Notes under the pieces: model-generated
Database searches by the model: none
What the model was told of the DNA's origin: nothing
What the model saw: only the letters and a program-made list of their open reading frames with translations
Source of the DNA: Escherichia coli
Lineage (GTDB): Bacteria; Pseudomonadota; Gammaproteobacteria; Enterobacterales; Enterobacteriaceae
Assembly (NCBI RefSeq): GCF_017348835.2
Contig: NZ_CP071375.1
Length of the DNA stretch: 64,000 nt
Direction: 5' to 3' (one strand)
Shown: positions 1 to 64,000 of the stretch, piece by piece
Layout of the letters: each line of letters starts with the position of its first letter
Position numbering within the stretch: the first letter of the stretch is position 1
Made by a program: the position numbers and the translations under genes

Positions 1-21
1 CATGAGCGTAAAGCCAGCTGA
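1..21 (+). CDS. ribB: 3' end of ribB (3,4-dihydroxy-2-butanone 4-phosphate synthase), partial, runs off window start
   Basis: Final codons read H-E-R-K-A-S-stop, matching the remembered RibB C-terminus; a hairpin terminator follows; position next to zupT fits K-12 synteny. Confidence 0.45.
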   Translation, partial: HERKAS

Positions 22-53
22 AAACCGCTGCTTAAATTACTGCCTTAATCAAG

Positions 54-88
54 AAACCGAAGTTGTAGCAGGCTTCGGTTTTTATTTT
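54..88 (+). terminator. Rho-independent terminator after ribB
   Basis: Stem aaaccgaag / cttcggttt with T-run (ttttatttttc) directly downstream. Confidence 0.55.
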
Positions 89-258
89 TCCCTGCTATGC
101 AAGATGTTAATTCCGCTTCTCTTTCTATGAGAAAATTTCATTAATATCAGGCATTCTTTTTCATTATGATCAAAATCATATAATTGTTCCGTTATTATGC
201 GACCATATGAATATATCCGAAAAAGGATATGTGAAATTTATGCGCTAAATGTTTAGTA

Positions 259-453
259 TTGTTAAATATTAAGGGTAAAAGGATGTTTATCGCCTGGTAC
301 TGGATTGTATTGATTGCTCTGGTTGTGGTGGGTTATTTCCTGCATTTGAAACGTTATTGTCGGGCGTTTCGCCAGGACAGAGACGCACTGCTTGAAGCGC
401 GGAACAAATACTTAAACAGTACGAGAGAAGAGACAGCCGAAAAGGTAGAATAA
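259..453 (+). CDS. Small hypothetical membrane protein (56-64 aa, start ambiguous)
   Basis: ORF with one strongly hydrophobic helix-like stretch (FIAWYWIVLIALVVVGYFL) followed by a charged tail; followed by a perfect hairpin; not recognised by me as a named gene. Confidence 0.3.
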   Translation: MLNIKGKRMFIAWYWIVLIALVVVGYFLHLKRYCRAFRQDRDALLEARNKYLNSTREETAEKVE

Positions 454-469
454 GGCTTTCGTGAAGCTG

Positions 470-505
470 GCAGAAGTTGTCCATGCGCTGGACAACTTCT
501 GATGT
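470..505. terminator. Bidirectional hairpin terminator between the small ORF and zupT
   Basis: Perfect 13-bp inverted repeat cagaagttgtcca / tggacaacttctg, T-run after it; lies between two convergent stops. Confidence 0.55.
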
Positions 506-510
506 TGTTT

Positions 511-1284
511 TTAACCAATTCCCGCCGTTTGTAGCAGCACTAAACTGAATCCCATCACTGACATTCCACATAGTACGCCATAGCTGGGGTTATTATTAGG
601 GTCAATCTCTTTGGCGAGCGGCATTAATTCATCAACCGAGAGCGCCACCATAATTCCTGCAACCGCCGCCATGATTGCCGCCATGACCACGGGGGAAATC
701 ATGCTACCGAGGATTAACCACGCCAGCACACCACCAAGAATTTCTGCTAGTCCAGAAATCCCCGCCCACAGAATCGCCGTGCGTTTAGACCCCGTTGCTG
801 CGTAAACCGGGCCTGCCACTGCCAGACCTTCAGGAATATTGTGCAACGCTACGGCCAGAGCGATGCCAAATCCCAGCTCCAGGTTGCTGCTCGCCGTGAC
901 AAAGGTGGCAATCCCTTCCGGGAAGTTATGCAGACTGATGCCGAGAGTGAGCAGAATGGCTGTGCGCTTGATCGATTTTGGCAACGGCTGCACCGATTTT
1001 TGCATTAAATCCTGCGGATGCGCATGTGGCAACATGCGGTCCAGGCCAAAATAGCCAAGCAGACCGAAGATAAACATTCCATAACCCAACACAGGCGACA
1101 TTCCTTCAGCTGCTAGTGCGGCAGGAAGCATTTCCATTAATGAGATGAGCAACATGATCCCCGCCGCAAATCCTAGCGAAAACGCCAGTAAGCGGTTCGA
1201 GGGTTTTTGCCCGAGAACGCCGAGAAACGCGCCAATAAACGTGGCTGCCCCCGCCAGTATGGTCAGAATGAGAGGTACTGACAT
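511..1284 (-). CDS. zupT: Zinc transporter ZupT (ZIP family)
   Basis: Translation from [20 protein letters not shown]... (257 aa) matches remembered ZupT; ORF-track start is an upstream in-frame extension. Confidence 0.9.
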
Positions 1285-1399
1285 CGACAACTCCTTATAA
1301 ATCTTCACCTTCAGGCAGATCGTCAAAATAACTGATGATCATCATCATTGTTATCCGGGTTCTTACTCCGCCGAACAAGCGTATTGTGAGGATATCAAA

Positions 1400-2215
1400 A
1401 TGACACCTTTAGTTAAGGATATCATCATGTCTTCAACACGTATGCCAGCATTGTTTTTAGGTCACGGTAGTCCGATGAACGTGCTGGAAGATAATTTGTA
1501 TACCCGCAGCTGGCAGAAGTTGGGGATGACATTGCCACGCCCGCAAGCGATTGTGGTGGTTTCGGCTCACTGGTTTACCCGTGGAACAGGAGTGACCGCG
1601 ATGGAGACGCCGCCCACGATTCATGACTTTGGTGGCTTCCCGCAGGCGCTATACGATACACATTATCCTGCTCCGGGTTCGCCTGCGCTAGCACAGCGTC
1701 TGGTTGAGCTGTTAGCGCCGATCCCGGTGACGCTGGATAAAGAAGCCTGGGGCTTTGACCACGGTTCCTGGGGCGTGCTGATTAAGATGTATCCTGACGC
1801 GGATATCCCGATGGTGCAGTTGAGTATCGACAGTAGCAAACCTGCCGCCTGGCATTTCGAAATGGGGCGCAAACTCGCGGCGCTGCGAGATGAAGGAATA
1901 ATGTTGGTCGCCAGCGGTAACGTGGTGCATAACCTGCGCACAGTGAAGTGGCACGGTGATAGTTCACCGTATCCGTGGGCGACGTCGTTTAATGAGTATG
2001 TGAAAGCGAATCTGACGTGGCAAGGGCCGGTAGAGCAGCATCCTCTGGTGAATTATCTCGACCATGAAGGTGGCGCGTTATCGAACCCAACGCCAGAGCA
2101 CTATCTGCCGTTGTTGTATGTGTTAGGTGCGTGGGATGGGCAGGAGCCAATTACCATTCCGGTCGATGGTATAGAAATGGGCAGTTTAAGTATGCTGTCG
2201 GTGCAGATAGGTTAA
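1400..2215 (+). CDS. ygiD: Extradiol ring-cleavage dioxygenase-like protein YgiD (DODA family)
   Basis: 271-aa ORF with LFLGHGSPMN and dioxygenase class III signature; K-12 synteny; exact start uncertain (alternative ATG at 1427). Confidence 0.85.
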   Translation: MTPLVKDIIMSSTRMPALFLGHGSPMNVLEDNLYTRSWQKLGMTLPRPQAIVVVSAHWFTRGTGVTAMETPPTIHDFGGFPQALYDTHYPAPGSPALAQRLVELLAPIPVTLDKEAWGFDHGSWGVLIKMYPDADIPMVQLSIDSSKPAAWHFEMGRKLAALRDEGIMLVASGNVVHNLRTVKWHGDSSPYPWATSFNEYVKANLTWQGPVEQHPLVNYLDHEGGALSNPTPEHYLPLLYVLGAWDGQEPITIPVDGIEMGSLSMLSVQIG

Positions 2216-2252
2216 CAATTACCGGATGGCGAATGCCATCCGGCATCATTGA

Positions 2253-3413
2253 TTATTCAACAAAAATATGTGGATAAAACCGAGACATATCCTGGGTGAT
2301 CAATGCACGGTCTTCACGAATGCCAATTCCGGCGGGTTGATCGTTCACCAGCCAGCTACCAATCAGCATATAGCTGTCGCCGAATTTCGGTAACGGGTGG
2401 AATTGCTGAACAATCATCCCTTCTTCGCCATACGGACCTTCCGCTGCTTCAATGGTTTTGCCGTTCTCAATGATCGACACGTTTGCGCCTTCACGGGAGA
2501 AGATCGGTTTAACCACATATTTTTCCATTTGCGGATGATCATCTTCCGCAAAATAAGCGGGCAGCAGGTTCGGGTGATTCGGGAACATCTCCCACAGTAG
2601 CGGTAGAAGTGCCTTGTTGGAGATAATGCTCTTCCACGCCGGTTCCAGCCAGCGTACGCCTGCATCCTCCAGCTTGGTGGAAAACATCTCACGCAACATA
2701 AATTCCCACGGATACAGCTTGAACAGGTTGGAAATTACCTGATCCTGTAAATCCGTGAACTGACCTTTTTCACCTAACCCGATATCGTCAATGTAGAGGA
2801 ACTCGGTAGCGATTTCAGCTTCCGTCGCGCAGTCCTGCAAATACTGAATGGTTCCGCGATCTTCCACCGTGTCGCGACAGCAGGTGAGATGTAGCAACTG
2901 GAAGCCATACTGTTCACGCAGCTCAACGAAGCGATCGATCAGTTTTTCTTGCAGACTGTTAAACTGGTCGCTGCCCTCCGGCAAGTTACCGGCGTTAAGC
3001 TGATCTTCCAGCCAGATCCACTGAAAGAACGCCGCCTCGTATAGTGACGTTGGCGTATCGGCGTTATTTTCCAGAAGTTTAGGTTCGCCAGTGCCATCCC
3101 ACGCCAGATCAAGACGCGAATAAAGCGATGGCTGGTGCGTCAGCCATGACTGGCGCACAAAACTCCAGGTGTGTTTTGGAATGCGGAATTTGGTCATCAG
3201 CTCATCGCTGGCGATCACTTTTTCCACCACTTTCAGGCACATCTGGTGCAGTTCGGCGGTGACTTCTTCCAGCTTTTCAACCTGGGCGAGGGTCAACTTG
3301 TAGTAAGCATCTTCACACCAGTACGGCTCGCCGTACATGGTGTGAAAATTGAAGCCGTATTCGTGGGCTTTCTCACGCCAGTCCGGGCGCTCGGTAATAC
3401 TGACTCTTTCCAT
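2253..3413 (-). CDS. ygiC: Glutathionylspermidine synthase homologue YgiC (ATP-grasp)
   Basis: 386-aa ORF, paralogue of the Gss synthetase domain; downstream of ygiB and tolC as in K-12. Confidence 0.85.
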
Positions 3414-3418
3414 CGGTA

Positions 3419-4090
3419 TCAGCCACCCATTGAACGAGAAGAGGTACCGGTTGCGCTACGCTGCATAGTGCTTTGTTTGGCAACAGATTCACCAAAACCG
3501 CCACGGGTAACGGTAGTGGTGGTCGCCGGTTTTGGTGCCATTGCCGTCTTCGGTACGGTCATGGTGCGGCCTGGCTGGGCTGCGCCATAGTTTTTACCCG
3601 TCGCGTCGGTATATTTACCGTAAGCCGGACTGGCTGGGTTTTTCGAGGAGAACAGCGGCTGCTGTGCAAATCCCGCGCCGCCGCCCATCAGACGCCCCAT
3701 CATGTAACCGGCCATCAGCGGCATCCAGAAACTCCCGCTGGATTGCTGAGCCTGCGCCTGGTTTTCTGGTGCCATGCCAGCCTGGGCTGGTGCTTGCTGG
3801 CACTGACCTTCACCAAATTCAGCAACACAGTCTTCACGGGTGGCGTATTTCGGCGCAGTACGTTCGGCTTCTTTCAGCGCATTGTTGTACGCGGTGGTAC
3901 ATTCGGCGCTTTTGCCTGGGTTTGCAGCTGAACAGTCGTCAGCATTTTGATAGAGAGACACTGTTTCATCACTCTTTTCACAGCCAGCCAGCATAAAAAC
4001 AGTGGCAACCGCGAGAGCGACTGGTGTCAGATGGCGTGCGCTCCAGTTTTTGCGGAACGATGCGTGGCGTATGGATTTTGTCCGTTTCAT
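3419..4090 (-). CDS. ygiB: YgiB (DUF1190 family)
   Basis: 223 aa from [12 protein letters not shown]...; Gln/Ala-rich low-complexity central region; start 6 bp after ygiC start region, so probable tolC-ygiB-ygiC operon. Confidence 0.8.
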
Positions 4091-4237
4091 TTTTGTCTTC
4101 CGGGACCAGTGGTAAATACCCATCAGAATAGAGGATGGCTGGTCGAAATTGAAGCGAGAAGGGGGAAGAATGCGGCAGATAACCCGTATCTTTACGTTGC
4201 CTTACGTTCAGACGGGGCCGAAGCCCCGTCGTCGTCA

Positions 4238-5719
4238 TCAGTTACGGAAAGGGTTATGACCGTTACTGGTGGTAGTGCGTGCGGATGTTTGCTGAACGAC
4301 GGGGGCCGGGCTATCAGGCGCATAACCATCAGCAATAGCATTCTGTTCCGGCGTTTGCGGGGCAACGTTTTCCGGATTAGTGGAAACCGGTTTGCTCAGC
4401 GCATTGTTCAGTGCCAGCAGATCCTGCTCGTTCAACGTACCCAGGGCTGACTTAATATTCAGCTGATTAATCAGGTAGTTATAACGCGCATTCGCCAGCT
4501 CTTGCTTGGCGTTGTACAGCGTGGTGGTCGCATCCAACACATCAACAATGGTACGCGTACCGACCGAGTAGCCCGCTTCCATCGCGTCTAATGAGCTTTG
4601 AGCGGAAACTACGGCTTGTTTGTAGGCGTTAATACTACTGATAGAAGCATTAATGTTGTTGAAGGAGGAACGTACGGTTTGCACGACGCTACGATGTGCG
4701 CTTTCCAGTTGCTCGCTGGCACCAACAAAGTTGTACTGTGCCTGTTTCACCTGCGAGTTAACCATTCCGCCCTGATAAATCGGCAGCGAGAAGCTCAGGC
4801 CAACTTTGTTCTGGCCCATATTGCTATCGTCATACTGGGTACCAGCGGCACCACGGGTTTTCGAACCGCTATAAGAGGTGTCAGAAATCCCGGTAGAAGC
4901 CGTTAAATCCAGAGTCGGTAAGTGACCATCCTGCGCTTGGCGAATTTGCTCGCGGGCCAGGTCCTGGCTCAAGCGTGCCTGTAACAGCGACAGGTTGCGT
5001 TTTTCGGCTTCTTTCAGCAGCGCGTTAACCGGCTGTGGTTTGTCGGTTTTAAAGTTTTCGACATTCAGCGCCGCCAGTTCCGGATAGTAGTTACCGGTGA
5101 TCTGGCGCAGCTGCTCTACCGCGTTATCAAGGTTATTACGTGCGGTCACTTCGTTCGCCAGCACGGTATCGTACTGCGCGCGGGCGTTCTGCACGTCGGT
5201 GATCGCTACCAGGCCCACGTTAAAACGTTGGGTGGTTTGATCTAATTGACGGTAGATCGCTTCTTTTTGTGCCTGTGTATAGGAAAGAACGTCAATAGCA
5301 TTCAACACGTTGAAATAAGCGGTCGCGGTGTTGAGGATCAAGGTTTGCTGATCGGTCTGATATGTGACGTCCTGAATCCCTGCTGCTTTTTCCTGCAGCG
5401 TTAACGCACGCCATTTCGACATATCAAAAATGGATTGAGTTAACTGCAGGGACGCACTGGCCGCGTTAGAGTTGATGCCGTTCGCGTCGCGGTAGCCGTT
5501 GCTATAGGTGTAATCTGCACCTAAACCTAGCTGTGGCAGTAATGGACTGCGCGCTTCATTAATTTTTTCAAAGGCAGCATCACGATCGGCGGCAGACTTA
5601 CGCAATTCCGGGTTACTAAGGCGTGCTTGCTGATAAACTTGCATCAGGTTCTCGGCCTGGCTCAACGAACTGAACCCAGAAAGGCTCAGGCCGATAAGAA
5701 TGGGGAGCAATTTCTTCAT
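4238..5719 (-). CDS. tolC: Outer membrane channel TolC
   Basis: 493 aa from MKKLLPILIGLSLSGFSSLSQA (signal peptide) followed by ENLMQVYQQARLSNPELRKSAADRDAAFEKINEARSPLLPQLGLGADYTYSNGYRDANG; ORF-track start is a 13-codon upstream extension. Confidence 0.93.
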   Translation of the reverse strand: MKKLLPILIGLSLSGFSSLSQAENLMQVYQQARLSNPELRKSAADRDAAFEKINEARSPLLPQLGLGADYTYSNGYRDANGINSNAASASLQLTQSIFDMSKWRALTLQEKAAGIQDVTYQTDQQTLILNTATAYFNVLNAIDVLSYTQAQKEAIYRQLDQTTQRFNVGLVAITDVQNARAQYDTVLANEVTARNNLDNAVEQLRQITGNYYPELAALNVENFKTDKPQPVNALLKEAEKRNLSLLQARLSQDLAREQIRQAQDGHLPTLDLTASTGISDTSYSGSKTRGAAGTQYDDSNMGQNKVGLSFSLPIYQGGMVNSQVKQAQYNFVGASEQLESAHRSVVQTVRSSFNNINASISSINAYKQAVVSAQSSLDAMEAGYSVGTRTIVDVLDATTTLYNAKQELANARYNYLINQLNIKSALGTLNEQDLLALNNALSKPVSTNPENVAPQTPEQNAIADGYAPDSPAPVVQQTSARTTTSNGHNPFRN

Positions 5720-5923
5720 TTGCATTCCTTGTGGTGAAGCAGTATTTAGCGCGATCAAACTGTAAAATTATTGCGGATTCTAGCAGAAGCCGCTACCGCA
5801 AAAGGTTGGCGTTACGTGCCATAGGGCGTTAATGTGCCTCAATTTAACACATGACTGCTCAAACGGCAGTCAAACGTCGCTGAAATTCACATTTAATTCA
5901 CTATTAGTGCCAGGACATTAACA

Positions 5924-6553
5924 ATGCTTAAGCCAGACAACCTGCCCGTTACACTTGGCAAAAACGATGTAGAAATTATTGCACGAGAAACACTTTATCG
6001 CGGCTTTTTTTCATTAGATCTTTATAGATTTCGTCATCGTTTATTCAACGGGCAAATGAGTCATGAGGTACGGCGGGAAATTTTTGAGCGCGGTCACGCC
6101 GCAGTCTTGCTACCCTTTGACCCAGTGCGTGATGAAGTTGTGCTGATTGAGCAGATTCGGATTGCCGCATACGACACCAGTGAAACCCCCTGGCTACTGG
6201 AGATGGTTGCCGGGATGATTGAAGAGGGTGAAAGTGTGGAAGATGTTGCCCGTCGCGAAGCGATTGAAGAGGCGGGACTGATAGTCAAACGGACCAAACC
6301 GGTGTTAAGTTTCCTGGCAAGCCCGGGGGGCACCAGTGAGCGTTCGTCAATTATGGTGGGCGAAGTGGACGCCACGACCGCAAGCGGTATTCATGGTCTG
6401 GCTGATGAAAACGAAGATATTCGCGTTCATGTGGTAAGCCGGGAACAGGCATACCAGTGGGTAGAAGAGGGGAAAATCGACAACGCAGCGTCGGTCATCG
6501 CTTTGCAATGGCTGCAGCTGCATCATCAAGCGTTAAAAAATGAGTGGGCATAA
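5924..6553 (+). CDS. nudF: ADP-ribose pyrophosphatase (Nudix)
   Basis: 209-aa ORF with Nudix box ([23 protein letters not shown]); divergent from tolC as in K-12. Confidence 0.9.
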
Positions 6554-6976
6554 ATGAAGCGTTACACACCTGACTTTCCTGAAATGATGCGCCTGTGCGA
6601 GATGAACTTTTCACAATTGCGCCGTTTGTTACCGCGCAATGACGCACCCGGCGAAACTGTAAGCTATCAGGTGGCAAACGCACAATATCGGCTGACGATT
6701 GTGGAATCGACCCGATACACTACCCTGGTGACAATAGAACAGACTGCGCCCGCGATCAGTTACTGGAGCCTTCCGTCAATGACGGTGCGTCTGTATCATG
6801 ACGCGATGGTGGCTGAAGTGTGTTCAAGCCAGCAGATTTTTCGCTTCAAAGCGCGGTATGATTATCCTAATAAAAAGTTGCATCAACGCGACGAAAAGCA
6901 TCAAATTAACCAGTTTTTAGCGGACTGGTTGCGATACTGTTTAGCACATGGAGCGATGGCGATTCCGGTTTACTAG
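6554..6976 (+). CDS. yqiB: YqiB (DUF1249 family)
   Basis: 140-aa ORF starting at nudF stop (operon nudF-yqiB-cpdA-yqiA). Confidence 0.8.
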
Positions 6977-7000
6977 CGTCGTGAAACCTAAGGACACCAT

Positions 7001-7828
7001 TTGGAAAGCCTGTTAACCCTTCCTCTGGCTGGTGAGGCCAGAGTCAGGATTTTACAAATTACCGATACTCACCTGTTTGCACAAAAGCACGAAGCCCTGT
7101 TAGGGGTAAACACCTGGGAAAGCTACCAGGCGGTGCTGGAGGCGATTCGTCCACACCAGCACGAATTCGACCTGATTGTCGCGACAGGTGATTTAGCGCA
7201 GGATCAATCCTCTGCGGCCTATCAGCATTTCGCTGAAGGCATCGCAAGTTTTCGTGCGCCCTGCGTCTGGCTGCCGGGCAACCACGATTTCCAGCCCGCG
7301 ATGTACAGCGCGTTACAGGATGCGGGTATCTCCCCGGCGAAGCGCGTGTTTATTGGTGAGCAATGGCAAATCCTGTTGCTGGATAGCCAGGTGTTTGGCG
7401 TGCCGCACGGTGAGCTGAGCGAGTTTCAGCTTGAGTGGCTGGAACGTAAACTGGCCGATGCGCCAGAACGCCATACGTTGCTGCTGCTGCATCATCATCC
7501 GCTACCTGCGGGTTGTAGTTGGCTCGATCAACACAGTCTGCGTAACGCGGGCGAACTGGATACCGTGCTGGCGAAGTTTCCGCACGTCAAATACTTGCTG
7601 TGCGGTCATATTCATCAGGAGCTGGATCTCGACTGGAACGGTCGCCGCCTGCTGGCAACGCCGTCGACCTGTGTGCAGTTTAAGCCGCACTGTTCCAACT
7701 TTACGCTGGATACTATCGCGCCCGGCTGGCGTACTCTCGAGTTACATGCTGATGGCACGCTGACCACCGAGGTGCATCGCCTGGCGGACACACGTTTCCA
7801 ACCTGATACCGCTTCAGAAGGCTACTGA
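7001..7828 (+). CDS. cpdA: 3',5'-cyclic AMP phosphodiesterase (calcineurin-like metallophosphoesterase)
   Basis: 275 aa; metallophosphoesterase motifs (DTH, GDL, GNHD, GHIH); appears to use a TTG start. Confidence 0.9.
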
Positions 7829-8409
7829 TGTCTACGCTTCTTTATTTACACGGTTTCAACAGCTCGCCGCGCTCTGCAAAAGCGAGCTTGTTAAAAAACT
7901 GGCTGGCGGAACATCACCCTGACGTTGAGATGATCATTCCGCAGTTGCCGCCGTATCCTTCCGACGCGGCAGAGCTGCTGGAATCCATTGTCCTGGAACA
8001 TGGCGGCGATTCGCTGGGTATTGTCGGTTCGTCACTGGGGGGATATTACGCCACCTGGTTGTCACAATGTTTTATGCTGCCCGCAGTGGTGGTAAACCCG
8101 GCGGTGCGCCCGTTTGAACTGCTGACGGACTATCTCGGTCAGAACGAGAACCCCTACACCGGGCAGCAATATGTGCTAGAGTCACGCCATATTTACGATC
8201 TCAAAGTCATGCAGATTGACCCGCTGGAAGCGCCGGATTTGATCTGGCTGCTGCAACAGACGGGAGATGAAGTGCTGGATTACCGCCAGGCGGTGGCGTA
8301 CTACGCTTCCTGCCGCCAGACTGTCATAGAAGGCGGCAACCACGCATTCACGGGCTTCGAAGATTATTTCAACCCGATCGTCGATTTTCTTGGTCTGCAC
8401 CATCTCTGA
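7828..8409 (+). CDS. yqiA: Esterase YqiA (alpha/beta hydrolase)
   Basis: 193 aa, GSSLGG nucleophile elbow; start overlaps cpdA stop. Confidence 0.85.
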
Positions 8410-8434
8410 CGATCAACTCGAATTGCTAACTTAA

Positions 8435-10330
<1,896 letters not shown>

Positions 10331-10358
10331 TAATCCTCCCGCCAGAAGAATAAAACAT

Positions 10359-10391
10359 AGCCCGGTATACAAGTGTATACCGGGCTTTTTT
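10359..10391. terminator. Bidirectional terminator between parE and the TonB-dependent receptor gene
   Basis: Hairpin cccggtatac...gtataccggg followed by TTTTTT; between convergent stops. Confidence 0.6.
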
Positions 10392-10393
10392 GA

Positions 10394-12535
10394 TCAAAAT
10401 TCCATTTTCACCGTGAATTGCACTTCACGCGGATCGCCAATCTGATTCCCCAGATTATTTGTGGCGATGGAAGAGGTGTAATACGTTTTATCAAACAGGT
10501 TTTTGACGTTTAATTGCAGTGTGACCGGATACTGCAATTTCATTTTGTATGCGGCGAAGGCATCGGCAACGAAATAGCCTGGCAGATAATAGTCAGCCCC
10601 ATTGGTTGCCGAACGACGGCTTACGCCATGTCCACCACCGCCAAACGTCAGTGTGTTATTGCCTGGCATGTTATGAATGTCATAGGTCAGGAATAGCGAA
10701 CCGGTATGACGAGGAACATTCGGCAATGGTTTCCCTGCATAATCAGGATCTTCCAGAACCTTAGCATCGGTATAGCCGTAGCTGGCAATGATATTAATGT
10801 TTTCAGTTAATGCTCCCGCAAGGTCGACTTCTACCCCTCTTGAACGAACGCGGCCTGCCGTTTTGGCGATGGTTTCATCACCAATACTTTCGGTATACAA
10901 CACGTTACGTTTATGGATATCAAACAGCGCAATATCTGCGGTTATACCATCGAACAGCTCGAATTTTGCCCCGACTTCGTAAGCATTAGATGATTCCGGT
11001 GGAAGATCTCCGATGTAGCTGGCAATTGACGATTGCGGCATAAATGTTTGCGAATAATTAGCAAATAAGGATACCGATGGCGTCAGTTTGTAGACTAACC
11101 CCAGTTTGGGCGTCCATTGTTCATCGCGGCTGTCAGTATTGACATTAAAAGGACGGCCTTTACCCGCATACTGCGTGTAATACTGATAGCGGATCCCGGC
11201 GACGGCAATCCAGTTATCGGTCAGATAGAGCGCGTCCTGTGCATAAGCTGAGTAGCTCTCCTGTTTGATCGTCTGATCACTGTCCGACGCCGAAACCGTT
11301 GTGCATTTGCTGGTATTGCCATAAACGGGGTTGTAGATATTGAAATCTTTAGCGTTTTTACAGCGAATCATATCTGTGCGCAGAAGATCATAATATTCAT
11401 ATGACACCCCACCCAGAATCTCATTATAGAACCCAGCAATATCAACATTCCCTTGCAGATCCGCACGAGTAGAATGCATACGCTGGGTAGATCCCTGAGT
11501 TGCATCAACACGCCGTGTCAGCGTTCCTGTCGTTGCATCATACGCGGTAACGCGAGCCTGATTGTCGCTGTATTTATCCTGGCTGTAGCTGTAATCAAAG
11601 CGCGCTGTCCACTGGCTATTGAGATGATATTCTGCGTTGAGTTGCGCCAGATCGGACTGACCATCTGTAATATTAAACGGTTCGTCAAAACGTATTTTTC
11701 GATCAACGTTTACGGGCTGTTTCGTCGTAAGGTCGAAAATCGTTCCACGATCGAACGGAGTTTTATAGTCCCGATGGGAATAGAGCATGGTTACTGTTGC
11801 ATTATCACCAAACCAGGTGAGTGACGGGGCAATAAATGTACTGCGCTCTTTACCGAAGTTTCGCCAGTAATCTTCATCCTGCACTTCCCCCGTCAGGCGG
11901 TATGTCAGCTGAGTGCCTTCAATGGGACCTGTGATATCAAGTTGCCCAGTGCCTCCGCCAAAACTGGAGGACGTGGCTGAGACAGAACCATGGAATGTTT
12001 TTTCCGGGCGCTTGGTCACGACGTTAATCAATCCACCAGGATCGAGAATGCCATACAGCGTGGAGGCCGGACCTTTTAGCACTTCCACACGTTCTGTGGC
12101 GGCGTTGAAACTGCGAGGAAGTACAGTTCGCAGACCGTTGGTCATGATGGAGCCATCCCGGTTAGCACCAAACCCACGACGTACAAAGGCGTCCTGAGTT
12201 CCGCCTAATGTATTGGTCTGTACCACGTTACTGACGTTATAAAGCGCTTCATCCAGCGTCGTTGCATTCTGATTTTCCAGAACCTGATCGCTAACCGTAT
12301 TGACCACCTGCGGAATATCCAGCATCGGCATATCGGTTAATGTCGCCGTGGAAGTGCTCAGAGGTTGATAACCATCGGTCGCCTCAGTTGCGGTATTTGC
12401 ATCCGCTGTAACAGTGATTGTTTCGCCATCTTTGGTCGTTGCAGTGTCGGTTGCATGAATCATTGGTGCTGCAAAGAGCAGTGAAAAGAGCGCCCGACCT
12501 TTGATTCCTGAGAATGAAGGTGTGAACTTAGCCAT
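10394..12535 (-). CDS. TonB-dependent outer-membrane siderophore/iron receptor (accessory, not in K-12 at this site)
   Basis: 713 aa; signal peptide, TonB-box-like ETITVTA, plug-domain motifs, C-terminal aromatic residue (..KMEF); similarity to fitA is from memory only. Confidence 0.85.
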   Translation of the reverse strand: MAKFTPSFSGIKGRALFSLLFAAPMIHATDTATTKDGETITVTADANTATEATDGYQPLSTSTATLTDMPMLDIPQVVNTVSDQVLENQNATTLDEALYNVSNVVQTNTLGGTQDAFVRRGFGANRDGSIMTNGLRTVLPRSFNAATERVEVLKGPASTLYGILDPGGLINVVTKRPEKTFHGSVSATSSSFGGGTGQLDITGPIEGTQLTYRLTGEVQDEDYWRNFGKERSTFIAPSLTWFGDNATVTMLYSHRDYKTPFDRGTIFDLTTKQPVNVDRKIRFDEPFNITDGQSDLAQLNAEYHLNSQWTARFDYSYSQDKYSDNQARVTAYDATTGTLTRRVDATQGSTQRMHSTRADLQGNVDIAGFYNEILGGVSYEYYDLLRTDMIRCKNAKDFNIYNPVYGNTSKCTTVSASDSDQTIKQESYSAYAQDALYLTDNWIAVAGIRYQYYTQYAGKGRPFNVNTDSRDEQWTPKLGLVYKLTPSVSLFANYSQTFMPQSSIASYIGDLPPESSNAYEVGAKFELFDGITADIALFDIHKRNVLYTESIGDETIAKTAGRVRSRGVEVDLAGALTENINIIASYGYTDAKVLEDPDYAGKPLPNVPRHTGSLFLTYDIHNMPGNNTLTFGGGGHGVSRRSATNGADYYLPGYFVADAFAAYKMKLQYPVTLQLNVKNLFDKTYYTSSIATNNLGNQIGDPREVQFTVKMEF

Positions 12536-12908
12536 TTAGTCTGTTATCCCAAAAACTCACGGATTGTCGTGAGTGAAAATTGTTTCTTGTTGCTCACTAA
12601 GCACTATCCGTTTGTTATTTCACCATCGGATATGTAATTGAGAATCATTCAACCATGCGCTGATGTAGTAGTAAATGAGAAATAACAAAAAATTGCTACA
12701 TGTGTTTTTATGAGAGGTTAATGCAATTCAATTGATGGTAATTTATTAATATTTAATGGTTTTATTTTTATCTTTAAAAATATTTCACCTATTATTTACC
12801 TTGTTTTTGTATGGCTTTTAACTTCTTGACTACTACATTTTGTGGCGTCAAACTCTCAAAGGAGAATGAGTTTTATTTTTGTTTGTCTTTGATTAAGTTG
12901 GCGTACAC
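12536..12908. promoter_or_regulatory. AT-rich divergent promoter region for receptor gene and ABC operon, with Fur-box-like element near 12634-12652
   Basis: About 370 bp AT-rich intergenic between divergent starts; gagaatcattc resembles half of the Fur consensus GATAATGATAATCATTATC. Confidence 0.35.
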
Positions 12909-13718
12909 GTGGCACATAACGCAAAAGGGCAGGGGCTGATCCTCGACAATGTTTCTGCCGGGTATCACAAGAAAATCATTGTTGATGGTGTTTCTTTCTC
13001 CGTTCCCACAGAAAAAATGACCGTTCTGGTTGGGGCAAACGGCTGTGGAAAGTCGACGTTGCTCAGCACCATTGCACGTATCTTGCAACCCATGGGCGGC
13101 TCAATATTGCTGGATGGTAAAGCGATTCACGAGCAACCAACGAAAGCGTTATCCCGTAGACTTGGGATCTTGCCGCAGTCGCCATTATTGCCGGAGGGCT
13201 TAATCGTTTATGAACTGGTGTCGCGTGGGCGTTTTCCCTGGCAGAATTTCATTCGTCAATGGAGCGACGCCGACGAGCAGGCGGTAGAAGAGGCTCTGAA
13301 ATTAACCGGTACGCAGGAGTTTGCTCATTTACCTGTTGAAAAACTCTCTGGTGGGCAGCGCCAGCGTTGCTGGATTGCGATGGTGTTGGCGCAAAAGACG
13401 CCTTATATCCTACTGGATGAACCCACAACCTGGCTTGATTTACGTTATCAGGTTGAAATTCTTGAGTTATTACATGATTTAACGCGTCATCACGGGCGTA
13501 CAGTCGTCGTGGTGTTGCATGATCTGAATTTTGCCGTCAATTATGGTGATACGTTGATATTTTTACGCCAGGGGAAAGTGGTGCGTGTGTTGAATGAGGG
13601 GGAGCATTGCACGCCTGAGCTGGTAAAAGCTGTCTTTGACGTTGATGTTCACGCATCAATAAATCCTCTGTCGGGAAAGCCGTTCTTCATGCCGTTTCGT
13701 GGTGTAGAAAAAGTATGA
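12909..13718 (+). CDS. Iron-siderophore ABC transporter ATP-binding protein (FecE/FepC-like)
   Basis: Walker A GANGCGKST, signature LSGGQRQR, Walker B ILLDEPT; start codon appears to be GTG. Confidence 0.85.
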   Translation: MAHNAKGQGLILDNVSAGYHKKIIVDGVSFSVPTEKMTVLVGANGCGKSTLLSTIARILQPMGGSILLDGKAIHEQPTKALSRRLGILPQSPLLPEGLIVYELVSRGRFPWQNFIRQWSDADEQAVEEALKLTGTQEFAHLPVEKLSGGQRQRCWIAMVLAQKTPYILLDEPTTWLDLRYQVEILELLHDLTRHHGRTVVVVLHDLNFAVNYGDTLIFLRQGKVVRVLNEGEHCTPELVKAVFDVDVHASINPLSGKPFFMPFRGVEKV

Positions 13719-14698
13719 TGCGCACAGGGCTGGTTACTGTAATTTTCCTCGCCTTACTGCTGGTGGGATGCGTGGTATATCCAGGGATTGGTGCCCGATT
13801 TATTGCACCACAAACGGTGTTGCAGGCATTTCTTCATTTTGAACCGCAAAACTTCGATCACAACGTAATTGTAAGACTCCGTTTGCCGCGTTTAGCGGCA
13901 GCATTGCTTACCGGTGCTTCTCTTGGAGTTGCTGGTGCTTTGTTGCAGGCTGTCATTCGTAACCCATTGGGGGAGCCACATATTTTAGGCTTAAATGCCG
14001 GAGCCGCTCTTGCTGTCGTTGCTGCCAGTGCGCTTGGGCTGGCCTTTCCGGTTGGACGCCCACTGCTGGCATCTACGGGCGGCGCGTTATTGTTCCTGTT
14101 GATATTGCTGCTTTCCTCCGCAGGGCGTTCAGGGTTAACGCCAATGAAAGTTACTTTATGCGGCGTGGCGCTATCGGCGTTCGTGTCCTCAATAACGGCT
14201 GCAATCCTGATTCTTGACGAACAAACACTGCTGGCGATGCGGACATGGCTAGCAGGTGATTTAGCGGGGCAGGATTGGGTGACGCTGGGTACGTCCGCCT
14301 GGTTTTCTCTGGGGGGATTTGTGTTAGCCATTTACCTTGCGCCCTCTCTTAACATGTTGGCACTGGGTGATCGCATGGCGCAGGGGCTGGGCGTCTCGGT
14401 ACTCCGCACGCGAACATTCACCCTGCTTGCGATCGCGTTGCTCTGTGGCGCAGCCGTATCGATTGCTGGCCCCATTGGTTTTGTCGGTCTGCTAGTACCG
14501 CAGATTGTCAGGCGTCTGGTATCAGCGGATCTGCGCGTTCTGCTCCCTCTTTCAGCTTGTGTCGGCGCGCTTTTGTTATTACTGGCAGATATTATTGCTC
14601 GGACGCTCTTCACGCCCCATGAGTTAGCGACCGGTGTCATGACGGCGTTAGTTGGTGCGCCTGTTTTTGTCATTATGGCGACGAGGATGTTCAAATGA
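13715..14698 (+). CDS. Iron-siderophore ABC transporter permease (FecCD family)
   Basis: 327 aa polytopic membrane protein; start overlaps ATPase stop. Confidence 0.8.
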   Translation: MMRTGLVTVIFLALLLVGCVVYPGIGARFIAPQTVLQAFLHFEPQNFDHNVIVRLRLPRLAAALLTGASLGVAGALLQAVIRNPLGEPHILGLNAGAALAVVAASALGLAFPVGRPLLASTGGALLFLLILLLSSAGRSGLTPMKVTLCGVALSAFVSSITAAILILDEQTLLAMRTWLAGDLAGQDWVTLGTSAWFSLGGFVLAIYLAPSLNMLALGDRMAQGLGVSVLRTRTFTLLAIALLCGAAVSIAGPIGFVGLLVPQIVRRLVSADLRVLLPLSACVGALLLLLADIIARTLFTPHELATGVMTALVGAPVFVIMATRMFK

Positions 14699-15744
14699 GT
14701 CGGATAATGAACGTCGGGCTACGCCCACTACGTGTTGGTAAGTTTTCGACACTGGTACGCCCTAAAAATCTGGTGTTGCTTGGTGGGCTGTTTCTGTTTG
14801 CGGTTGGAATACTGATATTCGGTCTGATGCATGGTTCTTTTTCTGTCCCGGCATCGGAAGTAGGACGAGCGTTGTTTGCTCCAGAAAACGTAAGCACAGA
14901 CGCACGTTATATTGTGCAGGATATTCGCTTGCCGAGAGTCATCATGGCATTGCTATGCGGAGCCATGTTAGGTATGGCGGGGGCCGCGATGCAATCCATT
15001 GCGCGTAACGGCCTTGCCGATCCTGGTTTAATCGGCGTCAAAGAAGGATGTAGCGTGGCGGTGCTGTGGCTGATTATCCAGTTTCCAATGCTGGGAATGT
15101 TCTGGCGTCCAGTGGCTGGTCTTGCTGGTGGCTTGTTGGTGGCTTTAATCGTGATTTTTTGTGCACGCGATATTTCCCGCCCGCGATTTGTTCTGATTGG
15201 TATTGGTGTTTCCTGGTTTTTCGCCGCCGGTATCGGTGTATTTATGACCACTGCAGATGTTCGAGATGTACAAACTGCATTGATGTGGTTATCGGGAAGC
15301 CTGCATGCAGCAAACTGGATGTTAGTCGGTATTTCAGCCTGTTGGATGTTGCCAGCCGCTCTTTTATTGCTGTTCACCGCCAGGACGGCGGATATCGCTC
15401 TGCTTGGTCATCAGGTTGCAACCGGGTTAGGGGTGAATAGTTCTCGTCTGGCGTTGTTACGTGTCGCCGCACCAATAATCCTGACAGCCGTCTGCGTTTC
15501 GTGTGTTGGTAACATCGGTTTTGTCGGATTGATAGCACCCCATATATCACGTTTTATTCTACGTGGCGGGCAGACGACATTACTGCTGGGGAGCGCGGTA
15601 TCGGGGGCGTTGTTAGTTATTCTGGCGGATAGCATTGGTCGTTTGGCTTTTTTGCCTTTGCAACTGCCTGCAGGAATCATTATCTCACTGATTGGTGGGC
15701 CATTTTTTTTGCTACTGCTCTGGCAGCGCAGGAACAGTTTTTAA
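14695..15744 (+). CDS. Iron-siderophore ABC transporter permease (FecCD family), second copy
   Basis: 349 aa polytopic membrane protein; start overlaps preceding stop. Confidence 0.8.
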   Translation: MSRIMNVGLRPLRVGKFSTLVRPKNLVLLGGLFLFAVGILIFGLMHGSFSVPASEVGRALFAPENVSTDARYIVQDIRLPRVIMALLCGAMLGMAGAAMQSIARNGLADPGLIGVKEGCSVAVLWLIIQFPMLGMFWRPVAGLAGGLLVALIVIFCARDISRPRFVLIGIGVSWFFAAGIGVFMTTADVRDVQTALMWLSGSLHAANWMLVGISACWMLPAALLLLFTARTADIALLGHQVATGLGVNSSRLALLRVAAPIILTAVCVSCVGNIGFVGLIAPHISRFILRGGQTTLLLGSAVSGALLVILADSIGRLAFLPLQLPAGIIISLIGGPFFLLLLWQRRNSF

Positions 15745-15754
15745 TGGGAGTTAT

Positions 15755-16702
15755 ATGCGTTTATTTTTTTCTCTGCTGATACTGTTGTCATTCTTTGCCC
15801 GCGCGACAGAACCTGTTCAGGTCTTTACTGATGATTTAGGGCGCAAAGTCACTGTTCCTGCTCATCCAAAGAGAATTGTCTCTTTACACGATCTTGATAT
15901 CACTATTCCTCTGATTGAGCTCGGTGTACCTCCTGTCGCCAGCCACGGGCGAACCCGGCCTGACGGTAGCCATTTCATTCGATCAGGCGCGTTATTGACA
16001 GGTGTCGACTTTGATAATTCATCGATCGCTTTTATTGGCACCGCTGATATTGATATTGAAGCGATTGTGGCGGCAAAGCCTGATCTGATTATCACAGAAC
16101 CGACCCGTAATACGCCCATTGAACAACTGGAAAAAATTGCGCCCACGGTGAGCATTGATCATCTCAAAGGAGGCGCGCCAGAAATCTACCGCAAGCTGGC
16201 AGAACTGACAGGAACGCAGTCGCAGCTGGCGATACTTGAACGCCGCTATCAGGCACAAATCAATGCGCTGAAGGCGACGCTGGACAGCCAAAAAATAACG
16301 GTATCGGTGATTCAGGCAAATCAGGGAAAAATTAATGTGATGCATAGCTATCATTCGCTGGGGCGGGTATTACGCGATGCTGGTTTTCGCTTTCCGCCGC
16401 TGATTGAGAGCATTCCTGAAGGTGGGCGAATGGATGTGAGCGCGGAGCGTTTACCTGAACTGGATGCCGATTTTGTTTTTGCAACCTGGCGCGGTGACAC
16501 CGGTGGTAAACCTCAGGATGAGCTGGCAGCAATGGAAAAAGTCATGCCGGGATGGTGTCAGTTTCTGACTGCCTGTCGTTCCGGGCGTTATGTGCTGATT
16601 TCTCGTGAAGAGGCAATTTCTAACTCCTTTGCATCTCTGGGGCTGATGGCTGCGCAGATACAATCACAAATTGCGGGACGACCTCTACCGGAGGCTAAAT
16701 GA
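15755..16702 (+). CDS. Periplasmic iron-siderophore binding protein (cluster A substrate-binding protein)
   Basis: 315 aa from MRLFFSLLILLSFFARA (signal peptide), GGAG-like RBS upstream; ORF-track start is an upstream extension. Confidence 0.75.
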   Translation: MRLFFSLLILLSFFARATEPVQVFTDDLGRKVTVPAHPKRIVSLHDLDITIPLIELGVPPVASHGRTRPDGSHFIRSGALLTGVDFDNSSIAFIGTADIDIEAIVAAKPDLIITEPTRNTPIEQLEKIAPTVSIDHLKGGAPEIYRKLAELTGTQSQLAILERRYQAQINALKATLDSQKITVSVIQANQGKINVMHSYHSLGRVLRDAGFRFPPLIESIPEGGRMDVSAERLPELDADFVFATWRGDTGGKPQDELAAMEKVMPGWCQFLTACRSGRYVLISREEAISNSFASLGLMAAQIQSQIAGRPLPEAK

Positions 16703-17586
16703 TCCAGAAAGACAAAACGCGGGTTGATATTTATGGTGAGCGTTTTCGCACTCGCGCGAGTCAGTTAACGCCTGGGTTAAGAGCTGTCGCAAGCTACATT
16801 AATGAGCATCGTGAAGTGGTACTCGAGCAAACGGCGATGGAAATTGCGGCCACGTTGAACACTTCCGATGCCACAGTTATCAGGGCTATACAGGCCCTGG
16901 GGTTTGCCGGGCTGCGTGATCTGAAACGCACTCTGGAACAGTGGCTTGGTCCAGCCCTTAGTTCCAGCGAAAAGATGTCTACGACGGTGAGTAACTTGAC
17001 GAGCGATGTTAACACCGCAATCGACTTTGTTCTTGAAGGGCATTTGTATACCTGTAATGTCCTGTCAGAGCCTGAAAACCGCCACGCGCTTGCGCAAGCT
17101 GTAGCGTTGTTGGTACAGGCACGGCAAGTCGCAATTTTTGGCATTGGCGCTTCGGGTATTCTGGCGGACTATACCGCACGACTATTCAACCGCATAGGTT
17201 TGCCTGCCACGGCACTAAACCGTACGGGTATTGGCCTTGCCGAGCAACTGATCGCGCTTCAACGTGGCGATGTTCTGATCATGATGGCGCAAAAATCTGC
17301 GCACCGGGAAGGACTGACAACGCTGCGTGAAGCGAGACGGCTGGGGATCCCTGTTATTTTGCTGACAAACGCGCTGGATTCACGTTTTAGCAAAGACGCC
17401 AGTATCGTGATTCATGTTCCGCGCGGGGATGAAAAGGGGAAAACGCCACTACATGGTACGGTATTGTTGTGCCTGGAAATGATTGTTTGGTCGGTGGCTT
17501 CCGCGATGCCGCAGCGTGCGGTTAAAACCATTAAGCGAATTAACGATTTCCATCGGGGTTTGAAAACAGGAAGAAAGAATGGCTAA
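16699..17586 (+). CDS. RpiR/MurR-family transcriptional regulator (HTH_6 + SIS domain)
   Basis: 295 aa; N-terminal HTH, central SIS-type fold (VAIFGIGASG); start overlaps stop of binding-protein gene. Confidence 0.75.
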   Translation: MIQKDKTRVDIYGERFRTRASQLTPGLRAVASYINEHREVVLEQTAMEIAATLNTSDATVIRAIQALGFAGLRDLKRTLEQWLGPALSSSEKMSTTVSNLTSDVNTAIDFVLEGHLYTCNVLSEPENRHALAQAVALLVQARQVAIFGIGASGILADYTARLFNRIGLPATALNRTGIGLAEQLIALQRGDVLIMMAQKSAHREGLTTLREARRLGIPVILLTNALDSRFSKDASIVIHVPRGDEKGKTPLHGTVLLCLEMIVWSVASAMPQRAVKTIKRINDFHRGLKTGRKNG

Positions 17587-17594
17587 TCTGACCT

Positions 17595-17622
17595 GAGGCC
17601 GGTAGCAACACCGGCCTTTTTC
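17595..17622. terminator. Terminator after RpiR-family gene, facing ygiN stop
   Basis: Hairpin ggccgg...ccggcc followed by TTTTT. Confidence 0.55.
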
Positions 17623-17629
17623 AGGAATG

Positions 17630-17944
17630 TTAAATCCCCGGTTGCAGAATACGGATATTCATCTCCAGCACGTCGCCTTTTACGGCTTCGCTGTACGCCT
17701 TCATGTGCGGGGTTTGCAGATGCGCTTCAAGGTGCGCGATGCTTTCCCACTGCTCAATCATCACGATAGAATCCGGTGCCATAGACTGGAAACTCACGCC
17801 AGCAGCGCAATCCACCATTGGCGCATAGCCGTGGCAACCTTCTTCTTTCAGTACGGTTGGAACGATTTTAGCAAACTGATCCAATACCGCCTGACGGTGA
17901 TGTTGACCAGGACGAGTACGGATTTCTGCGATTACGGTAAGCAT
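17630..17944 (-). CDS. ygiN: Quinol monooxygenase YgiN
   Basis: 104 aa, ABM-domain; follows mdaB as in K-12. Confidence 0.9.
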   Translation of the reverse strand: MLTVIAEIRTRPGQHHRQAVLDQFAKIVPTVLKEEGCHGYAPMVDCAAGVSFQSMAPDSIVMIEQWESIAHLEAHLQTPHMKAYSEAVKGDVLEMNIRILQPGI

Positions 17945-17974
17945 GGTTAACTCCTTCTAAAGCCTGAGCTCTAG

Positions 17975-18556
17975 TTAACCAAAAATTTCCACAAGATGCT
18001 TGCGATATTCTTCAGTATAGCGGGGAACATCAGGCATTTTTATCACGTCATTAGCGATAAATGTCGGCAGCGGTTCCATACCGAGGAATTGGTTTGCTTT
18101 ATGGAACGACAGATACACACCGTCAACGCCAACGCCGTGGAAGAACTGATCTTTTTCGGTGAAGGCTTCCATTGGTGCGTTCCAGGTTAGAGAAAGCATA
18201 TATTTTTTGCCCTGTACCAGGCCGCCGGAACCGTATTTTTTCGACGGATCTTTGCGGGTACGACCATCGCTGGCATACAGAGTCCCGTGACCTTCGGTGA
18301 ATACATCATCAATGTATTTTTTCACTGTCCACGGCGCGCCCATCCACCAGCCTGGCATCTGCCAGATCACCACATCAGCCCAGAGAAAGTTTTGTACTTC
18401 CGCTTTGACATCGTAGTCGCTGTCGGCGCGAACGATGCGAACATCATGCCCGAGGTCGCGCAGTGTGCCATCCGCGACTTCGGTCAGGGTGTCGTTCAGT
18501 TGACCATTGGAGTGGGCGAATTTTTTCACGCCGTTGATAATCAGGATGTTGCTCAT
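17975..18556 (-). CDS. mdaB: NADPH:quinone oxidoreductase MdaB
   Basis: 193 aa flavodoxin-like fold protein (MSNILIINGVKKFAHSNGQLN...). Confidence 0.9.
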   Translation of the reverse strand: MSNILIINGVKKFAHSNGQLNDTLTEVADGTLRDLGHDVRIVRADSDYDVKAEVQNFLWADVVIWQMPGWWMGAPWTVKKYIDDVFTEGHGTLYASDGRTRKDPSKKYGSGGLVQGKKYMLSLTWNAPMEAFTEKDQFFHGVGVDGVYLSFHKANQFLGMEPLPTFIANDVIKMPDVPRYTEEYRKHLVEIFG

Positions 18557-18665
18557 TTTTTAACCTCAAGGTGAGACGTTTGCCAACTATAGTACGTCAC
18601 AGAGCGGTACGGTGAAATTAGCAAAATGTGCAAAGTCTTTTGCGAATTTAGCAAAAGTCTTACCC

Positions 18666-20015
18666 TTACCAGCTTACTTTCGCCTCAAATCCACCTTGTT
18701 CCGCATTCCCAAATTCAACATTCATGCCATGCAGCTTGGCGATTCGCTGGACAATCGATAGCCCAAGTCCACTGCCGGTAGCGGTTTGTCCGGGTGGGCG
18801 ATAGAAGCGTTCGCCAATTCGCGCCAGTGCCTCTGGTGTCACACCGGGGCCGTTATCCCTCACGATGAAATTATCGGCATTCAGCGTGACGTCCACCACG
18901 CTGCCCTGTGGACTGTAACGCACGGCGTTATCCAGCAAATTTCGCACCAACAAACTTAGCAATAGCGGTTGTCCGGTGCGTTTGATGCCCTGGACATTGA
19001 GTGTCAGTCGCACGTCAATTTTCGCCTGCTGCGCCGTGTGGTAAATATCCATCACCGACGATTGCAGGAGATCTTCAAGCGGGATCTCCGCGACGTCCTG
19101 AAGGTTATCCAGTGAGTCCAGCCGCGATAGCGTGAGCAGTTGATCAACCAGACGAGTAGCGCGATCGATCCCGTAATGTAATTGAAGCAGTGCTTTTTTC
19201 CGCGCCTGCGGATCATCGTCAGAGAGCTGCGCAACTTCGGTTTGCACTTTCAGCGCTGTTAACGGGCTACGTAGTTCGTGAGCTGCATCGGAGGTAAAGC
19301 GTCGTTCTCGAACCATCATCGCATGTGTGCGGGCGAACAGTTGATTTAGCGACTCAACCAGTGGTCGTACTTCGCTGGGTACGCCAGTCGCGTTTAGTGG
19401 TTTTTCCGAGTCAGGGTCACGCATACGTAGCGCCAGCGCCAGCTTGTTCAGCGGCGCGAGTTCACGACCCAGTAGTACCATCATGATGATTAACATAATC
19501 GGCAGTGCAACCAGCCACGGGATCAATTGCCCGGCAACAATCGCCAGCGCCATGTCTTCACGGTATTCCCATTCCTGACCAACAACGATGCGATATTTGC
19601 CATCAGGTGAGGTCATCCAGACAAAACGCCAGGGATCGTCTTCACCGACCAGTTGCCCGTCAGCAAAACCTTCCCGTTGATAGCTATAGGGAATATCTTC
19701 TCCGTTATCGCCATCATTAAGGACCATTCTGCCGTCGTGGGTAAAGATGGCAAAGGTCAACGCATCGTCATCAACATGACCGTGTTTTAATTTATTCGGC
19801 GTCTGTGCCATGCGATCCGCCGCGTTGATTTCGTTGAGATCGAGCGTACTTAACCGCTTGGCAAACAGCATCAGTTGGGTGTCGAACAACTCATCGACGT
19901 TATCCGTTGTTTGTTTCCAGGCGACAAAGCTGGAAAGCAGCCAGGTCACCGAGGCCAGAATTAAAAAGATTAGCGTCAGCCTGACTCGCAGACTAAGACG
20001 TTGGGTAAATTTCAT
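18666..20015 (-). CDS. qseC: Sensor histidine kinase QseC
   Basis: 449 aa, two TM segments, HAMP, H-box (AAHELRSPL), HATPase_c. Confidence 0.92.
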
Positions 20016-20671
20016 TTCTCACCTAATGTATAGCCAATACCATGCACGGTACGAATAAAATCACTACCGAGTTTGCGTCGCAGATGATGCACATGCACTT
20101 CAACGGCATTACTGGTGACCTCTTCGTCCCAGGTATACAGTTTCTCTTCAATCAGTTTGCGCGGCAGTACCCGACCAGCGTTACGCATCAGTAATTCCAG
20201 CAGGGCAAATTCTTTTGGTTTCAGTGTTAAGGGTTCGCCAGCCAGCGTGGCGATACGTTTGCCGGGGTCGAGCATGACGTTACCGTGGCGCAGCTCGTTG
20301 CTGGCCTGGCCGTTGGTTCGGCGCATCAGAGCTTCCAGCCTGGCGGCGACTTCTATCAACGCAAAAGGTTTACACAGATAATCGTCAGCTCCCAGACGCA
20401 GCCCCTCTACACGTTCCGCCAGCGCATCGCGCGCGGTCAGGATCAGTACCGGCTCACGCTGACCTTTTTCTCGCCATTCGCGCAAAATATCGCGACCATC
20501 CATGCCTGGTAAGGTTAAATCCAGGATCACCGCATCATAAGGCGCGCTATAAAGCGCCTCTTTTCCCTGACGACCTTGTGTAAACCAGTCGACGCTAAAA
20601 CCCATTTTACTAAGGCCCGTTTTGATGCCGTCGCCAATCAGCATGTCATCTTCTATCAGTAAAATTCGCAT
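20012..20671 (-). CDS. qseB: Response regulator QseB (OmpR family)
   Basis: 219 aa, receiver domain + winged-helix; stop overlaps qseC start. Confidence 0.92.
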
Positions 20672-20822
20672 TTTTTCATCCCTGCGATAACCGTATTTGC
20701 TGCCAGTAAACCGTGTTGTAACGCGCTCTGTACAGCATTAAATTTTATTTTTTTCCCTTAAGAAGTTGTTAAGGACTATCTTGTTAAATGCTCGGAAACA
20801 GACATTAAAGGGAGTAACAAAC

Positions 20823-21215
20823 ATGAAAAAATTCGCAGCAGTAATCGCAGTAATGGCCCTGTGCAGTGCACCGGTGATGGCAGCAGAGCAGGGCGGTTTT
20901 TCTGGCCCATCGGCAACGCAAAGTCAGGCTGGAGGATTCCAGGGGCCGAACGGCAGCGTAACGACTGTAGAAAGCGCAAAATCCCTGCGTGACGACACCT
21001 GGGTAACCCTGCGCGGCAATATCGTTGAACGCATCTCTGACGATCTCTACGTGTTCAAAGATGCCAGCGGTACTATCAATGTTGATATCGACCACAAACG
21101 CTGGAACGGCGTGACGGTGACGCCGAAAGATACGGTTGAGATTCAGGGTGAAGTCGATAAAGACTGGAATTCTGTTGAAATTGACGTCAAACAGATCCGC
21201 AAAGTAAATCCGTAA
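20823..21215 (+). CDS. ygiW: Periplasmic OB-fold (BOF) protein YgiW
   Basis: 130 aa from MKKFAAVIAVMALCSAPVMA; divergent from qseBC. Confidence 0.85.
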   Translation: MKKFAAVIAVMALCSAPVMAAEQGGFSGPSATQSQAGGFQGPNGSVTTVESAKSLRDDTWVTLRGNIVERISDDLYVFKDASGTINVDIDHKRWNGVTVTPKDTVEIQGEVDKDWNSVEIDVKQIRKVNP

Positions 21216-21224
21216 TTGTTACCG

Positions 21225-21255
21225 CTCCCGGGATGCGTTCCCGGGAATAATTTCG
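21225..21255. terminator. Hairpin after ygiW
   Basis: cccggga / tcccggg stem; weak T-tract. Confidence 0.4.
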
Positions 21256-21267
21256 CAGGGAGGCAAC

Positions 21268-21750
21268 ATGACAAACCTGACACTGGATGTAAACATTATC
21301 GATTTCCCATCAATCCCTGTGGCGATGTTGCCGCACCGCTGTAGCCCTGAGTTGCTCAACTACAGCGTGGCGAAATTTATCATGTGGCGTAAAGAGACGG
21401 GGCTTTCTCCTGTTAACCAAAGCCAGACTTTTGGCGTCGCCTGGGACGACCCTGCCACCACCGCACCGGAAGCGTTTCGCTTTGATATCTGCGGCAGCGT
21501 TAGCGAACCGATTCCCGATAATCGTTATGGTGTGAGCAATGGTGAACTTACCGGTGGACGTTATGCCGTGGCCCGCCACGTAGGCGAGCTGGATGATATT
21601 TCACACACGATATGGGGCATTATTCGCCACTGGCTGCCTGCAAGCGGCGAGAAAATGCGTAAAGCACCGATTCTGTTTCACTACACCAATCTTGCCAAAG
21701 GGGTGACAGAGCAGCGACTGGAAACGGATATTTATGTGCCGTTGGCGTGA
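21268..21750 (+). CDS. ygiV: GyrI-like small-molecule-binding protein YgiV
   Basis: 160-aa ORF, remembered YgiV sequence. Confidence 0.85.
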   Translation: MTNLTLDVNIIDFPSIPVAMLPHRCSPELLNYSVAKFIMWRKETGLSPVNQSQTFGVAWDDPATTAPEAFRFDICGSVSEPIPDNRYGVSNGELTGGRYAVARHVGELDDISHTIWGIIRHWLPASGEKMRKAPILFHYTNLAKGVTEQRLETDIYVPLA

Positions 21751-21858
21751 TGGGGTATCTTTACCGGAGTGTGAGCCAAATCACTCGCGATAAGTTTGAG
21801 CGAACAATGCCACAGGCGTATTGTTGTTGGGCTTATAATTTCTCCGGTAAGGAATACC

Positions 21859-23466
21859 ATGTATACGCGAAATTTATTATGGCTGGTCAGCCTGGTAAGT
21901 GCGGCTCCTCTCTACGCTGCTGACGTTCCCGCCAACACACAGCTCGCCCCGCAACAAGTCTTTCGTTACAACAATCATAGCGACCCAGGTACGCTCGACC
22001 CGCAAAAGGTGGAGGAGAATACTGCTGCGCAGATTGTGCTGGATCTGTTTGAAGGTCTGGTATGGATGGACGGTGAAGGCCAGGTGCAGCCCGCTCAGGC
22101 TGAACGCTGGGAGATACTGGACGGCGGCAAGCGCTATATTTTCCATCTGCGTAGCGGTTTGCAGTGGTCCGACGGTCAGCCTCTGACGGCAGAGGATTTT
22201 GTCCTCGGCTGGCAGCGCGCGGTTGACCCGAAAACGGCAAGCCCTTTTGCTGGCTATCTGGCACAGGCGCACATTAACAATGCCGCGGCTATTGTTGCGG
22301 GTAAAGCAGATGTTACATCGCTGGGTGTCAAAGCGACGGATGATCGTACTCTTGAAGTTACGCTTGAGCAGCCGGTTCCTTGGTTCACGACGATGCTCGC
22401 CTGGCCGACGCTGTTCCCGGTTCCTCATCATGTCATCGCTAAACATGGCGATAGCTGGAGTAAGCCAGAGAACATGGTTTACAACGGTGCCTTTGTGCTT
22501 GATCAGTGGGTAGTTAACGAAAAGATTACTGCACGCAAAAATCCAAAGTACCGCGATGCGCAACATACAGTATTGCAACAGGTTGAGTATCTGGCGCTGG
22601 ATAATTCGGTCACCGGCTATAACCGCTATCGCGCGGGAGAGGTCGATCTCACCTGGGTTCCGGCGCAGCAAATTCCCGCCATTGAAAAATCACTGCCTGG
22701 TGAGCTACGAATTATTCCGCGTCTGAACAGCGAATATTACAACTTCAACCTTGAGAAACCGCCATTTAACGATGTGCGAGTGCGTCGGGCGCTATATCTT
22801 ACGGTTGATCGACAGCTTATTGCGCAAAAGGTACTGGGGTTGAGGACGCCCGCAACCACGCTGACGCCGCCAGAGGTAAAAGGCTTTAGCGTGACGACGT
22901 TCGATGAACTGCAAAAGCCAATGAGTGAGCGCGTCGCGATGGCAAAAGCCTTGCTGAAACAGGCGGGATACGACGCCTCTCATCCGCTACGCTTTGAGCT
23001 GTTCTACAACAAGTACGATCTGCATGAAAAGACCGCGATAGCGTTGTCTTCCGAATGGAAAAAATGGCTGGGTGCACAGGTGACGCTGCGCACAATGGAG
23101 TGGAAAACCTATCTTGATGCCCGACGAGCCGGTGATTTCATGCTGTCTCGGCAGTCGTGGGATGCGACGTACAATGATGCTTCCAGCTTCCTGAACACGC
23201 TCAAAAGCGATAGTGAAGAAAACGTCGGTCACTGGAAAAATGCACAGTATGACGCCTTACTAAACCAGGCCACGCAGATCACTGATGCGACAAAGCGTAA
23301 TGCGTTGTATCAGCAGGCAGAAGTGATCATCAACCAACAAGCACCGCTGATTCCTATCTACTATCAGCCGTTAATCAAACTGCTTAAACCCTACGTTGGC
23401 GGTTTTCCGCTGCATAATCCCCAGGATTATGTCTACAGCAAAGAGTTGTATATCAAGGCACATTGA
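21859..23466 (+). CDS. ygiS: Periplasmic solute-binding protein YgiS (oligopeptide/Dpp family, SBP_bac_5)
   Basis: 535 aa from MYTRNLLWLVSLVSAAPLYA (signal peptide); ORF-track start is an upstream extension. Confidence 0.88.
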   Translation: MYTRNLLWLVSLVSAAPLYAADVPANTQLAPQQVFRYNNHSDPGTLDPQKVEENTAAQIVLDLFEGLVWMDGEGQVQPAQAERWEILDGGKRYIFHLRSGLQWSDGQPLTAEDFVLGWQRAVDPKTASPFAGYLAQAHINNAAAIVAGKADVTSLGVKATDDRTLEVTLEQPVPWFTTMLAWPTLFPVPHHVIAKHGDSWSKPENMVYNGAFVLDQWVVNEKITARKNPKYRDAQHTVLQQVEYLALDNSVTGYNRYRAGEVDLTWVPAQQIPAIEKSLPGELRIIPRLNSEYYNFNLEKPPFNDVRVRRALYLTVDRQLIAQKVLGLRTPATTLTPPEVKGFSVTTFDELQKPMSERVAMAKALLKQAGYDASHPLRFELFYNKYDLHEKTAIALSSEWKKWLGAQVTLRTMEWKTYLDARRAGDFMLSRQSWDATYNDASSFLNTLKSDSEENVGHWKNAQYDALLNQATQITDATKRNALYQQAEVIINQQAPLIPIYYQPLIKLLKPYVGGFPLHNPQDYVYSKELYIKAH

Positions 23467-23603
23467 TGCCTTTATCGCCGTCGGAGCACGTCCGGCGGCG
23501 CTATTCACGCTGATCTCCTGTGACTCGACGCGGCAGATAATGTAGTATCTCCGGCAATATTGCCCCTTTGAAGGCTGGCGAATAAGTTGAGGAATCAGAA
23601 TTA

Positions 23604-25862
23604 ATGAGCGATATGGCAGAGCGCCTTGCGCTACATGAATTTACGGAAAACGCCTACTTAAACTACTCCATGTACGTGATCATGGACCGTGCGTTGCCGT
23701 TTATTGGTGATGGTCTGAAACCTGTTCAGCGCCGCATTGTGTATGCGATGTCTGAACTGGGCCTGAATGCCAGCGCCAAATTTAAAAAATCGGCCCGTAC
23801 CGTCGGTGACGTACTGGGTAAATACCATCCGCACGGCGATAGCGCCTGTTATGAAGCGATGGTCCTGATGGCGCAGCCGTTCTCTTACCGTTATCCGCTG
23901 GTTGATGGTCAGGGGAACTGGGGCGCGCCGGACGATCCGAAATCGTTCGCGGCAATGCGTTACACCGAATCCCGGTTGTCGAAATATTCCGAGCTGCTAT
24001 TGAGCGAGTTGGGGCAGGGGACGGCTGACTGGGTGCCAAACTTCGACGGCACTTTGCAGGAGCCGAAAATGCTACCTGCCCGTCTGCCAAACATTTTGCT
24101 TAACGGCACCACCGGTATTGCCGTCGGCATGGCGACCGATATTCCACCGCATAACCTGCGTGAAGTGGCTCAGGCGGCAATCGCATTAATCGACCAGCCG
24201 AAAACCACGCTCGATCAGCTGCTGGATATCGTGCAGGGGCCGGATTATCCGACTGAAGCGGAAATTATCACTTCGCGCGCCGAGATCCGTAAAATCTACG
24301 AGAACGGACGTGGTTCAGTGCGTATGCGCGCGGTGTGGAAGAAAGAAGATGGTGCGGTGGTTATCAGCGCATTGCCGCATCAGGTTTCAGGTGCGCGCGT
24401 ACTGGAGCAAATTGCTGCGCAAATGCGCAACAAAAAGCTGCCGATGGTTGACGATCTGCGCGATGAATCTGACCACGAGAACCCGACCCGTCTGGTGATT
24501 GTGCCGCGTTCCAACCGCGTGGATATGGATCAGGTGATGAACCACCTCTTCGCTACCACCGATCTGGAAAAGAGCTATCGCATTAACCTCAATATGATCG
24601 GTCTGGATGGTCGTCCGGCGGTGAAAAACCTGCTGGAAATTCTCTCCGAATGGCTGGTGTTCCGCCGCGATACCGTGCGCCGCCGACTGAACTATCGTCT
24701 GGAGAAAGTCCTCAAGCGCCTGCATATCCTCGAAGGTTTGCTGGTGGCGTTTCTCAATATCGACGAAGTGATTGAGATCATACGTAATGAAGATGAACCG
24801 AAACCGGCGCTGATGTCGCGGTTTGGCCTTACGGAAACCCAGGCGGAAGCGATCCTCGAACTGAAACTGCGTCATCTTGCCAAACTGGAAGAGATGAAGA
24901 TTCGCGGTGAGCAGAGTGAGCTGGAAAAAGAGCGCGACCAGTTGCAGGGCATTTTGGCTTCCGAGCGTAAAATGAATAACCTGCTGAAGAAAGAACTGCA
25001 GGCAGACGCGCAAGCCTACGGTGACGATCGTCGTTCGCCGTTGCAGGAACGCGAAGAAGCGAAAGCGATGAGCGAGCACGACATGCTGCCGTCTGAACCT
25101 GTCACCATTGTGCTGTCGCAGATGGGCTGGGTACGCAGCGCTAAAGGCCATGATATCGACGCGCCGGGCCTGAATTATAAAGCGGGTGATAGCTTCAAAG
25201 CGGCGGTGAAAGGTAAGAGCAACCAACCGGTAGTGTTTGTTGATTCCACCGGTCGTAGCTATGCCATTGACCCGATTACGCTGCCGTCGGCGCGTGGTCA
25301 GGGCGAACCGCTCACCGGCAAATTAACGTTGCCGCCTGGGGCGACCGTTGACCATATGCTGATGGAAAGCGACGATCAGAAACTGCTGATGGCTTCCGAT
25401 GCGGGTTACGGTTTCGTCTGCACCTTTAACGATCTGGTGGCGCGTAACCGTGCAGGTAAGGCTTTGATCACCTTACCGGAAAATGCCCATGTTATGCCGC
25501 CGGTGGTGATTGAAGATGCTTCCGATATGCTGCTGGCAATCACTCAGGCAGGCCGTATGTTGATGTTCCCGGTAAGTGATCTGCCGCAGCTGTCGAAGGG
25601 CAAAGGCAACAAGATTATCAACATTCCATCGGCAGAAGCCGCGCGTGGCGAGGATGGTCTGGCGCAACTGTACGTTCTGCCGCCGCAAAGCACGCTGACC
25701 ATTCATGTTGGGAAACGCAAAATTAAACTGCGTCCGGAAGAGCTACAGAAAGTCACTGGCGAACGTGGACGCCGCGGTACGTTGATGCGCGGTTTGCAGC
25801 GTATCGATCGTGTTGAGATCGACTCTCCTCGCCGTGCCAGCAGCGGTGATAGCGAAGAGTAA
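23604..25862 (+). CDS. parC: DNA topoisomerase IV subunit A
   Basis: 752 aa; N-terminus [45 protein letters not shown] with active-site Tyr region. Confidence 0.95.
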
Positions 25863-25960
25863 TATGCCGGGGAGGGCGCTGTTTCCTCCCGCTTGCAAGG
25901 AACGCCGGATGAAACGTTAAGTCGTCATCCGGCAGCGTATTCAACCCCCGGAAACGATAA
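25863..25960. terminator. Hairpin-rich 3' region after parC
   Basis: Two inverted repeats (ggggagggcgctgtttcctccc and gccggatgaaacgttaagtcgtcatccggc). Confidence 0.4.
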
Positions 25961-26095
25961 AAATTCCCTTGAAACCGTTGTTTATTCATGCGTTGCGATT
26001 AACAATACGCTTTTCCAGAGAGCGGCTTTTAACAATGCCCTAACCTGATTTCAGGTGACGTACAATGCCAGTCTCTCAGACCTTCAGAGGGTGTT

Positions 26096-26833
26096 ATGCT
26101 ATATATCTTTCGTCTTATTATTACCGTTATTTACAGCATCTTAGTCTGTGTATTCGGCTCCATTTACTGCCTTTTCAGCCCGCGTAACCCGAAACATGTG
26201 GCCACCTTTGGGCATATGTTTGGTCGTCTTGCGCCGCTGTTCGGCCTGAAAGTTGAGTGCCGCAAACCTGCAGATGCTGAAAGCTACGGCAATGCTATCT
26301 ATATCGCTAACCACCAGAACAACTATGACATGGTGACAGCATCGAACATTGTGCAACCGCCGACGGTGACGGTAGGTAAAAAGAGCTTGCTGTGGATCCC
26401 CTTCTTCGGGCAGTTGTACTGGTTAACCGGCAACTTATTGATCGACAGAAACAATCGCACTAAAGCTCACGGCACTATTGCGGAAGTAGTGAATCATTTC
26501 AAAAAACGCCGTATTTCCATCTGGATGTTCCCGGAAGGTACCCGCAGCCGTGGTCGCGGCCTGCTACCGTTCAAGACCGGGGCATTTCACGCGGCAATTG
26601 CGGCGGGCGTCCCGATTATTCCCGTGTGCGTCTCTACAACTTCGAATAAGATTAATCTTAATCGACTGCACAACGGTCTGGTGATTGTCGAAATGCTGCC
26701 GCCAATTGACGTCAGTCAGTATGGCAAAGATCAGGTTCGTGAGCTGGCTGCCCATTGTCGTTCGATAATGGAACAAAAAATCGCCGAGCTCGATAAAGAA
26801 GTCGCAGAGCGCGAAGCCGCCGGAAAAGTTTAA
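26096..26833 (+). CDS. plsC: 1-acyl-sn-glycerol-3-phosphate acyltransferase
   Basis: 245 aa; HxxxxD acyltransferase motif (NHQNNYD) and FPEGTR motif. Confidence 0.93.
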   Translation: MLYIFRLIITVIYSILVCVFGSIYCLFSPRNPKHVATFGHMFGRLAPLFGLKVECRKPADAESYGNAIYIANHQNNYDMVTASNIVQPPTVTVGKKSLLWIPFFGQLYWLTGNLLIDRNNRTKAHGTIAEVVNHFKKRRISIWMFPEGTRSRGRGLLPFKTGAFHAAIAAGVPIIPVCVSTTSNKINLNRLHNGLVIVEMLPPIDVSQYGKDQVRELAAHCRSIMEQKIAELDKEVAEREAAGKV

Positions 26834-26907
26834 GTCGGCAATCTGTATTTTTGCGGGGAACACTTTCCTGCACGGTATTACTTTAGCCAGTTTTACATGG
26901 AGCAAAT

Positions 26908-28320
26908 ATGTCACTCAGTCGGCGTCAGTTCATTCAGGCATCGGGGATTGCACTTTGTGCAGGCGCTGTTCCCCTGAAGGCCAGCGCAGCCGGGCAACAG
27001 CAACCGCTACCCGTTCCGCCGCTACTTGAATCTCGCCGTGGGCAACCGCTGTTTATGACTGTACAACGTGCGCACTGGTCATTTACGCCAGGGACACGCG
27101 CGTCGGTCTGGGGAATCAATGGTCGTTACCTGGGGCCGACTATCCGCGTCTGGAAGGGCGATGATGTTAAGCTTATTTACAGCAACCGCCTGACAGAAAA
27201 TGTCTCAATGACGGTGGCCGGGCTACAGGTACCAGGCCCGCTGATGGGCGGTCCGGCACGGATGATGTCGCCAAACGCTGACTGGGCACCCGTACTGCCT
27301 ATTCGCCAGAACGCAGCTACTCTGTGGTATCACGCCAATACTCCCAACCGCACGGCTCAGCAGGTCTATAACGGCCTTGCCGGAATGTGGCTGGTGGAAG
27401 ATGAAGTCAGCAAGTCGCTGCCTATCCCCAACCATTATGGTGTGGATGATTTTCCGGTCATTATCCAGGATAAACGGCTGGATAACTTTGGTACGCCAGA
27501 ATACAACGAACCGGGAAGCGGCGGCTTTGTTGGAGATACGCTGCTGGTTAACGGTGTGCAAAGCCCGTACGTTGAAGTCTCGCGTGGCTGGGTGCGCTTG
27601 CGACTGCTGAACGCGTCGAACTCTCGTCGCTATCAACTACAGATGAGCGATGGTCGCCCGTTACATGTGATTTCTGGCGATCAGGGATTCCTGCCTGCTC
27701 CTGTATCGGTGAAGCAACTTTCGCTGGCACCGGGCGAGCGCCGCGAGATTCTGGTGGATATGAGCAACGGTGATGAAGTGTCGATCACCTGTGGTGAAGC
27801 GGCGAGCATTGTTGATCGTATTCGCGGCTTCTTTGAGCCATCCAGTATTCTGGTTTCTACCCTGGTGCTAACGCTGCGCCCAACCGGCCTTCTGCCGCTG
27901 GTCACAGACAGTCTTCCGATGCGCCTGCTGCCAACTGAAATCATGGCCGGTTCGCCGATTCGCAGTCGCGATATCAGTCTGGGTGATGACCCGGGTATTA
28001 ATGGACAGCTGTGGGACGTCAACCGTATTGATGTCACCGCGCAGCAAGGAACGTGGGAACGCTGGACGGTACGCGCGGACGAGCCGCAAGCGTTCCATAT
28101 TGAAGGCGTGATGTTCCAGATCCGTAACGTGAATGGTGCGATGCCGTTCCCGGAAGACAGAGGCTGGAAAGATACCGTTTGGGTTGACGGACAAGTGGAG
28201 CTGCTTGTTTATTTCGGTCAGCCTTCCTGGGCGCACTTCCCGTTCTACTTCAACAGTCAGACGCTGGAAATGGCGGACCGTGGCTCGATTGGGCAACTGT
28301 TAGTCAATCCGGTACCGTAA
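26908..28320 (+). CDS. ftsP: Cell division protein FtsP (SufI), multicopper-oxidase-like, Tat-exported
   Basis: 470 aa; twin-arginine signal MSLSRRQFIQASGIALCAGA. Confidence 0.93.
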   Translation: MSLSRRQFIQASGIALCAGAVPLKASAAGQQQPLPVPPLLESRRGQPLFMTVQRAHWSFTPGTRASVWGINGRYLGPTIRVWKGDDVKLIYSNRLTENVSMTVAGLQVPGPLMGGPARMMSPNADWAPVLPIRQNAATLWYHANTPNRTAQQVYNGLAGMWLVEDEVSKSLPIPNHYGVDDFPVIIQDKRLDNFGTPEYNEPGSGGFVGDTLLVNGVQSPYVEVSRGWVRLRLLNASNSRRYQLQMSDGRPLHVISGDQGFLPAPVSVKQLSLAPGERREILVDMSNGDEVSITCGEAASIVDRIRGFFEPSSILVSTLVLTLRPTGLLPLVTDSLPMRLLPTEIMAGSPIRSRDISLGDDPGINGQLWDVNRIDVTAQQGTWERWTVRADEPQAFHIEGVMFQIRNVNGAMPFPEDRGWKDTVWVDGQVELLVYFGQPSWAHFPFYFNSQTLEMADRGSIGQLLVNPVP

Positions 28321-28430
28321 TCTTCATACTCGCCCGAGGAGGGCGAGTATGGAATACCTTTCGATTTCTCTTTCGTTCCGGCTTATAATCCCCGGCCTTT
28401 GATTATTTTTTTATCATTTCTGGAAGCAAA

Positions 28431-30650
28431 ATGAGCTCTATCTCCCTGATCCAACCGGATCGCGACCTGTTCTCCTGGCCGCAGTACTGGGCCGCTTGTT
28501 TTGGACCGGCACCGTTTTTGCCGATGTCTCGTGAAGAGATGGATCAACTTGGCTGGGATAGCTGCGACATCATTTTGGTTACTGGCGACGCGTATGTCGA
28601 TCACCCAAGCTTCGGGATGGCGATTTGCGGTCGTATGCTGGAAGCGCAGGGCTTTCGCGTCGGGATCATCGCCCAGCCGGACTGGAGCAGCAAAGACGAC
28701 TTTATGCGTCTGGGTAAACCGAATCTGTTTTTTGGTGTTACTGCTGGCAACATGGACTCGATGATCAACCGCTATACTGCCGATCGCCGTTTACGTCATG
28801 ATGATGCCTACACGCCGGATAATGTCGCGGGTAAGCGCCCGGATCGCGCCACGCTGGTTTATACCCAGCGTTGTAAAGAGGCGTGGAAAGATGTGCCGGT
28901 GATCCTCGGCGGTATTGAGGCTAGTCTGCGCCGTACCGCGCATTATGATTACTGGTCCGATACCGTGCGCCGTTCCGTGCTGGTGGATTCGAAAGCCGAC
29001 ATGCTGATGTTTGGTAACGGTGAGCGTCCGCTGGTGGAGGTGGCGCACCGTCTGGCGATGGGCGAGCCGATTAGTGAAATCCGCGATGTGCGTAATACTG
29101 CGATTATCGTAAAAGAGGCGTTGCCAGGCTGGAGCGGTGTGGATTCTACTCGTCTTGATACTCCTGGGAAAATCGACCCGATCCCGCATCCGTATGGCGA
29201 AGATTTGCCGTGTGCGGATAACAAACCTGTTGCTCCGAAAAAGCAGGAAGCGAAAGTCGTAACCGTGCAGCCACCGCGCCCGAAACCGTGGGAAAAAACC
29301 TACGTGTTGCTGCCTTCTTTCGAGAAAGTGAAGGGCGATAAAGTGCTGTACGCCCATGCTTCGCGTATTCTGCACCACGAAACCAACCCAGGCTGTGCCC
29401 GCGCATTGATGCAAAAACACGGCGATCGCTATGTGTGGATCAACCCGCCTGCTATCCCGCTTTCTACCGAAGAGATGGACAGCGTTTTTGCGCTGCCGTA
29501 CAAGCGCGTGCCGCATCCGGCCTATGGCAATGCCCGTATTCCGGCTTACGAAATGATCCGTTTCTCGGTCAACATTATGCGCGGCTGCTTTGGCGGCTGC
29601 TCTTTCTGTTCTATCACCGAGCACGAAGGGCGCATTATTCAGAGCCGTTCGGAAGATTCGATCATTAATGAGATCGAAGCGATCCGCGACACCGTTCCTG
29701 GTTTTACGGGCGTAATTTCCGATCTCGGTGGGCCAACTGCCAACATGTATATGTTGCGCTGCAAATCGCCACGCGCTGAACAAACCTGCCGTCGTTTGTC
29801 CTGCGTTTACCCGGATATTTGTCCGCACATGGACACGAACCACGAACCGACGATCAATCTCTATCGCCGTGCGCGTGATCTGAAAGGCATTAAAAAAATC
29901 CTCATCGCCTCAGGCGTACGTTATGACATCGCCGTGGAAGATCCGCGCTATATCAAAGAACTGGCGACCCATCACGTCGGCGGTTATCTGAAGATTGCTC
30001 CGGAACATACCGAAGAAGGGCCGTTGTCGAAGATGATGAAGCCGGGCATGGGCAGTTATGACCGCTTTAAAGAGCTGTTCGATACTTACTCGAAACAGGC
30101 AGGTAAAGAGCAATATCTGATCCCGTATTTCATCTCTGCACACCCCGGTACGCGCGATGAAGATATGGTGAACCTGGCGCTGTGGCTGAAAAAGCATCGC
30201 TTCCGCCTCGATCAGGTACAGAACTTCTATCCGTCGCCACTGGCTAACTCGACCACCATGTATTACACCGGGAAAAACCCGCTGGCGAAGATTGGTTATA
30301 AGAGTGAAGACGTCTTCGTACCGAAGGGCGACAAACAGCGTCGTTTGCATAAAGCGTTGTTGCGTTACCACGATCCGGCAAACTGGCCGTTAATCCGCCA
30401 GGCGCTGGAAGCGATGGGCAAAAAGCATCTGATTGGCAGCCGTCGCGATTGCTTAGTGCCTGCGCCAACCATTGAAGAGATGCGTGAGGCTCGTCGCCAG
30501 AACCGCAATACCCGTCCGGCGTTGACGAAACATACGCCGATGGCGACCCAGCGTCAGACGCCTGCTACGGCAAAAAAAGCGTCGTCTACGCAATCTCGTC
30601 CGGTGAATGCTGGTGCGAAGAAACGCCCTAAAGCGGCGGTTGGACGTTAA
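28431..30650 (+). CDS. ygiQ: Radical SAM protein YgiQ (UPF0313)
   Basis: 739 aa; radical-SAM cysteine cluster CFGGCSFCS; basic C-terminal tail. Confidence 0.9.
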
Positions 30651-30690
30651 AAAAAATCCCCGGCAACTGACACGCTGCCGGGGATTTTTT
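30649..30690. terminator. Bidirectional terminator between ygiQ and yqhH
   Basis: A-run, hairpin atccccggca...tgccggggat, T-run. Confidence 0.65.
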
Positions 30691-30691
30691 A

Positions 30692-30949
30692 TCATTCTGC
30701 GTACATACGCAAGCAGCGCAGGCAATCAAAATAGTCCTGTGCATCAAGACGCGTATTGGCTCTGTTAGCTTCGGATTTGGCAGCATAGATTTGTGGGCGT
30801 AGTGCTTTCATATCCTGCTCAAGCCGGGCGATTTTGGCATTTAATGTTTGCACATTGCTCGCCAGCTGATTGACCTTTTGCTCATTGACGCAGCCACTGA
30901 GCAAGCAGGTTGCCAGAACAACAGCTCCCACGGTGAAAATCGTTTTCAT
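30692..30949 (-). CDS. yqhH: Lipoprotein YqhH (Lpp-like)
   Basis: 85 aa, lipobox LLSGC, coiled-coil Lpp-like body. Confidence 0.85.
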
Positions 30950-30999
30950 ATAGTGTTCCCTTTTATTTATTGTTCCGGCTAATTGTTATTTAATTCAGC

Positions 31000-31926
31000 T
31001 CATTGCTTTAATCTGGCGGCGGTTTTTGCCTCAATCTGCTTAAGTAGGCTGCCGCTGTTCGGGCGGATAAAATCAGCGATTTCCCACTTACCTTCGCGCC
31101 GCTGTAAAACCAGTTCTTGCTCTTCGTTGTTGCCATTGGTCAGCGTAAAACGAACATGAATGCGGGCGGAATCGGCGGTTTTCTCCAGGACTCGAATTTC
31201 ATCAACGCGTGAAAATAGCGACTCTTCGCCAAAACAGATCGGATTGTCGTAAATAAATTGCCGTTCTATTTGCATATCTTCATCGGGATTGTTGGCCGTC
31301 TTGAAGGTGGTTTTATAGAAGGCATTGACCGCCTGGCGGTAAGAGTCGGAAACCACCCACGTCCACGGCCATCTATAATCGGCAATATGTTCAAAGAGTT
31401 CGGCAACAAAGGCTTCCGGCTGTTCTTTTTGCAACGAAGCTAAAGCGGCCAGCGTTTTTTCATTCTCGCTATTAACTGCTTGTAAGACGCTGCCATGATT
31501 GCTGACAATATCGTCAATGACCCAACGACCATTTTCCGCCACCATTTTCAGTGTCTGCGTGGTCTTTTCTTTATCATCTTTAAAGATACGAAAGCGCACA
31601 ACGGCATCGGCATGATCGGCGTCAGTTTGAGTTATCGCTACGCTTTCTAGCACCAGATCGCCAAAATCCTGACAATCACAAACCGGATCATAATCCAGCC
31701 AGCCAATATTGCCCGGCAGCGTAAGATTGTCGTTCAGGGTAAGCGCCTGTTGAATACGCGCAGAAGTTATCGCCCGCTCTCCGGTTTCACCAAAATAAGG
31801 GGCAGTGGCATCTGATTTATAGTTCTGATAAATATGCCGGACTGTTTGTTCTACGGTCTGTGAGGGGGGCTGTGCGTGTACGGTAAAACATGCCAGGGCT
31901 GCTAAAAACAGAAGTATTATTTTCAT
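31000..31926 (-). CDS. yqhG: YqhG (DUF3828, secreted)
   Basis: 308 aa with signal peptide MKIILLFLAALACFTVHA. Confidence 0.85.
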   Translation of the reverse strand: MKIILLFLAALACFTVHAQPPSQTVEQTVRHIYQNYKSDATAPYFGETGERAITSARIQQALTLNDNLTLPGNIGWLDYDPVCDCQDFGDLVLESVAITQTDADHADAVVRFRIFKDDKEKTTQTLKMVAENGRWVIDDIVSNHGSVLQAVNSENEKTLAALASLQKEQPEAFVAELFEHIADYRWPWTWVVSDSYRQAVNAFYKTTFKTANNPDEDMQIERQFIYDNPICFGEESLFSRVDEIRVLEKTADSARIHVRFTLTNGNNEEQELVLQRREGKWEIADFIRPNSGSLLKQIEAKTAARLKQ

Positions 31927-32125
31927 CTGTTTTTCACCTCTCCGTTGCGTTTATCCCGGATATAGATGAGTTGTTCTTTTAAGAGCTTCCGGCTCTGCAT
32001 GATGATGTCCTTATATTTGGCATTCCTGAACAAGGAAGAGTAACAACGGGCAGGACGCGAGGGGAATAAATGATTTCTGAAAAGTCCGGTAGCGGAACAT
32101 TACCGCCACCGGGAGAATTTGCACG

Positions 32126-32953
32126 TTAGCCGCCGAACTGGTCAGGATCGGGACCGAGACGCTTGCCCTGATCGAGTTTTGCAATTTCGCCGAGTTCGTC
32201 TTTGTCGAGACGGAAATCCCAGACATCAAAGTTTTCGACAATGCGTGAAGGTGTGACCGATTTCGGGATCACCACCAGGCCGCTATCCAGATGCCAGCGG
32301 ATAACAATCTGCGCCGGGGTTTTGCCATATTTATCTGCCAGATCGCGAATGACTTTCTGATCGAAAACGCCTTTCCCTCCTTGCGCTAATGGGCTCCAGG
32401 ATTCGGTCTGGATTTTGTGTGTCGCGTTCCAGGCATGTAGCTGGCGTTGTTGCATCAGCGGGTGAAGTTCGATCTGATTAATAACAGGCGTCACGCCAGT
32501 TTCATCAATCAGGCGTTGCAGGTGATGGATCTGGAAGTTGCACACGCCGATGCTTTTGATTAATCCCTCTTTTTGCAATTCGATCATGCCTTTCCATGCT
32601 TCGACATAATGGTCGATAGCGGGAACGGGCCAGTGCATTAAGTAGAGGTCGATATAATCAAGCTGGAGTTTTTTCAGGCTGTCGAGCAGGGCTTCGCGGG
32701 GGCGCTTGTGGTCGTCGTTCCACAGCTTAGTGGTGATGAACAGTTCTTCTCTGTTGACTGAGGCATTTTTCAGGGCTTTGCCGACACCTTCTTCGTTCTT
32801 GTAGGCCGCGGCGGTATCAATCGAGCGATAACCCACTTCTAACGCTTTTTGAATGGCGGTGATTACTTCCTCATTACTTGCTTGCCAGACGCCCAGTCCC
32901 AGCTGGGGCATGACATTGCCATCCTGTAGCTTAATAACGGTTGGATTAGCCAT
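32126..32953 (-). CDS. dkgA: 2,5-diketo-D-gluconate reductase A / methylglyoxal reductase (aldo-keto reductase)
   Basis: 275 aa AKR; MANPTVIKLQDGNVMPQLGLGVWQ. Confidence 0.92.
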   Translation of the reverse strand: MANPTVIKLQDGNVMPQLGLGVWQASNEEVITAIQKALEVGYRSIDTAAAYKNEEGVGKALKNASVNREELFITTKLWNDDHKRPREALLDSLKKLQLDYIDLYLMHWPVPAIDHYVEAWKGMIELQKEGLIKSIGVCNFQIHHLQRLIDETGVTPVINQIELHPLMQQRQLHAWNATHKIQTESWSPLAQGGKGVFDQKVIRDLADKYGKTPAQIVIRWHLDSGLVVIPKSVTPSRIVENFDVWDFRLDKDELGEIAKLDQGKRLGPDPDQFGG

Positions 32954-33057
32954 ACGTTCCTCCTTTATATGAACTCACCGGAGCAGGCTCCGGTGAGGTG
33001 TTGTGAACTTAAGTCTGGACGAAATGCCCGAAAACGAAAGTTTGAGGCGTAAAAAGC

Positions 33058-34221
33058 TTAGCGGGCGGCTTCGTATATACGGCGGCTGACATCCAGCGTA
33101 ATGTCATGATTTTCGCCCAGTTGGGTCATGCCGTGCTCTTCCAGTTTTTTCAGCAAAGCCGGGATGGAGCTGCCGTCCAGACCGTAGTCGGAGAGGTGGG
33201 TAGGCACGCCTAATTGCTCAAAGAAATTGCGGGTTGCGGCAATCGCGGCGTCAATACGCTCATCGTCGGAACCTTCAGTGATGTTCCAGACGCGTTCAGC
33301 ATATTGCAGCAGCTTAGCGCGCTTGGTATCGCGTTTTTCATTCCACAGTGCAGGCAGGACGATAGCCAGTGTTTGCGCGTGATCCAGACCGTGCATCGCC
33401 GTCAGTTCGTGACCCAGCATATGCGTTGCCCAGTCCTGCGGTACGCCAGCGCCAATCAAACCGTTCAGCGCCTGCGTCGCCGCCCACATGACGTTGGCGC
33501 GCACATCGTAGTTTTCTGGCTCTTTCAGGGCTTTCGGACCATCTTCGATCAGCGTCAGCAAAATGCCTTCTGCGAAACGGTCCTGAATTTTGGCATCAAC
33601 CGGTTTGGTAACATACTGTTCCACGGTGTGTACAAAGGCGTCCACTACGCCGTTAGCCACCTGACGCGGCGGCAGGGTGTAGGTATAAACCGGATCGAGC
33701 ACGGCAAATACCGGCTGAACATGGGCAGAATGGAACGCCTGCTTATCGCCTGTGGTTTTACGGGAGATCACCGCACCGGCGTTGGATTCTGAACCGGTTG
33801 CTGGCAGCGTCAGCACACAGCCCATCGGGATGGCGCTTTTAATCTCTTTACCACCCGTTTGCAGAATGTGCCACGGATCGATATTTTCCGGATAGTTAGC
33901 CGCTGCGGCGATAAATTTGGTGCCGTCCAGTACAGAACCGCCGCCAACCGCCAGCAGGAAAGTCACTTTCTGTTCGCGAACCAGTTTCACGGCGTTCATC
34001 AGCGTTTCATAAGCCGGGTTTGGCTCAATACCGCCAAATTCCAGCACGTCCATGCCTTTCAGGGCATCCAGAACTTGATCGAGAACGCCGGTTTTTTTCA
34101 CGCTGCCGCCACCGTAGGTAATCAATACGCGAGCATCGTGAGGAATTTGTTCGCGTAAACCAGCGATTGCGCCTTTACCAAACAGAATGCGGGTTGGGGT
34201 GTGCAGATTAAAGTTGTTCAT
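33058..34221 (-). CDS. yqhD: NADPH-dependent aldehyde reductase YqhD (iron-containing alcohol dehydrogenase family)
   Basis: 387 aa from [19 protein letters not shown]; upstream of dkgA in same orientation. Confidence 0.92.
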
Positions 34222-34357
34222 TACTTGCTCCCTTTGCTGGGCCAATATGAGGGCAGAGAACGATCTGCCTGATGTTTTTCATTGTGATCGCCAGCGCCCT
34301 GGCTCTCAATGCTCATTTCTGCCTATGTCTTGCCTATTTCTCCAGAGTGCTGGAGAA

Positions 34358-35314
34358 ATGCTACAAAATTGCGCACAATCAAATTGCCGCATTATTCCTA
34401 AGAAATTACGCGATATGAAACGTGAAGAGATTTGCCGCTTGCTGGCGGATAAAGTTAATAAACTGAAAAATAAAGAAAATAGTTTGTCAGAACTGTTGCC
34501 TGATGTGCGTTTGTTGTATGGCGAGACGCCTTTCGCACGTACACCGGTGATGTACGAGCCTGGCATCATAATTCTCTTTTCCGGACATAAAATCGGTTAT
34601 ATCAATGAACGCGTGTTTCGTTATGATGCCAATGAATACCTGCTGCTGACGGTGCCGTTGCCGTTTGAGTGCGAAACCTATGCCACGTCAGAGGTGCCGC
34701 TGGCAGGGTTGCGTCTCAATGTCGATATTTTGCAGTTACAGGAACTGTTGATGGACATTGGCGAAGATGATCATTTCCAGCCGTCGATGGCAGCCAGCGG
34801 GATTAACTCCGCCACGTTATCAGAAGAGATTTTATGCGCGGCGGAGCGGTTACTCGACGTGATGGAGCGACCACTGGATGCGCGTATTCTCGGCAAACAG
34901 ATCATCCGCGAAATTCTGTACTACGTGCTGACCGGACCTTGCGGCGGCGCGTTACTGGCGCTGGTCAGTCGCCAGACTCACTTCAGCCTGATTAGCCGCG
35001 TGTTGAAACGGATTGAGAATAAATACACCGAAAACCTGAGCGTCGAGCAACTGGCGGCAGAAGCCAACATGAGCGTATCGGCGTTCCACCATAATTTTAA
35101 GTCTGTCACCAGCACCTCGCCGTTGCAGTATTTGAAGAATTACCGTCTGCATAAGGCGCGGATGATGATCATCCACGACGGCATGAAGGCCAGCGCGGCG
35201 GCGATGCGCGTCGGCTATGAAAGCGCATCGCAATTTAGCCGTGAGTTTAAACGTTACTTCGGTGTGACGCCGGGGGAAGATGCGGCAAGAATGCGGGCGA
35301 TGCAGGGGAATTAA
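34358..35314 (+). CDS. yqhC: AraC-family transcriptional activator YqhC
   Basis: 318 aa from [10 protein letters not shown]...; C-terminal AraC HTH; divergent from yqhD. Confidence 0.85.
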
Positions 35315-35353
35315 ATACGTTCCCGGTACAGCAACCGGGAACAGGGAAAATCG

Positions 35354-36013
35354 TCAGGCGTTACAGTATTTTTTTTTAATCACCACAAACAGCGTGCCCA
35401 ACAAGCCAGCGGTTAACAAGGCAATTGGCAGGATCATCAGGAACGTCATTACCTGATCTTCATGGCGTTTAACGAACGGAATCATACTTAAGGCATAGCC
35501 GAAACTGGTTACTACGCTGACCCACAGCAATCCGCTTAACCAGTTGAAAAACTGGAAACGGCGGTTTGGCAGACCGGAAATTCCCGCCATGGTTGGCAGC
35601 AACGTACGGACAAATGCAAGAAAACGTCCAGCCAGCAGCGCCAGCAGACCGTGGCGGTCAAACATGCAGGTGGCGCGCTGGTGGTATTTAGCAGGAAGCT
35701 GTGCCAGCCAGCCTTTCACCGTTTTGGTATTCCCTAACCAGCGCCCCTGAATATAACTTAGCCAGCAGCCCAGACTTGCTGCGGCGGTCAGAATCGCAAT
35801 CGTAGGCAGAAAATCCATAACCCCCTGGGCAATCAATGCGCCAGCCAATATCAACAAGCTGTCGCCTGGCAAAAATGAGGCGGGCAGCAGGCCGTTTTCT
35901 AAAAACAGCGTGGCAAACATGACAAAGTAAACAACGCTAACAATATGAGGATCCGCCAGCGCGGCAAAGTCGTGTTGCCAGAGCGCAGCGATGATATCTT
36001 GAATAACAGCCAT
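35354..36013 (-). CDS. yghB: DedA-family inner membrane protein YghB
   Basis: 219 aa polytopic membrane protein. Confidence 0.88.
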
Positions 36014-36152
36014 GGACTTTCCTGTGGAACAGCGTTTAAGCCTTTATCTGCCTATTGTACTCCTGAATCGTCCGGGACGCCTTGATCCCGGACGCAACAA
36101 TTTAAGACTTTTCACAATAAAATGTCTGCAAAATTGTCCAAAAGTGGCAATG

Positions 36153-37340
36153 TTATACAATCCGCGCAAAACCGGCGTCCAGATCGGCAATCAGATCGTC
36201 GACATCTTCCAGACCAATATGCAGGCGAATCAAGGTCCCGCTAAAATCGATCTCGCCTTGTGGGCGAATGGCGGCGATATGTTCTGGTTGATTTGCCAGG
36301 ATCAACGATTCATACCCACCCCACGAGTAGGCCATGCTGAATAAACTGAAGTTATCCAGATAGTTCGCCAGCTCTTCATCATTGAGTTTTTTCTTAAGCA
36401 CAAAGGAAAATAGCCCGCTGCTGCCTGTAAAGTCTCGTTTCCAGAATTCGTGTCCTTTACTGCCAGGCAGGGCAGGGTGGTTAACTCGCGCAACTTGCGG
36501 ATGTTCTGCCAGCCATTCGGCCACTTTCAGACTGCTTTCATGATGTTGACGCAAACGCACACCTAATGTGCGCAGGCCACGGCTGGTTATATAGGCGGTA
36601 TCAGCATCGACCATTTGGCCCATCAGATAGGCATTTTCCCGTAGCTGCTCCCAGCAACGGGCATTGCACACCGCAGTGCCAATCATCGCATCTGAATGCC
36701 CAACCAGATATTTGGTGGCGGCCTGAATAGAAACATCGATGCCAAAATCCAGCGCCTTAAACAGCATACCGGCTGCCCAGGTGTTGTCGATCATAATGAT
36801 GGCATCCGGCACCACACTGCGCACGGCGGCAACAATCGCCGGAACGTCGTGGACTTCCATAGTGATGGAACCCGGCGATTCCAGAAATACGATTTTAGTG
36901 TTTGGCTGCAGATGCTTAACGATATCGGTACCAATCAGCGGATCAAACCACGATGTCGTTACGCCCAGTTTGCTGAGGATTTTGCTACAGAAATCTTGAC
37001 TCGGTTCATAGGCGGTGTTGGTCATCAACACATGATCGCCCTGTTCGACAAAAGCAAGAATGGAATTAGCAACCGCTGCCGCCCCGCAGGGAAATAGCAC
37101 GCAGCCTGCGCCACCTTCCAGTTCACACATCGCTTGTTGTAAGGAAAAATGGGTTAACGTTCCGCGCCGTCCATAGAACAACTCGCCATTGGCGCGATTG
37201 CGTGTCGCGTGCTTTTTGGCTTCCACACTGTCAAAGACCAGCGAAGAAGCGCGCTGAATCACGCTATTTACCGCGCCGAGAGTGTATTTTTTGCTGCGTC
37301 CTGCATTCACCAGTTGAGTATCAAGCTTTTTGTCCGCCAT
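36153..37340 (-). CDS. metC: Cystathionine beta-lyase (PLP-dependent)
   Basis: 395 aa from [20 protein letters not shown]; PLP-lysine region; ORF-track start is upstream extension. Confidence 0.92.
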
Positions 37341-37360
37341 GTCGGGATTCCTGTTTTTAT

Positions 37361-37376
37361 ACGTCTGGATGTCTAA
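37361..37376 (-). promoter_or_regulatory. Candidate tandem MetJ boxes upstream of metC
   Basis: Minus-strand reads AGACATCCAGACGT, two adjacent 8-mers close to the met-box consensus AGACGTCT, about 20-35 bp upstream of the metC start. Confidence 0.45.
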
Positions 37377-37503
37377 ACTAGCATGAATATTCGCGGGCGC
37401 ATCCTGAAGAATTGGCATAAAGCAGAAAATTTTCGCAAATGGCGTGCTGGTGACTTTTTTACTGCGTAAACGCAAGGAAAAGAAAGCAAAGGTACGGCAG
37501 TAT

Positions 37504-37532
37504 GCAAATAGTAATGAGAACGACTATCAATT
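37504..37532 (+). promoter_or_regulatory. Candidate Fur box upstream of exbB
   Basis: aatagtaatgagaacgactatcaatt resembles Fur consensus; exbBD is a known Fur-regulated operon. Confidence 0.4.
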
Positions 37533-37591
37533 CGACGTCGTTTTGATATTATTATGCGCAGATTTTGTGACTTGCGTCCTGGAGATACACA

Positions 37592-38326
37592 GTGGGTAAT
37601 AATTTAATGCAGACGGACCTTTCCGTCTGGGGTATGTATCAGCACGCCGATATTGTCGTTAAGTGCGTGATGATTGGGCTTATTTTGGCCTCCGTAGTCA
37701 CCTGGGCAATCTTCTTCAGTAAGAGCGTAGAGTTCTTCAATCAGAAGCGTCGCCTTAAGCGCGAGCAGCAACTGCTGGCTGAAGCGCGTTCCTTAAACCA
37801 GGCCAACGATATCGCCGCTGATTTTGGTAGCAAAAGCTTAAGCCTGCATTTGCTCAATGAAGCGCAGAATGAGCTGGAACTGTCAGAAGGCAGCGACGAT
37901 AACGAAGGTATTAAAGAACGTACCAGCTTCCGTCTGGAGCGTCGGGTCGCCGCAGTAGGTCGTCAAATGGGCCGCGGTAACGGCTATCTGGCAACCATCG
38001 GCGCGATTTCGCCGTTCGTTGGGCTGTTTGGTACGGTCTGGGGCATCATGAACAGCTTTATTGGTATCGCGCAAACGCAGACTACTAACCTGGCAGTCGT
38101 TGCGCCGGGTATCGCAGAAGCTCTGTTAGCAACGGCAATCGGTCTGGTGGCAGCGATTCCGGCGGTCGTTATCTATAACGTATTCGCGCGTCAGATTGGC
38201 GGCTTTAAAGCGATGCTGGGTGATGTCGCAGCGCAGGTATTGTTGCTGCAAAGCCGTGACCTGGATCTGGAAGCCAGCGCCGCTGCGCATCCGGTTCGTG
38301 TCGCACAAAAATTACGCGCAGGATAA
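37592..38326 (+). CDS. exbB: TonB-system energiser ExbB
   Basis: 244 aa MotA/TolQ/ExbB family; apparent GTG start. Confidence 0.92.
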   Translation: MGNNLMQTDLSVWGMYQHADIVVKCVMIGLILASVVTWAIFFSKSVEFFNQKRRLKREQQLLAEARSLNQANDIAADFGSKSLSLHLLNEAQNELELSEGSDDNEGIKERTSFRLERRVAAVGRQMGRGNGYLATIGAISPFVGLFGTVWGIMNSFIGIAQTQTTNLAVVAPGIAEALLATAIGLVAAIPAVVIYNVFARQIGGFKAMLGDVAAQVLLLQSRDLDLEASAAAHPVRVAQKLRAG

Positions 38327-38332
38327 TGTCCG

Positions 38333-38758
38333 ATGGCAATGCATCTTAACGAAAACCTCGACGATAACGGCGAAATGCATGATATCAACGTGACGCCGTT
38401 TATCGACGTGATGTTGGTTCTGCTGATTATCTTTATGGTGGCGGCACCGTTAGCGACGGTAGATGTGAAGGTGAACTTGCCTGCTTCTACCAGCACGCCG
38501 CAGCCACGCCCGGAAAAACCGGTTTATCTGTCGGTGAAGGCAGACAACTCGATGTTTATCGGTAACGATCCGGTCACCGATGAAACAATGATTACGGCGT
38601 TGAATGCGTTAACCGAAGGCAAGAAAGACACCACCATCTTCTTCCGAGCGGATAAAACCGTCGATTACGAGACGTTGATGAAGGTAATGGATACGCTGCA
38701 TCAGGCGGGTTACCTGAAGATAGGTCTGGTCGGCGAAGAAACCGCCAAAGCGAAGTAA
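38333..38758 (+). CDS. exbD: TonB-system protein ExbD
   Basis: 141 aa, single TM then periplasmic domain. Confidence 0.92.
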   Translation: MAMHLNENLDDNGEMHDINVTPFIDVMLVLLIIFMVAAPLATVDVKVNLPASTSTPQPRPEKPVYLSVKADNSMFIGNDPVTDETMITALNALTEGKKDTTIFFRADKTVDYETLMKVMDTLHQAGYLKIGLVGEETAKAK

Positions 38759-38765
38759 AGTAGAA

Positions 38766-38980
38766 TTGCCTGATGCGCTACGCTCATCAAGCCTACAAAA
38801 TCTATTGCAACATGTTGAATCTTCGTGCGTTTGTAGGCCGGATAAGGCGTTCACGCCGCATCCGGCATTAGGTGCTCAATGCCTGATGCGCTACGCTTAT
38901 CAGGCCTACAAAATCTATTGCAACATGTTGAATCTTCATGCGTTTGTAGGCGGATAAGGCGTTTTCGCCACATCAGGTAA
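38766..38980. repeat. Tandem pair of REP/BIME-type extragenic palindromic units (two ~110-bp near-identical copies)
   Basis: gcctgatgcgctacgct[c/t]atca[a/g]gcctacaaaatctattgcaacatgttgaatcttc... occurs twice in tandem with few substitutions. Confidence 0.8.
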
Positions 38981-38997
38981 GAGTGAATTCACAATGA

Positions 38998-39031
38998 TGC
39001 CCGGTTGCTTTTCACAACCGGGCATTTTTTT
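38998..39031. terminator. Hairpin terminator adjacent to yghA stop
   Basis: gcccggttg...caaccgggc stem followed by TTTTTTT. Confidence 0.55.
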
Positions 39032-39914
39032 AACCTAAATGCTCGCCGCCGCACACGCCGTGCACTTCTGCGGTGACGTAGCTCGACTCCTGACTTGCCA
39101 GATAAACATATACAGGGGCCAGTTCCGCCGGTTGCCCCGCACGCTTCATCGGCGTTTTCTGACCAAACTGCGGGATCTTATCCTGCGTTTGTCCGCCGGA
39201 AATTTGTAGTGCCGTCCAGATAGGGCCTGGCGCGACAATATTCACCCGAATACCTTTCTCCGCGACCTGTTTTGCCAGGCCACGGCTGTAGTTCAGAATC
39301 GCCGCCTTCGTAGCCGCATAGTCCAGTAAATGCGGACTTGGCTGGTATGCCTGGATTGACGAAGTGGTGATGATACTTGCACCTTTCGGTAGCAGGGGGA
39401 TCGCTTCCTGGGTTAGCCAGAACAGCGCGAAAACGTTAATGGCAAAGGTCTTTTGAAACTGTTCGCTGGTGAGGTCTGCAATATCCGGAATGGCAACCTG
39501 TTTCCCGGCGACCAGCGCCATAATATCCAGCCCACCTAAGGCCTTATGCGCTTCGTGAACCAGCGAACGGGCAAATTTCTCATCGCTTAAATCGCCTGGC
39601 AGCAGAACGGCTTTGCGTCCGCATTCTTCAATGATCTTTTTCACATCCTGAGCGTCTTCTTCTTCCACGGGAAGATAACTGATCGCCACGTCAGCCCCTT
39701 CACGCGCGTAAGCGATGGCGGCAGCGCGACCGATTCCGGAATCGCCCCCTGTCACCAGGGCTTTACGATCTTTCAGGCGACCGCTACCAACATAGGTTTT
39801 CTCGCCGCAATCTGGTACCGGTGTCATCTTCGCCTGGATGCCTGGCGTCGGTTGTTTCTGTTTGGGATATTCACCAGTGTAATACTGCGTGGTCGGGTCT
39901 TTTAAATGAGACAT
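39030..39914 (-). CDS. yghA: Short-chain dehydrogenase/reductase YghA
   Basis: 294 aa [13 protein letters not shown] cofactor motif. Confidence 0.9.
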
Positions 39915-40035
39915 CGTTTTTCTCCCTTCAGGTTCAACGTCCTTTAAGGGTAGACGCTCTCGATGCGTTGATAAGGGAACCAGGAAGATCCCTAACCCTC
40001 AGAATTATGCGACAAAGGTTTAACGGATATGTTGA

Positions 40036-40599
<564 letters not shown>

Positions 40600-40638
40600 T
40601 CTGATACGGGCGCGGTTCTCGCGCCCGTAATTAACAGG

Positions 40639-41679
40639 TCATTTATCGGAAGACGCCTGCCACAGATTCAGCTCGCCATCGGCGATATGCTGATCAATCT
40701 GCGCCAGCTCCTCGGTGCTAAATGTCTGATTATTCAGCGCCTGCACGTTCTCCTCAAGTTGCTCCGCGCGGCTGGCACCAATCAATACCGACGTCACGCG
40801 ATCATCTTTCAGCAACCAGCTTAACGCCATTTGCGTCATTGATTGTCCACGCTGCTGTGCCATTTCATTCAATAAGCGCAGGCTGTTGAGGTTGGCTTCG
40901 GTGAGCATTTTCGGCGTCAGGCCACGAACTTTATTCCCTTCACGATGCATCCGTGAATCTTCAGGAATGCCGTTGAGATATTTTCCGGTCAGCAATCCCT
41001 GAGCCAGAGGAGTAAAGGCAATGCAGCCCACGCCGTTATTTTGCAGGGTATCCAGCAGGCCGCTTTTATCCACCCAGCGGTTCAGTAAATTGTACGAAGG
41101 TTGATGAATTAACAGCGGAATTTTCCACTCGCGCAGTAACTCGACCATTTTTTGCGTCCGCTCAGGCGAGTAAGAGGAGATCCCGACATAAAGCGCCTTA
41201 CCGCTTTGTACCGCATGAGCCAGCGCAGAGGCGGTTTCTTCCATCGGCGTATTTTCATCGACGCGATGAGAGTAAAAGATATCGACATACTCAAGCCCCA
41301 TACGCTTCAGGCTTTGGTCGAGGCTGGCGAGCAGGTATTTACGTGAACCGCCAGAGCCGTACGGGCCGGGCCACATATCGTAGCCAGCCTTGGTAGAGAT
41401 AATCAGTTCATCGCGATAAGCGGCAAAATCCTCCCGCAGCAGGCGACCAAAGTTCTCTTCTGCGCTTCCTGGAGGCGGCCCGTAATTGTTGGCTAAATCA
41501 AAGTGCGTAATGCCCAAATCAAACGCTTTACGCAGGATCGCACGCTGTGATTCCAGCGCGTTAACGTGACCGAAATTGTGCCATAAACCGAGCGATAACG
41601 CGGGCAGGCGTAAACCACTTTTTCCGCAATAGCGGTACTGCATCTGCCCGTAACGTTCGGGATTCGCTAACCAGACCAT
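40639..41679 (-). CDS. yghZ: Aldo-keto reductase YghZ
   Basis: 346 aa AKR family. Confidence 0.9.
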   Translation of the reverse strand: MVWLANPERYGQMQYRYCGKSGLRLPALSLGLWHNFGHVNALESQRAILRKAFDLGITHFDLANNYGPPPGSAEENFGRLLREDFAAYRDELIISTKAGYDMWPGPYGSGGSRKYLLASLDQSLKRMGLEYVDIFYSHRVDENTPMEETASALAHAVQSGKALYVGISSYSPERTQKMVELLREWKIPLLIHQPSYNLLNRWVDKSGLLDTLQNNGVGCIAFTPLAQGLLTGKYLNGIPEDSRMHREGNKVRGLTPKMLTEANLNSLRLLNEMAQQRGQSMTQMALSWLLKDDRVTSVLIGASRAEQLEENVQALNNQTFSTEELAQIDQHIADGELNLWQASSDK

Positions 41680-41835
41680 GACCTCTCCTTTCCACCGTTC
41701 AATTTCGAAACAATGTTTCTAGTTTAGCGATTCGCCAGCGCGTATCCCGTAGTCTGGCTCACAGAGTGACGAAAAATTGGGCAAAAACACGCGCTTATGC
41801 TTTGCTTAAAACAACACCAGTTGAGGAGTGCAACG

Positions 41836-42723
41836 ATGCCGCGTTTAACCGCCAAAGATTTCCCACAAGAGTTGCTGGATTACTACGACTATTACGCTCA
41901 CGGGAAAATCTCGAAACGTGAGTTCCTCAACCTTGCGGCGAAGTATGCGGTAGGCGGGATGACGGCATTAGCGTTATTTGATTTGCTCAAACCAAATTAT
42001 GCGCTGGCGACTCAGGTAGAGTTTACCGACCCGGAAATTGTTGCTGAGTACATCACGTATCCTTCGCCAAATGGTCACGGCGAGGTACGGGGTTATCTGG
42101 TGAAACCCGCAAGGATGAGCGGCAAAACGCCAGCCGTGGTGGTGGTGCATGAGAATCGTGGACTGAATCCGTATATCGAAGATGTGGCACGGCGAGTGGC
42201 GAAGGCGGGGTATATCGCCCTGGCACCTGACGGCTTAAGTTCCGTTGGAGGTTATCCGGGTAATGATGATAAAGGTCGTGAGCTGCAACAGCAGGTTGAT
42301 CCAACCAAACTGATGAATGATTTCTTTGCCGCAATTGAGTTTATGCAACGCTATCCGCAAGCGACAGGCAAAGTGGGTATTACCGGATTTTGCTATGGCG
42401 GTGGCGTATCGAACGCGGCGGCTGTCGCGTATCCGGAACTGGCCTGCGCGGTGCCGTTTTATGGTCGTCAGGCACCCACTGCCGATGTGGCGAAGATTGA
42501 AGCGCCTTTACTACTCCACTTCGCGGAACTGGACACCCGAATCAACGAGGGCTGGCCTGCTTACGAGGCGGCGTTGAAAGCCAATAATAAGGTTTATGAG
42601 GCGTATATCTATCCGGGGGTTAATCACGGATTCCATAATGATTCCACGCCCCGTTATGACAAATCTGCCGCCGATCTTGCCTGGCAAAGGACACTGAAAT
42701 GGTTCGATAAATATCTCTCCTGA
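41836..42723 (+). CDS. yghX: Dienelactone hydrolase-family protein (intact yghX-type gene)
   Basis: 295 aa from MPRLTAKDF...; Tat-like KREFLNL signal region; DLH fold motifs; uninterrupted reading frame. Confidence 0.7.
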   Translation: MPRLTAKDFPQELLDYYDYYAHGKISKREFLNLAAKYAVGGMTALALFDLLKPNYALATQVEFTDPEIVAEYITYPSPNGHGEVRGYLVKPARMSGKTPAVVVVHENRGLNPYIEDVARRVAKAGYIALAPDGLSSVGGYPGNDDKGRELQQQVDPTKLMNDFFAAIEFMQRYPQATGKVGITGFCYGGGVSNAAAVAYPELACAVPFYGRQAPTADVAKIEAPLLLHFAELDTRINEGWPAYEAALKANNKVYEAYIYPGVNHGFHNDSTPRYDKSAADLAWQRTLKWFDKYLS

Positions 42724-42841
42724 TAGGTTTATCTCTTACGGGATTACGTCTTAAACAAGCATGAAAAAATAGCGTGCGCAAAAGTCGTTCTTTGCCTAAA
42801 ATATTGCTATATATGATGATATATAGCGAATGAGGTGAACG

Positions 42842-43129
42842 ATGAATAACCATTTTGGTAAAGGCTTAATGGCGGGATTAAAAGCAACGCATGCCGACAG
42901 TGCGGTTAATGTGACAAAATTCTGTGCCGATTATAAACGCGGTTTTGTATTAGGCTACTCACACCGGATGTACGAAAAGACCGGAGATCGCCAGCTTAGC
43001 GCCTGGGAAGCGGGTATTCTGACGCGCCGCTATGGACTGGATAAAGAGATGGTAATGGATTTCTTTCGTGAGAATAATTCCTGTTCTACGTTGCGCTTTT
43101 TTATGGCCGGTTATCGCCTCGAAAATTGA
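42842..43129 (+). CDS. yghW: YghW (DUF2623)
   Basis: 95 aa ORF, remembered sequence. Confidence 0.8.
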
Positions 43130-43317
43130 TCAAACATACGTATTATCTTGCTTTAATTAATTACACTAATGCTTCTTCCCTTCGTTTTAGCACCCCGCCG
43201 CAGTATCATGATATCGATAACCATAATAAATGTGTGGTAAATGGCGCATCGATCGCATTATTGATTTTGCGATTGAGGCAAAATATATGCCAGGTCTTCG
43301 CAACGGAATAACTATAA

Positions 43318-44436
43318 ATGACTGGAGATAACACCCTCATCCATTCTCACGGCATTAACCGTCGTGATTTCATGAAGCTTTGTGCAGCATTAGCCGCCAC
43401 CATGGGGTTAAGTAGCAAAGCCGCTGCAGAGATGGCCGAATCGGTTACTAACCCGCAGCGTCCGCCAGTTATCTGGATTGGCGCGCAGGAGTGCACCGGT
43501 TGTACGGAATCTCTGCTTCGTGCAACGCATCCAACGGTAGAAAACCTCGTACTGGAGACTATCTCTCTGGAGTATCACGAAGTGCTTTCCGCCGCCTTCG
43601 GTCATCAGGTCGAAGAGAACAAACATAACGCTCTCGAGAAGTACAAAGGGCAGTATGTGTTAGTGGTGGATGGTTCCATCCCATTAAAAGATAACGGTAT
43701 TTATTGCATGGTTGCCGGTGAGCCGATTGTGGATCACATCCGCAAAGCGGCGGAAGGCGCAGCAGCCATTATCGCTATCGGTTCCTGCTCTGCGTGGGGC
43801 GGTGTTGCCGCAGCTGGAGTTAACCCAACTGGCGCAGTCAGCCTGCAAGAAGTTCTGCCAGGCAAAACCGTTATCAACATTCCGGGCTGCCCGCCGAACC
43901 CGCACAACTTCCTCGCGACCGTTGCGCACATCATCACTTACGGCAAACCGCCGAAACTGGATGACAAAAACCGTCCGACCTTCGCCTATGGCCGTCTGAT
44001 TCACGAACACTGCGAACGTCGCCCGCACTTCGATGCTGGTCGTTTTGCCAAAGAGTTCGGTGATGAAGGCCACCGCGAAGGCTGGTGCCTGTACCACCTC
44101 GGCTGTAAAGGGCCAGAAACTTACGGCAACTGCTCAACGCTGCAATTCTGCGATGTTGGCGGTGTGTGGCCGGTGGCCATTGGTCACCCGTGCTATGGCT
44201 GTAACGAAGAAGGTATCGGCTTCCATAAAGGCATCCATCAGCTTGCCAACGTCGAAAATCAGACTCCGCGTTCACAGAAACCGGATGTTAACGCTAAAGA
44301 GGGCGGCAACGTCTCTGCAGGCGCTATTGGTTTGCTCGGCGGTGTGGTTGGGCTGGTTGCCGGTGTCAGCGTGATGGCGGTGCGTGAACTGGGTCGTCAG
44401 CAAAAGAAAGATAACGCTGACTCACGGGGAGAATAA
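43318..44436 (+). CDS. hybO: Hydrogenase 2 small subunit (Tat-exported [NiFe] hydrogenase)
   Basis: 372 aa; twin-arginine signal RRDFMK; Fe-S cysteine ligands; C-terminal TM anchor. Confidence 0.95.
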
Positions 44437-44438
44437 CC

Positions 44439-45425
44439 GTGAACAGACGTAATTTTATTAAAGCAGCCTCCTGCGGGGCATTGCTGACGGGCGCGCTGCC
44501 GTCTGTCAGTCATGCGGCTGCTGAAAACCGCCCGCCAATTCCGGGATCGCTGGGGATGTTGTACGACTCGACCTTGTGCGTAGGCTGCCAGGCTTGCGTC
44601 ACCAAGTGTCAGGATATCAACTTCCCTGAACGTAACCCGCAAGGGGAACAGACCTGGTCGAACAACGACAAACTGTCGCCGTATACCAATAACATCATTC
44701 AGGTGTGGACCAGCGGCACAGGGGTCAACAAAGACCAGGAGGAGAACGGCTACGCGTACATTAAGAAACAGTGTATGCACTGCGTCGATCCGAACTGTGT
44801 CTCTGTGTGCCCGGTCTCTGCGCTGAAAAAAGATCCGAAAACCGGCATTGTCCATTACGACAAAGACGTGTGCACCGGTTGCCGTTACTGCATGGTCGCC
44901 TGTCCGTACAACGTGCCGAAGTACGACTACAACAACCCGTTTGGTGCGCTGCATAAGTGCGAGCTGTGCAACCAGAAAGGTGTGGAACGTCTCGATAAAG
45001 GCGGTCTGCCTGGCTGCGTAGAAGTGTGCCCGGCGGGCGCGGTGATTTTTGGTACGCGTGAAGAGCTGATGGCGGAGGCGAAAAAACGTCTGGCGCTGAA
45101 GCCTGGCAGCGAATACCACTATCCGCGTCAGACGCTGAAATCTGGCGACACTTACCTGCATACGGTGCCGAAATATTATCCGCATCTGTACGGCGAGAAA
45201 GAGGGCGGCGGTACTCAGGTTCTGGTACTGACGGGTGTGCCTTATGAAAATCTCGACCTGCCGAAACTGGACGATCTTTCTACCGGTGCGCGTTCCGAAA
45301 ATATTCAACACACCCTGTATAAAGGCATGATGCTACCACTGGCTGTGCTGGCGGGCTTAACCGTGCTGGTTCGTCGCAACACCAAAAACGACCATCACGA
45401 CGGAGGAGACGATCATGAGTCATGA
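44439..45425 (+). CDS. hybA: Hydrogenase 2 ferredoxin-type 4Fe-4S subunit
   Basis: 328 aa; Tat signal RRNFIK; multiple CxxCxxCxxxCP motifs. Confidence 0.95.
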
Positions 45426-46593
45426 TCCAAAACCGCTGGGCGGCAAAATCATCAGTAAACCGGTCATGATTTTTGGACCGTTAATCGTCATCTGTATGCT
45501 CCTGATTGTGAAGCGTCTGGTGTTCGGTCTGGGCTCTGTCTCCGACCTGAACGGCGGCTTTCCGTGGGGCGTGTGGATCGCGTTTGACCTGCTGATCGGC
45601 ACCGGCTTTGCCTGTGGCGGCTGGGCGCTGGCGTGGGCGGTATACGTCTTTAACCGTGGGCAATACCATCCGCTGGTGCGTCCGGCGCTGTTGGCGAGTC
45701 TGTTTGGTTACTCACTGGGTGGTTTGTCGATCACTATCGACGTGGGTCGCTACTGGAACCTGCCGTACTTCTACATTCCGGGTCACTTCAACGTGAACTC
45801 GGTACTGTTCGAGACGGCGGTCTGTATGACCATCTACATCGGTGTGATGGCACTGGAGTTTGCTCCGGCACTGTTTGAACGTCTGGGCTGGAAGGTGTCG
45901 CTACAGCGTCTGAACAAGGTGATGTTCTTCATCATTGCACTTGGCGCGCTGCTGCCGACCATGCACCAGTCTTCAATGGGGTCGCTGATGATTTCGGCGG
46001 GCTACAAGGTGCATCCGCTGTGGCAGAGCTATGAAATGTTGCCGCTGTTCTCGCTGCTGACGGCGTTCATCATGGGCTTCTCGATTGTCATCTTTGAAGG
46101 TTCGCTGGTGCAGGCGGGTCTACGTGGCAACGGTCCGGATGAAAAGAGTCTGTTCGTTAAGCTGACCAACACCATCAGTGTGTTGCTGGCGATTTTCATC
46201 GTGCTGCGCTTTGGCGAGCTTATCTATCGCGACAAGCTGTCGTTAGCGTTTGCCGGTGACTTCTACTCCGTGATGTTCTGGATTGAAGTCCTGCTGATGC
46301 TCTTCCCGCTGGTGGTTCTGCGTGTGGCGAAGCTGCGTAATGATTCCCGCATGCTGTTCCTGTCGGCACTGAGCGCGCTGTTAGGTTGTGCAACCTGGCG
46401 TCTGACCTATTCGCTGGTGGCATTCAACCCGGGCGGCGGTTACGCCTACTTCCCGACCTGGGAAGAACTGTTGATTTCTATTGGTTTTGTGGCTATTGAG
46501 ATTTGCGCTTACATCGTACTCATTCGTCTACTGCCGATACTTCCTCCTTTAAAACAAAACGATCATAATCGTCATGAGGCGAGCAAAGCATGA
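45415..46593 (+). CDS. hybB: Hydrogenase 2 integral membrane subunit (NrfD/PsrC family)
   Basis: 392 aa polytopic membrane protein; overlaps hybA stop. Confidence 0.93.
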
Positions 46594-56445: not shown

Positions 56446-58050
56446 ATGGTAACTAAAAAGGTAAAAACAAACCACCCGTACTATCGTGTTTTATCTGGCA
56501 CCTCCATGCCGTTTCCCCACATACATGAAGCTGTTTCCGAACAGTTGCTTCTACTCATTTTCAAAGCACGCAGATTGTATCTGGATCCAGAATATCGTCC
56601 CTGGTTTGATGAACAACATCGGATTCTCTCGGCATTACGCGCTAACACAAAACTACAAAATATTTTAGAGCAAAATAGAGAGGACTACTCCATAGGTGAG
56701 ACCGATAATCCACTATCTAAAGAGCTGTATGCTGCTTTTCAGGTTATGTGCCATTTATACAATGGTTTTGATAACAGACTCGTCAGCCTGAAAACCTGGG
56801 GAGATATGAACAGGGAACCAACAGCAAAATTTGTCGGCCAAAATAGTGGTGGCTGGAAAACACCTGAGATGGAAGAATTCGTCAGAAACGATTTGTTCAA
56901 TATTCTGACAGATTGCAAAGCTCATTGCTCACCACTTCCCGCTCTGGTTCGACAAGGATATTGCCATCAGGATCTTTCTGTTGCGCACTCATGTACTAAA
57001 GAATTACTGGAACAACTGAACCGATACCATCAAATTGATGAATCAGCGATACTTGCCAGAACCCTTGGTTTGGCTATTAACAACTGCTATCACTCAAAAA
57101 CAGAGATTCCTGAATGGCTTTCTCCTTTTGAAAATGAATACAAAAGTCCCTGGAATTGTGAGAAACCAGATACTAACGATGTGAGTAAACTTAGAAAACA
57201 ATTGCTAACAATCGGGCGTACAGAATTCGTGGACAAAATGTTTTCGCTAGCCAACAAAAATGCAACAAAGATAATATATGATGGATACGTTAAACTTTAT
57301 GCTCTGGAAATATATGAATGGTTAAATAAATTAGTGCAATATTTTAAAGGAAATGATTTTATTCGTTACACCTGGAAATTCACAACAATTATTTCCGATG
57401 AAAGTGACACGATTGAAAACACCACCGCATGGGAAAAAGACTATTGTCAAATCACTATACAGCGCGATGAACTTCTGAAACTGATTTATACCAATACCCT
57501 GCAGGATGCAGCAATGAATCTTGCTGGTTGCCTGCAACAGGCATACATAGAACCGTTAAAAAGGGAAATAAATTATCCAGGAATAAACATTGATGCAAAA
57601 GAGCGTGAAATTAGAAAATCTATTGAATTCAGGAGCGAACTGAATAACTTCACAAACATCATGAAACAACTGGAAACATTTGAAAAATGGTATAATGCCA
57701 ATAAAATTCTGTTGGTAAGTAACAAAAAGAAACGTACAGAAAAGATTGACGTGAATATTCGTCTTGCAGGACTGAAAGGCTATGATCTGAATGAAGGTAT
57801 ACCTGATGGTCAGGGACGCAAAATTAAAGATGGTGTGAATGAACTCGTCAAGGCAGATGGCAGTCTACAACTTCCACAAGATATCAGTGACACTTCGCTT
57901 AACCGTTACCGTCAAGCAGTTCAACACATTATTAAGGATGAGATCGACACGTTGCTGATAGCACAGAGGGAAAAAAATAAAATAAATCCATATAGCGAAG
58001 ATAGATACTCTATACGACCTTTATGGGGAAAATGTCTGGTCGAACAGTAA
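56446..58050 (+). CDS. Hypothetical protein, 534 aa, no recognisable domain (islet cargo)
   Basis: Long uninterrupted ORF with RBS-like GGAAG upstream of ATG; AT-rich, Lys/Glu/Asn-rich, predicted helical; no Walker, nuclease, TIR or other motif found by eye. Confidence 0.6.
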   Translation: MVTKKVKTNHPYYRVLSGTSMPFPHIHEAVSEQLLLLIFKARRLYLDPEYRPWFDEQHRILSALRANTKLQNILEQNREDYSIGETDNPLSKELYAAFQVMCHLYNGFDNRLVSLKTWGDMNREPTAKFVGQNSGGWKTPEMEEFVRNDLFNILTDCKAHCSPLPALVRQGYCHQDLSVAHSCTKELLEQLNRYHQIDESAILARTLGLAINNCYHSKTEIPEWLSPFENEYKSPWNCEKPDTNDVSKLRKQLLTIGRTEFVDKMFSLANKNATKIIYDGYVKLYALEIYEWLNKLVQYFKGNDFIRYTWKFTTIISDESDTIENTTAWEKDYCQITIQRDELLKLIYTNTLQDAAMNLAGCLQQAYIEPLKREINYPGINIDAKEREIRKSIEFRSELNNFTNIMKQLETFEKWYNANKILLVSNKKKRTEKIDVNIRLAGLKGYDLNEGIPDGQGRKIKDGVNELVKADGSLQLPQDISDTSLNRYRQAVQHIIKDEIDTLLIAQREKNKINPYSEDRYSIRPLWGKCLVEQ

Positions 58051-58132
58051 CTCACTGAGAAAGGGGATAGCAGTTCGCTATCCCCAAGGGAGACTTTCCA
58101 GCAAGATCTCAAAAAACGAGACACTCGGCAAA

Positions 58133-58729
58133 TTATGCGGCTTTACCATTAACAGATTCAGCCACAAGAACGACAGCGTGTCTGTTTCGCTCAGGATGTT
58201 CACTCCAGATTTCTGATTCCGGGATGCTTTTCCCGTCATAACTGATCCGTTCGCCATCAAACGGGTAATACCGTGCGGAATCAGTATCTAAAATAAACAC
58301 CTTCAGATTCGTTGAACGACGCGCAATATGCTGCCAGAGAGCTTTACCTCCTTCATATTGCTCGTTATCACTTAATAGTACAACGCCCGCTTTTGTGACT
58401 ATCGTTTCATAAACAAACGTTGCAAGACCAACATCACGTACAGCGCCATCGACAACAATCCCTTCAATCTGAGCAACATCCTGTTCTTCCCAGAATTTCT
58501 GGACAAACACGCCTTCAAGCCGGGGACGACGCTGAAGCTCCAGAGTGGCAACAACCTTATGGCGAACATCACCATCAATAACAGAAGGTGCAGCTTCGAT
58601 TACCGCAGCAAACGGAGTCTTTGGATCCCAGATGATCTGGTAAAGCACGCCCTGAATAGTTACTCCATCCAGTATCGAAAAACGACGAGCTACAGTAGCA
58701 GGGGAGTAAGACATTGGAATTACAGCCAT
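58133..58729 (-). CDS. Hypothetical protein, ~198 aa (islet cargo; convergent with the 534-aa gene, same strand as integrase)
   Basis: ORF with GAGGGG RBS 9 nt upstream of ATG (MAVIPMSYSP...); ORF-track version starts at an upstream GTG (58759); no domain recognised. Confidence 0.55.
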   Translation of the reverse strand: MAVIPMSYSPATVARRFSILDGVTIQGVLYQIIWDPKTPFAAVIEAAPSVIDGDVRHKVVATLELQRRPRLEGVFVQKFWEEQDVAQIEGIVVDGAVRDVGLATFVYETIVTKAGVVLLSDNEQYEGGKALWQHIARRSTNLKVFILDTDSARYYPFDGERISYDGKSIPESEIWSEHPERNRHAVVLVAESVNGKAA

Positions 58730-58858
58730 TTTTGAATCCCCTCTGAGTAATACCGGCACGAAAATTTACCTCAATAATTATAGTAAACAATACAAGAACC
58801 AAGTGCATCAACAATACCCATCAATTGTACACAATTCGTACAGCGACCAGGAACTCCC

Positions 58859-60175
58859 TCACCTTCTGCCAAACAGATTGACAACATTATTGCCTGTTTG
58901 CTGTTGATAGTTATTAACCCGGTCCTCCCAGATCTCAAGTGCTCTGCGTTTTTCTGGCAAATAATCGTATCGATCATAATGTTTTGAACTGACATCGTTC
59001 AACGCATGATTTTGAATACGATCGCGGATTTCCTTACTGATCCCAGCTTCTCCCATTAACGTTTTACAGGTCCGACGTAAGTCACGTGCTGTAAAAATTT
59101 TAAAGTCAGGATTAAAAGCCCGGAAATACATGATAGCGCGAGCCAGACTGTCCGTACGAACCGGACGCTTACCATTAGTCGAAAGTGGAAAAATGTAAGG
59201 GCTGGATTTTTCTTTTGTTAACTCCTGCACACAGGATAATTCCTGTAATGCTGATTCAGTCAACGGTATCAAATGCTCTCGTTTATTTTTAGAGACATCA
59301 GCAGTCACCAGCAGCGTTTTTTGTTGAAAATCAACATCACACCACTGACTGGCGATCATTTCGAAGGGACGTTGCCCTCCGGTATAGATACAGAATCGGA
59401 TCAAATGTTGCATCAATAATCCAACGTTGGTTGCTTCAGCAAAATGTTCCATTAGAAAACGCAACTCTTCAAGTGTCAGCCAGGTATCACCGACTTTTTC
59501 AGCAGATGACTGTTTCGGTATCACTGACACCGGATTTGCCTCCAGCCCAAAAGTAATCCCTGCACTTGTGTTCATCGGATCGTTATCTGCTTTCAGTCCA
59601 TAGTTAAATGCAGCCATCAGGTAAGAACGGATCCGGTTAGAGTGAACCACAGCACCACGCTGAATGATCCCGGCCAGGATATGTTTAATCTGTCCGGAAG
59701 TCACATCTTTAGCTTTAGTTTCACGGGGGATCACTGTATAGCATTCATTTTCAAGGCGTTTCAGAACATCCTGCCATGTCCTCTTATTATCAATTTTCAT
59801 TTTGTTAACATAACCATGAATCAATGCTTCAAATGAGCCCTGTGATTGATGGAGTTGTATCCGCTGCTGTTCTGCAAACTGTTGTCGTTCCAGTTCTGCC
59901 TGGGGATCCTTTCCTTCAATGAGCCAGGCACCATACTTTTTTGCCAGTTCATTCGCTGTGGCCAGTTTCATCTCAGGCCATATACCCAATTGAATGAATC
60001 TTTCTTTTTTCCCTTTTTCCACGTAATAGCGGAAATAGAAAATCTTGCTGCCAGAAGACTGAACTTTGACACCAAGTCGTCCAGTGCCACGTTGAGAGCT
60101 GTTGCTCCAGACATAGAACGATGTCTTTTTTGCTTTCAATGCTCGGATGGCTGTTTCAGTAAGATTGACGGCCAT
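58859..60175 (-). CDS. Tyrosine site-specific integrase (P4-like, N-terminal DUF4102-type arm-binding domain)
   Basis: 438 aa; C-terminal catalytic region with R...HxLR...Y pattern (..LRRTCKTL.., ..HYDRYDY..); adjacent to tRNA-derived att repeat. Confidence 0.85.
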   Translation of the reverse strand: MAVNLTETAIRALKAKKTSFYVWSNSSQRGTGRLGVKVQSSGSKIFYFRYYVEKGKKERFIQLGIWPEMKLATANELAKKYGAWLIEGKDPQAELERQQFAEQQRIQLHQSQGSFEALIHGYVNKMKIDNKRTWQDVLKRLENECYTVIPRETKAKDVTSGQIKHILAGIIQRGAVVHSNRIRSYLMAAFNYGLKADNDPMNTSAGITFGLEANPVSVIPKQSSAEKVGDTWLTLEELRFLMEHFAEATNVGLLMQHLIRFCIYTGGQRPFEMIASQWCDVDFQQKTLLVTADVSKNKREHLIPLTESALQELSCVQELTKEKSSPYIFPLSTNGKRPVRTDSLARAIMYFRAFNPDFKIFTARDLRRTCKTLMGEAGISKEIRDRIQNHALNDVSSKHYDRYDYLPEKRRALEIWEDRVNNYQQQTGNNVVNLFGRR

Positions 60176-60371
60176 AGAACCTCTTTTCTAAACCAGTAAC
60201 AATCAGAATAACTCGTGATTTTGGGTCAGGTAATGGGTCAGGTAACGATCGTACAATGAAGAAAAAACGGAACCAAGCGGAGACAGAGAAAATTACATAA
60301 TTCATTGATTATAAACAACTAATAAAGCAATCGCGAACAAACAAAAACAATATAGAACGAACTTGCCTCAT

Positions 60372-60418
60372 GACTCATAATCGCTTGGTCGCTGGTTCAA
60401 GTCCAGCAGGGGCCACCA
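60372..60418 (+). repeat. Partial tRNA-Ile(CAU) (ileX-type) 3' end: 47-nt att direct repeat, not a functional tRNA gene
   Basis: GACTCATAATCGCTTGGTCGCTGGTTCAAGTCCAGCAGGGGCCACCA matches anticodon stem-loop (CAU) through CCA of ileX as remembered; the 5' half of the tRNA (GGCCCCTTAGCTCAG...) is absent and replaced by island sequence. Confidence 0.75.
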
Positions 60419-60426
60419 GATACAGT

Positions 60427-60460
60427 AAAGGCTGACGAGAAATCGTCAGCCTTTTTCTTT
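60427..60460 (+). terminator. Native ileX terminator
   Basis: Hairpin ggctgacga...tcgtcagcc followed by TTTTTC. Confidence 0.6.
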
Positions 60461-60471
60461 TCATATATCAG

Positions 60472-61236
60472 TTACTTCGCGTGCCAGTAAGCCGCTGCAC
60501 GTACCTGTTGAGGGTCATACTGTTCCGCTTCAAAGCGACGGCTTAAATTCTTCACCACCTTCCCTTCGCCGGTTATCCAGATGAAGTAATCATCGGCAGG
60601 GATTTGCATCTGCGCCAGACGCGCATCTACCGCCTGCTCATCATGTGCCAGCCATTCGATATTAAAACCATCAAGGTGCGCGAGATAATCCTGACAGGCG
60701 TTATCCCGCACGCTAACCAGCGCGCTAACTTGCGGTTTAACGGCAAGTTTGCTCAACGTTTCCAGGCGGCGGCGCAGTGCGGGCATTCCGGATTCATCGC
60801 AGACATACAGCTGATACGCGTAATCTTCCGGCACCACCAGCGAACCGCGCGGACCTGCCACCGTGAGTTTATCGCCCGGTTGGGCCTGCATTGCCCAGCT
60901 ACTGGCGACGCCGTCTTCGTGAATAAAGAAATCAATCGCCAGTTCATGGCGTAGTTCGTCATACAACGGCGTATAGTCACGCGACGGTGGGCGTGGTCCT
61001 TCCGGCCAGACGATGCCCTCTTCCGTTACCGTTGGCGGCACAAAGTGAGCGTCAGGTTGAGGAAAGAAGAGTTTGCTGTGATCGTCAAAGCCGCGCGATG
61101 TAAAACCGTCCAGCGCCTCGCCGCCAAGGACAATGCGCTGAAAACCGGCGCTGATACGCTCAACGCGTAGCACAGTCAGTTCACGGAACCGCAGATCATT
61201 GCGAACGCGCTGCGGGTAGCGGGGGGTGTTATTCAT
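60472..61236 (-). CDS. yqjH: NADPH-dependent ferric-siderophore reductase (siderophore-interacting protein, FAD-binding)
   Basis: 254 aa, MNNTPRYPQRVRNDLRFRELTVLRVERIS..., ViuB-like. Confidence 0.9.
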   Translation of the reverse strand: MNNTPRYPQRVRNDLRFRELTVLRVERISAGFQRIVLGGEALDGFTSRGFDDHSKLFFPQPDAHFVPPTVTEEGIVWPEGPRPPSRDYTPLYDELRHELAIDFFIHEDGVASSWAMQAQPGDKLTVAGPRGSLVVPEDYAYQLYVCDESGMPALRRRLETLSKLAVKPQVSALVSVRDNACQDYLAHLDGFNIEWLAHDEQAVDARLAQMQIPADDYFIWITGEGKVVKNLSRRFEAEQYDPQQVRAAAYWHAK

Positions 61237-61257
61237 TGTTATCGCCTTCGTGATGGT

Positions 61258-61314
61258 AATCAGATATATCTAAATAAAACTCGCAAATGATAATGATTGT
61301 TAATCATGATAAAT
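61258..61314. promoter_or_regulatory. yqjH promoter region: palindrome ATCAGATATATCTAAAT plus Fur-box-like AAATGATAATGATTGTTAATCATGATAAAT
   Basis: Near-perfect dyad symmetry seen directly; matches Fur consensus GATAATGATAATCATTATC; yqjH is a known Fur- and YqjI-regulated gene. Confidence 0.55.
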
Positions 61315-61389
61315 GCAAGCGATTTGTAGAACTGATATGTCTATAGTCTGATAAGACGAACCGCCTCTTCTCAGGCATCATTACTCAAC

Positions 61390-61424
61390 GCCGGATGCGG
61401 CGTGAACGCCTTATCCGGCCTACG
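61390..61424. repeat. REP element in yqjH-yqjI intergenic region
   Basis: gccggatgcggcgtgaacgccttatccggcctac. Confidence 0.7.
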
Positions 61425-61477
61425 TGTGAGATGAGTCCACGTTTAAAAATCATTTTTACACTTGCAAGAGCTCTCAT

Positions 61478-61505
61478 ATCAGATATAAATTAGATATATC
61501 TAATT
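61478..61505. promoter_or_regulatory. Second palindromic operator-like site (ATCAGATATAaattAGATATATCTAAT) immediately upstream of yqjI
   Basis: Shares the AGATATATCT core with the site at 61258-61275; sits 20 bp upstream of the yqjI start, consistent with autoregulation. Confidence 0.45.
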
Positions 61506-61523
61506 AAGCAAAAGGAGGCTGAT

Positions 61524-62147
61524 ATGAGCCATCATCACGAAGGGTGTTGTAAACATGAAGGCCAGCCACGCCATGAGGGCTGCTGCAAAGGTGAGAAGTC
61601 AGAACACGAGCACTGCGGACACGGTCACCAGCATGAACACGGTCAATGCTGCGGTGGTCGCCACGGTCGCGGCGGCGGTCGTCGACAACGTTTCTTTGGT
61701 CACGGTGAATTGCGTCTGGTGATTCTGGATATTCTCTCGCGCGATGACAGCCACGGTTACGAATTGATTAAAGCGATTGAGAATCTAACCCAAGGGAATT
61801 ACACCCCAAGCCCGGGCGTCATCTACCCGACGCTGGATTTTCTGCAGGAGCAGTCGCTGATTACCATCCGCGAAGAGGAAGGTGGTAAGAAGCAGATTGC
61901 GCTGACCGAACAAGGCGCGCAGTGGCTGGAAGAAAACCGCGAACAGGTGGAGATGATTGAAGAACGCATCAAAGCGCGTTGCGTTGGCGCTGCGCTGCGC
62001 CAGAACCCGCAAATGAAGCGGGCGCTGGATAATTTTAAAGCGGTGCTGGATTTACGCGTCAACCAGAGTGATATCACTGATGCACAAATAAAAAAGATCA
62101 TTGCGGTGATCGACCGCGCCGCTTTTGATATTACGCAACTGGATTAA
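61524..62147 (+). CDS. yqjI: PadR-family Ni/Fe-responsive repressor YqjI (NfeR) with His/Cys-rich N-terminal tail
   Basis: 207 aa; N-terminus MSHHHEGCCKHEGQPRHEGCCKGEKSEHEHCGHGHQHEHGQCCGG followed by PadR winged helix. Confidence 0.9.
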   Translation: MSHHHEGCCKHEGQPRHEGCCKGEKSEHEHCGHGHQHEHGQCCGGRHGRGGGRRQRFFGHGELRLVILDILSRDDSHGYELIKAIENLTQGNYTPSPGVIYPTLDFLQEQSLITIREEEGGKKQIALTEQGAQWLEENREQVEMIEERIKARCVGAALRQNPQMKRALDNFKAVLDLRVNQSDITDAQIKKIIAVIDRAAFDITQLD

Positions 62148-62152
62148 TCACC

Positions 62153-62250
62153 GATTGCCGGATGCGGCGTACCCTACACACCCCGTAGGCCTGATAAGAT
62201 GCGCCAGCATCGCATCAGGCATTGTGCTCCAACCGCCGGATCCGGCATAC
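62153..62250. repeat. REP cluster between yqjI and aer
   Basis: gccggatgcggcgtaccc...taggcctgataagatgcgccagcatcgcatcaggc...ccgccggatccggcat. Confidence 0.75.
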
Positions 62251-62253
62251 CGA

Positions 62254-63774
62254 TTAATGCAGCACCGTCACCGCGTCTTCCAGTCGGCTGGCGCGGTGTT
62301 TCACCATCGCCGACACCTGCGCACTCTCTTCCACCAGCTCAGCATTTTTCTGGGTGATGAGGTTAAGCTCATCCACTGCACGGGTCAGGCTGGAAAGACC
62401 ATCGGCCTGTTCCAGCGTTGAATGGCTAATCTGGGCAATCAACTGGGTGACGTTTTTCACCTGTGCCACAATATCTTCCATCGTACGTCCGGCGGCGTGT
62501 ACCTGCTGCGAACCGGATTGCACCTTATCAGCACTGGCATCAATCAGCTTGCGAATATCGTTGGCAGCATTGGCGCTGCGGCTGGCTAAATGACGCACTT
62601 CCCCCGCCACCACTGCAAAACCTTTGCCCTGTTCGCCGGCTCGCGCCGCTTCCACCGCCGCATTCAGGGCCAGAATATTGGTCTGAAACGCAATATCGTT
62701 AATCAGCGAAGTAATGGTGCCAATGCGCTGGGTACTGTCGGCGATATCGTCCATAGTCTTGATCACCGTGGTCATCGCCTCCCCGCCCTGCACTGCCGCA
62801 TTACTGGCAGTGATTGACAGTTTATCGGCAGCCGACGCCGTGGCAGAGTTCTGTTTCACCGACGCCGCCATTTGGTTCATGGTCGCCACCGTTTGCTGAA
62901 CGTTATCAACTGTCTGCTGGGTATGTTCGTTCAGTTCATCGGTGCCTTTCGCTAGCGTCTCACTGCCATTTCTGACACTGGACACCTGGCTTGAGACATC
63001 GTTAATTAGCCAACGGCACATCAGGCCAAGCTGCCCTACCGCGCGTAATGTCAGCCCCAGCTCATCGCTGCGATTCAGATGCTCAACACTATTACGCTCT
63101 CCGGTCGCCACCTTCAGCGCCTGACGGGCGACATTTTCTATCGGGCGGACAATCTGCCATTCAAAACAGGCGCTTGCCAACAATACCACTAACGCACAGA
63201 GGATATACGTCACCACCGGGGCAGCAACAAACCAAAGCATGGCCGCCAGCAAGATAAACATCAGGGTCATCACTCCACGCGCCCGCCAGCGAAGCGGTAA
63301 TGAAGGCAGTTTACCCAGCCAGCCTTTACGCACCACCAGGCCTTTATGAATACGCTTACCGGTACGTCCGGCGTTCAGCGCTTTGTACAGCGGCTCCACC
63401 GCCGCGATCTCTTCATCCGTCGCCCGGGTACGAATCGACATATAACCACTGATTTTTCCCTCGCGCACCATCGGTACCGCATTGGCCCGCCCCCAATAAT
63501 GGTCACCATTTTTGCGGCGATTTTTCACGATGCCGCTCCAGGGCTCCCCTTTTTTCAGGGTGAACCACATATCCGCAAACGCCGCTTTTGGCATATCCGG
63601 GTGACGCACCATATTGTGCGGCTGCCCCTGTAACTCTTGCAAGGTATAGCCGCTCACCTGCACAAAAGTGTCATTAGCATGAGTGATATAGCTTTGCAGA
63701 TCGGTAGTGGACATCAGAGTGGTATCGTCCGCCAGCGGGGTATTTTGCTGGGTGACATACGGATGAGAAGACAT
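62254..63774 (-). CDS. aer: Aerotaxis receptor Aer (PAS-FAD + HAMP + methyl-accepting signalling domain)
   Basis: 506 aa; N-terminal PAS (..[39 protein letters not shown]..), C-terminal MCP signalling domain. Confidence 0.93.
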
Positions 63775-63821
63775 GTTCGCGTCCTGTGCAGGTTATATGG
63801 TTGTTAACTTCTTGTCAGAGT

Positions 63822-63850
63822 TTATGTCGGCCCCGCTGCGGTTATCTTTA
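63822..63850 (-). promoter_or_regulatory. Candidate sigma-28 (FliA) promoter for aer
   Basis: Minus strand reads TAAAGATA-N11-GCCGACATAA versus consensus TAAAGTTT-N11-GCCGATAA, about 50-75 bp upstream of the aer start. Confidence 0.4.
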
Positions 63851-64000
63851 ACCGATTAATTTGATTTAGATCGCAATTTGCGATTAAAGCACAAATCTAA
63901 TTCGTTGATTTAAAATACTTTCACTCTGTTACTATACGAAAACGTTAATTATCTTGCCCAAAAATCAGGCAATTATTGCCCTGAAAACGTGCATTTGCGC

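What the first reader, a model, noticed from the sequence alone, without database searches (positions are those of the whole stretch)
259..505. Small hydrophobic ORF with its own perfect terminator between ribB and zupT
A 56-64 codon ORF encoding one predicted transmembrane helix and a charged C-terminal tail is followed immediately by a perfect 13-bp-stem hairpin. Small membrane proteins are under-annotated. I do not recognise this one, and it may simply be a known small protein whose name I cannot recall.
Basis: seen in the sequence. Interest (0 to 1): 0.2.

Follow-up and report, generated by a model that had tools for sequence, protein, structure and literature searches.

The report
Known small membrane protein gene yqiD

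Summary
Window 283-453 (+) holds a 56-codon ORF, or 64 codons from an upstream TTG at 259 that is not the real start. It is followed by a perfect 13-bp hairpin (471-501) and a T-run that reaches the stop codon of the convergent zupT gene.

The ORF is yqiD (b4756). Its DNA is identical to the E. coli K-12 MG1655 gene, and RefSeq annotates it as "protein YqiD" in the listed genomes that carry this allele. VanOrsdel et al. 2018 (PMC6001520) detected the protein by chromosomal SPA-tag immunoblot and noted it as a positive in a tetracycline ribosome-profiling screen.

The ORF is intact and syntenic (ribB-yqiD-zupT-ygiD) across Escherichia, Salmonella, Citrobacter, Kosakonia and Phytobacter. Codons 1-44 give dN/dS of about 0.05-0.13 between E. 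coli and the closer genera where dS is measurable, with synonymous sites near saturation. The hairpin keeps its pairing through compensatory changes.

The predicted protein has one N-terminal transmembrane helix (residues 2-22). It is followed by a near-invariant basic cytoplasmic motif, KRYCRAFRQDRDALLEAR, and a variable charged tail. It has no solved relative and no family match above threshold, and I found no paper that gives it a function.

My best inference is a single-pass N-out/C-in inner-membrane protein that modulates a larger membrane protein. Verdict: already known, low interest.

The parts
52..93 (+). Intrinsic terminator of the upstream gene ribB (hairpin 52-83 plus T-run). It separates ribB from yqiD.
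   Evidence: Terminator scan; ribB ends at window 21. IS200C is inserted right after this T-run in strains XJ34 and XJ6-3.
165..180 (.). Conserved palindrome TATGAT-CAAA-ATCATA, about 117 bp upstream of the yqiD ATG. It is a candidate operator and marks the 5' edge of the conserved yqiD module. Its function is inferred, not shown.
   Evidence: Core ATGATC-N3-ATCAT is present in Escherichia, Citrobacter, Salmonella and Intestinirhabdus, with a variant in 'Enterobacter' kpr-6. Homology with the divergent E. coli allele that lies behind a fimbrial island begins here. The pattern ATGAT-N4-ATCAT occurs twice in the 64-kb window against 0.06 expected.
181..282 (+). Conserved promoter and 5' leader region. 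It contains TATAAT at 179-184, an inverted repeat ATATCC-N6-GGATAT (213-218 / 225-230), the block TAAATGTTTAGTATTGTTAAAT (246-267) and the Shine-Dalgarno AAGGG (271-275). The transcription start was not determined here.
   Evidence: Multi-genus alignments. The upstream non-coding region was among those cloned into GFP reporter constructs, and natural variants changed yqiD expression consistently across GWAS, promoter model and reporter (bioRxiv 10.1101/2025.06.10.658842). The consensus promoter scan found only a weak site at 141-170.
283..453 (+). yqiD coding sequence (b4756): 56 codons plus stop, product MFIAWYWIVLIALVVVGYFLHLKRYCRAFRQDRDALLEARNKYLNSTREETAEKVE.
   Evidence: Conservation and dN/dS.
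471..512 (+). Intrinsic terminator of yqiD: a perfect 13-bp stem (471-483 / 489-501), a 5-nt loop and the T-rich tail ATGTTGTTTTT (502-512). The tail overlaps the zupT stop codon (511-513, minus strand).
   Evidence: On an 8-sequence alignment 96% of cells are paired and 3 pairs show compensatory double changes. Different hairpins occupy the same place in the C. freundii group and Salmonella, and there is none where the two genes almost abut.
511..1284 (-). zupT (ZIP-family divalent metal transporter), the convergent neighbour in every locus examined. This is context, not shown to be a functional partner.

Best explanation
Window 283-453 is yqiD, an independently transcribed gene for a 56-residue inner-membrane protein. 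Shown or read directly: the ORF, its ribosome-binding site, its hairpin terminator, its identity to K-12 b4756, published detection of the protein, and purifying selection on the coding frame. Inferred from sequence: residues 2-22 form one transmembrane helix, with only the initiator Met on the outside and an aromatic belt (W5, Y6, W7) at the periplasmic interface. The cluster of five K/R in residues 23-33 puts the C-terminal 34 residues in the cytoplasm (positive-inside rule), giving an N-out/C-in topology. The most conserved segment is not the membrane helix but the juxtamembrane helix KRYCRAFRQDRDALLEAR. That pattern argues for a specific cytoplasmic-face contact rather than a merely hydrophobic peptide. 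The most likely mode of action, by analogy with characterised E. coli small membrane proteins, is that YqiD binds a larger inner-membrane protein and tunes it. The partner is unknown. The hairpin at 471-501 with its T-run ends the yqiD transcript at the edge of the convergent zupT gene.
For: - **Identity:** the CDS is 100% identical in DNA to NC_000913.3 b4756 yqiD, and listed RefSeq records carrying this allele annotate it as 'protein YqiD'.
- **Protein made:** it was detected by chromosomal SPA-tag immunoblot and was a positive in tetracycline ribosome profiling (PMC6001520).
- **Own promoter:** the upstream non-coding region was among those cloned into GFP reporter constructs. The gene also stays intact when islands or IS elements separate it from ribB.
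- **Selection:** the ORF is intact in all 30 loci from 7 genera. Codons 1-44 give dN/dS of 0.04-0.13 between Escherichia, Citrobacter, Salmonella and Intestinirhabdus with dS above 1, and variable sites by codon position are 22/17/38.
- **Domain pattern:** identity to E. coli is 0.70 in the TM segment, 0.88 in residues 23-40 and 0.32 in the tail. R24, C26, A28, R30, D32, R33, D34 and A35 are invariant in alignment A3.
- **Structure:** AlphaFold2 predicts one continuous helix over residues 3-55, mean pLDDT 72.8.
- **Terminator:**
Against: - No experiment that I found shows membrane localisation, topology, a partner or a phenotype for YqiD. The full-text search returned only the discovery paper and incidental mentions.
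- VanOrsdel et al. note that a mass-spectrometry survey found no peptides for any of their new proteins.
- An SPA tag can stabilise a peptide that is otherwise unstable.
- The model confidence is only moderate, and a single helix says little about function.
- Cys26 is lost in some distant homologues (P0114, P0117, P0120).
- The transcription start and promoter could not be placed from sequence.
- No hairpin follows the gene in the lineages where yqiD and zupT are only 10-23 nt apart.
Confidence: 0.9

Rival explanations
1. YqiD is an accessory or regulatory subunit of its neighbour, the metal transporter ZupT, or otherwise acts in metal homeostasis.
For: yqiD is convergent with and directly next to zupT in every locus examined. 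This holds when islands separate it from ribB, and in a metagenomic relative at about 40% identity. Cys26 is invariant in alignment A3 and position 21 is His or Cys in those 21 sequences. A similar conserved palindrome, ATGAT-N4-ATCAT, lies upstream of yqiD and in the zupT-ygiD intergenic region in Escherichia, Citrobacter and Salmonella.
Against: The two genes are convergent and are separate transcription units. zupT is reported to be constitutive with no regulator site (Grass 2005 as cited in PMC7567609). The YqiD family is confined to part of the Enterobacteriaceae, whereas ZIP transporters are, from general knowledge, far more widespread. Synteny among such close relatives is weak evidence. 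The Cys is not kept in distant homologues.
Confidence: 0.1
2. The ORF encodes a type I toxin-like membrane-damaging peptide.
For: It is small, with an N-terminal hydrophobic helix followed by a charged tail. This is the general shape of Hok-, Ldr- and TisB-type toxins (general knowledge).
Against: It is a single-copy, syntenic core gene under strong purifying selection. The protein is detectable in ordinary LB cultures and was seen in ribosome profiling. Rfam finds no antitoxin sRNA or any other RNA family here, and there is no PADLOC hit. The most conserved part is the cytoplasmic motif, not the hydrophobic helix.
Confidence: 0.03
3. The hairpin at 471-501 is mainly the terminator of zupT, or a bidirectional terminator, rather than yqiD's own.
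For: The hairpin starts 10 nt beyond the zupT stop codon on the minus strand. Convergent gene pairs often share one hairpin (general knowledge).
Against: The T-run lies only on the + strand side (ATGTTGTTTTT). On the minus strand the stem is followed by CCAGCTTCACG, which has no T-run. The scan calls the hairpin only on the + strand.
Confidence: 0.25
4. The ORF is a chance ORF in an AT-rich intergenic region and the hairpin is unrelated.
For: Six-frame listing finds many short ORFs in this region.
Against: The ORF shows cross-genus conservation, a codon-position substitution pattern, low dN/dS, published immunoblot detection and a ribosome-profiling signal.
Confidence: 0.01

Closest known systems
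YqiD (b4756, YP_009518818.1 / WP_000469266.1) of E. coli K-12
   Same: The DNA and protein sequences are identical, and the position between ribB and zupT is the same.
   Different: Nothing differs. This is the same gene.
Proteins that source databases label 'DUF4051 domain-containing protein' (Salmonella, Citrobacter, Kosakonia, Phytobacter)
   Same: They are orthologues of 56-74 aa with the same TM helix, the same RAFRQDRDA motif and the same locus.
   Different: The Pfam-A copy available here returned no DUF4051 model for any of 21 family members. The label therefore rests on the sources' annotation only. The C-terminal tails differ in length and sequence.
Characterised E. coli small inner-membrane regulators such as AcrZ, MgtS, MgrB and CydX (comparison from general knowledge)
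   Same: They are single-pass helices under about 60 aa, encoded by short genes that were overlooked for a long time. This is the basis for the proposed mode of action.
   Different: There is no sequence similarity and no known partner for YqiD. Here the conserved determinant is a cytoplasmic juxtamembrane helix. This is an analogy only, not membership.
Pfam DUF2621 (PF11084), DUF4381, DUF6526; NCBIfam NF038143
   Same: These are weak sub-threshold matches over the TM-plus-charged-helix region. The best is E = 8e-4 at 19.8 bits against a cut-off of 27.7.
   Different: All are below the curated cut-offs, and each covers only about a third or less of a 139-197-position profile. They most likely reflect composition.

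Membership tests
E. coli yqiD / YqiD | Sequence identity to the named K-12 gene product | tested here: met
   171/171 nt and 56/56 aa are identical to b4756. The protein is identical to the sequence printed in PMC6001520.
E. coli yqiD / YqiD | Genomic position between ribB and zupT, same strand as ribB and convergent with zupT | tested here: met
E. coli yqiD / YqiD | The protein is actually synthesised | not testable with these tools
   Taken from the literature: SPA-tag immunoblot and a tetracycline ribosome-profiling positive (PMC6001520).
DUF4051 (label used by UniRef/NCBI for homologues) | Match to the family's profile above threshold | tested here: inconclusive
   No DUF4051 model was returned by the Pfam-A copy used here for any of 21 members. 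Orthologues carry the label in source databases.
Single-pass small inner-membrane protein (N-out/C-in) | One hydrophobic segment long enough to span the bilayer | tested here: met
   Residues 2-20 have mean Kyte-Doolittle hydropathy 2.43. AlphaFold2 predicts a helix over residues 3-55.
Single-pass small inner-membrane protein (N-out/C-in) | Positive-inside charge bias that defines the topology | tested here: met
   There are no charged residues before the helix and 5 K/R in residues 23-33 after it. This is a prediction only.
Single-pass small inner-membrane protein (N-out/C-in) | Experimental membrane localisation and topology | not testable with these tools
   No report was found.
Type I toxin-antitoxin toxin | A cognate antisense or overlapping sRNA antitoxin | tested here: not met
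   No RNA family reaches its threshold in window 1-1500. This is absence of a known family, not proof that no antisense RNA exists.
Type I toxin-antitoxin toxin | Patchy, often multi-copy distribution | tested here: not met
   There is one copy per genome (median 1) in 5424 of 5426 E. coli genomes, at a fixed locus.
Rho-independent (intrinsic) terminator | G+C-containing stem-loop directly followed by a T-run on the transcribed strand | tested here: met
   The stem has 13 bp (6 G-C pairs) and a 5-nt loop, followed by ATGTTGTTTTT. Pairing is kept through compensatory changes.
Rho-independent (intrinsic) terminator | Transcript 3' ends mapped at the T-run | not tested
   No 3'-end mapping data could be reached with these tools.

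The most novel reading that the evidence does not exclude
YqiD is co-regulated with, or acts on, its neighbours zupT and ygiD. The link would be the shared and conserved ATGATC-N3-ATCAT palindrome found upstream of yqiD and in the zupT-ygiD intergenic region. This would define a small, undescribed regulon, with YqiD's conserved cytoplasmic helix (Cys26 is invariant among the closer homologues) tuning metal transport at the membrane.
Probability: 0.08. Interest if true: 0.4.

Novelty: already known. Interest (0 to 1): 0.12.

Why it matters
The gene is annotated and its protein has been detected, so the finding adds nothing new to the catalogue. What stays open is the function. YqiD is a core, single-copy gene of the Escherichia, Salmonella and Citrobacter group with a strikingly conserved cytoplasmic motif, and no partner or phenotype has been reported in the literature I could search. 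The conservation map made here shows which residues to mutate: W5, R24, C26 and R30 to A35. It also shows which upstream elements to test in a reporter. That makes a functional study straightforward, but it is a modest question.

Tried and rejected
- **Family assignment:** Pfam, NCBIfam and PADLOC scans gave only sub-threshold, composition-like matches or nothing. I did not file the protein under any of them.
- **Solved structures:** a profile search of all PDB chains at E <= 10 gave no hit.
- **Remote homologues:** an exhaustive profile search of 1.84 billion representatives gave only 20 clusters, and every cluster that carries an organism name is from Enterobacteriaceae.
- **Fold search:** not run, because a single helix gives meaningless matches.
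- **Known RNAs:** Rfam at E <= 1 gave only chance-level hits, including STnc240 at 28 bits against a cut-off of 55 on the ribB terminator.
- **5' leader structure:** the consensus fold is weak (-4 kcal/mol, no covarying pairs) and the single-sequence z-score is -1.3. I rejected it as a structured RNA element, apart from the short inverted repeat at 213-230.
- **Promoter:** the consensus scan and manual inspection did not settle the -35, the -10 or the transcription start.
- **Supplementary data:** none is held for the NAD-cap paper or for VanOrsdel et al.. Neither the id tried for Weaver et al. 2019 nor the one tried for Thomason et al. 2015 is held.
- **Palindrome identity:** the 14-mer appears in no paper. 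I considered the YhaJ box for the second palindrome and rejected it, because the published mutation positions place that box at window ~1375-1387. The resemblances to FNR/CRP spacing and to the Fur 19-mer (12/19 and 14/19) were counted by hand and are not established.
- **B. subtilis yqiD:** the papers that mention it concern an unrelated gene, the ispA homologue.

Full report
**What is in the sequence.**

The window starts inside the 3' end of ribB, whose stop codon is at 19-21. The ribB terminator follows (hairpin 52-83 plus a T-run). After about 200 bp of AT-rich spacer comes a + strand ORF. The mechanical ORF list reports it as 259..453, 64 aa from a TTG. Inside it, ATG 283 gives 56 aa: MFIAWYWIVLIALVVVGYFLHLKRYCRAFRQDRDALLEARNKYLNSTREETAEKVE.

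Eighteen bases after the stop codon is a perfect 13-bp stem (471-483 / 489-501) with a 5-nt loop, followed by ATGTTGTTTTT. This region folds at -27.6 kcal/mol, z = -4.17 against shuffles. The T-run runs into the stop codon of the convergent zupT gene (511-513, minus strand).

**What it is.**

A megablast of window 1-1400 against 5,426 complete E. coli genomes matched 5,425 of them. The records listed with this allele annotate the ORF as "yqiD: protein YqiD". In K-12 MG1655 it is b4756 (YP_009518818.1, 3183381-3183551, minus strand). The window's coding sequence is identical to it at all 171 nucleotides.

The gene was defined by VanOrsdel et al. 2018 (Proteomics; PMC6001520). They put an SPA tag on the chromosomal ORF and detected the protein by immunoblot in LB cultures. 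They list YqiD with exactly this 56-aa sequence between zupT and ribB.

**Start codon.**

ATG 283 is the start, not TTG 259, for three reasons:
- Protein conservation begins at the ATG.
- A conserved AAGGG lies 7 nt upstream of it.
- Several relatives have one extra A between the TTG and the ATG, which breaks the longer frame.

**Conservation tests.**

A scan of one genome per species found 30 loci with an intact orthologous ORF of 56-70 aa. They come from Escherichia, Citrobacter, Salmonella, Intestinirhabdus, an 'Enterobacter' isolate, Phytobacter and Kosakonia. In every locus the gene is convergent with zupT, with ygiD beyond it. ribB lies upstream in most. In a dozen loci ribB is more than 2.5 kb away or cut off by the contig end, which suggests inserted DNA in between. 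A metagenomic relative at about 40% identity still sits in the order ubiK-ribB-yqiD-zupT-ygiD.

Nei-Gojobori estimates on codons 1-44 give dN/dS of 0.04-0.13 between Escherichia, Citrobacter, Salmonella and Intestinirhabdus. Synonymous sites are near or at saturation in these comparisons. Variable sites by codon position are 22, 17 and 38.

The family is narrow. An exhaustive profile search of 1.84 billion cluster representatives returned 20 clusters, and every cluster that carries an organism name is from Enterobacteriaceae.

**The protein.**

- Residues 2-20 are the hydropathy maximum (mean Kyte-Doolittle 2.43).
- Nothing charged precedes the helix, and five K/R fall in residues 23-33. The positive-inside rule therefore predicts N-out/C-in.
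- AlphaFold2, run with the 21-sequence family alignment, gives one continuous helix over residues 3-55 at mean pLDDT 72.8.
- The juxtamembrane stretch at residues 23-40 is the best conserved part. Its identity to E. coli is 0.88, against 0.70 for the membrane helix and 0.32 for the tail.
- R24, C26, A28, R30, D32, R33, D34 and A35 are invariant across the 21 aligned sequences.
- More distant homologues keep (K/R)R..(R/K)A(F/Y/C)R(Q/H)(D/E)R(D/E)A but can lose Cys26.
- The tail evolves much faster: pN is 0.36 against 0.06 in the core.

No Pfam, NCBIfam or PADLOC model reaches its threshold. Some sources label orthologues "DUF4051", but the Pfam copy used here returned no such model. No PDB chain is related at E <= 10.

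**How it most likely works.**

Shown: the protein is made, and its frame is under selection. Inferred: it is a single-pass inner-membrane protein that presents a conserved basic helix at the cytoplasmic face of the membrane.

The specific conservation sits in that helix rather than in the hydrophobic segment. For that reason the best-supported model is a protein-protein contact with a larger membrane protein, as known for other E. coli small membrane proteins (general knowledge). I put about even odds on this mechanistic step. The 0.9 confidence applies to the identity and architecture, not to the mechanism.

I found no paper that reports a function.

**Transcription unit.**

The gene must have its own promoter, because it remains intact where a fimbrial island, an IS1 or an IS200C separates it from ribB. 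A recent preprint included the yqiD upstream region among its GFP reporter constructs. It found natural variants that change yqiD expression consistently across GWAS, promoter model and reporter.

I could not place the transcription start from sequence. Conserved upstream elements are:
- the palindrome TATGAT-CAAA-ATCATA (165-180);
- an inverted repeat ATATCC-N6-GGATAT (213-230), kept by compensatory changes in the C. amalonaticus group;
- a conserved block at 246-267.

The leader as a whole has no significant RNA structure.

**Terminator.**

On an alignment of the hairpin from five Escherichia lineages, the divergent E. coli allele and two Citrobacter, 96% of cells pair. Three pairs keep pairing through changes on both sides, and all slid controls fall to 33-52% paired. 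The C. freundii group and Salmonella carry different hairpins at the same place. Lineages where yqiD and zupT are only 10-23 nt apart have none. The T-run is on the yqiD side only, so the hairpin is primarily yqiD's terminator. A partial role for zupT cannot be excluded.

**Rivals.**

- **Chance ORF:** excluded.
- **Type I toxin:** unlikely. The gene is a single-copy, syntenic core gene. Its product is detectable in ordinary cultures. Its most conserved part is cytoplasmic, and no antitoxin-like RNA family is found.
- **Link to ZupT:** suggested only by constant adjacency and a shared palindrome. The convergent arrangement and the reported constitutive zupT promoter count against it.

**Verdict.**

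This is an already known, annotated and experimentally supported small-protein gene. The observation and the interpretation are both correct, and the interest is low.

Noticed in passing
window 165-510; L032 1501-1855; L033: About 990 of 5,424 E. coli genomes carry a very divergent yqiD allele (WP_001296421.1), which RefSeq annotates only as 'hypothetical protein'. It is about 81% identical in DNA, with dS of about 2 against the window allele, while the adjacent zupT differs by dS 0.09 and encodes the identical protein. In the two such genomes examined (ETEC4067 and Z22-2), fimbrial genes lie between ribB and yqiD. Homology resumes exactly at the palindrome (165) and at the zupT stop (511). 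This looks like an old or foreign haplotype that came in together with the island.
   Followed up: partly
window ~81-86; L034 386-1092: IS200C is inserted immediately after the T-run of the ribB terminator in strains XJ34 and XJ6-3. An IS1 lies just upstream of yqiD in strain Z22-2 and replaces the conserved palindrome there. The ribB-yqiD spacer appears to be an insertion hot spot. ribB is also missing within 2.5 kb upstream of yqiD in E. whittamii, several Citrobacter and S. arizonae; in E. albertii and C. portucalensis the contig ends too close to tell.
   Followed up: partly
window 166-179 and 1335-1348: The pattern ATGAT-N4-ATCAT occurs twice in the 64-kb window against 0.06 expected. One copy is upstream of yqiD and one is in the zupT-ygiD divergent intergenic region. 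Both copies are conserved in Escherichia, Citrobacter and Salmonella. By hand count the second copy matches the 19-bp Fur consensus at 14/19. It is not the published YhaJ box of ygiD, which maps to about 1375-1387. No binding protein is known.
   Followed up: partly
window 213-230: The inverted repeat ATATCC-GAAAAA-GGATAT upstream of yqiD is replaced by ATACCT-N6-AGGTAT in the C. amalonaticus group and in Citrobacter sp. NCU1, which is two compensatory changes. It is degenerate in the C. freundii group and in Salmonella. It could be a 5'-terminal mRNA hairpin or a DNA operator.
   Followed up: no
L037 1499-1876 (Logan contig SRR31245077_25353): A 125-aa called ORF (P0118) joins the first ~70 residues of ZupT to the C-terminal part of a YqiD-like protein on one strand, although the two genes are normally convergent. 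It is probably an assembly chimera or a local inversion.
   Followed up: no
literature: EAEC 042 orf3334 (PMC5570504): A 'DUF4051 family' hypothetical protein of enteroaggregative E. coli 042 was one of only 3 of 23 tested genes with higher mRNA in an aar mutant. Aar acts on H-NS-type proteins. The family is single-copy in E. coli, so this is probably the yqiD orthologue, but I did not verify the locus.
   Followed up: no
L001 1-500 vs K-12: In the strain closest to the window (PE164), glgS lies directly next to ubiK. From memory, not checked here, K-12 has the ygiL-yqiGHI fimbrial genes and an IS2 in that interval.
   Followed up: no

Follow-up and report, generated by a model that had tools for sequence, protein, structure and literature searches.

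Fit is an iron-uptake system of Escherichia coli described by Ouyang and Isaacson (2006, Infect Immun 74:6949; 2008, Open Microbiol J, PMC2593036). It comprises six genes, fitABCDER, with the receptor gene divergent from the others. Expression rises under iron limitation and is strongly derepressed in a fur mutant, and experiments by the same authors showed that Fur-Fe2+ and FitR each repress the control region independently of the other, FitR shifting the intergenic fragment in EMSA. In the 2008 paper (PMC2593036), the question of where either regulator binds was expressly left unanswered. Elsewhere, FitA has been reported as a Novartis ExPEC vaccine antigen, ECOK1_3457 (PMC3374390), the structure 3BE6 has been named Ec-FitE (PMC10553834), and a 7193-bp region termed GR22, “ygiN..parE”, was listed in 2026 as the fit operon (PMC12928451). 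Published work already covers the locus, its regulator, the FitE structure, the chromosomal position and the association of fit with extraintestinal and adherent-invasive E. coli, and the discovery value of the copy described here is small.

In the window (the whole 64,000-nucleotide stretch of E. coli DNA that was analysed), the 7.2-kb interval between parE and ygiN holds a minus-strand TonB-dependent receptor gene and a divergent five-gene operon in the order ATPase, two FecCD permeases, binding protein and RpiR/SIS regulator (Table 1). This content, read from open reading frames and Pfam domains, is as an earlier note on this DNA had described it, and it agrees with the description of fit in PMC2593036. 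That note had gone as far as a resemblance to Fit; by sequence comparison, the interval is the published E. coli fitABCDER locus itself. All 18 published fit primers (PMC2593036, strain i484) map here with 0–3 mismatches to the expected gene, strand and order, yielding amplicons of 60–96 bp, and identity with the i484 fit genes was judged by this mapping; control primers for fepA, gst and polA, unlike the fit primers, do not map here. The fitA qPCR primers match exactly (11715–11791), the “fit promoter” primers bracket the control region (12557–12915), and the fitR cloning primers begin at the ATG (16699) and finish at 17583. FitE is identical to crystal structure 3BE5/3BE6 at 295 of 297 residues. 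With the same six genes, order, orientation, primer-level sequence, FitE structure sequence and ygiN..parE position, the locus shows no substantive difference from the E. coli Fit system, and it is known and ordinary because it has already been published as fitABCDER. Two gene starts can be read differently: an alternative in-frame ATG at 14695 is possible for fitD, and the longest open reading frame of fitE begins at 15692.

The allele shares ~99% identity with its O157:H7 counterpart and ~97% with that of a second E. coli genome group that includes human clinical isolates, such as the CSF strain N68. The whole locus occupies the parE-ygiN site in 1870 of 5426 complete E. coli genomes. Its absence from K-12, which the note had stated, holds for BW25113, where a 47-bp spacer separates parE from ygiN.

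Table 1. Features of the fit locus and its flanks (positions in the window)
Feature	Position	Strand	Evidence or remark
parE, topoisomerase IV subunit B, left flanking core gene	8438..10330	+	Pfam DNA_gyraseB, Toprim, HATPase_c; RefSeq annotation of identical loci
Bidirectional hairpin terminator common to parE and fitA	10359..10386		Terminator scan, 12-bp stem on both strands; MFE
fitA, TonB-dependent siderophore-type outer-membrane receptor, 713 aa	10394..12535	-	Plug and beta-barrel domains; TIGR01783; primers
fitA/fitB divergent control region, AT-rich, GC ~0.34, 373 bp	12536..12908		Composition; published “fit promoter” primers; conserved blocks
Fur-box-like site 1, GTAATTGAGAATCATTCAA	12634..12652		12/19 to Fur consensus; invariant across genera
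Candidate FitR operator A, 13-mer TTTACTACTACAT (minus-strand reading)	12663..12675	-	Overlaps predicted fitA -35
Candidate FitR operator B, 13-mer TTGACTACTACAT	12826..12838	+	Overlaps predicted fitB -35
Fur-box-like site 2, GAGAATGAGTTTTATTTTT	12862..12880		13/19 to Fur consensus; conserved across genera
fitB, ABC ATPase, GTG start	12909..13718	+	ABC_tran; exact fitB primer matches; RefSeq start identical
fitC, FecCD-family permease	13715..14698	+	PF01032; fitC primers with 1-2 mismatches
fitD, FecCD-family permease	14707..15744	+	PF01032; exact fitD primer matches; RefSeq start
fitE, periplasmic binding protein, 315 aa, signal peptide ~18 aa	15755..16702	+	Peripla_BP_2; 3BE5/3BE6
fitR, RpiR/MurR-family repressor	16699..17586	+	HTH_6 and SIS domain, GIGASG loop; primers; PMC2593036
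Hairpin terminator between fitR and ygiN	17595..17618		MFE fold, 9-bp GC-rich stem then TTTTT
ygiN, ABM-domain quinol monooxygenase, right flanking core gene	17630..17944	-	Pfam ABM; RefSeq annotation

The products of these genes would act in a familiar sequence. FitA, energised by TonB, would import a ferric chelate across the outer membrane, FitE would ferry it through the periplasm, and FitCD with FitB, as a type II ABC importer, would pass it into the cytoplasm. This transport scheme is generic, because FitA comes nowhere near the cutoff of any substrate-specific NCBIfam equivalog model.

What the system carries was approached through the receptor and the binding protein. FitA has plug and barrel domains (PF07715 and PF00593) and scores 371.9 bits against TIGR01783 (cutoff 223.5), which marks it by profile as a siderophore-type TonB-dependent receptor, neither of the B12 nor of the carbohydrate type that the earlier note had named as contrary to its iron-uptake reading. 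That reading is borne out by identity with Fit and by the TIGR01783 subfamily score. A receptor and transporter for cobalamin, a carbohydrate or another metal chelate would suit an RpiR/SIS regulator, typical of sugar-phosphate metabolism, and FecCD permeases, which occur also in B12 and haem importers, and fit has been related to uptake of Fe2+, Co2+ and Cd2+ (PMC12928451). Such a non-iron role is nevertheless extremely unlikely, given the siderophore-receptor score, a score of 43 bits against the B12 receptor (BtuB) model (cutoff 600), the iron- and Fur-dependent expression described above, and the iron regulation of a K. pneumoniae gene annotated fitA (by name only).

Within the siderophore receptors, FitA reaches none of the NCBIfam equivalog cutoffs for FhuA, FoxA, FhuE, Fiu, FecA, FauA or BtuB. 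The best named equivalog is FhuA (230.8 bits, cutoff 803), and PRK14050, an unnamed siderophore-receptor equivalog, lies slightly above it (238 bits, cutoff 884). FoxA and FhuA are among the solved receptors nearest to FitA (E about 1e-44 to 1e-48, 150–170 bits), an enantio-pyochelin receptor being the best match, and the nearest protein to FitE after itself is YfiY, at only E 1e-15. Redundant hydroxamate uptake (ferrichrome, ferrioxamine, coprogen), functionally equivalent to FhuA/FhuE with FhuBCD, would fit the presence of FoxA and FhuA among these structures, the FhuA and ferrioxamine models among the best partial NCBIfam matches, and homologues annotated in databases as “ferric coprogen receptor FitA” or “iron ferrichrome receptor”. 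However, the matches fall far below the equivalog cutoffs, the top solved receptor is of another kind, and FitE is only distantly related to its nearest neighbor, all of which make this role rather unlikely. The FitE pocket, in the 2009 structure paper of Shi et al., is reportedly lined with arginines, which would suggest that the ligand is anionic; ferrichrome and coprogen, by contrast, are neutral. By homology the Fit substrate cannot be assigned, as the earlier note held, and the literature likewise calls it unknown (PMC5907654).

Strong hairpins stand at both ends of the locus, as had been noted. The left one (12-bp stem followed by a T run) has an MFE of -22.9 / -27.7 kcal/mol (~-23 in its spacer), and the right one of -20.9 / -20.5 kcal/mol (about -21). 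On the right, the presence/absence boundary lies directly before the ygiN stop (~17620–17629). On the left, it is placed by sequence inside the parE terminator (~10367) rather than at 10392, because the 5′ arms of the left hairpin and of the K-12 spacer hairpin (AACATTGCCCGGT) are homologous (0/2000 shuffles). The string AACAT[A/T]GCCCGGT is common to the left hairpin and the K-12 parE-ygiN spacer. No clean deletion scar was found, because the right half of the K-12 spacer has no significant homology to the fitR-ygiN spacer.

Fit is usually described as an acquired accessory island, but K-12 appears to have lost the locus, so this account probably has the direction reversed, and the note's description of the locus as inserted is probably wrong. 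The order parE-fit-ygiN-mdaB is found also in Escherichia whittamii, in two other Escherichia species representatives (including Escherichia sp. MOD1-EC7003) and in many Enterobacter, Silvania and Huaxiibacter species. The fit genes have diverged in parallel with the core genes on either side, at three depths: within E. coli (96.6–98.4% nucleotide identity for fit and 95.2–99.0% for the flanks, against N68), between Escherichia species (93.9–94.6% and 89.5–95.9%, against E. whittamii) and between genera (67–79% and 68–86%, against Enterobacter). The locus contains no integrase or transposase ORF, no tRNA, no flanking direct repeats and no terminal inverted repeats, and its coding regions have a GC content of 0.46–0.58; the marks of a horizontal genomic island (mobility genes, tRNA or repeats, anomalous composition, discordant divergence) are thus lacking. 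Because of the shared synteny, the divergence that tracks the flanks, and the lack of mobility genes, tRNA and repeats, fit looks ancestral at parE-ygiN and deleted in the K-12 lineage, rather than recently inserted. It would be an old and variable resident of the interval, inherited vertically in Escherichia and Enterobacter.

A horizontally acquired islet, placed into an ancestrally empty spacer of the carrier lineages, would accord with the lack of fit in K-12 and in about two thirds of complete E. coli genomes, with the one spacer structure common to the empty-site strains sampled, and with the absence of E. albertii and E. fergusonii from the 80 FitR loci listed. Some horizontal movement of the cassette has clearly occurred, because other genera carry it at other sites: in Kosakonia, Erwinia and Salmonella, the six genes have unrelated chromosomal neighbourhoods. 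For the parE-ygiN site, though, an islet is very unlikely when weighed against identical synteny across several Escherichia species and Enterobacter, the parallel divergence, the missing mobility features, and a left terminator hairpin common to occupied and empty forms.

From the control region, which shows conserved blocks across 56 loci, fitA and fitBCDER are transcribed in opposite directions. The 13-mer TT(G/T)ACTACTACA occurs at both -35 regions, as inverted copies 150 bp apart, and is at least 95% conserved in the 56 loci, from many genera; at two or fewer mismatches, these are the only sites in the 64-kb window. A scan of 23 Pantoea-, Serratia- and Rahnella-type loci, whose receptors share only 35–38% identity with FitA, showed one copy beside the FitR-like gene in nearly every case. 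The 13-mer is likely the FitR operator, because it also accompanies FitR-like regulators beside unrelated receptors, and FitR would bind both copies over the -35 elements. Part of the conservation could instead be that of the promoters, because the 13-mers overlap -35-like hexamers. Fur, in turn, would bind the two conserved Fur-box-like sites. Site 1 overlaps the predicted fitA -10 (TTGAAT, minus strand, 12652–12647), and site 2 lies directly downstream of the predicted fitB transcription start. Their 12–13/19 matches are no better than background in the window; it is conservation, rather than match quality, that supports them as candidates. Site 2 can also be read as a conserved mini-ORF of 6–8 codons.

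FitR has an N-terminal HTH_6 (PF01418) and a C-terminal SIS domain (PF01380), both above cutoffs, and its closest solved structures are 8K3B, 8JU9 and 4IVN. A small anionic, possibly phosphorylated, effector at the SIS domain may release it from DNA. A bolder proposal, which we consider doubtful, is that FitR and its relatives form an unrecognised class of ligand-sensing regulators of siderophore uptake in Enterobacterales: RpiR/SIS repressors acting on the 13-mer and released by the transported chelate or by a phosphorylated or anionic breakdown product. On this view the iron chelate imported by Fit, produced by plants or microbes, would be of an unusual anionic type, possibly bearing a sugar acid or phosphate, and not a classical hydroxamate or catecholate. 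Hints in this direction are the occurrence of the regulator-operator pair with two unrelated receptor types, the prominence of plant-associated genera among carriers, and, in some Erwiniaceae operons, a PepSY reductase-like protein and two PstS-like phosphate-binding proteins encoded between fitE and fitR.

Taken together, fitABCDER identity, the uptake scheme, control by Fur and FitR through the predicted sites, and ancestral residence with deletion in the K-12 lineage make up an account that we consider highly probable. The additions made here are modest, namely a candidate FitR operator and two conserved Fur-like boxes, which give specific sites to test for FitR and Fur binding. Two decades on, the Fit substrate can also be approached comparatively, through a FitR-operator module that is widespread in Enterobacterales associated with plants and the gut.

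Among known systems, FhuA/FhuE-FhuBCD and FoxA share with Fit a TonB-dependent receptor, a cluster A binding protein, FecCD-type permeases, an ATPase and Fur control, although the similarity is at the family level only. FhuB is a fusion of permeases, whereas those of Fit are two separate proteins, and the Fhu systems lack a dedicated RpiR/SIS repressor. A locus-specific regulator on top of Fur is found also in the FecIR sigma/anti-sigma system and with the AraC-type PchR, YbtA and AlcR. These, however, are activators or sigma systems, while FitR, which carries a SIS domain, is a repressor of the RpiR/MurR family, and FitA has no N-terminal signalling extension. The HexR, MurR and RpiR sugar-phosphate repressors have the same HTH_6 and SIS architecture as FitR, with a conserved GIGASG glycine/serine loop, and the HexR half-sites TGTAGT/TGTAAT presumably resemble the TGTAGTAGT core of the 13-mer. 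FitR nevertheless stays below the cutoffs of the MurR, HexR and AlsR equivalogs, and, where those repressors govern carbohydrate metabolism, it serves an iron-chelate transporter.

The locus between parE and ygiN is the published Fit system itself, beyond mere resemblance. Ouyang and Isaacson (PMC2593036) described fitA as the receptor gene, fitB as the ATPase gene, fitC and fitD as permease genes, fitE as the binding-protein gene, and fitR as encoding an HTH and a sugar-isomerase domain, and they gave primers for the fit genes. All 18 of those primers map to the window with 0–3 mismatches and with gene, strand, and order correct, while the control primers for fepA, gst, and polA have no match in it. 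The fitR expression primers span the gene from its ATG (16699) through its last sense codon (to 17583), and the promoter primers flank the fitA–fitB intergenic region on either side. Mature FitE is identical to PDB 3BE5/3BE6 at 295 of 297 residues (3BE6 is named Ec-FitE in PMC10553834), and a 2026 ExPEC/AIEC genome comparison lists “GR22, ygiN..parE, 7193 bp, fit operon” (PMC12928451). Since genes, primers, FitE structure, and position all match, the locus was already known, and the “Fit-like” guess of the earlier note is borne out. In other work, the vaccine antigen ECOK1_3457 has been linked to the Fit system (PMC3374390), and fitA is a reported marker, enriched among adherent-invasive strains of B2 (PMC9409007). 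The sole literature match to “fitABCDE”, the Pseudomonas Fit insect toxin, is an unrelated namesake.

Features of the fit locus and its control region (window positions)
Feature	Position	Strand	Description	Basis
parE	8438-10330	+		ORF list, Pfam
Left-end hairpin	10359-10386		strong hairpin	
fitA	10394-12535	-	713 aa; Plug and TonB-dependent barrel domains	ORF list, Pfam
fitA/fitB gap	between fitA and fitB		373 bp, AT-rich, GC as low as 0.34	composition
Block 1	12633-12652		ATGTAATTGAGAATCATTCAA, conservation reaching 12656; Fur-like core TGAGAATCATT	
Block 2	12663-12675		ATGTAGTAGTAAA; candidate FitR operator	
Block 3	12826-12838		TTGACTACTACAT; candidate FitR operator	
Block 4	12862-12880		GAGAATGAGTTTTATTTTT; second Fur-like sequence, immediately downstream of predicted fitB start	
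fitB	12909-13718	+	ABC ATPase	ORF list, Pfam
fitC	13715-14698	+	FecCD permease	ORF list, Pfam
fitD	14707-15744	+	FecCD permease	ORF list, Pfam
fitE	15755-16702	+	Peripla_BP_2 binding protein	ORF list, Pfam
fitR	16699-17586	+	HTH_6 + SIS regulator	ORF list, Pfam
Right-end hairpin	17595-17618		strong hairpin	
ygiN	17630-17944	-		ORF list, Pfam

The anatomy agrees with what had been read from the sequence: a minus-strand receptor gene, a divergent operon of five tightly packed plus-strand genes (fitB to fitR), hairpins at both ends, and absence from K-12, where only a 47-bp spacer separates parE from ygiN (BW25113). Among 5426 complete E. coli genomes searched by megablast (query 10000-18000), the flanks occur in 5425 and the entire locus in 1870, in every one of which it is chromosomal and at the same parE–ygiN site. 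In the fit-less seawater strain MB06173 (NZ_CM129884.1, 705532-708229), an MFS transporter gene and IS1A replace the 47-bp spacer. At a distance of 1 kb from fit, the mdaB–qseC spacer is another hotspot of presence/absence variation. It is only ~110 bp long in the window (18557-18665), K-12 has ygiZ at that position, and in N68, a fit-carrying cerebrospinal fluid isolate, ygiZ is accompanied by an orphan hcp (type VI secretion) and a hypothetical gene.

The earlier note had also called the locus “inserted”, a reading that is probably wrong, as synteny across species, concordant divergence, and the lack of mobility features point in the opposite direction. One genome per GTDB species was scanned with FitR, giving a list of 80 loci, which were then searched by tblastn with the window proteins. 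The order parE-fitA/fitBCDER-ygiN-mdaB recurs in Escherichia whittamii, Escherichia sp. MOD1-EC7003, another Escherichia species representative, many Enterobacter species, Silvania, and Huaxiibacter, with fitR directly against ygiN in some and an extra 6 kb of sugar-utilisation genes between them in others. At each depth compared, nucleotide identity to the window runs in parallel for the fit genes and the core genes on either side: 96.6–98.4% and 95.2–99.0%, respectively, in N68 (~97% identical across the locus), 93.9–94.6% and 89.5–95.9% in E. whittamii, 92.1–97.0% and 92.6–97.4% in MOD1-EC7003, and 67–79% and 68–86% in Enterobacter and relatives. No tRNA, flanking direct repeat, terminal inverted repeat, or mobility gene was found at the locus. 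The left half of the K-12 spacer and the left hairpin's 5′ arm have AACAT[T/A]GCCCGGT in common (0/2000 shuffles), which places the breakpoint inside the parE terminator rather than at a discrete attachment site; on the right side, the match between the right half of the K-12 spacer and the fitR–ygiN spacer was not significant (334/2000 shuffles), and a search there for a clean scar of deletion found none. E. albertii and E. fergusonii had no locus among the matches listed. Horizontal movement has occurred too, since Kosakonia, Erwinia, Klebsiella oxytoca-group species, and, rarely, Salmonella have the cassette elsewhere. For the parE–ygiN site, the simplest reading is vertical inheritance since before the Escherichia–Enterobacter split, with loss towards K-12.

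Several variants of the cassette were observed in passing. In many Enterobacter species (e.g., E. asburiae, L016 10999-16351), the ~6 kb separating fitR from ygiN holds genes for an AraC regulator, a DUF2264 protein, a LacY-type symporter, and a GH88-like hydrolase; this stretch is missing in L015, L020, L024, and L048. The rare Salmonella enterica cassette (CP191473.1, L008 3692-10888) is whole, with 79–83% nucleotide identity; it has pitA/yhiN-like genes on one side and a type VI vgrG-Rhs module on the other, with an ATP-grasp gene just downstream of fitR. Between fitE and fitR, three Erwiniaceae-type operons (L005 7007-10004, L045, and L047) have genes for a PepSY_TM protein and for two phosphate-binding-like proteins of the PstS family. 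L005 bears the name Pseudomonas cerasi but has an Erwinia-like neighbourhood, and may be mislabelled or contaminated. Compared with the related L006, Erwinia sp. E602 (L007 11923-17859) has an insert 1–7 kb downstream of fitR that may be a small biosynthetic cluster, with genes for an EntS-like MFS_3 exporter, an ATP-grasp enzyme, an oxidoreductase that binds FAD/NAD(P), and a protein resembling arylamine N-acetyltransferase.

Regulation of fit by two repressors is established: dipyridyl induces fit-lacZ fusions, purified FitR shifts the fitA–fitB intergenic fragment, and Fur and FitR repress dually and independently (PMC2593036). Since that 2008 paper left the exact FitR and Fur sites for future work, the conserved elements of the control region offer concrete candidates. 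Alignment of E. coli, Salmonella, Kosakonia, and Erwinia-type loci, then of 56 loci of many genera, revealed four invariant blocks amid AT-rich DNA that otherwise does not align. Blocks 2 and 3 carry the same 13-mer in opposite orientations at a distance of 150 bp, each overlapping a -35-like hexamer, and are its only occurrences in the 64-kb window at ≤2 mismatches. On the minus strand of Block 1, TTGAAT lies 17 bp after TTTACT, a pair that is plausible as the fitA promoter. A sigma-70 scan of the control region returned no promoter; the proposed fitA and fitB promoters are drawn from cross-genus conservation. The Fur consensus GATAATGATAATCATTATC has no match at ≤3 mismatches anywhere in the window, and by a looser count the Fur-like sites score 12–13/19, not above background; because of this, the case for them is drawn from conservation and the published fur genetics. 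The 13-mer is better supported as a putative FitR operator than these sequences are as Fur sites.

The leaders hold further features. A mini-ORF (MSFIFVCL*, 12866-12892) lies in the predicted fitB leader, overlapping the second Fur-like box. Salmonella, Kosakonia, and Erwinia-type loci keep it open at 6–8 codons (MSFISICI*, MRVIFI*, MSFIFI*), with lengths that differ by an in-frame 6 nt. It was rejected as a leader peptide, as only 1 nt separates its Shine-Dalgarno-like AGGAG from the ATG and the AGGAG is not shared by other genera; no Shine-Dalgarno sequence at a suitable distance is conserved. In the fitA 5′ leader (12605-12632), the inverted repeat TATCCG...CGGATA becomes TGTCCG...CAGACA in Erwinia-type loci, with variable loop length, an apparently compensatory change that suggests an RNA hairpin; the repeat has no Rfam match. 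Across 10200-17800, Rfam at E ≤ 1 gave only a spurious miRNA match, and thus no known riboswitch or sRNA.

The 13-mer also occurs outside fit. Pantoea, Serratia, and Rahnella, along with some Erwinia and Tatumella, encode a FitR-like protein (66–69% identical) divergently from another receptor (35–38% identical to FitA), which is followed by a binding-protein gene without permease or ATPase. Nearly all of 23 such Pantoea-type loci scanned have TGTAGTAGTAAA between the regulator and receptor genes. At ≤1 mismatch, 125 sites occur in 1.65 Mb of fetched loci, approximately the number expected if each full cassette held two and each Pantoea-type locus held one. The Pantoea-type loci (L054–L089), for example that of Pantoea agglomerans (L069 7400-10870), have a 380-aa binding protein beside the regulator, the different TonB-dependent receptor, and TGTAGTAGTAAA; some, such as L077 and L086, are on Pantoea megaplasmids. 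FitR orthologues keep the GIGASG loop of the SIS domain. A literature search for RpiR regulators together with siderophore receptors returned nothing relevant. It seems unlikely that FitR-type proteins form a new class of repressor that controls siderophore uptake in response to the substrate and is linked to an unusual anionic chelate.

The substrate of Fit has been reported as unknown and not enterobactin (PMC5907654). FitA clears no more than the generic model for the siderophore-receptor subfamily (TIGR01783, 371.9 bits; cutoff 223.5) and falls well under every equivalog cutoff (score/cutoff: FhuA 231/803, FoxA 164/1300, FhuE 163/666, BtuB 43/600), in keeping with the earlier view that the substrate could not be assigned from sequence. 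Its nearest solved relatives are mixed (enantio-pyochelin receptor, FoxA, FhuA, and FptA, each 130–170 bits), and the closest match of FitE other than FitE is YfiY (E 1e-15). Homology, then, does not settle substrate identity. The FitE structure paper of Shi et al. in 2009 reportedly took an arginine-lined pocket as a sign of an anionic siderophore. No NRPS- or PKS-sized genes for siderophore biosynthesis lie beside fit in the 80 loci (ORFs ≥800 aa screened). In Tatumella sp. JGM118 (L050 10945-17223) and in L053, a fitBCDE-fitR cassette without fitA adjoins a Fus-type plant-ferredoxin uptake cluster, comprising TonB-like FusB, FusA (4ZGV, E = 0), and the M16 protease FusC (6B03, E 5e-257), with no FusD-like gene between fusC and fitR. 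This adjacency was rejected as a substrate clue and is probably coincidental, because the fus promoter has canonical Fur boxes and lacks the FitR 13-mer.

Taken as a working model, a ferric chelate would be the candidate substrate, taken up TonB-dependently via FitA, FitE, and FitCD-FitB. FitR would bind both 13-mers where they cover the -35 elements and might loop the DNA between the two, Fur would act at the two conserved boxes, and a small anionic ligand at the FitR SIS domain would relieve repression. Iron/Fur repression, FitR autorepression, and the FitE structure were already published for this system; the observation of the earlier note is confirmed, on a known locus. To these, the present analysis contributes the identity of the locus in this genome, its anatomy, distribution, and synteny, and its conserved control elements, of which the proposed arrangement of blocks, promoters, and operators is new here.

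Follow-up and report, generated by a model that had tools for sequence, protein, structure and literature searches.

The fit system of Escherichia coli was reportedly first described by Ouyang and Isaacson in Infection and Immunity in 2006. Its regulator, FitR, binds the DNA between fitA and fitB and represses transcription in both directions, including its own, which constitutes negative feedback; repression was documented with lacZ fusions and qRT-PCR in fitR knock-out, complemented and over-expressing strains, and binding by EMSA with specific competition (PMC2593036). [quoted passage not shown] FitR was without a database match at that time (PMC2593036). Extraintestinal and adherent-invasive E. 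coli are enriched for Fit.

The solved proteins closest to FitR, whether judged by fold or by sequence (E = 2e-15), are RccR and HexR, the KDPG-sensing RpiR-family repressors of Pseudomonas (PDB 8K3B, 8JU9). They share the HTH_6 + SIS architecture with FitR, and the RccR half-site TGTAGT/ACTACA matches a motif of the fit promoters; however, RccR is about 22% identical to FitR, and RccR and HexR govern carbon metabolism, whereas FitR governs a siderophore transporter. NanR of V. vulnificus (PDB 4IVN; ManNAc-6P) and MurR of E. coli (PDB 7EN5; MurNAc-6P/GlcNAc-6P) are RpiR-family repressors whose genes adjoin the uptake and catabolic genes under their control, and they are relieved by a metabolite of the imported substrate, a logic that may by analogy extend to FitR. 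Their effectors are amino-sugar phosphates bound in an S-x-S-G-x-S/T loop, whereas FitR lacks this loop. FecIR (an ECF sigma/anti-sigma pair) and the AraC-type regulators PchR, YbtA, and AlcR resemble FitR in adding a pathway-specific layer over global Fur control of TonB-dependent uptake, but they belong to other families and act with the opposite sign (activator or sigma factor), FitR being a repressor with a SIS sensor domain. As far as the literature searched shows, FitR is the case on record of a siderophore system under an RpiR-type regulator.

Identity and organization of the fit locus

The window, which is the whole 64-kb stretch of E. coli DNA analysed, carries fitA divergent from an operon encoding an ATPase, two permeases, a binding protein, and a regulator, in that order, as judged from open reading frames, from domains, and from the way RefSeq annotates a locus of 100% identity (Table 1). 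RefSeq lists the same six genes and leaves the fitR start unchanged. Primers published for fit of strain i484 (Table 2 of PMC2593036) all fell on the expected gene and strand (20 of 20), 11 with 0 mismatches and the others with 1–3. Sites with 0 mismatches lie in fitA (11715–11791), fitB (13066–13152), fitD (15399–15458), and fitR (16802–16889); the fitC sites (14334–14429) have 1–2 mismatches, the fitE primers have 1 mismatch each, and the fitR cloning primers are located at 16699 and 17569–17583. Residues 19–315 of FitE correspond to PDB 3BE5/3BE6 across all 297 residues (E = 2.2e-195), and 3BE6 has been called Ec-FitE (PMC10553834). The fitA product scores 371.9 bits against TIGR01783 (TonB-dependent siderophore receptor; cut-off 223.5), and among receptors of solved structure it is nearest to FetA, FoxA/CntO, and FhuA (E about 1e-44 to 1e-49).

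The last open reading frame of this operon is fitR, the closing gene of fitBCDER of the E. coli Fit system. It agrees with the published fitR (Ouyang & Isaacson; Infect Immun 2006, Open Microbiol J 2008, PMC2593036) in gene, gene order, domains, divergent promoter, and type of chromosomal locus; there is no difference of kind from strain i484, the allele differing at a few primer positions (0–3 mismatches). Of 5426 complete E. coli genomes, 1870 carry the 7193-bp fit locus at 95–100% identity. The regulator gene is therefore a real finding but an already known one, its product being a repressor published in 2006–2008, an identity that the sequence-only reading of this DNA had not recognised.

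That reading had called the protein an HTH_6 + SIS regulator, and the assignment holds. FitR matches HTH_6 (PF01418) over residues 15–81 (39.8 bits, cut-off 28.3) and SIS (PF01380) over residues 138–247 (52.1 bits, cut-off 25), and its AlphaFold2 model (pLDDT 92.8, pTM 0.79) contains a five-stranded parallel sheet. The SIS fold is genuine by structure comparison: the top Foldseek matches of the model were RccR-KDPG, NanR-ManNAc-6P, and MurR, with probability 1.00 to RpiR-family and SIS structures, and SIS-only targets gave TM about 0.8 at an rmsd of about 2.5 A. The lack of a true SIS fold, which the sequence-only reading had named as refuting its proposal, was thus looked for and did not apply. 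FitR nevertheless failed to reach the cut-off of any named NCBIfam model of the RpiR family (HexR, MurR, AlsR, glucokinase-fused regulator, and SapR), the best scores being 79.3, 72.5, 66.2, and 52.0 bits against cut-offs of 920, 378, 400, and 296; the MurR models gave 27.7 bits (cut-off 408) and 72.5 bits (cut-off 378). FitR is outside these named orthologous groups.

Co-transcription and translational coupling of the regulator with the transporter, also proposed from the sequence, are likewise correct. The fitR ATG (16699–16701) overlaps the TGA stop of fitE (16700–16702) as ATGA, preceded by GGAGG. At this junction, almost every orthologous locus in other genera has a 4-nt overlap or a gap of at most 15 nt, and the -4 overlap itself is present in at least 27 of 57 orthologous loci by a conservative count. 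Directly 3' of the fitR stop lies a strong hairpin (-20.4 kcal/mol, z = -4.7; no shuffle was equally stable) followed by a T-run, so that the operon ends with fitR. The hairpin between parE and fitA is stable on both strands (-21.8 kcal/mol on + and -22.3 kcal/mol on -; z = -6.3 and -7.3). A generic promoter/terminator scan reported neither fit promoter nor either flanking terminator; the promoters were identified by conservation and sequence reading, and the terminators by folding. An Rfam search found no known RNA within 10000–18600.

Table 1. Genes and predicted regulatory elements of the fit locus (window coordinates).
Feature	Position	Strand	Description
Terminator hairpin, parE/fitA	10359-10386	.	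Bidirectional; AGCCCGGTATACAAGTGTATACCGGGCT, T/A runs flanking both sides
fitA	10394-12535	-	TonB-dependent siderophore receptor, 713 aa; Plug + TonB_dep_Rec_b-barrel domains
Fur-box-like element 1	12634-12652	.	GTAATTGAGAATCATTCAA; overlaps -10/start region of predicted fitA promoter
Predicted fitA promoter	12647-12675	-	-35 TTTACT (12675-12670), 17-nt spacer, -10 TTGAAT (12652-12647)
Predicted operator arm O1	12664-12672	.	TGTAGTAGT; single copy in window; overlaps fitA -35 box and spacer
Predicted partner half-site	12695-12700	.	GCTACA; 31 bp from O1; weaker evidence than O1/O2
Predicted fitBCDER promoter	12826-12854	+	-35 TTGACT (12826-12831), 17-nt spacer, -10 CAAACT (12849-12854)
Predicted operator arm O2	12829-12837	.	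ACTACTACA, inverted O1; single copy in window; overlaps fitB -35 box and spacer
Fur-box-like element 2	12862-12880	.	GAGAATGAGTTTTATTTTT, reverse strand; just 3' of predicted fitB -10
fitB	12909-13718	+	ABC ATPase; ABC_tran; top NCBIfam match FecE-like; RefSeq start identical
fitC	13715-14698	+	FecCD-family permease; FecCD E = 4e-88
fitD	14707-15744	+	FecCD-family permease; E = 9e-78; RefSeq start (longest ORF from 14695)
fitE	15755-16702	+	Periplasmic siderophore-binding protein; Peripla_BP_2; RefSeq start (longest ORF from 15692)
fitE/fitR junction	16690-16702	+	GGAGGCTAAATGA; Shine-Dalgarno GGAGG 16690-16694; ATGA overlap 16699-16702
fitR	16699-17586	+	MurR/RpiR-type auto-repressor, 295 aa, 32.3 kDa, pI 9.9; ATG start; HTH_6 + SIS
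Terminator hairpin, fitR/convergent ygiN	17596-17621	.	AGGCCGGT-AGCAAC-ACCGGCCT, then TTTTT

Divergent promoters and a predicted FitR operator

Both fit promoters in Table 1 are predictions from sequence and conservation profile. Fur-box-like elements would overlap or follow each -10 box: element 1 matches 12 and element 2 matches 13 of the 19 positions of the Fur consensus, matches of equal strength being found also elsewhere in the window. Across the 49 intergenic regions compared, all distinct and drawn from many genera, at least 90% of the columns of element 1 are conserved, as they are at loci of a second class (defined below) and in Orrella; at least 90% of the columns of element 2 are likewise conserved across genera. 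The Fur box is clearer in Orrella than at the E. coli fit promoters. The sequence-only reading had set an RpiR-type regulator in the place of Fur control. Since Fur represses fit independently of FitR and more strongly (about 23-fold versus about 2-fold), this contrast does not apply here. What that reading expected of the divergent promoter, by contrast, was already in print: reporter fusions in a regulator deletion, the experiment it had proposed, showed that FitR represses fitA and fitB, and FitR binds the DNA between them (PMC2593036).

The likely binding site of FitR emerged from comparison of two classes of regulatory region, namely 49 distinct fitA-fitB-type regions from many genera (class 1) and 21 regions from Pantoea, Serratia, and Erwinia in which a FitR orthologue lies beside a different receptor, with no ABC genes (class 2). 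TGTAGTAGT was found in all 49 class-1 regions and in 20 of the 21 of class 2; it also lies upstream of the receptor gene in Orrella. ACTACTACA was found in 48 of the 49 class-1 regions, 164–189 bp from O1. A CTACA lies at +31 or +32 from O1 in 31 of the 49 class-1 regions, and ACTACA at +31 in 14 of the 20 class-2 regions having TGTAGTAGT. Altogether, the operator 9-mers occur 140 times in 1.5 Mb, against 11.5 expected. In the GC-rich Orrella (Burkholderiales), whose FitR homologue is 44% identical, both arms and a Fur box stand upstream of the receptor gene, with TTTACTACTACAT as the O2 counterpart directly upstream of the Fur box. The DNase-footprinted motif of RccR is TGTAGT/ACTACA, and the PaceA element bound in EMSA contains TGTAGTAGT. 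By sequence comparison the inverted fit arms match this motif, but they lie far apart: the predicted FitR arms are separated by 31 bp and about 165 bp, compared with RccR spacers of 3 and 16 bp. TGTAGTAGT/ACTACTACA is, on these comparisons, likely to be the FitR operator, conserved in Enterobacterales and Orrella; its conservation could be owed in part to the -35 hexamers that it overlaps. Inverted repeats in the fitA 5' leader (CTCACG-N6-CGTGAG at 12556–12573; arms 12551–12619) were also considered as the operator and rejected, as they are not conserved across genera.

FitR lowers transcription of fitA and fitBCDER about 2- to 5-fold, Fur-Fe2+ acting separately (PMC2593036); in the mechanism that we propose, it would do so by recognising the inverted 9-mers O1 and O2 in the intergenic DNA, with a weaker CTACA partner 31 bp from the first arm. 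At each of the two divergent promoters, the -35 box and spacer are overlapped by one arm, so that FitR on the DNA would keep RNA polymerase out. As regulators of the RpiR family form dimers or tetramers, a single FitR oligomer may bridge both arms. The spacing between the arms is variable, however (124, 164–166, 178, and 184–189 bp), without a constant helical phase, which counts against a fixed looped complex.

The SIS pocket of FitR and its candidate effectors

We assigned the FitR pocket by aligning its sequence with those of RccR and V. vulnificus NanR and compared it across orthologues (the best 80 of 297 relatives, each from Enterobacterales). The four RccR serines that hold the KDPG phosphate, S139, S183, S185, and S188, align with S152, A197, K199, and H202 of FitR, so that S152 alone is kept; positions 197, 199, and 202 are A/G, K/Q/N, and H, respectively, and never Ser or Thr, in the best 80 of 297 relatives. 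The NanR loop VSSSGST aligns with MAQKSAH of FitR. FitR does not have the canonical phosphosugar cradle, which consists of a first-loop Ser and an S-x-S-G-x-S/T loop after strand 3. Invariant in the same best 80 of 297 relatives are Q198, S200, H202, E204, P241-R242-G243, and H252 of the pocket, together with C258 and E260. The invariance of the pocket loops spans Escherichia to Erwinia and Serratia at 66–99% overall identity, and Q198, H202, E204, P241, and H252 are retained even at 40–44% identity.

With three of the four phosphate serines replaced, a canonical phosphosugar effector is not predicted, and the FitR effector is, from its aligned pocket, probably not a canonical sugar phosphate. 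K199, H202, and R203 could still serve as ligands of an anion, phosphate included. The sequence-only reading had offered two possibilities, a sugar-like effector or co-option of the family for a non-sugar ligand, and the pocket sequence would fit the second better. The most economical guess is that the effector is, or derives from, the siderophore that Fit imports. Among the best 80 of 297 relatives, a TonB-dependent receptor gene adjoins the FitR orthologue at about 70 of the 80 loci, most of the others being truncated. In the wider FitR-like subfamily (25–51% identity, 11 loci), a clear siderophore-type operon was seen in Orrella only, and the other contexts held weak or ambiguous metal hints, 2-aminoethylphosphonate-like or Opp/Nik-like transporters, or nothing. 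With one clear case (Orrella) among the 11 contexts, a general linkage of the wider subfamily to iron uptake is kept as no more than a low-probability reading.

Our tentative proposal, which we regard as possible rather than probable, is that FitR-type proteins form a distinct RpiR subfamily with a SIS pocket that lacks the phosphate serine cradle and would recognise an effector that is not phosphorylated. The simplest candidate is the siderophore that Fit imports, as such or once freed of iron or degraded, and its recognition would give substrate-specific de-repression atop Fur. The module of regulator, TGTAGTAGT/ACTACTACA, Fur box, and receptor would then extend from Enterobacterales to Burkholderiales (Orrella), with distant members on other transport systems, some of them metal-related. 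In mechanistic terms, and with lower confidence than the remainder of the scheme, an effector in the conserved SIS pocket would relieve repression and add substrate-specific induction to the control by iron.

Because published repression is weak and the same with or without dipyridyl, FitR might instead have no small-molecule input and act as a pure negative-feedback damper on Fit, with the SIS domain serving oligomerisation only. Repression is indeed modest and differs little between media rich and poor in iron, no inducing condition is known, and negative autoregulation alone would account for the small knock-out effects. Yet the three pocket-forming loops keep Q198, S200, H202, E204, P241-R242-G243, and H252 invariant over 66–99% identity, with Q198, H202, E204, P241, and H252 persisting at 40–44%, and such invariance exceeds the need of an oligomerisation scaffold; we consider a damper without effector unlikely.

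More doubtful still is that FitR senses a phosphosugar or another central-carbon metabolite, as RccR and HexR sense KDPG, and so couples siderophore uptake to carbon status or to a sugar-conjugated substrate. The nearest solved relatives of its genuine SIS fold all bind sugar phosphates, S152 (RccR S139) and R165 (RccR R152) are kept, and the DNA half-site is identical to that of RccR. Against this, the replacement of three phosphate-binding serines holds throughout the best 80 of 297 relatives, the S-x-S-G-x-S/T loop is missing from about 100 subfamily representatives, no named RpiR-family model admits FitR, and at the best 80 loci no sugar-catabolic gene is linked to fitR while linkage to a TonB-dependent receptor is near-universal. 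We therefore rate this effector, the one favoured by the sequence-only reading's first alternative, as quite improbable.

Direct sensing of a metal ion or of iron status through invariant His/Glu/Cys residues (H202, E204, H252, C258, and E260), which would make FitR a second iron sensor beside Fur, is highly improbable even with hints from distant members (one adjoining a HupE/UreJ-like gene that has RcnR and NicO in its neighbourhood, others near an Rrf2 regulator, a weak OFeT_1 match with PepSY, or a cupredoxin/EfeO-like gene, and one subfamily member whose own gene has a Fur-box-like element upstream), given that FitR repression in vivo is the same with and without an iron chelator, that the fur fitR double mutant behaves additively, and that these contexts are heterogeneous and several of the matches weak.

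Implications for Fit and for the RpiR family

The explanation that we favour for the locus as a whole, combining the identity of fitR and Fit, the published repression by FitR and Fur, the predicted operator, and an effector in the SIS pocket, is in our judgement very probably correct. Fit consists of the TonB-dependent receptor FitA and the FecCD-type ABC importer FitBCDE for a ferric siderophore. Ferrichrome has reportedly been implicated as its substrate. In K. pneumoniae ST258, fitA is induced by iron limitation and enterobactin is said not to be the substrate, and a 2026 genome paper ascribes uptake of Fe2+, Co2+, and Cd2+ to Fit.

As the rediscovery of a published regulator, the finding changes little. 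The sequence-only reading was right about family, coupling, and promoter regulation, and fell short on the Fur framing and the sugar effector. New here are the support for the SIS fold, the replacement of the pocket serines, and a likely operator at both -35 boxes. The predicted operator and pocket residues make the questions of the Fit substrate and the FitR effector directly testable, and FitR could be used as a biosensor, which would provide a handle for identifying the Fit substrate. Should the ligand of the FitR SIS domain not be a sugar phosphate, a very large family of regulators would gain a broader range of known ligands.

Identity of the regulator gene and its locus

ORF 16699-17586 (+) begins with ATG and encodes a 295-aa protein with an HTH_6 domain (residues 15-81; 39.8 bits, cut-off 28.3) and a SIS domain (residues 138-247; 52.1 bits, cut-off 25). 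Together with the TGA of the preceding Peripla_BP_2 gene, its start codon forms an overlapping ATGA (16699-16702); GGAGG sits 4 bases 5′ of the start. The domains, the ATGA junction and the RefSeq annotation, whose six-gene set is identical, agree with the sequence-only reading, which had placed an HTH_6 and SIS regulator gene at the end of an iron-siderophore ABC operon with its start overlapping the binding-protein stop. Folding revealed a strong hairpin (-20.4 kcal/mol, z = -4.7) with a T-run directly after the stop codon, and a second, bidirectional terminator lies between the receptor gene and parE.

With parE flanking the locus at one end and ygiN-mdaB-qseCB at the other, the window is E. 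coli chromosome. The literature describes an E. coli fit system comprising fitA, fitB-E and fitR (PMC2593036). Each of the 20 published fit primers lands in its expected gene and on the correct strand, 11 perfectly and the remainder with 1-3 mismatches (PMC2593036); the binding protein matches PDB 3BE5/3BE6 (E = 2e-195), and 3BE6 is called Ec-FitE (PMC10553834); and a 2026 genome paper gives its fit operon a length of exactly 7193 bp. These correspondences identify the ORF as fitR. Because FitR has been published, we count the case as already known and the present finding as a rediscovery. A minor discrepancy between PMC2593036 and window 16699-17583 probably reflects gel mobility or an earlier, shorter annotation. 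Of 5426 complete E. coli genomes, 1870 carry the 7193-bp block at 95-100% identity; it is absent from K-12, where the parE-ygiN spacer is just 47 bp. Separately, ygiZ, located between qseC and mdaB in K-12 (L096 1380-1712), is absent from the window, leaving a 109-bp gap (18557-18665); a reference strain 100% identical at the fit locus likewise lacks it.

Elsewhere in the window (60472-62147), a divergent pair encodes a FAD_binding_9 and SIP protein and a PadR-like regulator; it resembles the known yqjH/yqjI (nfeF/nfeR) pair. The best Fur-box-like sequence near the pair is GCAAATGATAATGATTGTTAATCATGATAAATG (about 61283-61310). The pair would be a second iron-related unit with a local regulator not of the Fur type.

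Features of the window and of comparison loci
Feature	Location	Strand	Details
ABC ATPase, two FecCD permeases, binding protein	5′ of fitR	+	
TonB-dependent siderophore receptor gene	divergent from ABC operon	-	373-bp spacer, 31% G+C
fitA 5′ leader, inverted-repeat arms	12551-12576 and 12594-12619		26 nt; leader 12551-12619
fitA 5′ leader, inverted repeat	12556-12573		CTCACG-N6-CGTGAG
fitA 5′ leader, inverted repeat	12605-12632		TATCCG-N16-CGGATA
Conserved block 1	12634-12652		GTAATTGAGAATCATTCAA; Fur-box-like, 12/19 consensus positions
Conserved block 2	12663-12675		ATGTAGTAGTAAA
Conserved block 3	12826-12838		TTGACTACTACAT
Conserved block 4	12862-12880		GAGAATGAGTTTTATTTTT; Fur-box-like, 13/19 consensus positions
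Integrase-domain gene adjoining the FAD_binding_9/PadR-like pair	58859-60175	-	
Siderophore-interacting FAD-binding protein		-	FAD_binding_9 + SIP; 254 aa
Intergenic region of the pair	61237-61523		
PadR-like regulator gene		+	207 aa
PBP_like_2 insertion, Erwinia sp. JUb26	L045 6926-9992		
PBP_like_2 insertion, Pantoea coffeiphila	L047		
Two PBP_like_2 genes, Orrella dioscoreae	L095 8010-9946		
Class-2 loci L054, L055, L062-L064, L066, L068-L071, L074-L077, L080, L082-L084, L087, L089	about 7400-10900 each		

Regulation of fit and a candidate FitR operator

When FitR is over-expressed, expression from fitA- and fitB-lacZ fusions falls about 3-fold, and knock-out of fitR de-represses them, with repression regained on complementation and qRT-PCR matching the reporter results (PMC2593036). 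In an EMSA-type assay, His-tagged FitR shifted the intergenic fragment and unlabelled fragment competed; fit was still induced by iron chelation in a fitR mutant, and the authors concluded that FitR is a Fur-independent auto-repressor (PMC2593036). The main, iron-dependent repression of fit is exerted by Fur-Fe2+ (PMC2593036). The reporter fusion in a regulator deletion proposed by the sequence-only reading had thus already been published, and its premise that the operon lies outside Fur control was wrong: Fur represses fit, and FitR acts independently of Fur. The feature itself is real, was correctly described and was mostly correctly interpreted. FitR works like other RpiR repressors encoded beside the uptake genes they control, and differs from FecIR and the AraC-type activators, the usual siderophore-specific regulators.

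Alignment of 49 distinct fitA-fitB spacers revealed four conserved blocks, each shared by 90% or more of the sequences, of which ATGTAGTAGTAAA and TTGACTACTACAT are mutual inverted copies (repeat I4). Each inverted block opens with a plausible -35 hexamer (TTTACT on the minus strand for fitA, TTGACT for fitB), followed 17 nt beyond by a -10-like hexamer (TTGAAT and CAAACT, respectively) and then a Fur-like box. The 9-mers TGTAGTAGT and ACTACTACA, each single-copy in the 64-kb window, occur in 49/49 and 48/49 of these class-1 spacers, 164-189 bp apart. TGTAGTAGT also occurs in 20/21 class-2 spacers (beside a different receptor in Pantoea, Serratia and Erwinia), mostly accompanied by ACTACA at +31 and by a second copy near +185; in total, the 9-mers were observed 140 times in 1.5 Mb against 11.5 expected. 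In Orrella (70% G+C), the region 5′ of the receptor gene carries ATGTAGTAGT, 115 nt, TTTACTACTACAT and then ATTGACAATCATTCTCAAT, a clear Fur box.

For Pseudomonas RccR, DNase I footprinting yielded the motif TGTAGT/ACTACA, and TGTAGTAGT lies within the RccR PaceA binding element (EMSA). Distant subfamily members have TGTAG[CT]-N-[AG]CTACA palindromes 5′ of their own genes. Based on this motif match and the cross-genus conservation of the arms, we propose TGTAGTAGT/ACTACTACA as the candidate FitR operator. Occupancy of the arms would occlude both -35 regions, in agreement with the published bidirectional repression. Two reservations attach to the proposal: the arms overlap part of the -35 hexamers, and the distance between them keeps no constant phase. 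This predicted operator and promoter architecture would be a new, incremental addition. The inverted repeats of the fitA leader are poorly conserved beyond Escherichia. At a metagenomic locus (L008, about 505-765), TTGACTACTAC and the Fur-box-like GTAATGAGATTCATTTAC lie 5′ of P0126, a gene whose product is 43% identical to FitR; here the same combination of predicted operator and Fur-box-like element precedes the regulator gene itself.

Distribution of FitR-type loci

We scanned one genome per species and compared the best 80 of 297 relatives, all from Enterobacterales. The full fitA/fitBCDE-fitR arrangement is found in 48 of these loci, in Escherichia, Enterobacter, Silvania, Huaxiibacter, Phytobacter, Kosakonia, Citrobacter, Klebsiella, Raoultella, Kluyvera and some Erwinia. 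It adjoins parE in Enterobacter and relatives too, and is therefore not an E. coli-specific island. About 22 loci, from Pantoea, Serratia and Erwinia, pair a FitR orthologue of 66-69% identity with a divergently transcribed gene for another receptor, which is 35-39% identical to FitA and accompanied by a Peripla_BP_2 gene; these loci contain no permease or ATPase genes, and nonetheless keep the Fur-box and TGTAGTAGT block. At two loci, fitE and fitR are separated by genes for a PepSY_TM protein and a pair of PstS-like (PBP_like_2) proteins. In Orrella dioscoreae (Burkholderiales), a 44%-identical FitR homologue is the last gene of an operon that also encodes a receptor, an ATPase, two permeases, a binding protein and two PBP_like_2 proteins. 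Two PstS-like proteins thus accompany a siderophore-type importer in two orders. Across the surveyed loci, the regulator stays associated with TonB-dependent uptake.

The SIS pocket and possible effectors

An AlphaFold2 model of FitR built on a 99-sequence alignment (pLDDT 92.8, pTM 0.79) has a helical N-terminal domain and a five-stranded alpha/beta domain. The top Foldseek matches in the PDB, all at probability 1.00, were RccR-KDPG, Vibrio vulnificus NanR-ManNAc-6P, Streptococcus pneumoniae NanR and MurR, and SIS-only entries aligned at TM ~0.8 (rmsd ~2.5 Å). The SIS fold, whose absence would have spoken against the sequence-only reading, is genuine as judged from the model. Domains and fold place FitR in the MurR/RpiR family, with RccR as its closest solved homologue; it scores below every cut-off for the named NCBIfam orthologous groups (HexR, MurR, AlsR and others) and lacks the family's phosphosugar cradle.

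Three loops, beta1-alpha10, beta3-alpha12 and alpha13-alpha14, make up the RccR pocket, and S139, S183, S185 and S188 hold the KDPG phosphate. In a phmmer alignment the four serines correspond to FitR S152, A197, K199 and H202, and FitR MAQKSAH aligns with the V. vulnificus NanR loop VSSSGST. Among the best 80 of 297 relatives (about 20 genera, 66-99% identity), positions 197/199/202 are A/G, K/Q/N and H, with Ser/Thr in 0/80. S152, R161, R165, Q198, S200, H202 and E204 are invariant in these 80, as are P241-R242-G243, L251-H252, C258 and E260. The S-x-S-G-x-S/T loop is also absent from about 100 wider-subfamily representatives (25-51% identity), which show A-Y-G-x-x-Y-x-E instead. This systematic lack of the phosphate cradle appears to be new here, if incremental.

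Judged by alignment, the pocket loops thus appear strongly constrained yet chemically unlike those of phosphosugar sensors, which argues for a ligand, though not for a canonical sugar phosphate. That FitR functions without any effector is accordingly unlikely. K199, H202 and R203 might nonetheless accommodate an anion; sugar-catabolic genes were linked to none of the surveyed loci (the best 80 of 297 relatives, and Orrella), and we consider sensing of a phosphosugar or carbon signal distinctly improbable. FitR, produced from the transporter mRNA, exerts iron-independent negative feedback on both promoters (PMC2593036), and direct metal sensing is the most far-fetched reading.

Conservation suggests that FitR would occupy TGTAGTAGT/ACTACTACA across the two -35 regions, with Fur binding at the -10 regions or beyond them. 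Speculatively, an effector in the re-modelled SIS pocket may release FitR, so that full fit expression would then require both low iron and the cognate substrate. FitR-type proteins might even, though this is less likely than not, form an SIS subfamily that is conserved in two orders and senses siderophores instead of phosphosugars.

Follow-up and report, generated by a model that had tools for sequence, protein, structure and literature searches.

An uninterrupted, very probably ancestral qseC-mdaB spacer in an Escherichia coli strain without ygiZ, and the island found at the same site in other strains

A described locus close to the one considered here is the preB(qseC)-mdaB region of Salmonella Typhimurium. 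In Salmonella LT2, a spacer of 106 bp lies between preB and mdaB, and mdaB forms with ygiN an operon of its own, activated by PreA/QseB; RT-PCR showed preB and mdaB to be transcribed separately (PMC2653508). The view of preAB-mdaB-ygiN as one Salmonella operon is wrong according to the same RT-PCR results (PMC2653508), and the idea that an uninterrupted spacer might allow read-through from qseC into mdaB was therefore dropped. Moreover, mdaB is cited in PMC2989944 as a published member of the mar regulon. In E. coli K-12 MG1655 (locus L001), qseC ends at 11834 and mdaB starts at 12531, and the gap of 696 bp between them contains ygiZ (b3027; 11880..12212), which lies on the strand opposite to both neighbours and encodes a 110 aa inner-membrane protein of the DUF2645 family.

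Other described systems concern type VI secretion (T6SS). An Hcp-linked effector-immunity architecture has been described for hcp islands elsewhere (PMC9796082; review PMC6730261), while orphan T6SS immunity genes have been described in Vibrio cholerae and noted for E. coli (review PMC6730261).

In the following, the window denotes the whole 64 kb stretch of E. coli DNA that was analysed. A preliminary description of this stretch had placed ygiZ between qseC and mdaB in K-12, a map which proves to be correct, and had noted that the gene appears to be absent from the window, where the gap was given as about 110 bp without an ORF. The interval is compared here with its counterparts, with regard to both the ancestral state of the site and the island that occupies it in other strains.

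The spacer between mdaB and qseC

In the window, the ORF of mdaB, which encodes an NADPH:quinone oxidoreductase of 193 aa, runs along the minus strand over 17975..18556, and the name of the gene follows from the annotation of a 100%-identical match in strain PE164. The sensor histidine kinase gene qseC (449 aa; ORF and annotation of matches) lies at 18666..20015 on the same strand, with its stop codon, placed by alignment of the alleles, at 18666..18668, and is accompanied by the ORF of qseB (20012..20671, minus strand). The gap between the two genes (18557..18665) thus measures exactly 109 bp, as the estimate of about 110 bp had anticipated. It has no ORF of its own either: the ORFs touching it comprise only 33, 49 and 51 codons, and each of the three extends into a flanking gene. 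Over the 801 bp around the spacer, strain PE164 (NZ_CP114128) shows 100% identity and an O157:H7 genome 99.4%.

The apparent absence of ygiZ was borne out in the whole window. TBLASTN with the YgiZ proteins of K-12 and of an ST131 strain against the 64 kb gave only short chance matches, with a best E-value of 0.34, and no ORF matching DUF2645/YgiZ was found; nor was anything detected below E = 0.02 when the Hcp and the 236-aa protein of the island described below were added as queries. An island Hcp match at 27210..27320, with E = 0.02, was treated as chance. Furthermore, when the islands of K-12 and ST131 were compared with the window by BLASTN and TBLASTN, no remnant of island DNA or protein appeared, and BLASTN of the two complete intervals showed that only the 104-105 bp adjoining mdaB are shared, with 99% identity.

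Alignment with the K-12 interval, which the preliminary description had proposed as a check together with TBLASTN of YgiZ, agrees with these searches. In pairwise and three-way alignments, the window and K-12 alleles run identically from mdaB through ...GCAAAAGTCT (window 18661), and their identity resumes at the qseC stop; about 590 extra bases stand in K-12 directly after that stop; the spacing of about 110 bp is thus not shared by K-12. The K-12 region (qseC-ygiZ-mdaB, b3026-b3028) resembles the window in its flanking genes and in the 104 bp mdaB-proximal promoter region (99% identity), and differs in an insert with a strong hairpin terminator, the opposite-strand ygiZ and about 215 bp of island-derived non-coding DNA, none of which is found in the window. 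The hairpin (L001 11835..11880) follows the qseC stop directly (CUAUGAGAGCCGUUAAAACGACUCUCAUAG then AUUUU; z = -4.2), standing between the convergent qseC and ygiZ, whereas folding gave no equivalent structure after qseC in the empty allele of the window. K-12-type strains thus have a strong terminator immediately behind qseC, a difference to be considered when findings on qseBC or mdaB regulation are carried over among K-12, EHEC and Salmonella.

As regards the content of the 109 bp spacer, an Rfam search gave no family match, RNA folding an ordinary fold energy (z = -0.7), and consensus promoter and terminator scans no significant call. A block of 23 bp (GCAAAAGACTTTGCACATTTTGC in mdaB sense; 18621..18643, minus strand) corresponds to invariant columns 63-85 in an alignment of 12 sequences from 7 genera, and may be the regulatory core of the mdaB promoter. 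Overlapping this block, a pattern scan revealed a marbox-like match with 2 mismatches to the consensus AYNGCACNNWNNRYYAAAY (18616..18634, minus strand). As a match it is no better than chance, the window holding 14 such 2-mismatch sites versus 17 expected by chance; the site upstream of mdaB is invariant across genera in the same 12-sequence alignment, and its possible function as a marbox is suggested by its position, this conservation and the published mar regulon membership of mdaB. A possible -10 hexamer of the mdaB promoter, TATAGT (18586..18591, minus strand), was read directly from the sequence. Beside this putative hexamer, at 18585, the window carries a private G-to-A change (plus strand; C-to-T in mdaB sense), not present in K-12, ST131 or three other aligned empty-allele E. 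coli.

Several other genes nearby also differ in presence between strains. The mqsR-mqsA toxin-antitoxin pair, which in K-12 lies between ygiV and ygiS, is absent from the window, where ygiV (21268..21750) is followed by a gap of about 108 bp (21751..21858) and ygiS starts at about 21859; the two genes are equally close in ST131 and in two further strains. Between parE (8438..10330) and ygiN (17630..17944), the window holds a cluster of six genes for iron-siderophore uptake (10394..17586): one for a TonB-dependent receptor, one for an ABC ATPase, two for FecCD permeases, and one each for a substrate-binding protein and an RpiR-type regulator. Both K-12 and strain JE86-ST02 are without this cluster, parE directly adjoining ygiN. 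Strain JE86-ST02, which has the empty allele, is also without ygiS, so that ygiV is followed by a gap of 545 bp (L003 9156..9700) and then by parC, the partner gene of parE; with this absence, the presence/absence polymorphisms in the roughly 15 kb around qseBC number four.

The island at the qseC side of the site

The point at which the island sits in other strains corresponds to 18661..18665 in the window, unoccupied here; alignments place the island right after the qseC stop, and the island or ygiZ occupies this point in K-12, ST131, E. whittamii, Citrobacter werkmanii and a Pseudocitrobacter MAG. In ST131 the qseC-mdaB interval measures 1,827 bp and contains three genes, namely hcp, a gene for a 236-aa protein, and ygiZ. 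The GC content of the island is 34%, compared with 51% for the window, which marks it as AT-rich foreign DNA, acquired by horizontal transfer. The ST131 Hcp/TssD (159 aa; locus L002 12608..13087) matches TIGR03344 (5.5e-59) and PF05638 (3.5e-20), and the YgiZ proteins of both K-12 and ST131 match PF10840 (DUF2645). The APEC "hcp2B" operon (PMC5874247) was considered as a description of this island and set aside, being a different locus, with hcp2B-vgrG2-xmtU/xmtV inside T6SS2.

The 236-aa protein is a member of a small family confined to Enterobacterales, for which searches of Pfam, NCBIfam and PDB (phmmer and profile) gave nothing usable. The family has invariant WIE, GS..Q and RYNRG motifs, which are similar to the motifs ES, GLMQ and AYNxG found in lytic transglycosylases of family 1. 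An AF2 model of the protein reached a pLDDT of 77, with 1 of the 5 models confident, and it was the fold search that proved informative: the values obtained were 10.1 for Slt, 10.0 for MltE, 9.7 for the Pseudomonas T6SS muramidase effector Tse3, 8.3 for g-type lysozyme and 6.0 for Tge2. No signal peptide was seen by eye in the 236-aa protein.

The association of these genes extends beyond E. coli. A DUF2645 gene follows a gene for a 236-240 aa protein in E. coli, C. werkmanii, Pseudocitrobacter, Pectobacterium, Serratia and Chania, and the triad of hcp, effector candidate and DUF2645 stands between pagP and eamA in Pectobacterium. The triad adjoins traI and traX on the conjugative Serratia plasmid CP072744 (L088 4507..6058), and is also found in a Chania genomic island bearing an integrase and IS elements (L090 4507..6043); its presence on the plasmid and in the island marks the cassette as a mobile unit. 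At the qseC-mdaB site itself, no more than about 10 nt separate the cassette from the stop codon of qseC in each of three genera; no integrase or IS is visible there, and no convincing target-site duplications, inverted repeats or conserved island ends were found across the three. Outside E. coli, the cassettes directly after the qseC stop are those of C. werkmanii (L021 2213..4000) and the Pseudocitrobacter MAG (L079 2073..4000), whose proteins are 43-76% identical to the E. coli ones and whose ends are not conserved.

With respect to the K-12 allele, about 140 bp upstream of ygiZ (L001 12213..12353) have no counterpart in the ST131 cassette, and ygiZ shows a dS between K-12 and ST131 of 0.175, about twice that of the flanking qseC and mdaB. 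This unique segment and the doubled dS suggest that a simple deletion within the ST131 cassette does not account for the ygiZ-only allele of K-12. The same segment holds an inverted repeat, TATCAAC-N7-GTTGATA; BLASTX of the segment gave insignificant matches only (best E = 0.057), and no gene remnant is claimed for it.

Ancestral state and frequency of the empty site

For the outgroup comparison, one genome per species was scanned with MdaB, which yielded 80 Enterobacteriaceae loci. In 76 of these 80 species representatives, qseC and mdaB lie on the same strand with a gap of 102-111 bp; this set includes E. albertii, Escherichia sp. MOD1-EC7003, a divergent genome labelled E. coli and Salmonella, as well as many Citrobacter, Klebsiella, Enterobacter, Kluyvera and Leclercia. 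The remaining four comprise one gap of 144 bp, E. whittamii with ygiZ alone, and C. werkmanii and the Pseudocitrobacter MAG with a larger insert. Among the 12 sequences aligned, from 7 genera, the spacers are collinear, base by base, through the junction, the window being in line with E. albertii, another Escherichia species, Salmonella, Citrobacter, Klebsiella, Enterobacter and Kluyvera: after the stop codon the window reads TAAGGGTAAGACTTTTGC... and E. albertii TAGCGGTAAGACTTTTGC.... The filled Escherichia alleles examined keep the ancestral mdaB-side spacer with an extra TCAGA, whereas the alignments show the window to be without TCAGA or any other island-derived base of the ygiZ-bearing Escherichia alleles. 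The conservation of the spacer in outgroups and the lack of island bases indicate that the window carries the ancestral uninterrupted allele rather than a deletion scar. The interval is thus, very probably, an intact and never-interrupted ancestral spacer holding the mdaB-ygiN promoter region, in a strain without ygiZ and at a site that is filled by the island elsewhere.

The Salmonella Typhimurium preB-mdaB region resembles the window in gene order, spacer length class (106 bp) and the invariant promoter block, and differs from it in the spacer sequence outside this conserved block. The arrangement in the window matters little in itself, being an ordinary ancestral state already published for Salmonella.

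The frequency of the alleles was determined in 5,426 complete E. coli genomes, using as junction probe 130 bp across the junction of the window. The uninterrupted junction is contiguous in 824 genomes (15%), O157:H7 among them, whereas K-12 ygiZ was matched in 4,600 (85%), with 4,582 of these 4,600 matches covering at least 80% of the gene. The gene is nearly always single, with 4,621 places in the 4,600 genomes. Both hcp and the gene for the 236-aa protein are present in 1,262 of the 5,426 genomes (23%), and ygiZ stands without an adjacent toxin gene in about 3,300 (about 61%). Given that 824 and 4,600 add up to 5,424 of the 5,426 genomes, an empty junction essentially never goes together with a copy of ygiZ at another place in the genome, and the two states appear to be essentially mutually exclusive. 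The strain of the window therefore very probably has no ygiZ anywhere; its absence beyond the 64 kb is derived from these population counts and from DNA-level similarity. The backgrounds in which empty alleles of the same length are found differ in whether the neighbouring iron-uptake cluster and ygiS are present, and these alleles are 97.8% identical to the window, that is, as divergent as filled alleles (about 98%), so the polymorphism is not confined to one clone. The absence of ygiZ is ordinary, and is already visible in the public annotation of hundreds of RefSeq E. coli genomes.

The preliminary description had left it undecided whether the gene was missing or had never been acquired in this lineage. 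Its absence stands, and "never acquired" fits better than "lost". For a loss, the lineage would once have had ygiZ or the full cassette, which would then have been deleted exactly or exchanged, by homologous recombination, for the empty allele of another strain, and this course of events is made conceivable by the filled state being that of the species majority (85% of genomes with ygiZ), by flanks that are 98-99% identical between alleles, permitting allelic exchange, and by the mosaic nature of neighbouring loci. However, no island remnant of any kind is present in the window, the junction matches that of other Escherichia species and is without the TCAGA of all filled Escherichia alleles examined, and there are no convincing direct repeats at the island ends for an exact deletion to act on; a secondary loss is thus judged unlikely. 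Even after an exchange of this kind, the sequence seen today would still be that of the ancestral allele. Against "never acquired" counts that a lineage which had once borne the island and had recovered the empty allele through recombination would show this very sequence.

The relocation of ygiZ to a part of the genome outside the window might be considered, since the direct search covered 64 kb and the cassette is mobile and stands in other contexts in other genera; the near-complete partition of the 5,426 genomes between empty junction and ygiZ, together with the almost invariable single copy of the gene, makes this highly improbable. No support was found for a collapse of the ygiZ region during sequencing or assembly, an explanation which can practically be dismissed, since the same 109 bp junction recurs in 824 genomes that were finished independently and is present in other species. 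The preferred reading is therefore that of a spacer which was never interrupted.

YgiZ as a candidate immunity protein

Neither the annotation nor the papers searched assign an established function to YgiZ, and no paper linking ygiZ or DUF2645 to T6SS was found among them. The protein has a lysine-rich N-terminus, two strong hydrophobic segments and one weaker, and the dN/dS of its gene, 0.23-0.26, indicates purifying selection. Judging from gene order, conservation and topology, a role in immunity can be put forward. The cassette would be an Hcp-linked type VI effector-immunity module, in which Hcp would carry a wall-degrading toxin and the membrane protein YgiZ would protect the producer from it; K-12-type strains would keep YgiZ as an orphan immunity protein, and the strain of the window would be neither armed nor protected.

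We consider the chances to be evenly balanced that YgiZ (DUF2645) provides immunity against an undescribed Hcp-linked type VI effector with a lytic transglycosylase fold, that the site sorts E. coli into three classes, and that the strain of the window could be killed by cassette-bearing ExPEC. If so, the armed and immune class, with hcp, effector and ygiZ, would make up about 23% of genomes (ST131), the immune-only class with orphan ygiZ about 61% (K-12), and the naive class with the empty site about 15% (O157:H7, the strain of the window). The known Tge immunity proteins are periplasmic proteins or lipoproteins, and not polytopic membrane proteins, which counts against this role for YgiZ. 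As a by-product, a testable candidate function emerges for ygiZ/DUF2645, that of immunity against a wall-degrading T6SS toxin, and the three states of this one locus might serve as a simple marker to foretell which E. coli strains kill, resist or succumb to one another.

Among known systems, the Tge/Tgi pairs (Tse3-Tsi3 of P. aeruginosa, Tge2-Tgi2 of P. protegens) and the Pantoea "hcp islands" (PMC9796082) have in common with the island the succession of hcp, a gene for a small protein of lysozyme/lytic-transglycosylase fold, a fold which is predicted in the case of the island, and a small conserved gene. As in these systems, the effector candidate is without a signal peptide, and orphan copies of the last gene are found in strains without the toxin. 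The island differs from them in that no similarity in sequence could be detected between its candidate and the Tge1-3 families, and in that its putative immunity protein is a polytopic inner-membrane DUF2645 protein, as opposed to the periplasmic protein or lipoprotein of Tge/Tgi. With the orphan T6SS immunity genes, finally, ygiZ shares its intact state without an adjacent toxin gene, in about 61% of E. coli, and its apparent purifying selection (dN/dS 0.23); the published orphan immunity genes lie inside T6SS clusters, whereas ygiZ stands alone between housekeeping genes, in K-12 in a strain without T6SS.

Follow-up and report, generated by a model that had tools for sequence, protein, structure and literature searches.

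The window, i.e. the whole 64-kb stretch of Escherichia coli DNA analysed here, carries qseC and qseB on the minus strand, followed by ygiW, ygiV, ygiS and parC on the plus strand. This is the gene order of E. coli K-12 BW25113 minus mqsR and mqsA. In the RefSeq annotation of BW25113 these two genes are situated between ygiV and ygiS, with spacers of 204 bp and 132 bp (the same values are given in PMC5120126, Table 1). The order ygiV-mqsR-mqsA-ygiS, which the first-pass annotation had given for K-12, is thus the annotated one. The genes around the site and the interval between them are as follows:

20823–21215, plus strand: ygiW, OB-fold stress protein, the upstream neighbour (TIGR00156, 219.9 bits; annotated as ygiW in the identical record of strain PE164)
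21268–21750, plus strand: ygiV, GyrI-like and annotated as AraC-family, 160 aa, the left flank (open reading frame list; RefSeq annotation of the identical sequence)
21751–21858, no strand: ygiV-ygiS spacer of 108 bp, the unoccupied mqsRA site (junction uninterrupted in 3,056 of the 5,426 complete E. coli genomes screened)
21859–23466, plus strand: ygiS, intact, OppA-like periplasmic substrate-binding protein, 535 aa, the right flank (full-length match to NF007287)
23604–25862, plus strand: parC, the downstream anchor gene (open reading frame list; annotation)

The stop codon TGA of ygiV is located at 21748–21750 and the ATG of ygiS at 21859–21861. The spacer at 21751–21858 therefore measures 108 bp, exactly the length that had been estimated earlier for an interval devoid of open reading frames. 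A mechanical listing returns a frame of 58 aa on the plus strand, one of 42 aa on the minus strand and a TTG extension of the ygiS frame as touching the spacer. Neither of the two stand-alone frames matched an NCBIfam family, and the spacer is without a credible gene. YgiS itself matches the NCBIfam equivalog NF007287 over its full length with 1290.7 bits (cutoff 1098). No known RNA family is present in the region 21600–22000 either: an Rfam scan with E-values up to 10 gave chance hits of 10–15 bits, far below the gathering scores.

Search for the toxin and the antitoxin

The two K-12 proteins were searched for in the 64-kb window by tblastn, which the first-pass annotation had proposed for the whole genome, and nothing was found. 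For the MqsR toxin (an RNase of about 98 aa) the best E-value was 3.8, over 7 aa, and for the MqsA antitoxin (zinc finger plus HTH, about 131 aa) it was 1.4. An MqsR-type reading frame between ygiV and ygiS does not occur in the list of open reading frames. When the 927-bp insert of K-12 was compared with the window by blastn, chance matches only were obtained, with E-values of at least 2.1. Palindromes of the MqsA operator type (ACCT-N(2-4)-AGGT), which had been suggested as possible scars, are lacking in the spacer; the two matches in the 64 kb, at 15811 and 18563, are far from the site. The strain is without the MqsR RNase and the MqsA repressor at the ygiV-ygiS locus. This is a fact of presence or absence, and no statistical signal is involved in it.

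Junction with the K-12 cassette and the probable ygiS control region

The proposed alignment of the ygiV-ygiS interval with that of K-12 sets 927 bp in K-12 against the five nucleotides GGGTA in the window. Both sequences agree through GTTGGCGTGATG, which ends 2 nt after the ygiV stop codon, and again from TCTTTACCGGAG to the start of ygiS (101 bp, no mismatch). The 93 bp of the spacer upstream of the anchor GGAATACC-ATG match K-12 exactly, therefore the whole 101-bp block is identical. Flanking genes and their orientation are shared with the K-12 locus (b3023-b3020), at identity or about 99%, and so is this ygiS-proximal part of the spacer. The difference is the 927-bp cassette, in place of which the window has GGGTA and neither operator palindromes nor mqsR and mqsA. 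Most empty alleles read GGGAA at this point; among the sequences compared, the T at 21756 was seen only in the window's lineage.

The K-12 insert has 41% GC, against 51–52% in its flanks and in the window as a whole. It comprises a terminator-like hairpin just after ygiV, the operator palindromes, mqsR, mqsA and another terminator-like hairpin downstream. The two palindromes ACCTTTTAGGT are at positions 2115 and 2147 of the K-12 locus sequence (L001), and the right end of the insert carries AAAAGCGGGGGCAACTCGCTTTTTT. At the ends of the insert (L001 1986 and 2912) we found no terminal direct or inverted repeats and no target-site duplication. The cassette of K-12 can therefore not be assigned to transposition or to an integrase.

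The elements recognized within the spacer are:

21753–21757, no strand: GGGTA, the 5 nt where K-12 has the 927-bp mqsRA cassette (exact junction mapping; outgroup alignment)
21758–21858, plus strand: conserved block, putative ygiS regulatory region (identical in K-12; 93% mean column identity, E. albertii and E. whittamii included)
21770–21785, no strand: CRP box TGTGAGCCAAATCACT (reverse complement of a published CRP ChIP-seq site of ETEC H10407)
21803–21825, no strand: imperfect inverted repeat AACAATGCC-ACA-GGCGTATTGTT, between the CRP box and TATAAT (terminator-like hit at its core, 21807–21819; also in K-12; invariant in the alignment)
21834–21839, plus strand: perfect –10 hexamer TATAAT, no good –35 (read from the sequence; invariant in 9 of 10 aligned sequences)
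21849–21853, plus strand: Shine-Dalgarno sequence AAGGA, 5 nt before the ygiS ATG (read from the sequence)

From 21758 to the ATG the spacer is almost invariant in ten aligned Escherichia sequences. It is more conserved than ygiV, the identity of YgiV to that of the window being 85–89% in the three most distant representatives. The CRP box is the exact 16-mer, in reverse complement, of the site AGTGATTTGGCTCACA, which was found by CRP ChIP-seq in ETEC H10407 and assigned to ygiS (PMC4287617). The ygiS gene is also contained in the list of CRP targets from genomic SELEX (PMC3105977). The box fits 9 of the 10 positions of the CRP consensus (TGTGA-N6-TCACA) and is the only match to TGTGA-N6-TCAC in the 64-kb window. 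From the ChIP-seq site, the SELEX listing and the genus-wide conservation we infer that a promoter of ygiS lies in the spacer and that it would be CRP-dependent. The earlier presumption that the spacer holds the ygiS promoter thus gains support from the ChIP-seq site and from TATAAT. PMC5120126 cites RegulonDB for a putative promoter of ygiS and for a terminator that follows mqsA.

A scan for sigma-70 consensus promoters called none in the spacer and only a weak one inside the 3' end of ygiV. The lack of a –35 element accounts for this result, and an activator-dependent promoter would look alike. A start site near 21846, as implied by TATAAT, places the centre of the CRP box at about –68.5, which is not the canonical class I spacing. 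The inverted repeat at 21803–21825, whose terminator-like hairpin has 5 bp, could be a weak terminator of ygiV or an operator for an unknown regulator. Furthermore, one energy calculation predicts a hairpin between 21754–21777 and 21829–21858 (–43.2 kcal/mol, z = –3.85), which in read-through transcripts would cover the Shine-Dalgarno sequence and thus the ribosome-binding site of ygiS. The alignment gave no covariation for this predicted hairpin: 95% of the cells pair, there are no two-sided changes and shuffled alignments equal the observed one, the sequences being almost invariant. One pair of the predicted hairpin is due to the T at 21756 that is specific to this lineage.

In K-12 the mqsRA cassette interrupts the one part of the spacer that varies, 12 nt upstream of the CRP box. 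Therefore, the control region of ygiS was left intact by the insertion.

Distribution among genomes and the direction of the change

Our population sample consisted of 5,426 complete E. coli genomes. The mqsRA coding region was detected, at any location, in 2,298 of them (42%; blastn, 11-base words). These copies all share at least 99% identity, and plasmids carry none of them. A 170-bp query spanning the empty junction was matched by 5,356 genomes: contiguously in 3,056 (56%), O157:H7, O104:H4, IHE3034 and EC958 included, and in split form in about 2,300. The remaining 70 genomes gave no match. The numbers of carriers and of split junctions agree within a handful, thus very few genomes, if any, can have mqsRA at another place while the site itself is empty. 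The view of the module as accessory, taken already in the first-pass annotation, is borne out by these frequencies and is shared by reviews (PMC7167474, PMC5120126). In the mqsRA-positive genomes H31 (NZ_CP025913.1) and H101 (NZ_CP093317.1) an IS1 element splits mqsR, which is annotated twice, so that decay of the module appears to be ongoing in carriers.

The window belongs to the class of mqsRA-free alleles with an intact ygiS, which amounts to about 1,700 of the 5,426 genomes (3,056 minus about 1,354 in which ygiS is deleted). It shares with other members such as O157:H7, EC958 and IHE3034 the empty junction and the conserved spacer and differs from them in point changes only, namely T instead of A at 21756 in the spacer and two SNPs in ygiV, at 21697 (Glu to Lys) and 21730 (Val to Ile). 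Among the genomes listed, these three changes are shared only by the pig strain PE164.

Over 20 kb the window matches PE164 at 100% identity and F2_81 nearly so; O157:H7 and O55:H7 are among the genomes that follow, at about 99.0%. Of the 25 nearest genomes listed over this distance, 24 align in one piece and one has an unrelated insertion of about 630 bp; the K-12-type mqsRA insertion is found in none of the 25. Because of this, the source genome is almost certainly mqsRA-negative, in agreement with the negative lineage postulated from the single sequence. The same data bear on the idea that the real genome has the cassette and that it was lost from the sequence by an assembly error or collapse. 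We found nothing in favour of such an artefact, and other complete genomes, independent of this one, have the identical contiguous arrangement (about 100% in PE164 and F2_81; 3,056 overall). Moreover, the cassette is unique and not repetitive in K-12. We regard the probability of an artefact as negligible.

Is the cassette an addition in K-12 or a loss here? The outgroup sample, obtained from a scan for YgiV with one genome per species, consists of five non-coli Escherichia; the scan did not return E. fergusonii or Salmonella. In none of the five representatives, E. albertii and E. whittamii included, is MqsR or MqsA found beside ygiV. E. albertii, E. whittamii and a third representative (L005) have ygiV, about 110 bp and an intact ygiS, with a junction of the form TGA-(N)GGG(N)A-TCTTTACCGGAG like that of the window. 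These sequences also speak against a fresh deletion of a K-12-type cassette in this strain, in which case the junction would be a true deletion scar. The a priori chance that toxin-antitoxin loci decay is all that we found for this possibility. However, the GGG(A/T)A kept in the window is missing from the K-12 allele, so that the window is not a deletion derivative of the latter. E. albertii and E. whittamii share the junction of the window with 3,056 genomes of E. coli, and no operator palindrome or gene fragment was left in the spacer. A fresh deletion is effectively refuted.

Further evidence comes from the cassette itself. Whereas E. coli genomes differ from one another by as much as about 5% in the flanking DNA, mqsRA is at least 99% identical throughout, which fits one recent acquisition. 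Modules of the MqsRA family occur on plasmids of Rahnella, Pectobacterium, Yersinia and Pseudomonas, with 66–75% nucleotide identity, and these plasmid-borne relatives indicate that the family is mobile. A donor of the cassette was not among the results of this plasmid search, which consisted of the relatives at 66–75% and two E. coli entries made up of chromosomal DNA. Since the outgroups are empty, the insert is low in GC, mqsRA is uniform compared with its flanks and the family resides on plasmids, the empty site is the ancestral as well as the majority state, and it is K-12 that carries the insertion. For an ancestral empty state no scar is expected, and none is present.

Taken together, the best explanation combines a spacer that was never occupied, a single insertion in K-12 and a role of the spacer as the regulatory region of ygiS; for this reading as a whole we estimate a probability of roughly 85%. 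The 108-bp interval would represent the ygiV-ygiS spacer as it originally was. K-12 belongs to a subset of E. coli in which a self-contained, horizontally acquired cassette of 927 bp would have entered 2 nt after the ygiV stop codon. Flanked by a hairpin on either side, the mqsR promoter with its pair of MqsA operator palindromes, mqsR and mqsA would have come in together, in this order; 5 nt would have been replaced and the control region of ygiS left untouched. The latter is presumably made up of the CRP box, the –10 element and the Shine-Dalgarno sequence (21770–21785, 21834–21839 and 21849–21853). The lineage of the window would then descend from chromosomes that never received the cassette.

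That there was a single insertion event, and no prior occupancy in the lineage of the window, is what we infer from this pattern. It is also conceivable that an mqsRA-positive ancestor acquired the empty spacer back, by homologous recombination with mqsRA-free DNA. E. coli recombines often, and the flanks of the window are as close to mqsRA-positive K-12-type sequences (99.0%) as to other empty alleles (98.9%). In addition, the SNPs at 21697, 21730 and 21756 fall within about 60 bp and might mark a small recombination patch. On the other hand, none of the 25 closest genomes listed over 20 kb carries mqsRA at the site, and addiction by a functional toxin-antitoxin module would disfavour its loss. 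Such a secondary loss by allele replacement is therefore unlikely, though it is the alternative to which we give some weight, and an interval that never contained mqsRA remains the preferred explanation.

Losses of ygiS and the accessory nature of mqsRA

An empty site together with a deletion of ygiS was observed in about 1,354 of the 5,426 genomes (25%), for instance in FORC_043. In this allele 1,544 bp (21881–23424 of the window) are replaced by an unrelated filler of 236 bp (positions 5614–5849 of the FORC_043 locus, L002), so that the first 22 nt and the last 42 nt of ygiS are retained. Like the window, it has the empty junction, the CRP box, TATAAT and the first 22 nt of ygiS; unlike in the window, where ygiS is intact, most of the gene has given way to the filler. 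An Rfam scan of the filler gave nothing, and the idea that it might be a fragment of a group II intron was dropped. An unannotated segment of E. coli plasmids resembles the filler at about 84% similarity; on p1-H9, for example, this segment is located between an IS3 element and bcsC. Two of the non-coli Escherichia, MOD1-EC7003 and E1V33, have internal deletions in ygiS with differing breakpoints (L004 4053–4422 and L006 3719–4140). Judged by these distinct deletions, the genus has seen no fewer than three independent losses of ygiS, each of the three on an mqsRA-free chromosome. It follows from the counts that in carriers of mqsRA the gene is preserved over its first 542 bp or more.

The interval from ygiV to parC thus exists in three states: with mqsRA and ygiS (42%), empty with ygiS (about 31%) and empty with ygiS deleted (about 25%). 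One may speculate that this polymorphism reflects selection on the uptake of bile salts (deoxycholate) by YgiS. Given also the predicted spacer hairpin over the ribosome-binding site of ygiS, mqsRA might be kept for altering the expression of ygiS, by MqsR cleavage or by transcriptional insulation, and not only selfishly. We consider this quite improbable. The side observations allow a link between mqsRA, ygiS and bile-salt uptake without supporting it, and published work disagrees on such a link (PMC6918082).

The finding holds but is an ordinary one, as the accessory nature of toxin-antitoxin modules, mqsRA included, was already known. Fiedoruk et al. reportedly described chromosomal type II modules as acquired accessory intergenic cassettes in 2015. 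They are likewise considered horizontally acquired accessory cassettes between core genes by Ramisetty and Santhosh (2016, as cited in PMC5120126). No toxin-antitoxin system is common to the strains MG1655, W, EDL933 and UTI89 (Fraikin et al. 2020, PMC7167474). In a study of adherent-invasive E. coli MqsRA was not found in NRG857c, and a pan-genome study of mastitis isolates has mqsR, mqsA and ygiS among the variable genes. Our results agree with this published picture of type II modules, in which the modules are scattered patchily over the lineages of E. coli and sit between core genes with their own promoter and operator, and conceptually nothing is different.

What this analysis adds is the base-exact description of the insertion (927 bp for 5 nt, no terminal repeats), the counts in 5,426 genomes, and the state of the outgroups with the polarity that it suggests, i.e. 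probably an insertion in K-12-like lineages and not a loss here. It adds, furthermore, that the insertion appears to have spared a ygiS control region which is conserved in the genus and bound by CRP according to the ChIP-seq data from ETEC. That this strain, like most E. coli, is without MqsR and MqsA is of little importance on its own. It means, however, that statements derived from K-12 on regulation by MqsA, on the control of GhoT or ygiS by MqsR or on the "ten TA" background in persistence are not transferable to this strain.

Follow-up and report, generated by a model that had tools for sequence, protein, structure and literature searches.

The 251-bp intergenic region between metC and exbB, which occupies exactly positions 37341-37591 of the 64,000-nt Escherichia coli stretch analysed here (the window), is very probably built as two independent, back-to-back repressor-controlled promoters, with MetJ acting on metC and Fur acting on exbBD. 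The MetJ and Fur operators that lie between the two genes are already known and are unchanged from K-12. Alignment of 291 bp across the metC–exbB region revealed the same base as in K-12 MG1655 at every position, and the experimental results obtained with K-12 therefore carry over directly to this strain. An earlier note on this DNA had claimed that the regulatory architecture appears intact in this strain and fits known regulation; the base-for-base identity of the intergenic region bears out the first claim, and the correspondence of both sites to published operators, described below, bears out the second. The window matches the reverse complement of E. coli PE164, a pig isolate (NZ_CP114128.1), at 100%. 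Little is at stake in this result: methionine control of metC and iron control of ExbBD are the same in pig-derived PE164 as in K-12; the comparative data bring a modest gain in the form of a clean footprint of the exbB Fur box, likely extended −10 elements and one conserved block. The features of the region are as follows.

36153-37340, minus strand: metC, cystathionine beta-lyase (ATG at 37340)
37359-37366, minus strand: Met box 2, AGACGTAT
37367-37374, minus strand: Met box 1 (promoter-proximal), AGACATCC
37375-37383, minus strand: putative extended −10 of metC, TGCTAGTTT (TGnTAGTTT)
37455-37480, unstranded: conserved block of 26 bp, TTTTTTACTGCGTAAACGCAAGGAAA
37485-37507, unstranded: Fur ChIP-exo peak of iron-replete MG1655
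37507-37537, unstranded: published Fur cluster, approximate extent
37513-37531, unstranded: Fur box 19-mer, AATGAGAACGACTATCAAT
37544-37552, plus strand: putative extended −10 of exbB, TGATATTAT
37592-38326, plus strand: exbB (GTG start at 37592)
38333-38758, plus strand: exbD, 3′ of exbB, co-transcribed with it and co-regulated by Fur

The identity of the flanking genes is supported by NCBIfam matches of cystathionine beta-lyase, ExbB and ExbD well over the curated cut-offs (833 bits with NF005990 for metC and 344 bits with the ExbB model TIGR02797 for exbB), and for metC also by the open reading frame list and the RefSeq annotation of K-12 and PE164. The intergenic region has a GC content of 41% versus 51% for the window, and the met operator and the Fur operator are separated by 138 bp.

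MetJ is a ribbon-helix-helix repressor with S-adenosylmethionine as its co-repressor, and it binds as one dimer per 8-bp box with a minimum of two adjacent boxes. The tandem met-box-like octamers that the earlier note had placed directly upstream of metC proved to be two such boxes, tandem 8-bp repeats resembling the consensus AGACGTCT in exact register, the second of which ends 18 nt before the metC ATG; in the sense of metC, the order is TCATGCTAGTTT AGACATCC AGACGTAT AAAAACAGGAATCCCGAC ATG. Scanning with the information-weight matrix of Augustus & Spicer 2011 (PMC3228920, Table 3; thresholds of 3.15 bits for a single box and 12.58 bits for the whole site) yielded 8.96 bits for box 1 and 9.96 bits for box 2, 18.92 bits in total, and this pair was the sole site in the 64 kb over the published thresholds. 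The flanking octamers scored −9.4 and −8.7 bits with the same matrix, and the operator thus comprises exactly two boxes. A consensus scan agreed, with the minus-strand 16-mer at 37359-37374 matching the double consensus AGACGTCTAGACGTCT at 13 of 16 positions, the best match in the 64 kb (runner-up, 11/16). Dinucleotide shuffles of the 64 kb contained a mean of 0.87 sites over the MetJ thresholds, and a site of at least 18.92 bits appeared in 2 of 100 of them.

This pair is the published metC operator. Table S1 of PMC3228920 lists for K-12 metC (b3008) an operator of 2 boxes, 18.92 bits and 18 nt from the start, with the sequence agacatccagacgtat, and the operator found here does not differ from it in sequence, position, box number or score. 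The same work counts metC among the known E. coli MetJ-regulon genes that trained the matrix and reports a gel shift in which the metC–exbB intergenic fragment was bound by MetJ. Compared with the metF and metB/J operators, which have 4–5 boxes, the metC operator represents the minimal two-box form. We also considered the octamer CGACGTCG (37533-37540) as a third met box and rejected it, as it is solitary, scores about −0.9 bits with the published matrix and is separated from the real boxes by 158 bp.

Fe2+-Fur binds as dimers to 7-1-7 units that overlap. The Fur-like site that had been claimed upstream of exbB was confirmed as the 19-mer at 37513-37531, a 19-bp A/T-rich inverted repeat like GATAATGATAATCATTATC and TGATAATnATTATCA that lies 61–79 nt upstream of exbB, with its centre (37522) at −70 from the exbB start. 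By direct reading, its 7-1-7 core TGAGAAC-G-ACTATCA (37515-37529) matches TGATAATnATTATCA at 11 of 14 positions; the classical 19-mer consensus GATAATGATAATCATTATC is matched at 13 of 19 positions in the register 37510-37528, a level that 28 strand-positions in the window reach. We constructed a symmetrised Fur position weight matrix (PWM) from 18 K-12 site centres given by Chen et al. 2007 (PMC2189734, Table 4), with exbB left out, taking the training 19-mers from NC_000913.3 and verifying each converted centre against the annotated gene start. In leave-one-out tests, the 18 sites scored between 16.3 and 27.9 bits. The exbB site, at 18.2 bits with this matrix, exceeds the lowest of them and ranks second in the window; the top score, 22.5 bits, belongs to the nfeF/yqjH site, itself among the training sites, and the next match after exbB reached 15.2 bits. 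When the intergenic region was shuffled 20,000 times, only 9 shuffles attained 18.2 bits, and 0.01 sites at or above this score are expected per shuffled 64 kb.

As with metC, the site coincides with a published one. Chen et al. 2007 (PMC2189734) placed the strongest exbB site at U00096.2 position 3150076, −70 from the start, with 19.1 bits and confirmation by gel shift, and this coordinate maps to exactly 37522 (exbB start 3150006 in version 2, 3151984 in version 3 and 37592 in the window). The K-12 exbB Fur box has the same sequence and position (centre −70), and nothing differs in this strain. In the table of strong clusters of that study, exbB stands at rank 27 as a three-site cluster of 31 bp, whose extent given in the feature list we derived from its size, its centre and its 3 overlapping sites (Table 4); our own PWM, in contrast, detects one strong Fur site only, with a secondary match of 2.4 bits centred at 37510. 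A consensus-predicted site upstream of exbD showed no Fur binding in the same study. The ChIP-exo peak reported for iron-replete MG1655 (3150091-3150113; PMC10164565, Dataset 2), mapped via the exbB start, falls 6 bp upstream of the Fur 19-mer and not on it. Gao et al. 2023 (PMC10164565) count exbB and exbD in the core Fur regulon of their nine E. coli strains, in which fur deletion derepressed both genes with log2 fold changes of 1.9–5.5; metC is absent from the Fur tables of that work. For the K-12 sequence, which is identical, the literature demonstrates binding by MetJ and Fur and regulation in vivo.

Several further sequences around the Fur box and elsewhere in the window came up in this analysis. 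The AT-rich TTTTGATATTATTATG (37541-37556) was tried as a Fur box and rejected, since its PWM score is below 0 bits and its consensus match is 9 of 19 positions; it is better read as an extended −10. A 24-bp near-perfect palindrome, TATCAATTCGAC–GTCGTTTTGATA, covers 37525-37548, reaching from the right Fur-box arm as far as the TG of the putative extended −10 of exbB, and its centre, CGACGTCG, is only moderately conserved (0.6–0.9); the palindrome probably arose incidentally from Fur-like hexamers on either side. Other Fur-PWM matches in the window were found at 12859-12883 (15.2 and 12.9 bits, centres 12868 and 12874), at 55963-55981 (14.8 bits, centre 55972) and at 1331-1349 (14.5 bits, centre 1340), each below the weakest training site.

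Among 5,426 complete E. coli genomes, 5,102 carry the 44-bp met-box segment at 99% identity or more, and 4,218 carry the 57-bp Fur/−10 segment at that level. Comparison of four E. coli strains revealed 17 substitutions, all outside the 35 operator bases, for which our own arithmetic gives a chance of approximately 0.08. Because substitutions within E. coli are too sparse to show selection, we extended the scan across species. A degenerate pattern for the ExbB peptide WGMYQHAD, applied to a single genome of each species, yielded at least 120 loci; as the pattern selects by exbB coding sequence, the choice of loci is unbiased for the intergenic region. Among the at least 120 loci listed, 76 have a divergent metC upstream of exbB, and these span approximately 20 genera from Escherichia to Yersinia, Serratia, Dickeya and Pantoea.

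Among the matches listed, the best Fur match was the orthologous 19-mer in all 76 divergent-metC loci. Across these 76 listed loci, 15 of the 19 positions are invariant, three have one alternative base and the centre alone is free (G in 34, T in 30, C in 11 and A in 1). Inverted-repeat models of the Fur box likewise leave the central position unspecified. Relative to an idealised Fur consensus, the exbB site has G and C for T in the left arm and C for T in the right arm, and these departures are themselves kept across Enterobacterales; TAAATAGT, upstream of the 19-mer, is also conserved. The 19-mer also precedes exbB in approximately 30 Enterobacterales loci, among the matches listed, that showed no metC in the 1.8 kb upstream of exbB, and this retention shows that the Fur box belongs to exbB.

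Conservation of the met boxes, expected of a MetJ operator in metJ-carrying relatives, holds within Enterobacteriaceae. Among the matches listed, they lie 16–22 nt from the metC ATG in 49 of 49 Enterobacteriaceae loci, with a third box in some species. By the published thresholds, no met boxes were found among the listed loci of Pantoea, Erwinia, Tatumella, Yersinia, Dickeya and Brenneria, and in Serratia they lie elsewhere, 60–73 nt from the ATG. A published count of met-box presence, 81 of 119 Enterobacteriales, agrees with this patchy distribution. Over the 49 distinct Enterobacteriaceae intergenic regions listed, the met boxes had a mean identity to the window of 0.94 and the Fur 19-mer one of 0.98, compared with 0.745 for the remaining sequence. 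Both operators are under purifying selection.

The position of the Fur box relative to exbB varies in some genera. In the Serratia, Yersinia, Dickeya, Brenneria and Samsonia loci (including L020, L024, L029, L037, L038, L052, L070, L078, L082 and L102), it lies approximately 260–390 nt upstream of the E. coli-equivalent exbB start, with the module of Fur box and extended −10 unchanged. This distance fits the long N-terminal extension of ExbB that one report describes for Serratia (PMC9008036).

The same alignments point to the promoters on which the two repressors would act, and we infer the promoter hexamers and the geometry of occlusion from the sequence and its conservation. On the metC side, the putative extended −10 abuts met box 1, and its TG and TAGT(T/C)T are kept, with n varying (C/G/T/A), in approximately 40 of the 49 Enterobacteriaceae loci listed with near-ATG met boxes; the met boxes would accordingly overlap the −10 and transcription start of metC. 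On the exbB side, TGnTAnnnT follows the Fur 19-mer in 76 of 76 loci listed, at exactly 12 nt in 69 and at 14 nt in 7, which would place the implied −35 at approximately 37524-37529, within the right-hand arm of the Fur box. A generic two-hexamer sigma-70 promoter scan of the region returned no site, as expected for TG-extended promoters with a weak −35. A terminator scan of the region gave one terminator-like site, which is at chance level, and a search of 36900-38100 against Rfam at E≤1 gave no match. The constitutive promoter reported by Shimada 2014 lies between metC and yghB, outside the metC–exbB region.

On this arrangement, two MetJ dimers would bind 37359-37374 cooperatively when S-adenosylmethionine is plentiful. 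As the boxes abut the putative TGCTAGTTT element and cover the expected start, bound MetJ would block RNA polymerase and switch off cystathionine beta-lyase synthesis. When iron is plentiful, Fe2+-Fur dimers would occupy the inverted repeat at 37513-37531 together with weaker flanking sites, overlap the −35 of the extended −10 promoter TGATATTAT and repress exbB–exbD. Iron starvation would then derepress exbB–exbD, powering TonB-dependent uptake. The Fur-controlled fepA–fes and fepD–entS regions are likewise compact and divergent, with operators overlapping promoters as would be the case here; there, however, a single Fur cluster acts on the genes of either side, whereas the metC–exbB region has an unrelated repressor for each direction, apparently with no cross-regulation.

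Part of the region between the two operators might provide an additional layer of control. Most positions of the block at 37455-37480 are conserved at 0.9 or above in the 49 Enterobacteriaceae intergenic regions listed, while its flanks vary, and within Enterobacteriaceae the block is as conserved as the operators; it was not seen outside this family among the loci listed (Pantoea, Erwinia, Serratia and Yersinia among them). The block can be read as the inverted repeat CTGCG-N4-CGCAAG, with a T-run and GGAAA as its flanks, or as a CpxR-like GTAAA-N5-GGAAA. A third factor could act through it, CpxR or a dimeric regulator being the candidates and FNR a possible contributor, and we entertain this only tentatively, as something rather less probable than its absence; it would add to, and not replace, the main explanation of MetJ on metC and Fur on exbBD.

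For CpxR, GTAAACGCAAGGAAA is one mismatch from the consensus GTAAA-N5-GTAAA (9/10), a level that four sites in the 64 kb attain; for the exact pattern GTAAA-N5-GKAAA, 0.29 occurrences are expected per 64 kb. An overlapping CpxR box at 37476-37490 is a prediction of Zhao 2022 (PMC9600279), who also observed changes in metC and exbB mRNA, but the metC change persisted in a cpxR deletion (0.08 versus 0.06) in that study. In addition, the CGCAA that would be the spacer is kept in 47 of 49 sequences, above pentamer 1 (GTAAG in 32, GTAAA in 9), and pentamer 3 is not conserved. The pentamers of a CpxR box at 37466-37490 are thus not conserved above the spacer, and because the spacer is the more conserved part we withhold a CpxR assignment; the CTGCG-N4-CGCAAG inverted repeat appears to read better than a CpxR site. 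For FNR, a ChIP-chip peak falls in the region at approximately 37403 (U00096.2 3150195; Grainger et al. 2007, PMC1802558), but the best match in the region to the FNR motif TTGAT-N4-ATCAA is 6/10, short of an FNR site, and the authors listed no site either. Scans of the region with CpxR, FNR, CRP and MetR consensus sequences gave no convincing match. The block might be a candidate operator of a third, Enterobacteriaceae-specific regulator of metC and/or exbBD, beyond the classical descriptions, a still more doubtful proposal. Such a regulator, if real, might explain reported Cpx- or anaerobiosis-linked changes in metC/exbBD.

Coupling of iron and methionine regulation, with MetJ also controlling exbB and/or Fur also controlling metC, would be conceivable in a 251-bp region common to both genes, the more so as the fragment used as exbB operator is physically bound by MetJ; nevertheless, we judge it very improbable. 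An exbB reporter revealed no MetJ repression of exbB (PMC3228920), so that exbB is not MetJ-regulated according to published work. Moreover, the two operators stand 138 bp apart, each beside its own putative −10, and the Fur box stays with exbB where no metC is detected upstream or where met boxes are missing. The two operators appear independent.

That the met-box-like and Fur-like sequences are functionless chance matches, a reading that the AT-richness of the region, the modest agreement with the classical Fur consensus (13/19, equalled at 28 strand-positions) and the 0.87 above-threshold MetJ sites per shuffled 64 kb could favour, is effectively refuted, and deserves next to no credence, by the rarity of the observed scores (2/100 window shuffles for MetJ, 9/20,000 intergenic shuffles for Fur), by conservation of both operators far better than that of their surroundings across dozens of species and by the gel shifts, ChIP-exo and reporter data published for the identical sequence.

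Two observations concern the remainder of the window. At 54756-60175 (junction near 56317), pitB is followed by a truncated ‘thymidylate kinase’ fragment and an IS3-family transposase (55061-56274), then by two hypothetical open reading frames, a tyrosine integrase (58859-60175) and nfeF(yqjH)–nfeR–aer. In K-12, nfeF(yqjH)–nfeR–aer is found on the opposite side of exbB, at a distance of approximately 64 kb. Positions 40001-64000 are collinear only in PE164 among 5,426 complete E. coli genomes, which marks the nfeF–nfeR–aer junction, as read from the sequence, as a strain-specific rearrangement; it was probably mediated by an IS element or genomic island, and no tRNA gene was found at 54000-61500. 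Owing to this rearrangement the nfeF/yqjH Fur site is present in the window: the divergent nfeF/nfeR (yqjH/yqjI) region carries the Fur box AATGATAATGATTGTTAAT at 61286-61304 (centre 61295; 22.5 bits), the same as in K-12. The second observation concerns annotation. ExbB (37592-38326) is named ‘tol-pal system-associated acyl-CoA thioesterase’ by RefSeq/PGAP in thousands of E. coli genomes, a wrong product name that we traced to NCBIfam NF007722, a full-length ExbB model; TIGR02797 (tonB-system energizer ExbB) is also over its cut-off on the same open reading frame.

Follow-up and report, generated by a model that had tools for sequence, protein, structure and literature searches.

Two similar REP-containing units follow one another head-to-tail between the convergent genes exbD and yghA in the window (i.e., the whole 64,000-nt stretch of E. 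coli DNA analyzed here), which raises the question of whether this array is a recent, strain-level novelty or a long-established element, and what role it may play at the junction of two genes. REPs and BIMEs have been under study as a class since the 1980s. A preliminary description, made from the sequence alone, had seen here a recently duplicated REP/BIME unit, ordinary for E. coli, that could act in recombination or RNA stability. We conclude, with a probability of roughly 0.88, that the array is the catalogued E. coli element REP222, a bacterial interspersed mosaic element (BIME) of two tandem BIME-1-type units that is old at this site and dispensable, whose hairpins would slow transcript decay and which serves as a substrate for recombination and as a target of IS621.

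Structure and folding of the array

Self-comparison of the region returned a direct repeat (38767-38838 vs 38880-38951, 72 nt, 96% identity, spacing 113) and a second block (38839-38865 vs 38951-38977, 27 nt, 85%) in which the spacing falls to 112 owing to a 1-nt deletion; a MAFFT alignment of both units gave the same picture and placed the deletion in the second copy. The best ungapped self-match scored 63 at offset 113, whereas 60 dinucleotide-preserving shuffles reached 9.2 +/- 1.1 (maximum 12), and the window contains a 20-mer of the spacer exactly twice (0.01 expected). Tandem Repeats Finder reported no array in the region, probably because the array amounts to ~1.9 copies, i.e., fewer than two full ones. 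REP loops vary in length: a fixed-gap pattern gave no match, and the REPs were located with a regular expression. Read from the sequence, two Y-linker-Z units follow one another across a 13-nt linker (Table 1); in the generic unit, the Y-type REP is TGCCTGATGCGCTACGCTYATCARGCCTAC, the tail-to-tail linker (36 nt) is AAAATCTATTGCAACATGTTGAATCTTCRTGCGTTT and the Z-type REP, which is inverted, reads GTAGGCCGGATAAGGCGTTCACGCCGCATCCGGCA. The self-alignment, the shuffles and the opposed REPs around an AT-containing spacer bear out the two head-to-tail units of the preliminary description, whose limits (38766-38980) proved accurate within 2 nt, and the ORF list and the RefSeq annotation of matching genomes agree with it on the names exbD and yghA and on the convergence of the two genes.

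Table 1 Features between exbD and yghA, in window coordinates
Feature	Position	Strand	Basis or remark
exbD coding sequence	38333-38758	+	ORF list; RefSeq annotation of identical or 99% identical genomes; TAA 38756-38758
Segment missing from the 0-unit allele	38760-38992		233 bp (TAAA/AATGATG); allele comparison
Unit 1	38767-38879		~113 bp
Unit 1 Y-type REP, TGCCTGATGCGCTACGCTCATCAAGCCTAC	38767-38796	+	Sequence, repeat comparison, folding
Unit 1 tail-to-tail linker, L-type, AAAATCTATTGCAACATGTTGAATCTTCGTGCGTTT	38797-38832	+	36 nt; comparison with K-12 yaaX-yaaA BIME linker
Unit 1 IHF-like core, ATTCAACATGTTG	38820-38808	-	Sequence
Unit 1 Z-type REP, canonical, GCCGGATGCGGCGTGAACGCCTTATCCGGCCTAC on - strand	38833-38866	-	Pattern search, folding
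Rfam naRNA4 (RF02564) match: unit 1 Z, linker, unit 2 Y	38836-38906	+	68.1 bits
Head-to-head inter-unit linker, ATTAGGTGCTCAA	38867-38879	+	13 nt; locus-specific
Unit 2	38880-38978		Head-to-tail copy of unit 1
Unit 2 Y-type REP, canonical short-loop form, TGCCTGATGCGCTACGCTTATCAGGCCTAC	38880-38909	+	Pattern search
IS621 natural target in unit 2 Y, ATCAGGCCTAC	38899-38909		
Unit 2 L-type linker	38910-38945	+	35/36 identical to unit 1 linker; alignment
Unit 2 IHF-like core	38933-38921	-	Sequence
Unit 2 Z-type REP, degenerate	38946-38977	-	Alignment, folding
Intrinsic terminator, exbD orientation	38996-39033	+	12-pair hairpin and T-run; terminator prediction
yghA coding sequence, convergent with exbD	39030-39914	-	ORF list; RefSeq annotation

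The four REPs are in unequal states. Of the four palindromes, three fold into hairpins (unit 1 Y, -8.7; unit 1 Z, -20.9; unit 2 Y, -13.2 kcal/mol), and CTAC or GTAG stands at the foot of all four. The unit 1 Y is weaker than that of unit 2 because of an A at 38790, where seven of seven other alleles inspected carry G. The internal Z matches the consensus perfectly, its 30-nt palindromic core recurring identically in the window at 49925-49954 and within 61390-61423, and the unit 2 Y is identical to a published REP query, GCCTGATGCGCTACGCTTATCAGGCCTAC (Durrant 2024). The terminal Z, with a 1-nt deletion in GGCCGG and five substitutions, has lost its REP hairpin (z -1.5).

Folding of the exbD 3' region, a check put forward in the preliminary description, found both strands of 38740-39040 far more stable than shuffles (plus strand, -113.5 kcal/mol, z -6.8; minus strand, -115.8 kcal/mol, z -7.4). 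The minimum-energy fold is one nested hairpin in which Y1 pairs with Z2, linker with linker (via the palindrome CAACATGTTG that lies inside the unit 1 linker) and Z1 with Y2, while the terminator hairpin forms separately; alternative local folds comprise single REP hairpins, unit hairpins (-37 kcal/mol) and a Z1/Y2 hairpin (-43 kcal/mol).

Three open reading frames that run over the element (plus strand 38766-38957, 63 codons; minus strand 38609-38854, 81 codons; minus strand 38851-38973, 40 codons) were rejected as protein-coding, since what they translate is REP palindromes; RefSeq places no CDS there in K-12 or in the other strains inspected, and ORFs across these palindromes are almost certainly spurious. 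Gene callers can thus yield false ORFs over REPs, the 63-codon frame being an example. The K-12 locus tags pass from b3003 (yghA) to b3005 (exbD), b3004 being absent.

The window holds other elements of this and other kinds: a BIME at 49876-49954 with a long-loop Y and a Z placed head-to-head across an 11-nt linker (Rfam naRNA4, 90.5 bits), single REPs at 61390-61423 (Z) and 62185-62220 (Y) and, above their Rfam gathering scores, an ALIL pseudoknot (55342-55458, 120 bits) and an ES173 sRNA (32992-33055, 99 bits).

Identity and classification of the element

The identity of the element is already known. Under EcoCyc names, Murashko 2023 (PMC10100675) lists REP222, with five REPs, for exbB, exbD and yghA, and writes it as 'REP222a-d / REPv222e' for exbBD and 'REPt222a-e' for yghA; being catalogued, the array is indeed as ordinary for E. 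coli as the preliminary description supposed.

It belongs to the REP/BIME family of non-autonomous palindromic repeats, in which a REP is an imperfect palindrome of 30-40 nt with a conserved GTAG/CTAC at its foot, lying outside genes and numerous in each genome; the palindromes described above answer to this, the fourth being degenerate. In both units a plus-strand Y and a minus-strand Z lie 36 nt apart, which is the arrangement of a BIME. As the linker reference we used the K-12 element of Y, linker and Z between yaaX and yaaA (NC_000913.3, about 5565-5669), which we take to be annotated as RIP1/BIME-1 in GenBank. The linker is identical to this reference at 23 of the right-hand 27 nt, and the core ATTCAA-N4-TTG is present in both linkers and in the reference, the sole changes in the core (TATA to CATG) falling inside the unspecified N4. 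Judged by this L linker, the units are of BIME-1 type.

By published definitions (Ton-Hoang 2012, Chiapello 2005), BIME-1 pairs a single y with a single z1 REP across an L linker that is long, conserved and often endowed with an IHF site, and occurs in single copies; BIME-2 combines y and z2 REPs, spaced by short S linkers, into tandem arrays of up to twelve REPs; and an 'atypical BIME' is any other combination of Y, Z1, Z2, L, S and related motifs, found in multiple copies whose number differs between strains. The comparison with yaaX-yaaA finds the long conserved L linker of BIME-1, but the units stand two in tandem rather than singly, and for this reason the array is formally an atypical BIME, a class that also accommodates L linkers in a two-copy array and the existence of 0-, 1- and 2-unit alleles. 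BIME-2 does not describe it, as the tail-to-tail linkers are of the 36-nt L type and not short.

Copy number among E. coli genomes

The comparison of copy number among strains that the preliminary description had proposed was run on 5,426 complete E. coli genomes, a sample biased to clinical and laboratory strains in which counts are of genomes and not of independent lineages, and it returned alleles of 0, 1 or 2 units. A 641-bp query (element and flanks) has a median of 33 matches per genome. A 45-nt linker probe was found in 3,765 genomes, at no more than two places in each and never on plasmids, and all matches checked lay at the exbD-yghA locus. The places found by this 45-mer undercount units, since one changed base in unit 1 is enough to interrupt the megablast word (three of four inspected '1-place' genomes carry two units, with a single-base change in the unit 1 linker), and units were therefore counted with a 35-nt unit 1/unit 2 junction, the inter-unit linker being the marker for alleles of two or more units. 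This junction is present in 3,670 of the 5,426 genomes (67.6%), and K-12, BL21, DH1, DH10B and O157:H7 all have the two-unit allele. A 50-nt 'empty site' junction was found in 1,574 genomes (29.0%), leaving, by subtraction, 87 with neither the linker probe nor the empty site. One of the 3,670 genomes matches the junction 35-mer at two places, perhaps because its array has three units or because a local segment was duplicated.

The empty allele reads TAA-AAAT-GATGCCCGG, i.e., exactly the 233 bp of Table 1 are gone and the terminator is kept; no direct repeat was found at the ends of the deletion (positions 499-503 of the extracted empty locus). One-unit alleles account for at most about 95 genomes, and those inspected (HeN100, SL124) are exact chimeras that combine the left-hand variants of unit 1 with the degenerate Z of unit 2, which points to recombination between the two direct repeats. 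Of the two roles suggested in the preliminary description, recombination is thus supported by these chimeric alleles, and RNA stability by the published work on the REP222-bearing yghA mRNA discussed below. At the DNA level, homologous recombination between the units would collapse two into one, and the array is also a target of IS621.

An insertion of this kind is seen in E. coli E7476 (NZ_CP035817.1), where IS621 (IS110 family, bridge-RNA recombinase) lies inside the second Y REP (extracted locus 1225-2510) with the junctions ...TTATCAGGCCT^[TGTATT...CAGTATCT]^ACAAAATC, equivalent to 38899-38909 of the window. The insertion point in unit 2 is ATCAGGCCT^AC, and the target, with its CT core, is the published natural one. 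In at least 12 further genomes the 68-nt locus-specific IS621 junction is matched at 100%; matches down to the 80% coverage threshold also include IS621 copies that sit in other Y REPs. In unit 1 of the window, the A at 38790 also destroys the IS621 target motif (ATCAAGCCTAC). Together, the 0-, 1- and 2-unit and the IS621-interrupted forms make up a clean natural allelic series in which the effect of a BIME on two convergent mRNAs could be tested.

Age of the two units

The claim that the duplication is recent, with very few substitutions, does not stand. The two-unit allele is carried by ~68% of the genomes, laboratory and pathogenic strains among them (K-12, BL21, O157:H7), and the units differ from each other at 9 of 101 aligned Y-linker-Z columns (8 substitutions and 1 indel), an overall identity of ~91%. 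The differences are also unevenly spread, with 3 of 72 in the Y-plus-linker part (2 of 72 in K-12-type alleles) and 6 of 29 in the Z part (Fisher p between about 0.03 and 0.004), and they are the same in all six of the two-unit alleles inspected. A single recent duplication of the whole unit does not explain this pattern; it could instead stem from gene conversion acting on the Y-linker segment, from an ectopic conversion event in the internal Z or from a module of Z, linker and Y that was inserted long ago. E. coli, a divergent lineage and E. albertii share damage to the terminal Z at one and the same GGC^CGG position, and the decay of this REP therefore looks old.

Other species were represented by the ExbD relatives listed, a sample outside which E. 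fergusonii and the named cryptic-clade species fall. E. albertii, 90.7% identical over the region, carries one heavily mutated unit at the same site between homologous flanks (AGCATAATT... and ...AGAGTTAAACGTACGATGATGCCCGG). SCPM-O-B-8794, labelled E. coli and 93.2% identical, has two units with a similar linker between them, ATTCGGTGCTTAA; the tail-to-tail linkers of this genome are short and differ from one another, its second Y is of the long-loop type, and its divergence suggests a cryptic Escherichia lineage. Among the matches listed, no REP was found after exbD in those Citrobacter, Enterobacter, Kluyvera and more distant loci that were examined. From this distribution we infer that the element probably predates E. 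coli and that the empty allele would be a secondary loss. In E. albertii NBRC 107761, yghA-like sequence becomes unalignable ~30 nt past the shared terminator (extracted locus about 2090-2330), and in this species yghA seems to have been truncated or replaced.

A recent, strain-level tandem duplication of a single BIME unit, as originally proposed, would fit the 96-97% identity of the two Y-plus-linker parts and the restriction of the linker variant to this locus, at most twice per genome, which does identify the two Y-linker segments as local copies of one another. It is at odds with the presence of the two-unit allele in 3,670 genomes, with unit-specific differences that stay constant in the six alleles inspected and are concentrated in the Z parts, with the two units and similar inter-unit linker of a 93%-identical Escherichia lineage and with a 35-nt junction common to two-unit alleles, which speaks against independent duplications. 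We regard this reading as largely refuted and give it almost no credence. High identity between tandem REP units is no evidence of recency.

Transcription and mRNA decay

Given the position of the element between the exbD stop codon and a terminator that adjoins the stop codon of yghA, both convergent mRNAs most likely include it at their 3' ends. The terminator overlaps the yghA stop codon and is kept in the 0-, 1- and 2-unit alleles as well as in the E. albertii and divergent-lineage loci; from its position, the exbBD mRNA would carry both units as its 3' UTR and end at 39026-39033. We propose that the stable hairpins would slow 3'-to-5' exonucleolytic decay of both convergent transcripts, an effect that has been published for yghA in K-12 and that we presume for exbBD.

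The idea of an effect on RNA stability has already been examined at this locus, on the yghA strand, by Murashko 2023 (PMC10100675). The exbB, exbD and yghA transcripts all rise under NaF, the data for exbBD being limited to this rise in abundance. For yghA, Northern blots resolved a full-length RNA of ~1,000 nt and an intermediate of ~300 nt, and with a probe to the REP region their half-lives were 2.8 and 6.2 min, respectively, both lengthening to more than 16 min with NaF. Both species were stabilized by NaF/ATP depletion, by inactivation of RNase E and by deletion of the degradosome scaffold (PMC10100675). The measurements behind the stabilizer role thus come from the yghA mRNA of K-12 stressed anaerobically with NaF, apparently with no REP-deletion control. 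Whatever function the element has must be dispensable, as ~29% of the genomes lack it.

Alternative readings

This dispensability is also the starting point of a reading that we rate as somewhat less likely than not, namely that the array is a selfish or neutral REP/BIME insertion, decaying and persisting by drift, whose copy number changes by unequal recombination, possibly through the REP-associated transposase TnpA-REP. The ~29% of genomes without the element have an otherwise unchanged locus, the terminal Z is degenerate and the E. albertii copy is heavily mutated; in the literature, BIME-1 loci are variably present among isolates, the copy number of BIMEs at a locus varies among strains, and TnpA-REP cleaves and recombines BIMEs in vitro (Ton-Hoang 2012). 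Plain decay sits less easily with the good preservation of the three other REPs and of both linkers in the E. coli alleles inspected, and with the altered decay of the REP-containing yghA RNA species (PMC10100675). A site acting through DNA architecture is unlikely: IHF at the two L linkers, together with cruciform-prone REPs, could form a RIP- or RIB-type element, e.g., a supercoiling barrier between convergent units. Its position at the 3' ends of two transcription units would suit such a barrier, and both linkers keep the ATTCAA-N4-TTG core of the reference BIME-1, but this IHF-like core departs at one position from the IHF consensus, WATCAANNNNTTR. Though the BIME-1 L linker has been reported to carry and bind an IHF site (Ton-Hoang 2012), 29% of genomes do without any such architectural element. 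It seems quite unlikely, too, that the array down-regulates ExbD translation, with a REP hairpin just past the stop codon stalling the terminating ribosome and leading to mRNA cleavage and trans-translation. According to a paper citing Liang 2015, REPs within 15 nt downstream of a stop codon stall ribosomes, and the first Y stem, starting at 38768, lies 9 nt past the end of the exbD stop codon (38758), i.e., inside that distance as relayed there; in the window, however, the A at 38790 weakens this very hairpin, and in the 0-unit allele the terminator hairpin comes within only 4 nt of the stop codon, so that the element may add nothing to stalling.

The remaining readings are weaker. It is a long shot that gene conversion keeps the Y-plus-linker segments near-identical while the terminal Z decays, thereby preserving a ~100-bp inter-unit hairpin in both convergent mRNAs; if it did, the 0- vs 2-unit polymorphism would entail heritably different stability of the exbBD (TonB energizer) and yghA mRNAs, and possibly a sense/antisense coupling of the two transcripts. 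That the array is a gene for a naRNA4-like, nucleoid-associated small RNA working with HU we consider very improbable. The Rfam naRNA4 match does pass the gathering score of 59.5 (Table 1), but the model describes any succession of Z hairpin, linker and Y hairpin, matches the reverse strand here as well and scores more strongly on the BIME at 49879-49955, and we set membership aside as a generic two-hairpin BIME match. No promoter-like site was found adjoining the element. In the literature, naRNA4 derives from REP325, a six-repeat Y/Z2 cluster, and its function (HU binding, nucleoid condensation) is described for REP325 only.

Comparison with known systems

The reading of the array as REP222 rests on its place and sequence: the K-12 element occupies the same locus in an intergenic region of equally 271 bp, and the window differs from it at two positions within the element. 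K-12 lacks the A at 38790 in the first Y. EcoCyc counts five REPs in REP222 (a-d and the variant e), whereas our analysis of the window distinguishes only four REP palindromes. With BIME-1, each REP222 unit shares the layout of Y, long linker and inverted Z as well as the IHF-like core, and REP222 also matches the presence/absence polymorphism reported for that class; BIME-1 is single-copy, however, while REP222 joins two units through a 13-nt head-to-head linker. Tandem Y and Z REPs in alternating orientation are common to REP222 and to BIME-2, REP325 and naRNA4, but BIME-2 has short S linkers and up to twelve REPs, in contrast to the long L linkers and two units seen here. REP stabilizers (of the malE-malF type; osmC and yghA in Murashko 2023) likewise lie downstream of a stop codon and form stable hairpins, and they leave a decay intermediate that contains the REP and depends on the degradosome for its turnover, as the yghA mRNA with REP222 does. 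What sets REP222 apart from them is that one element serves two convergent mRNAs and that, on the exbD strand, an ordinary intrinsic terminator follows beyond it.
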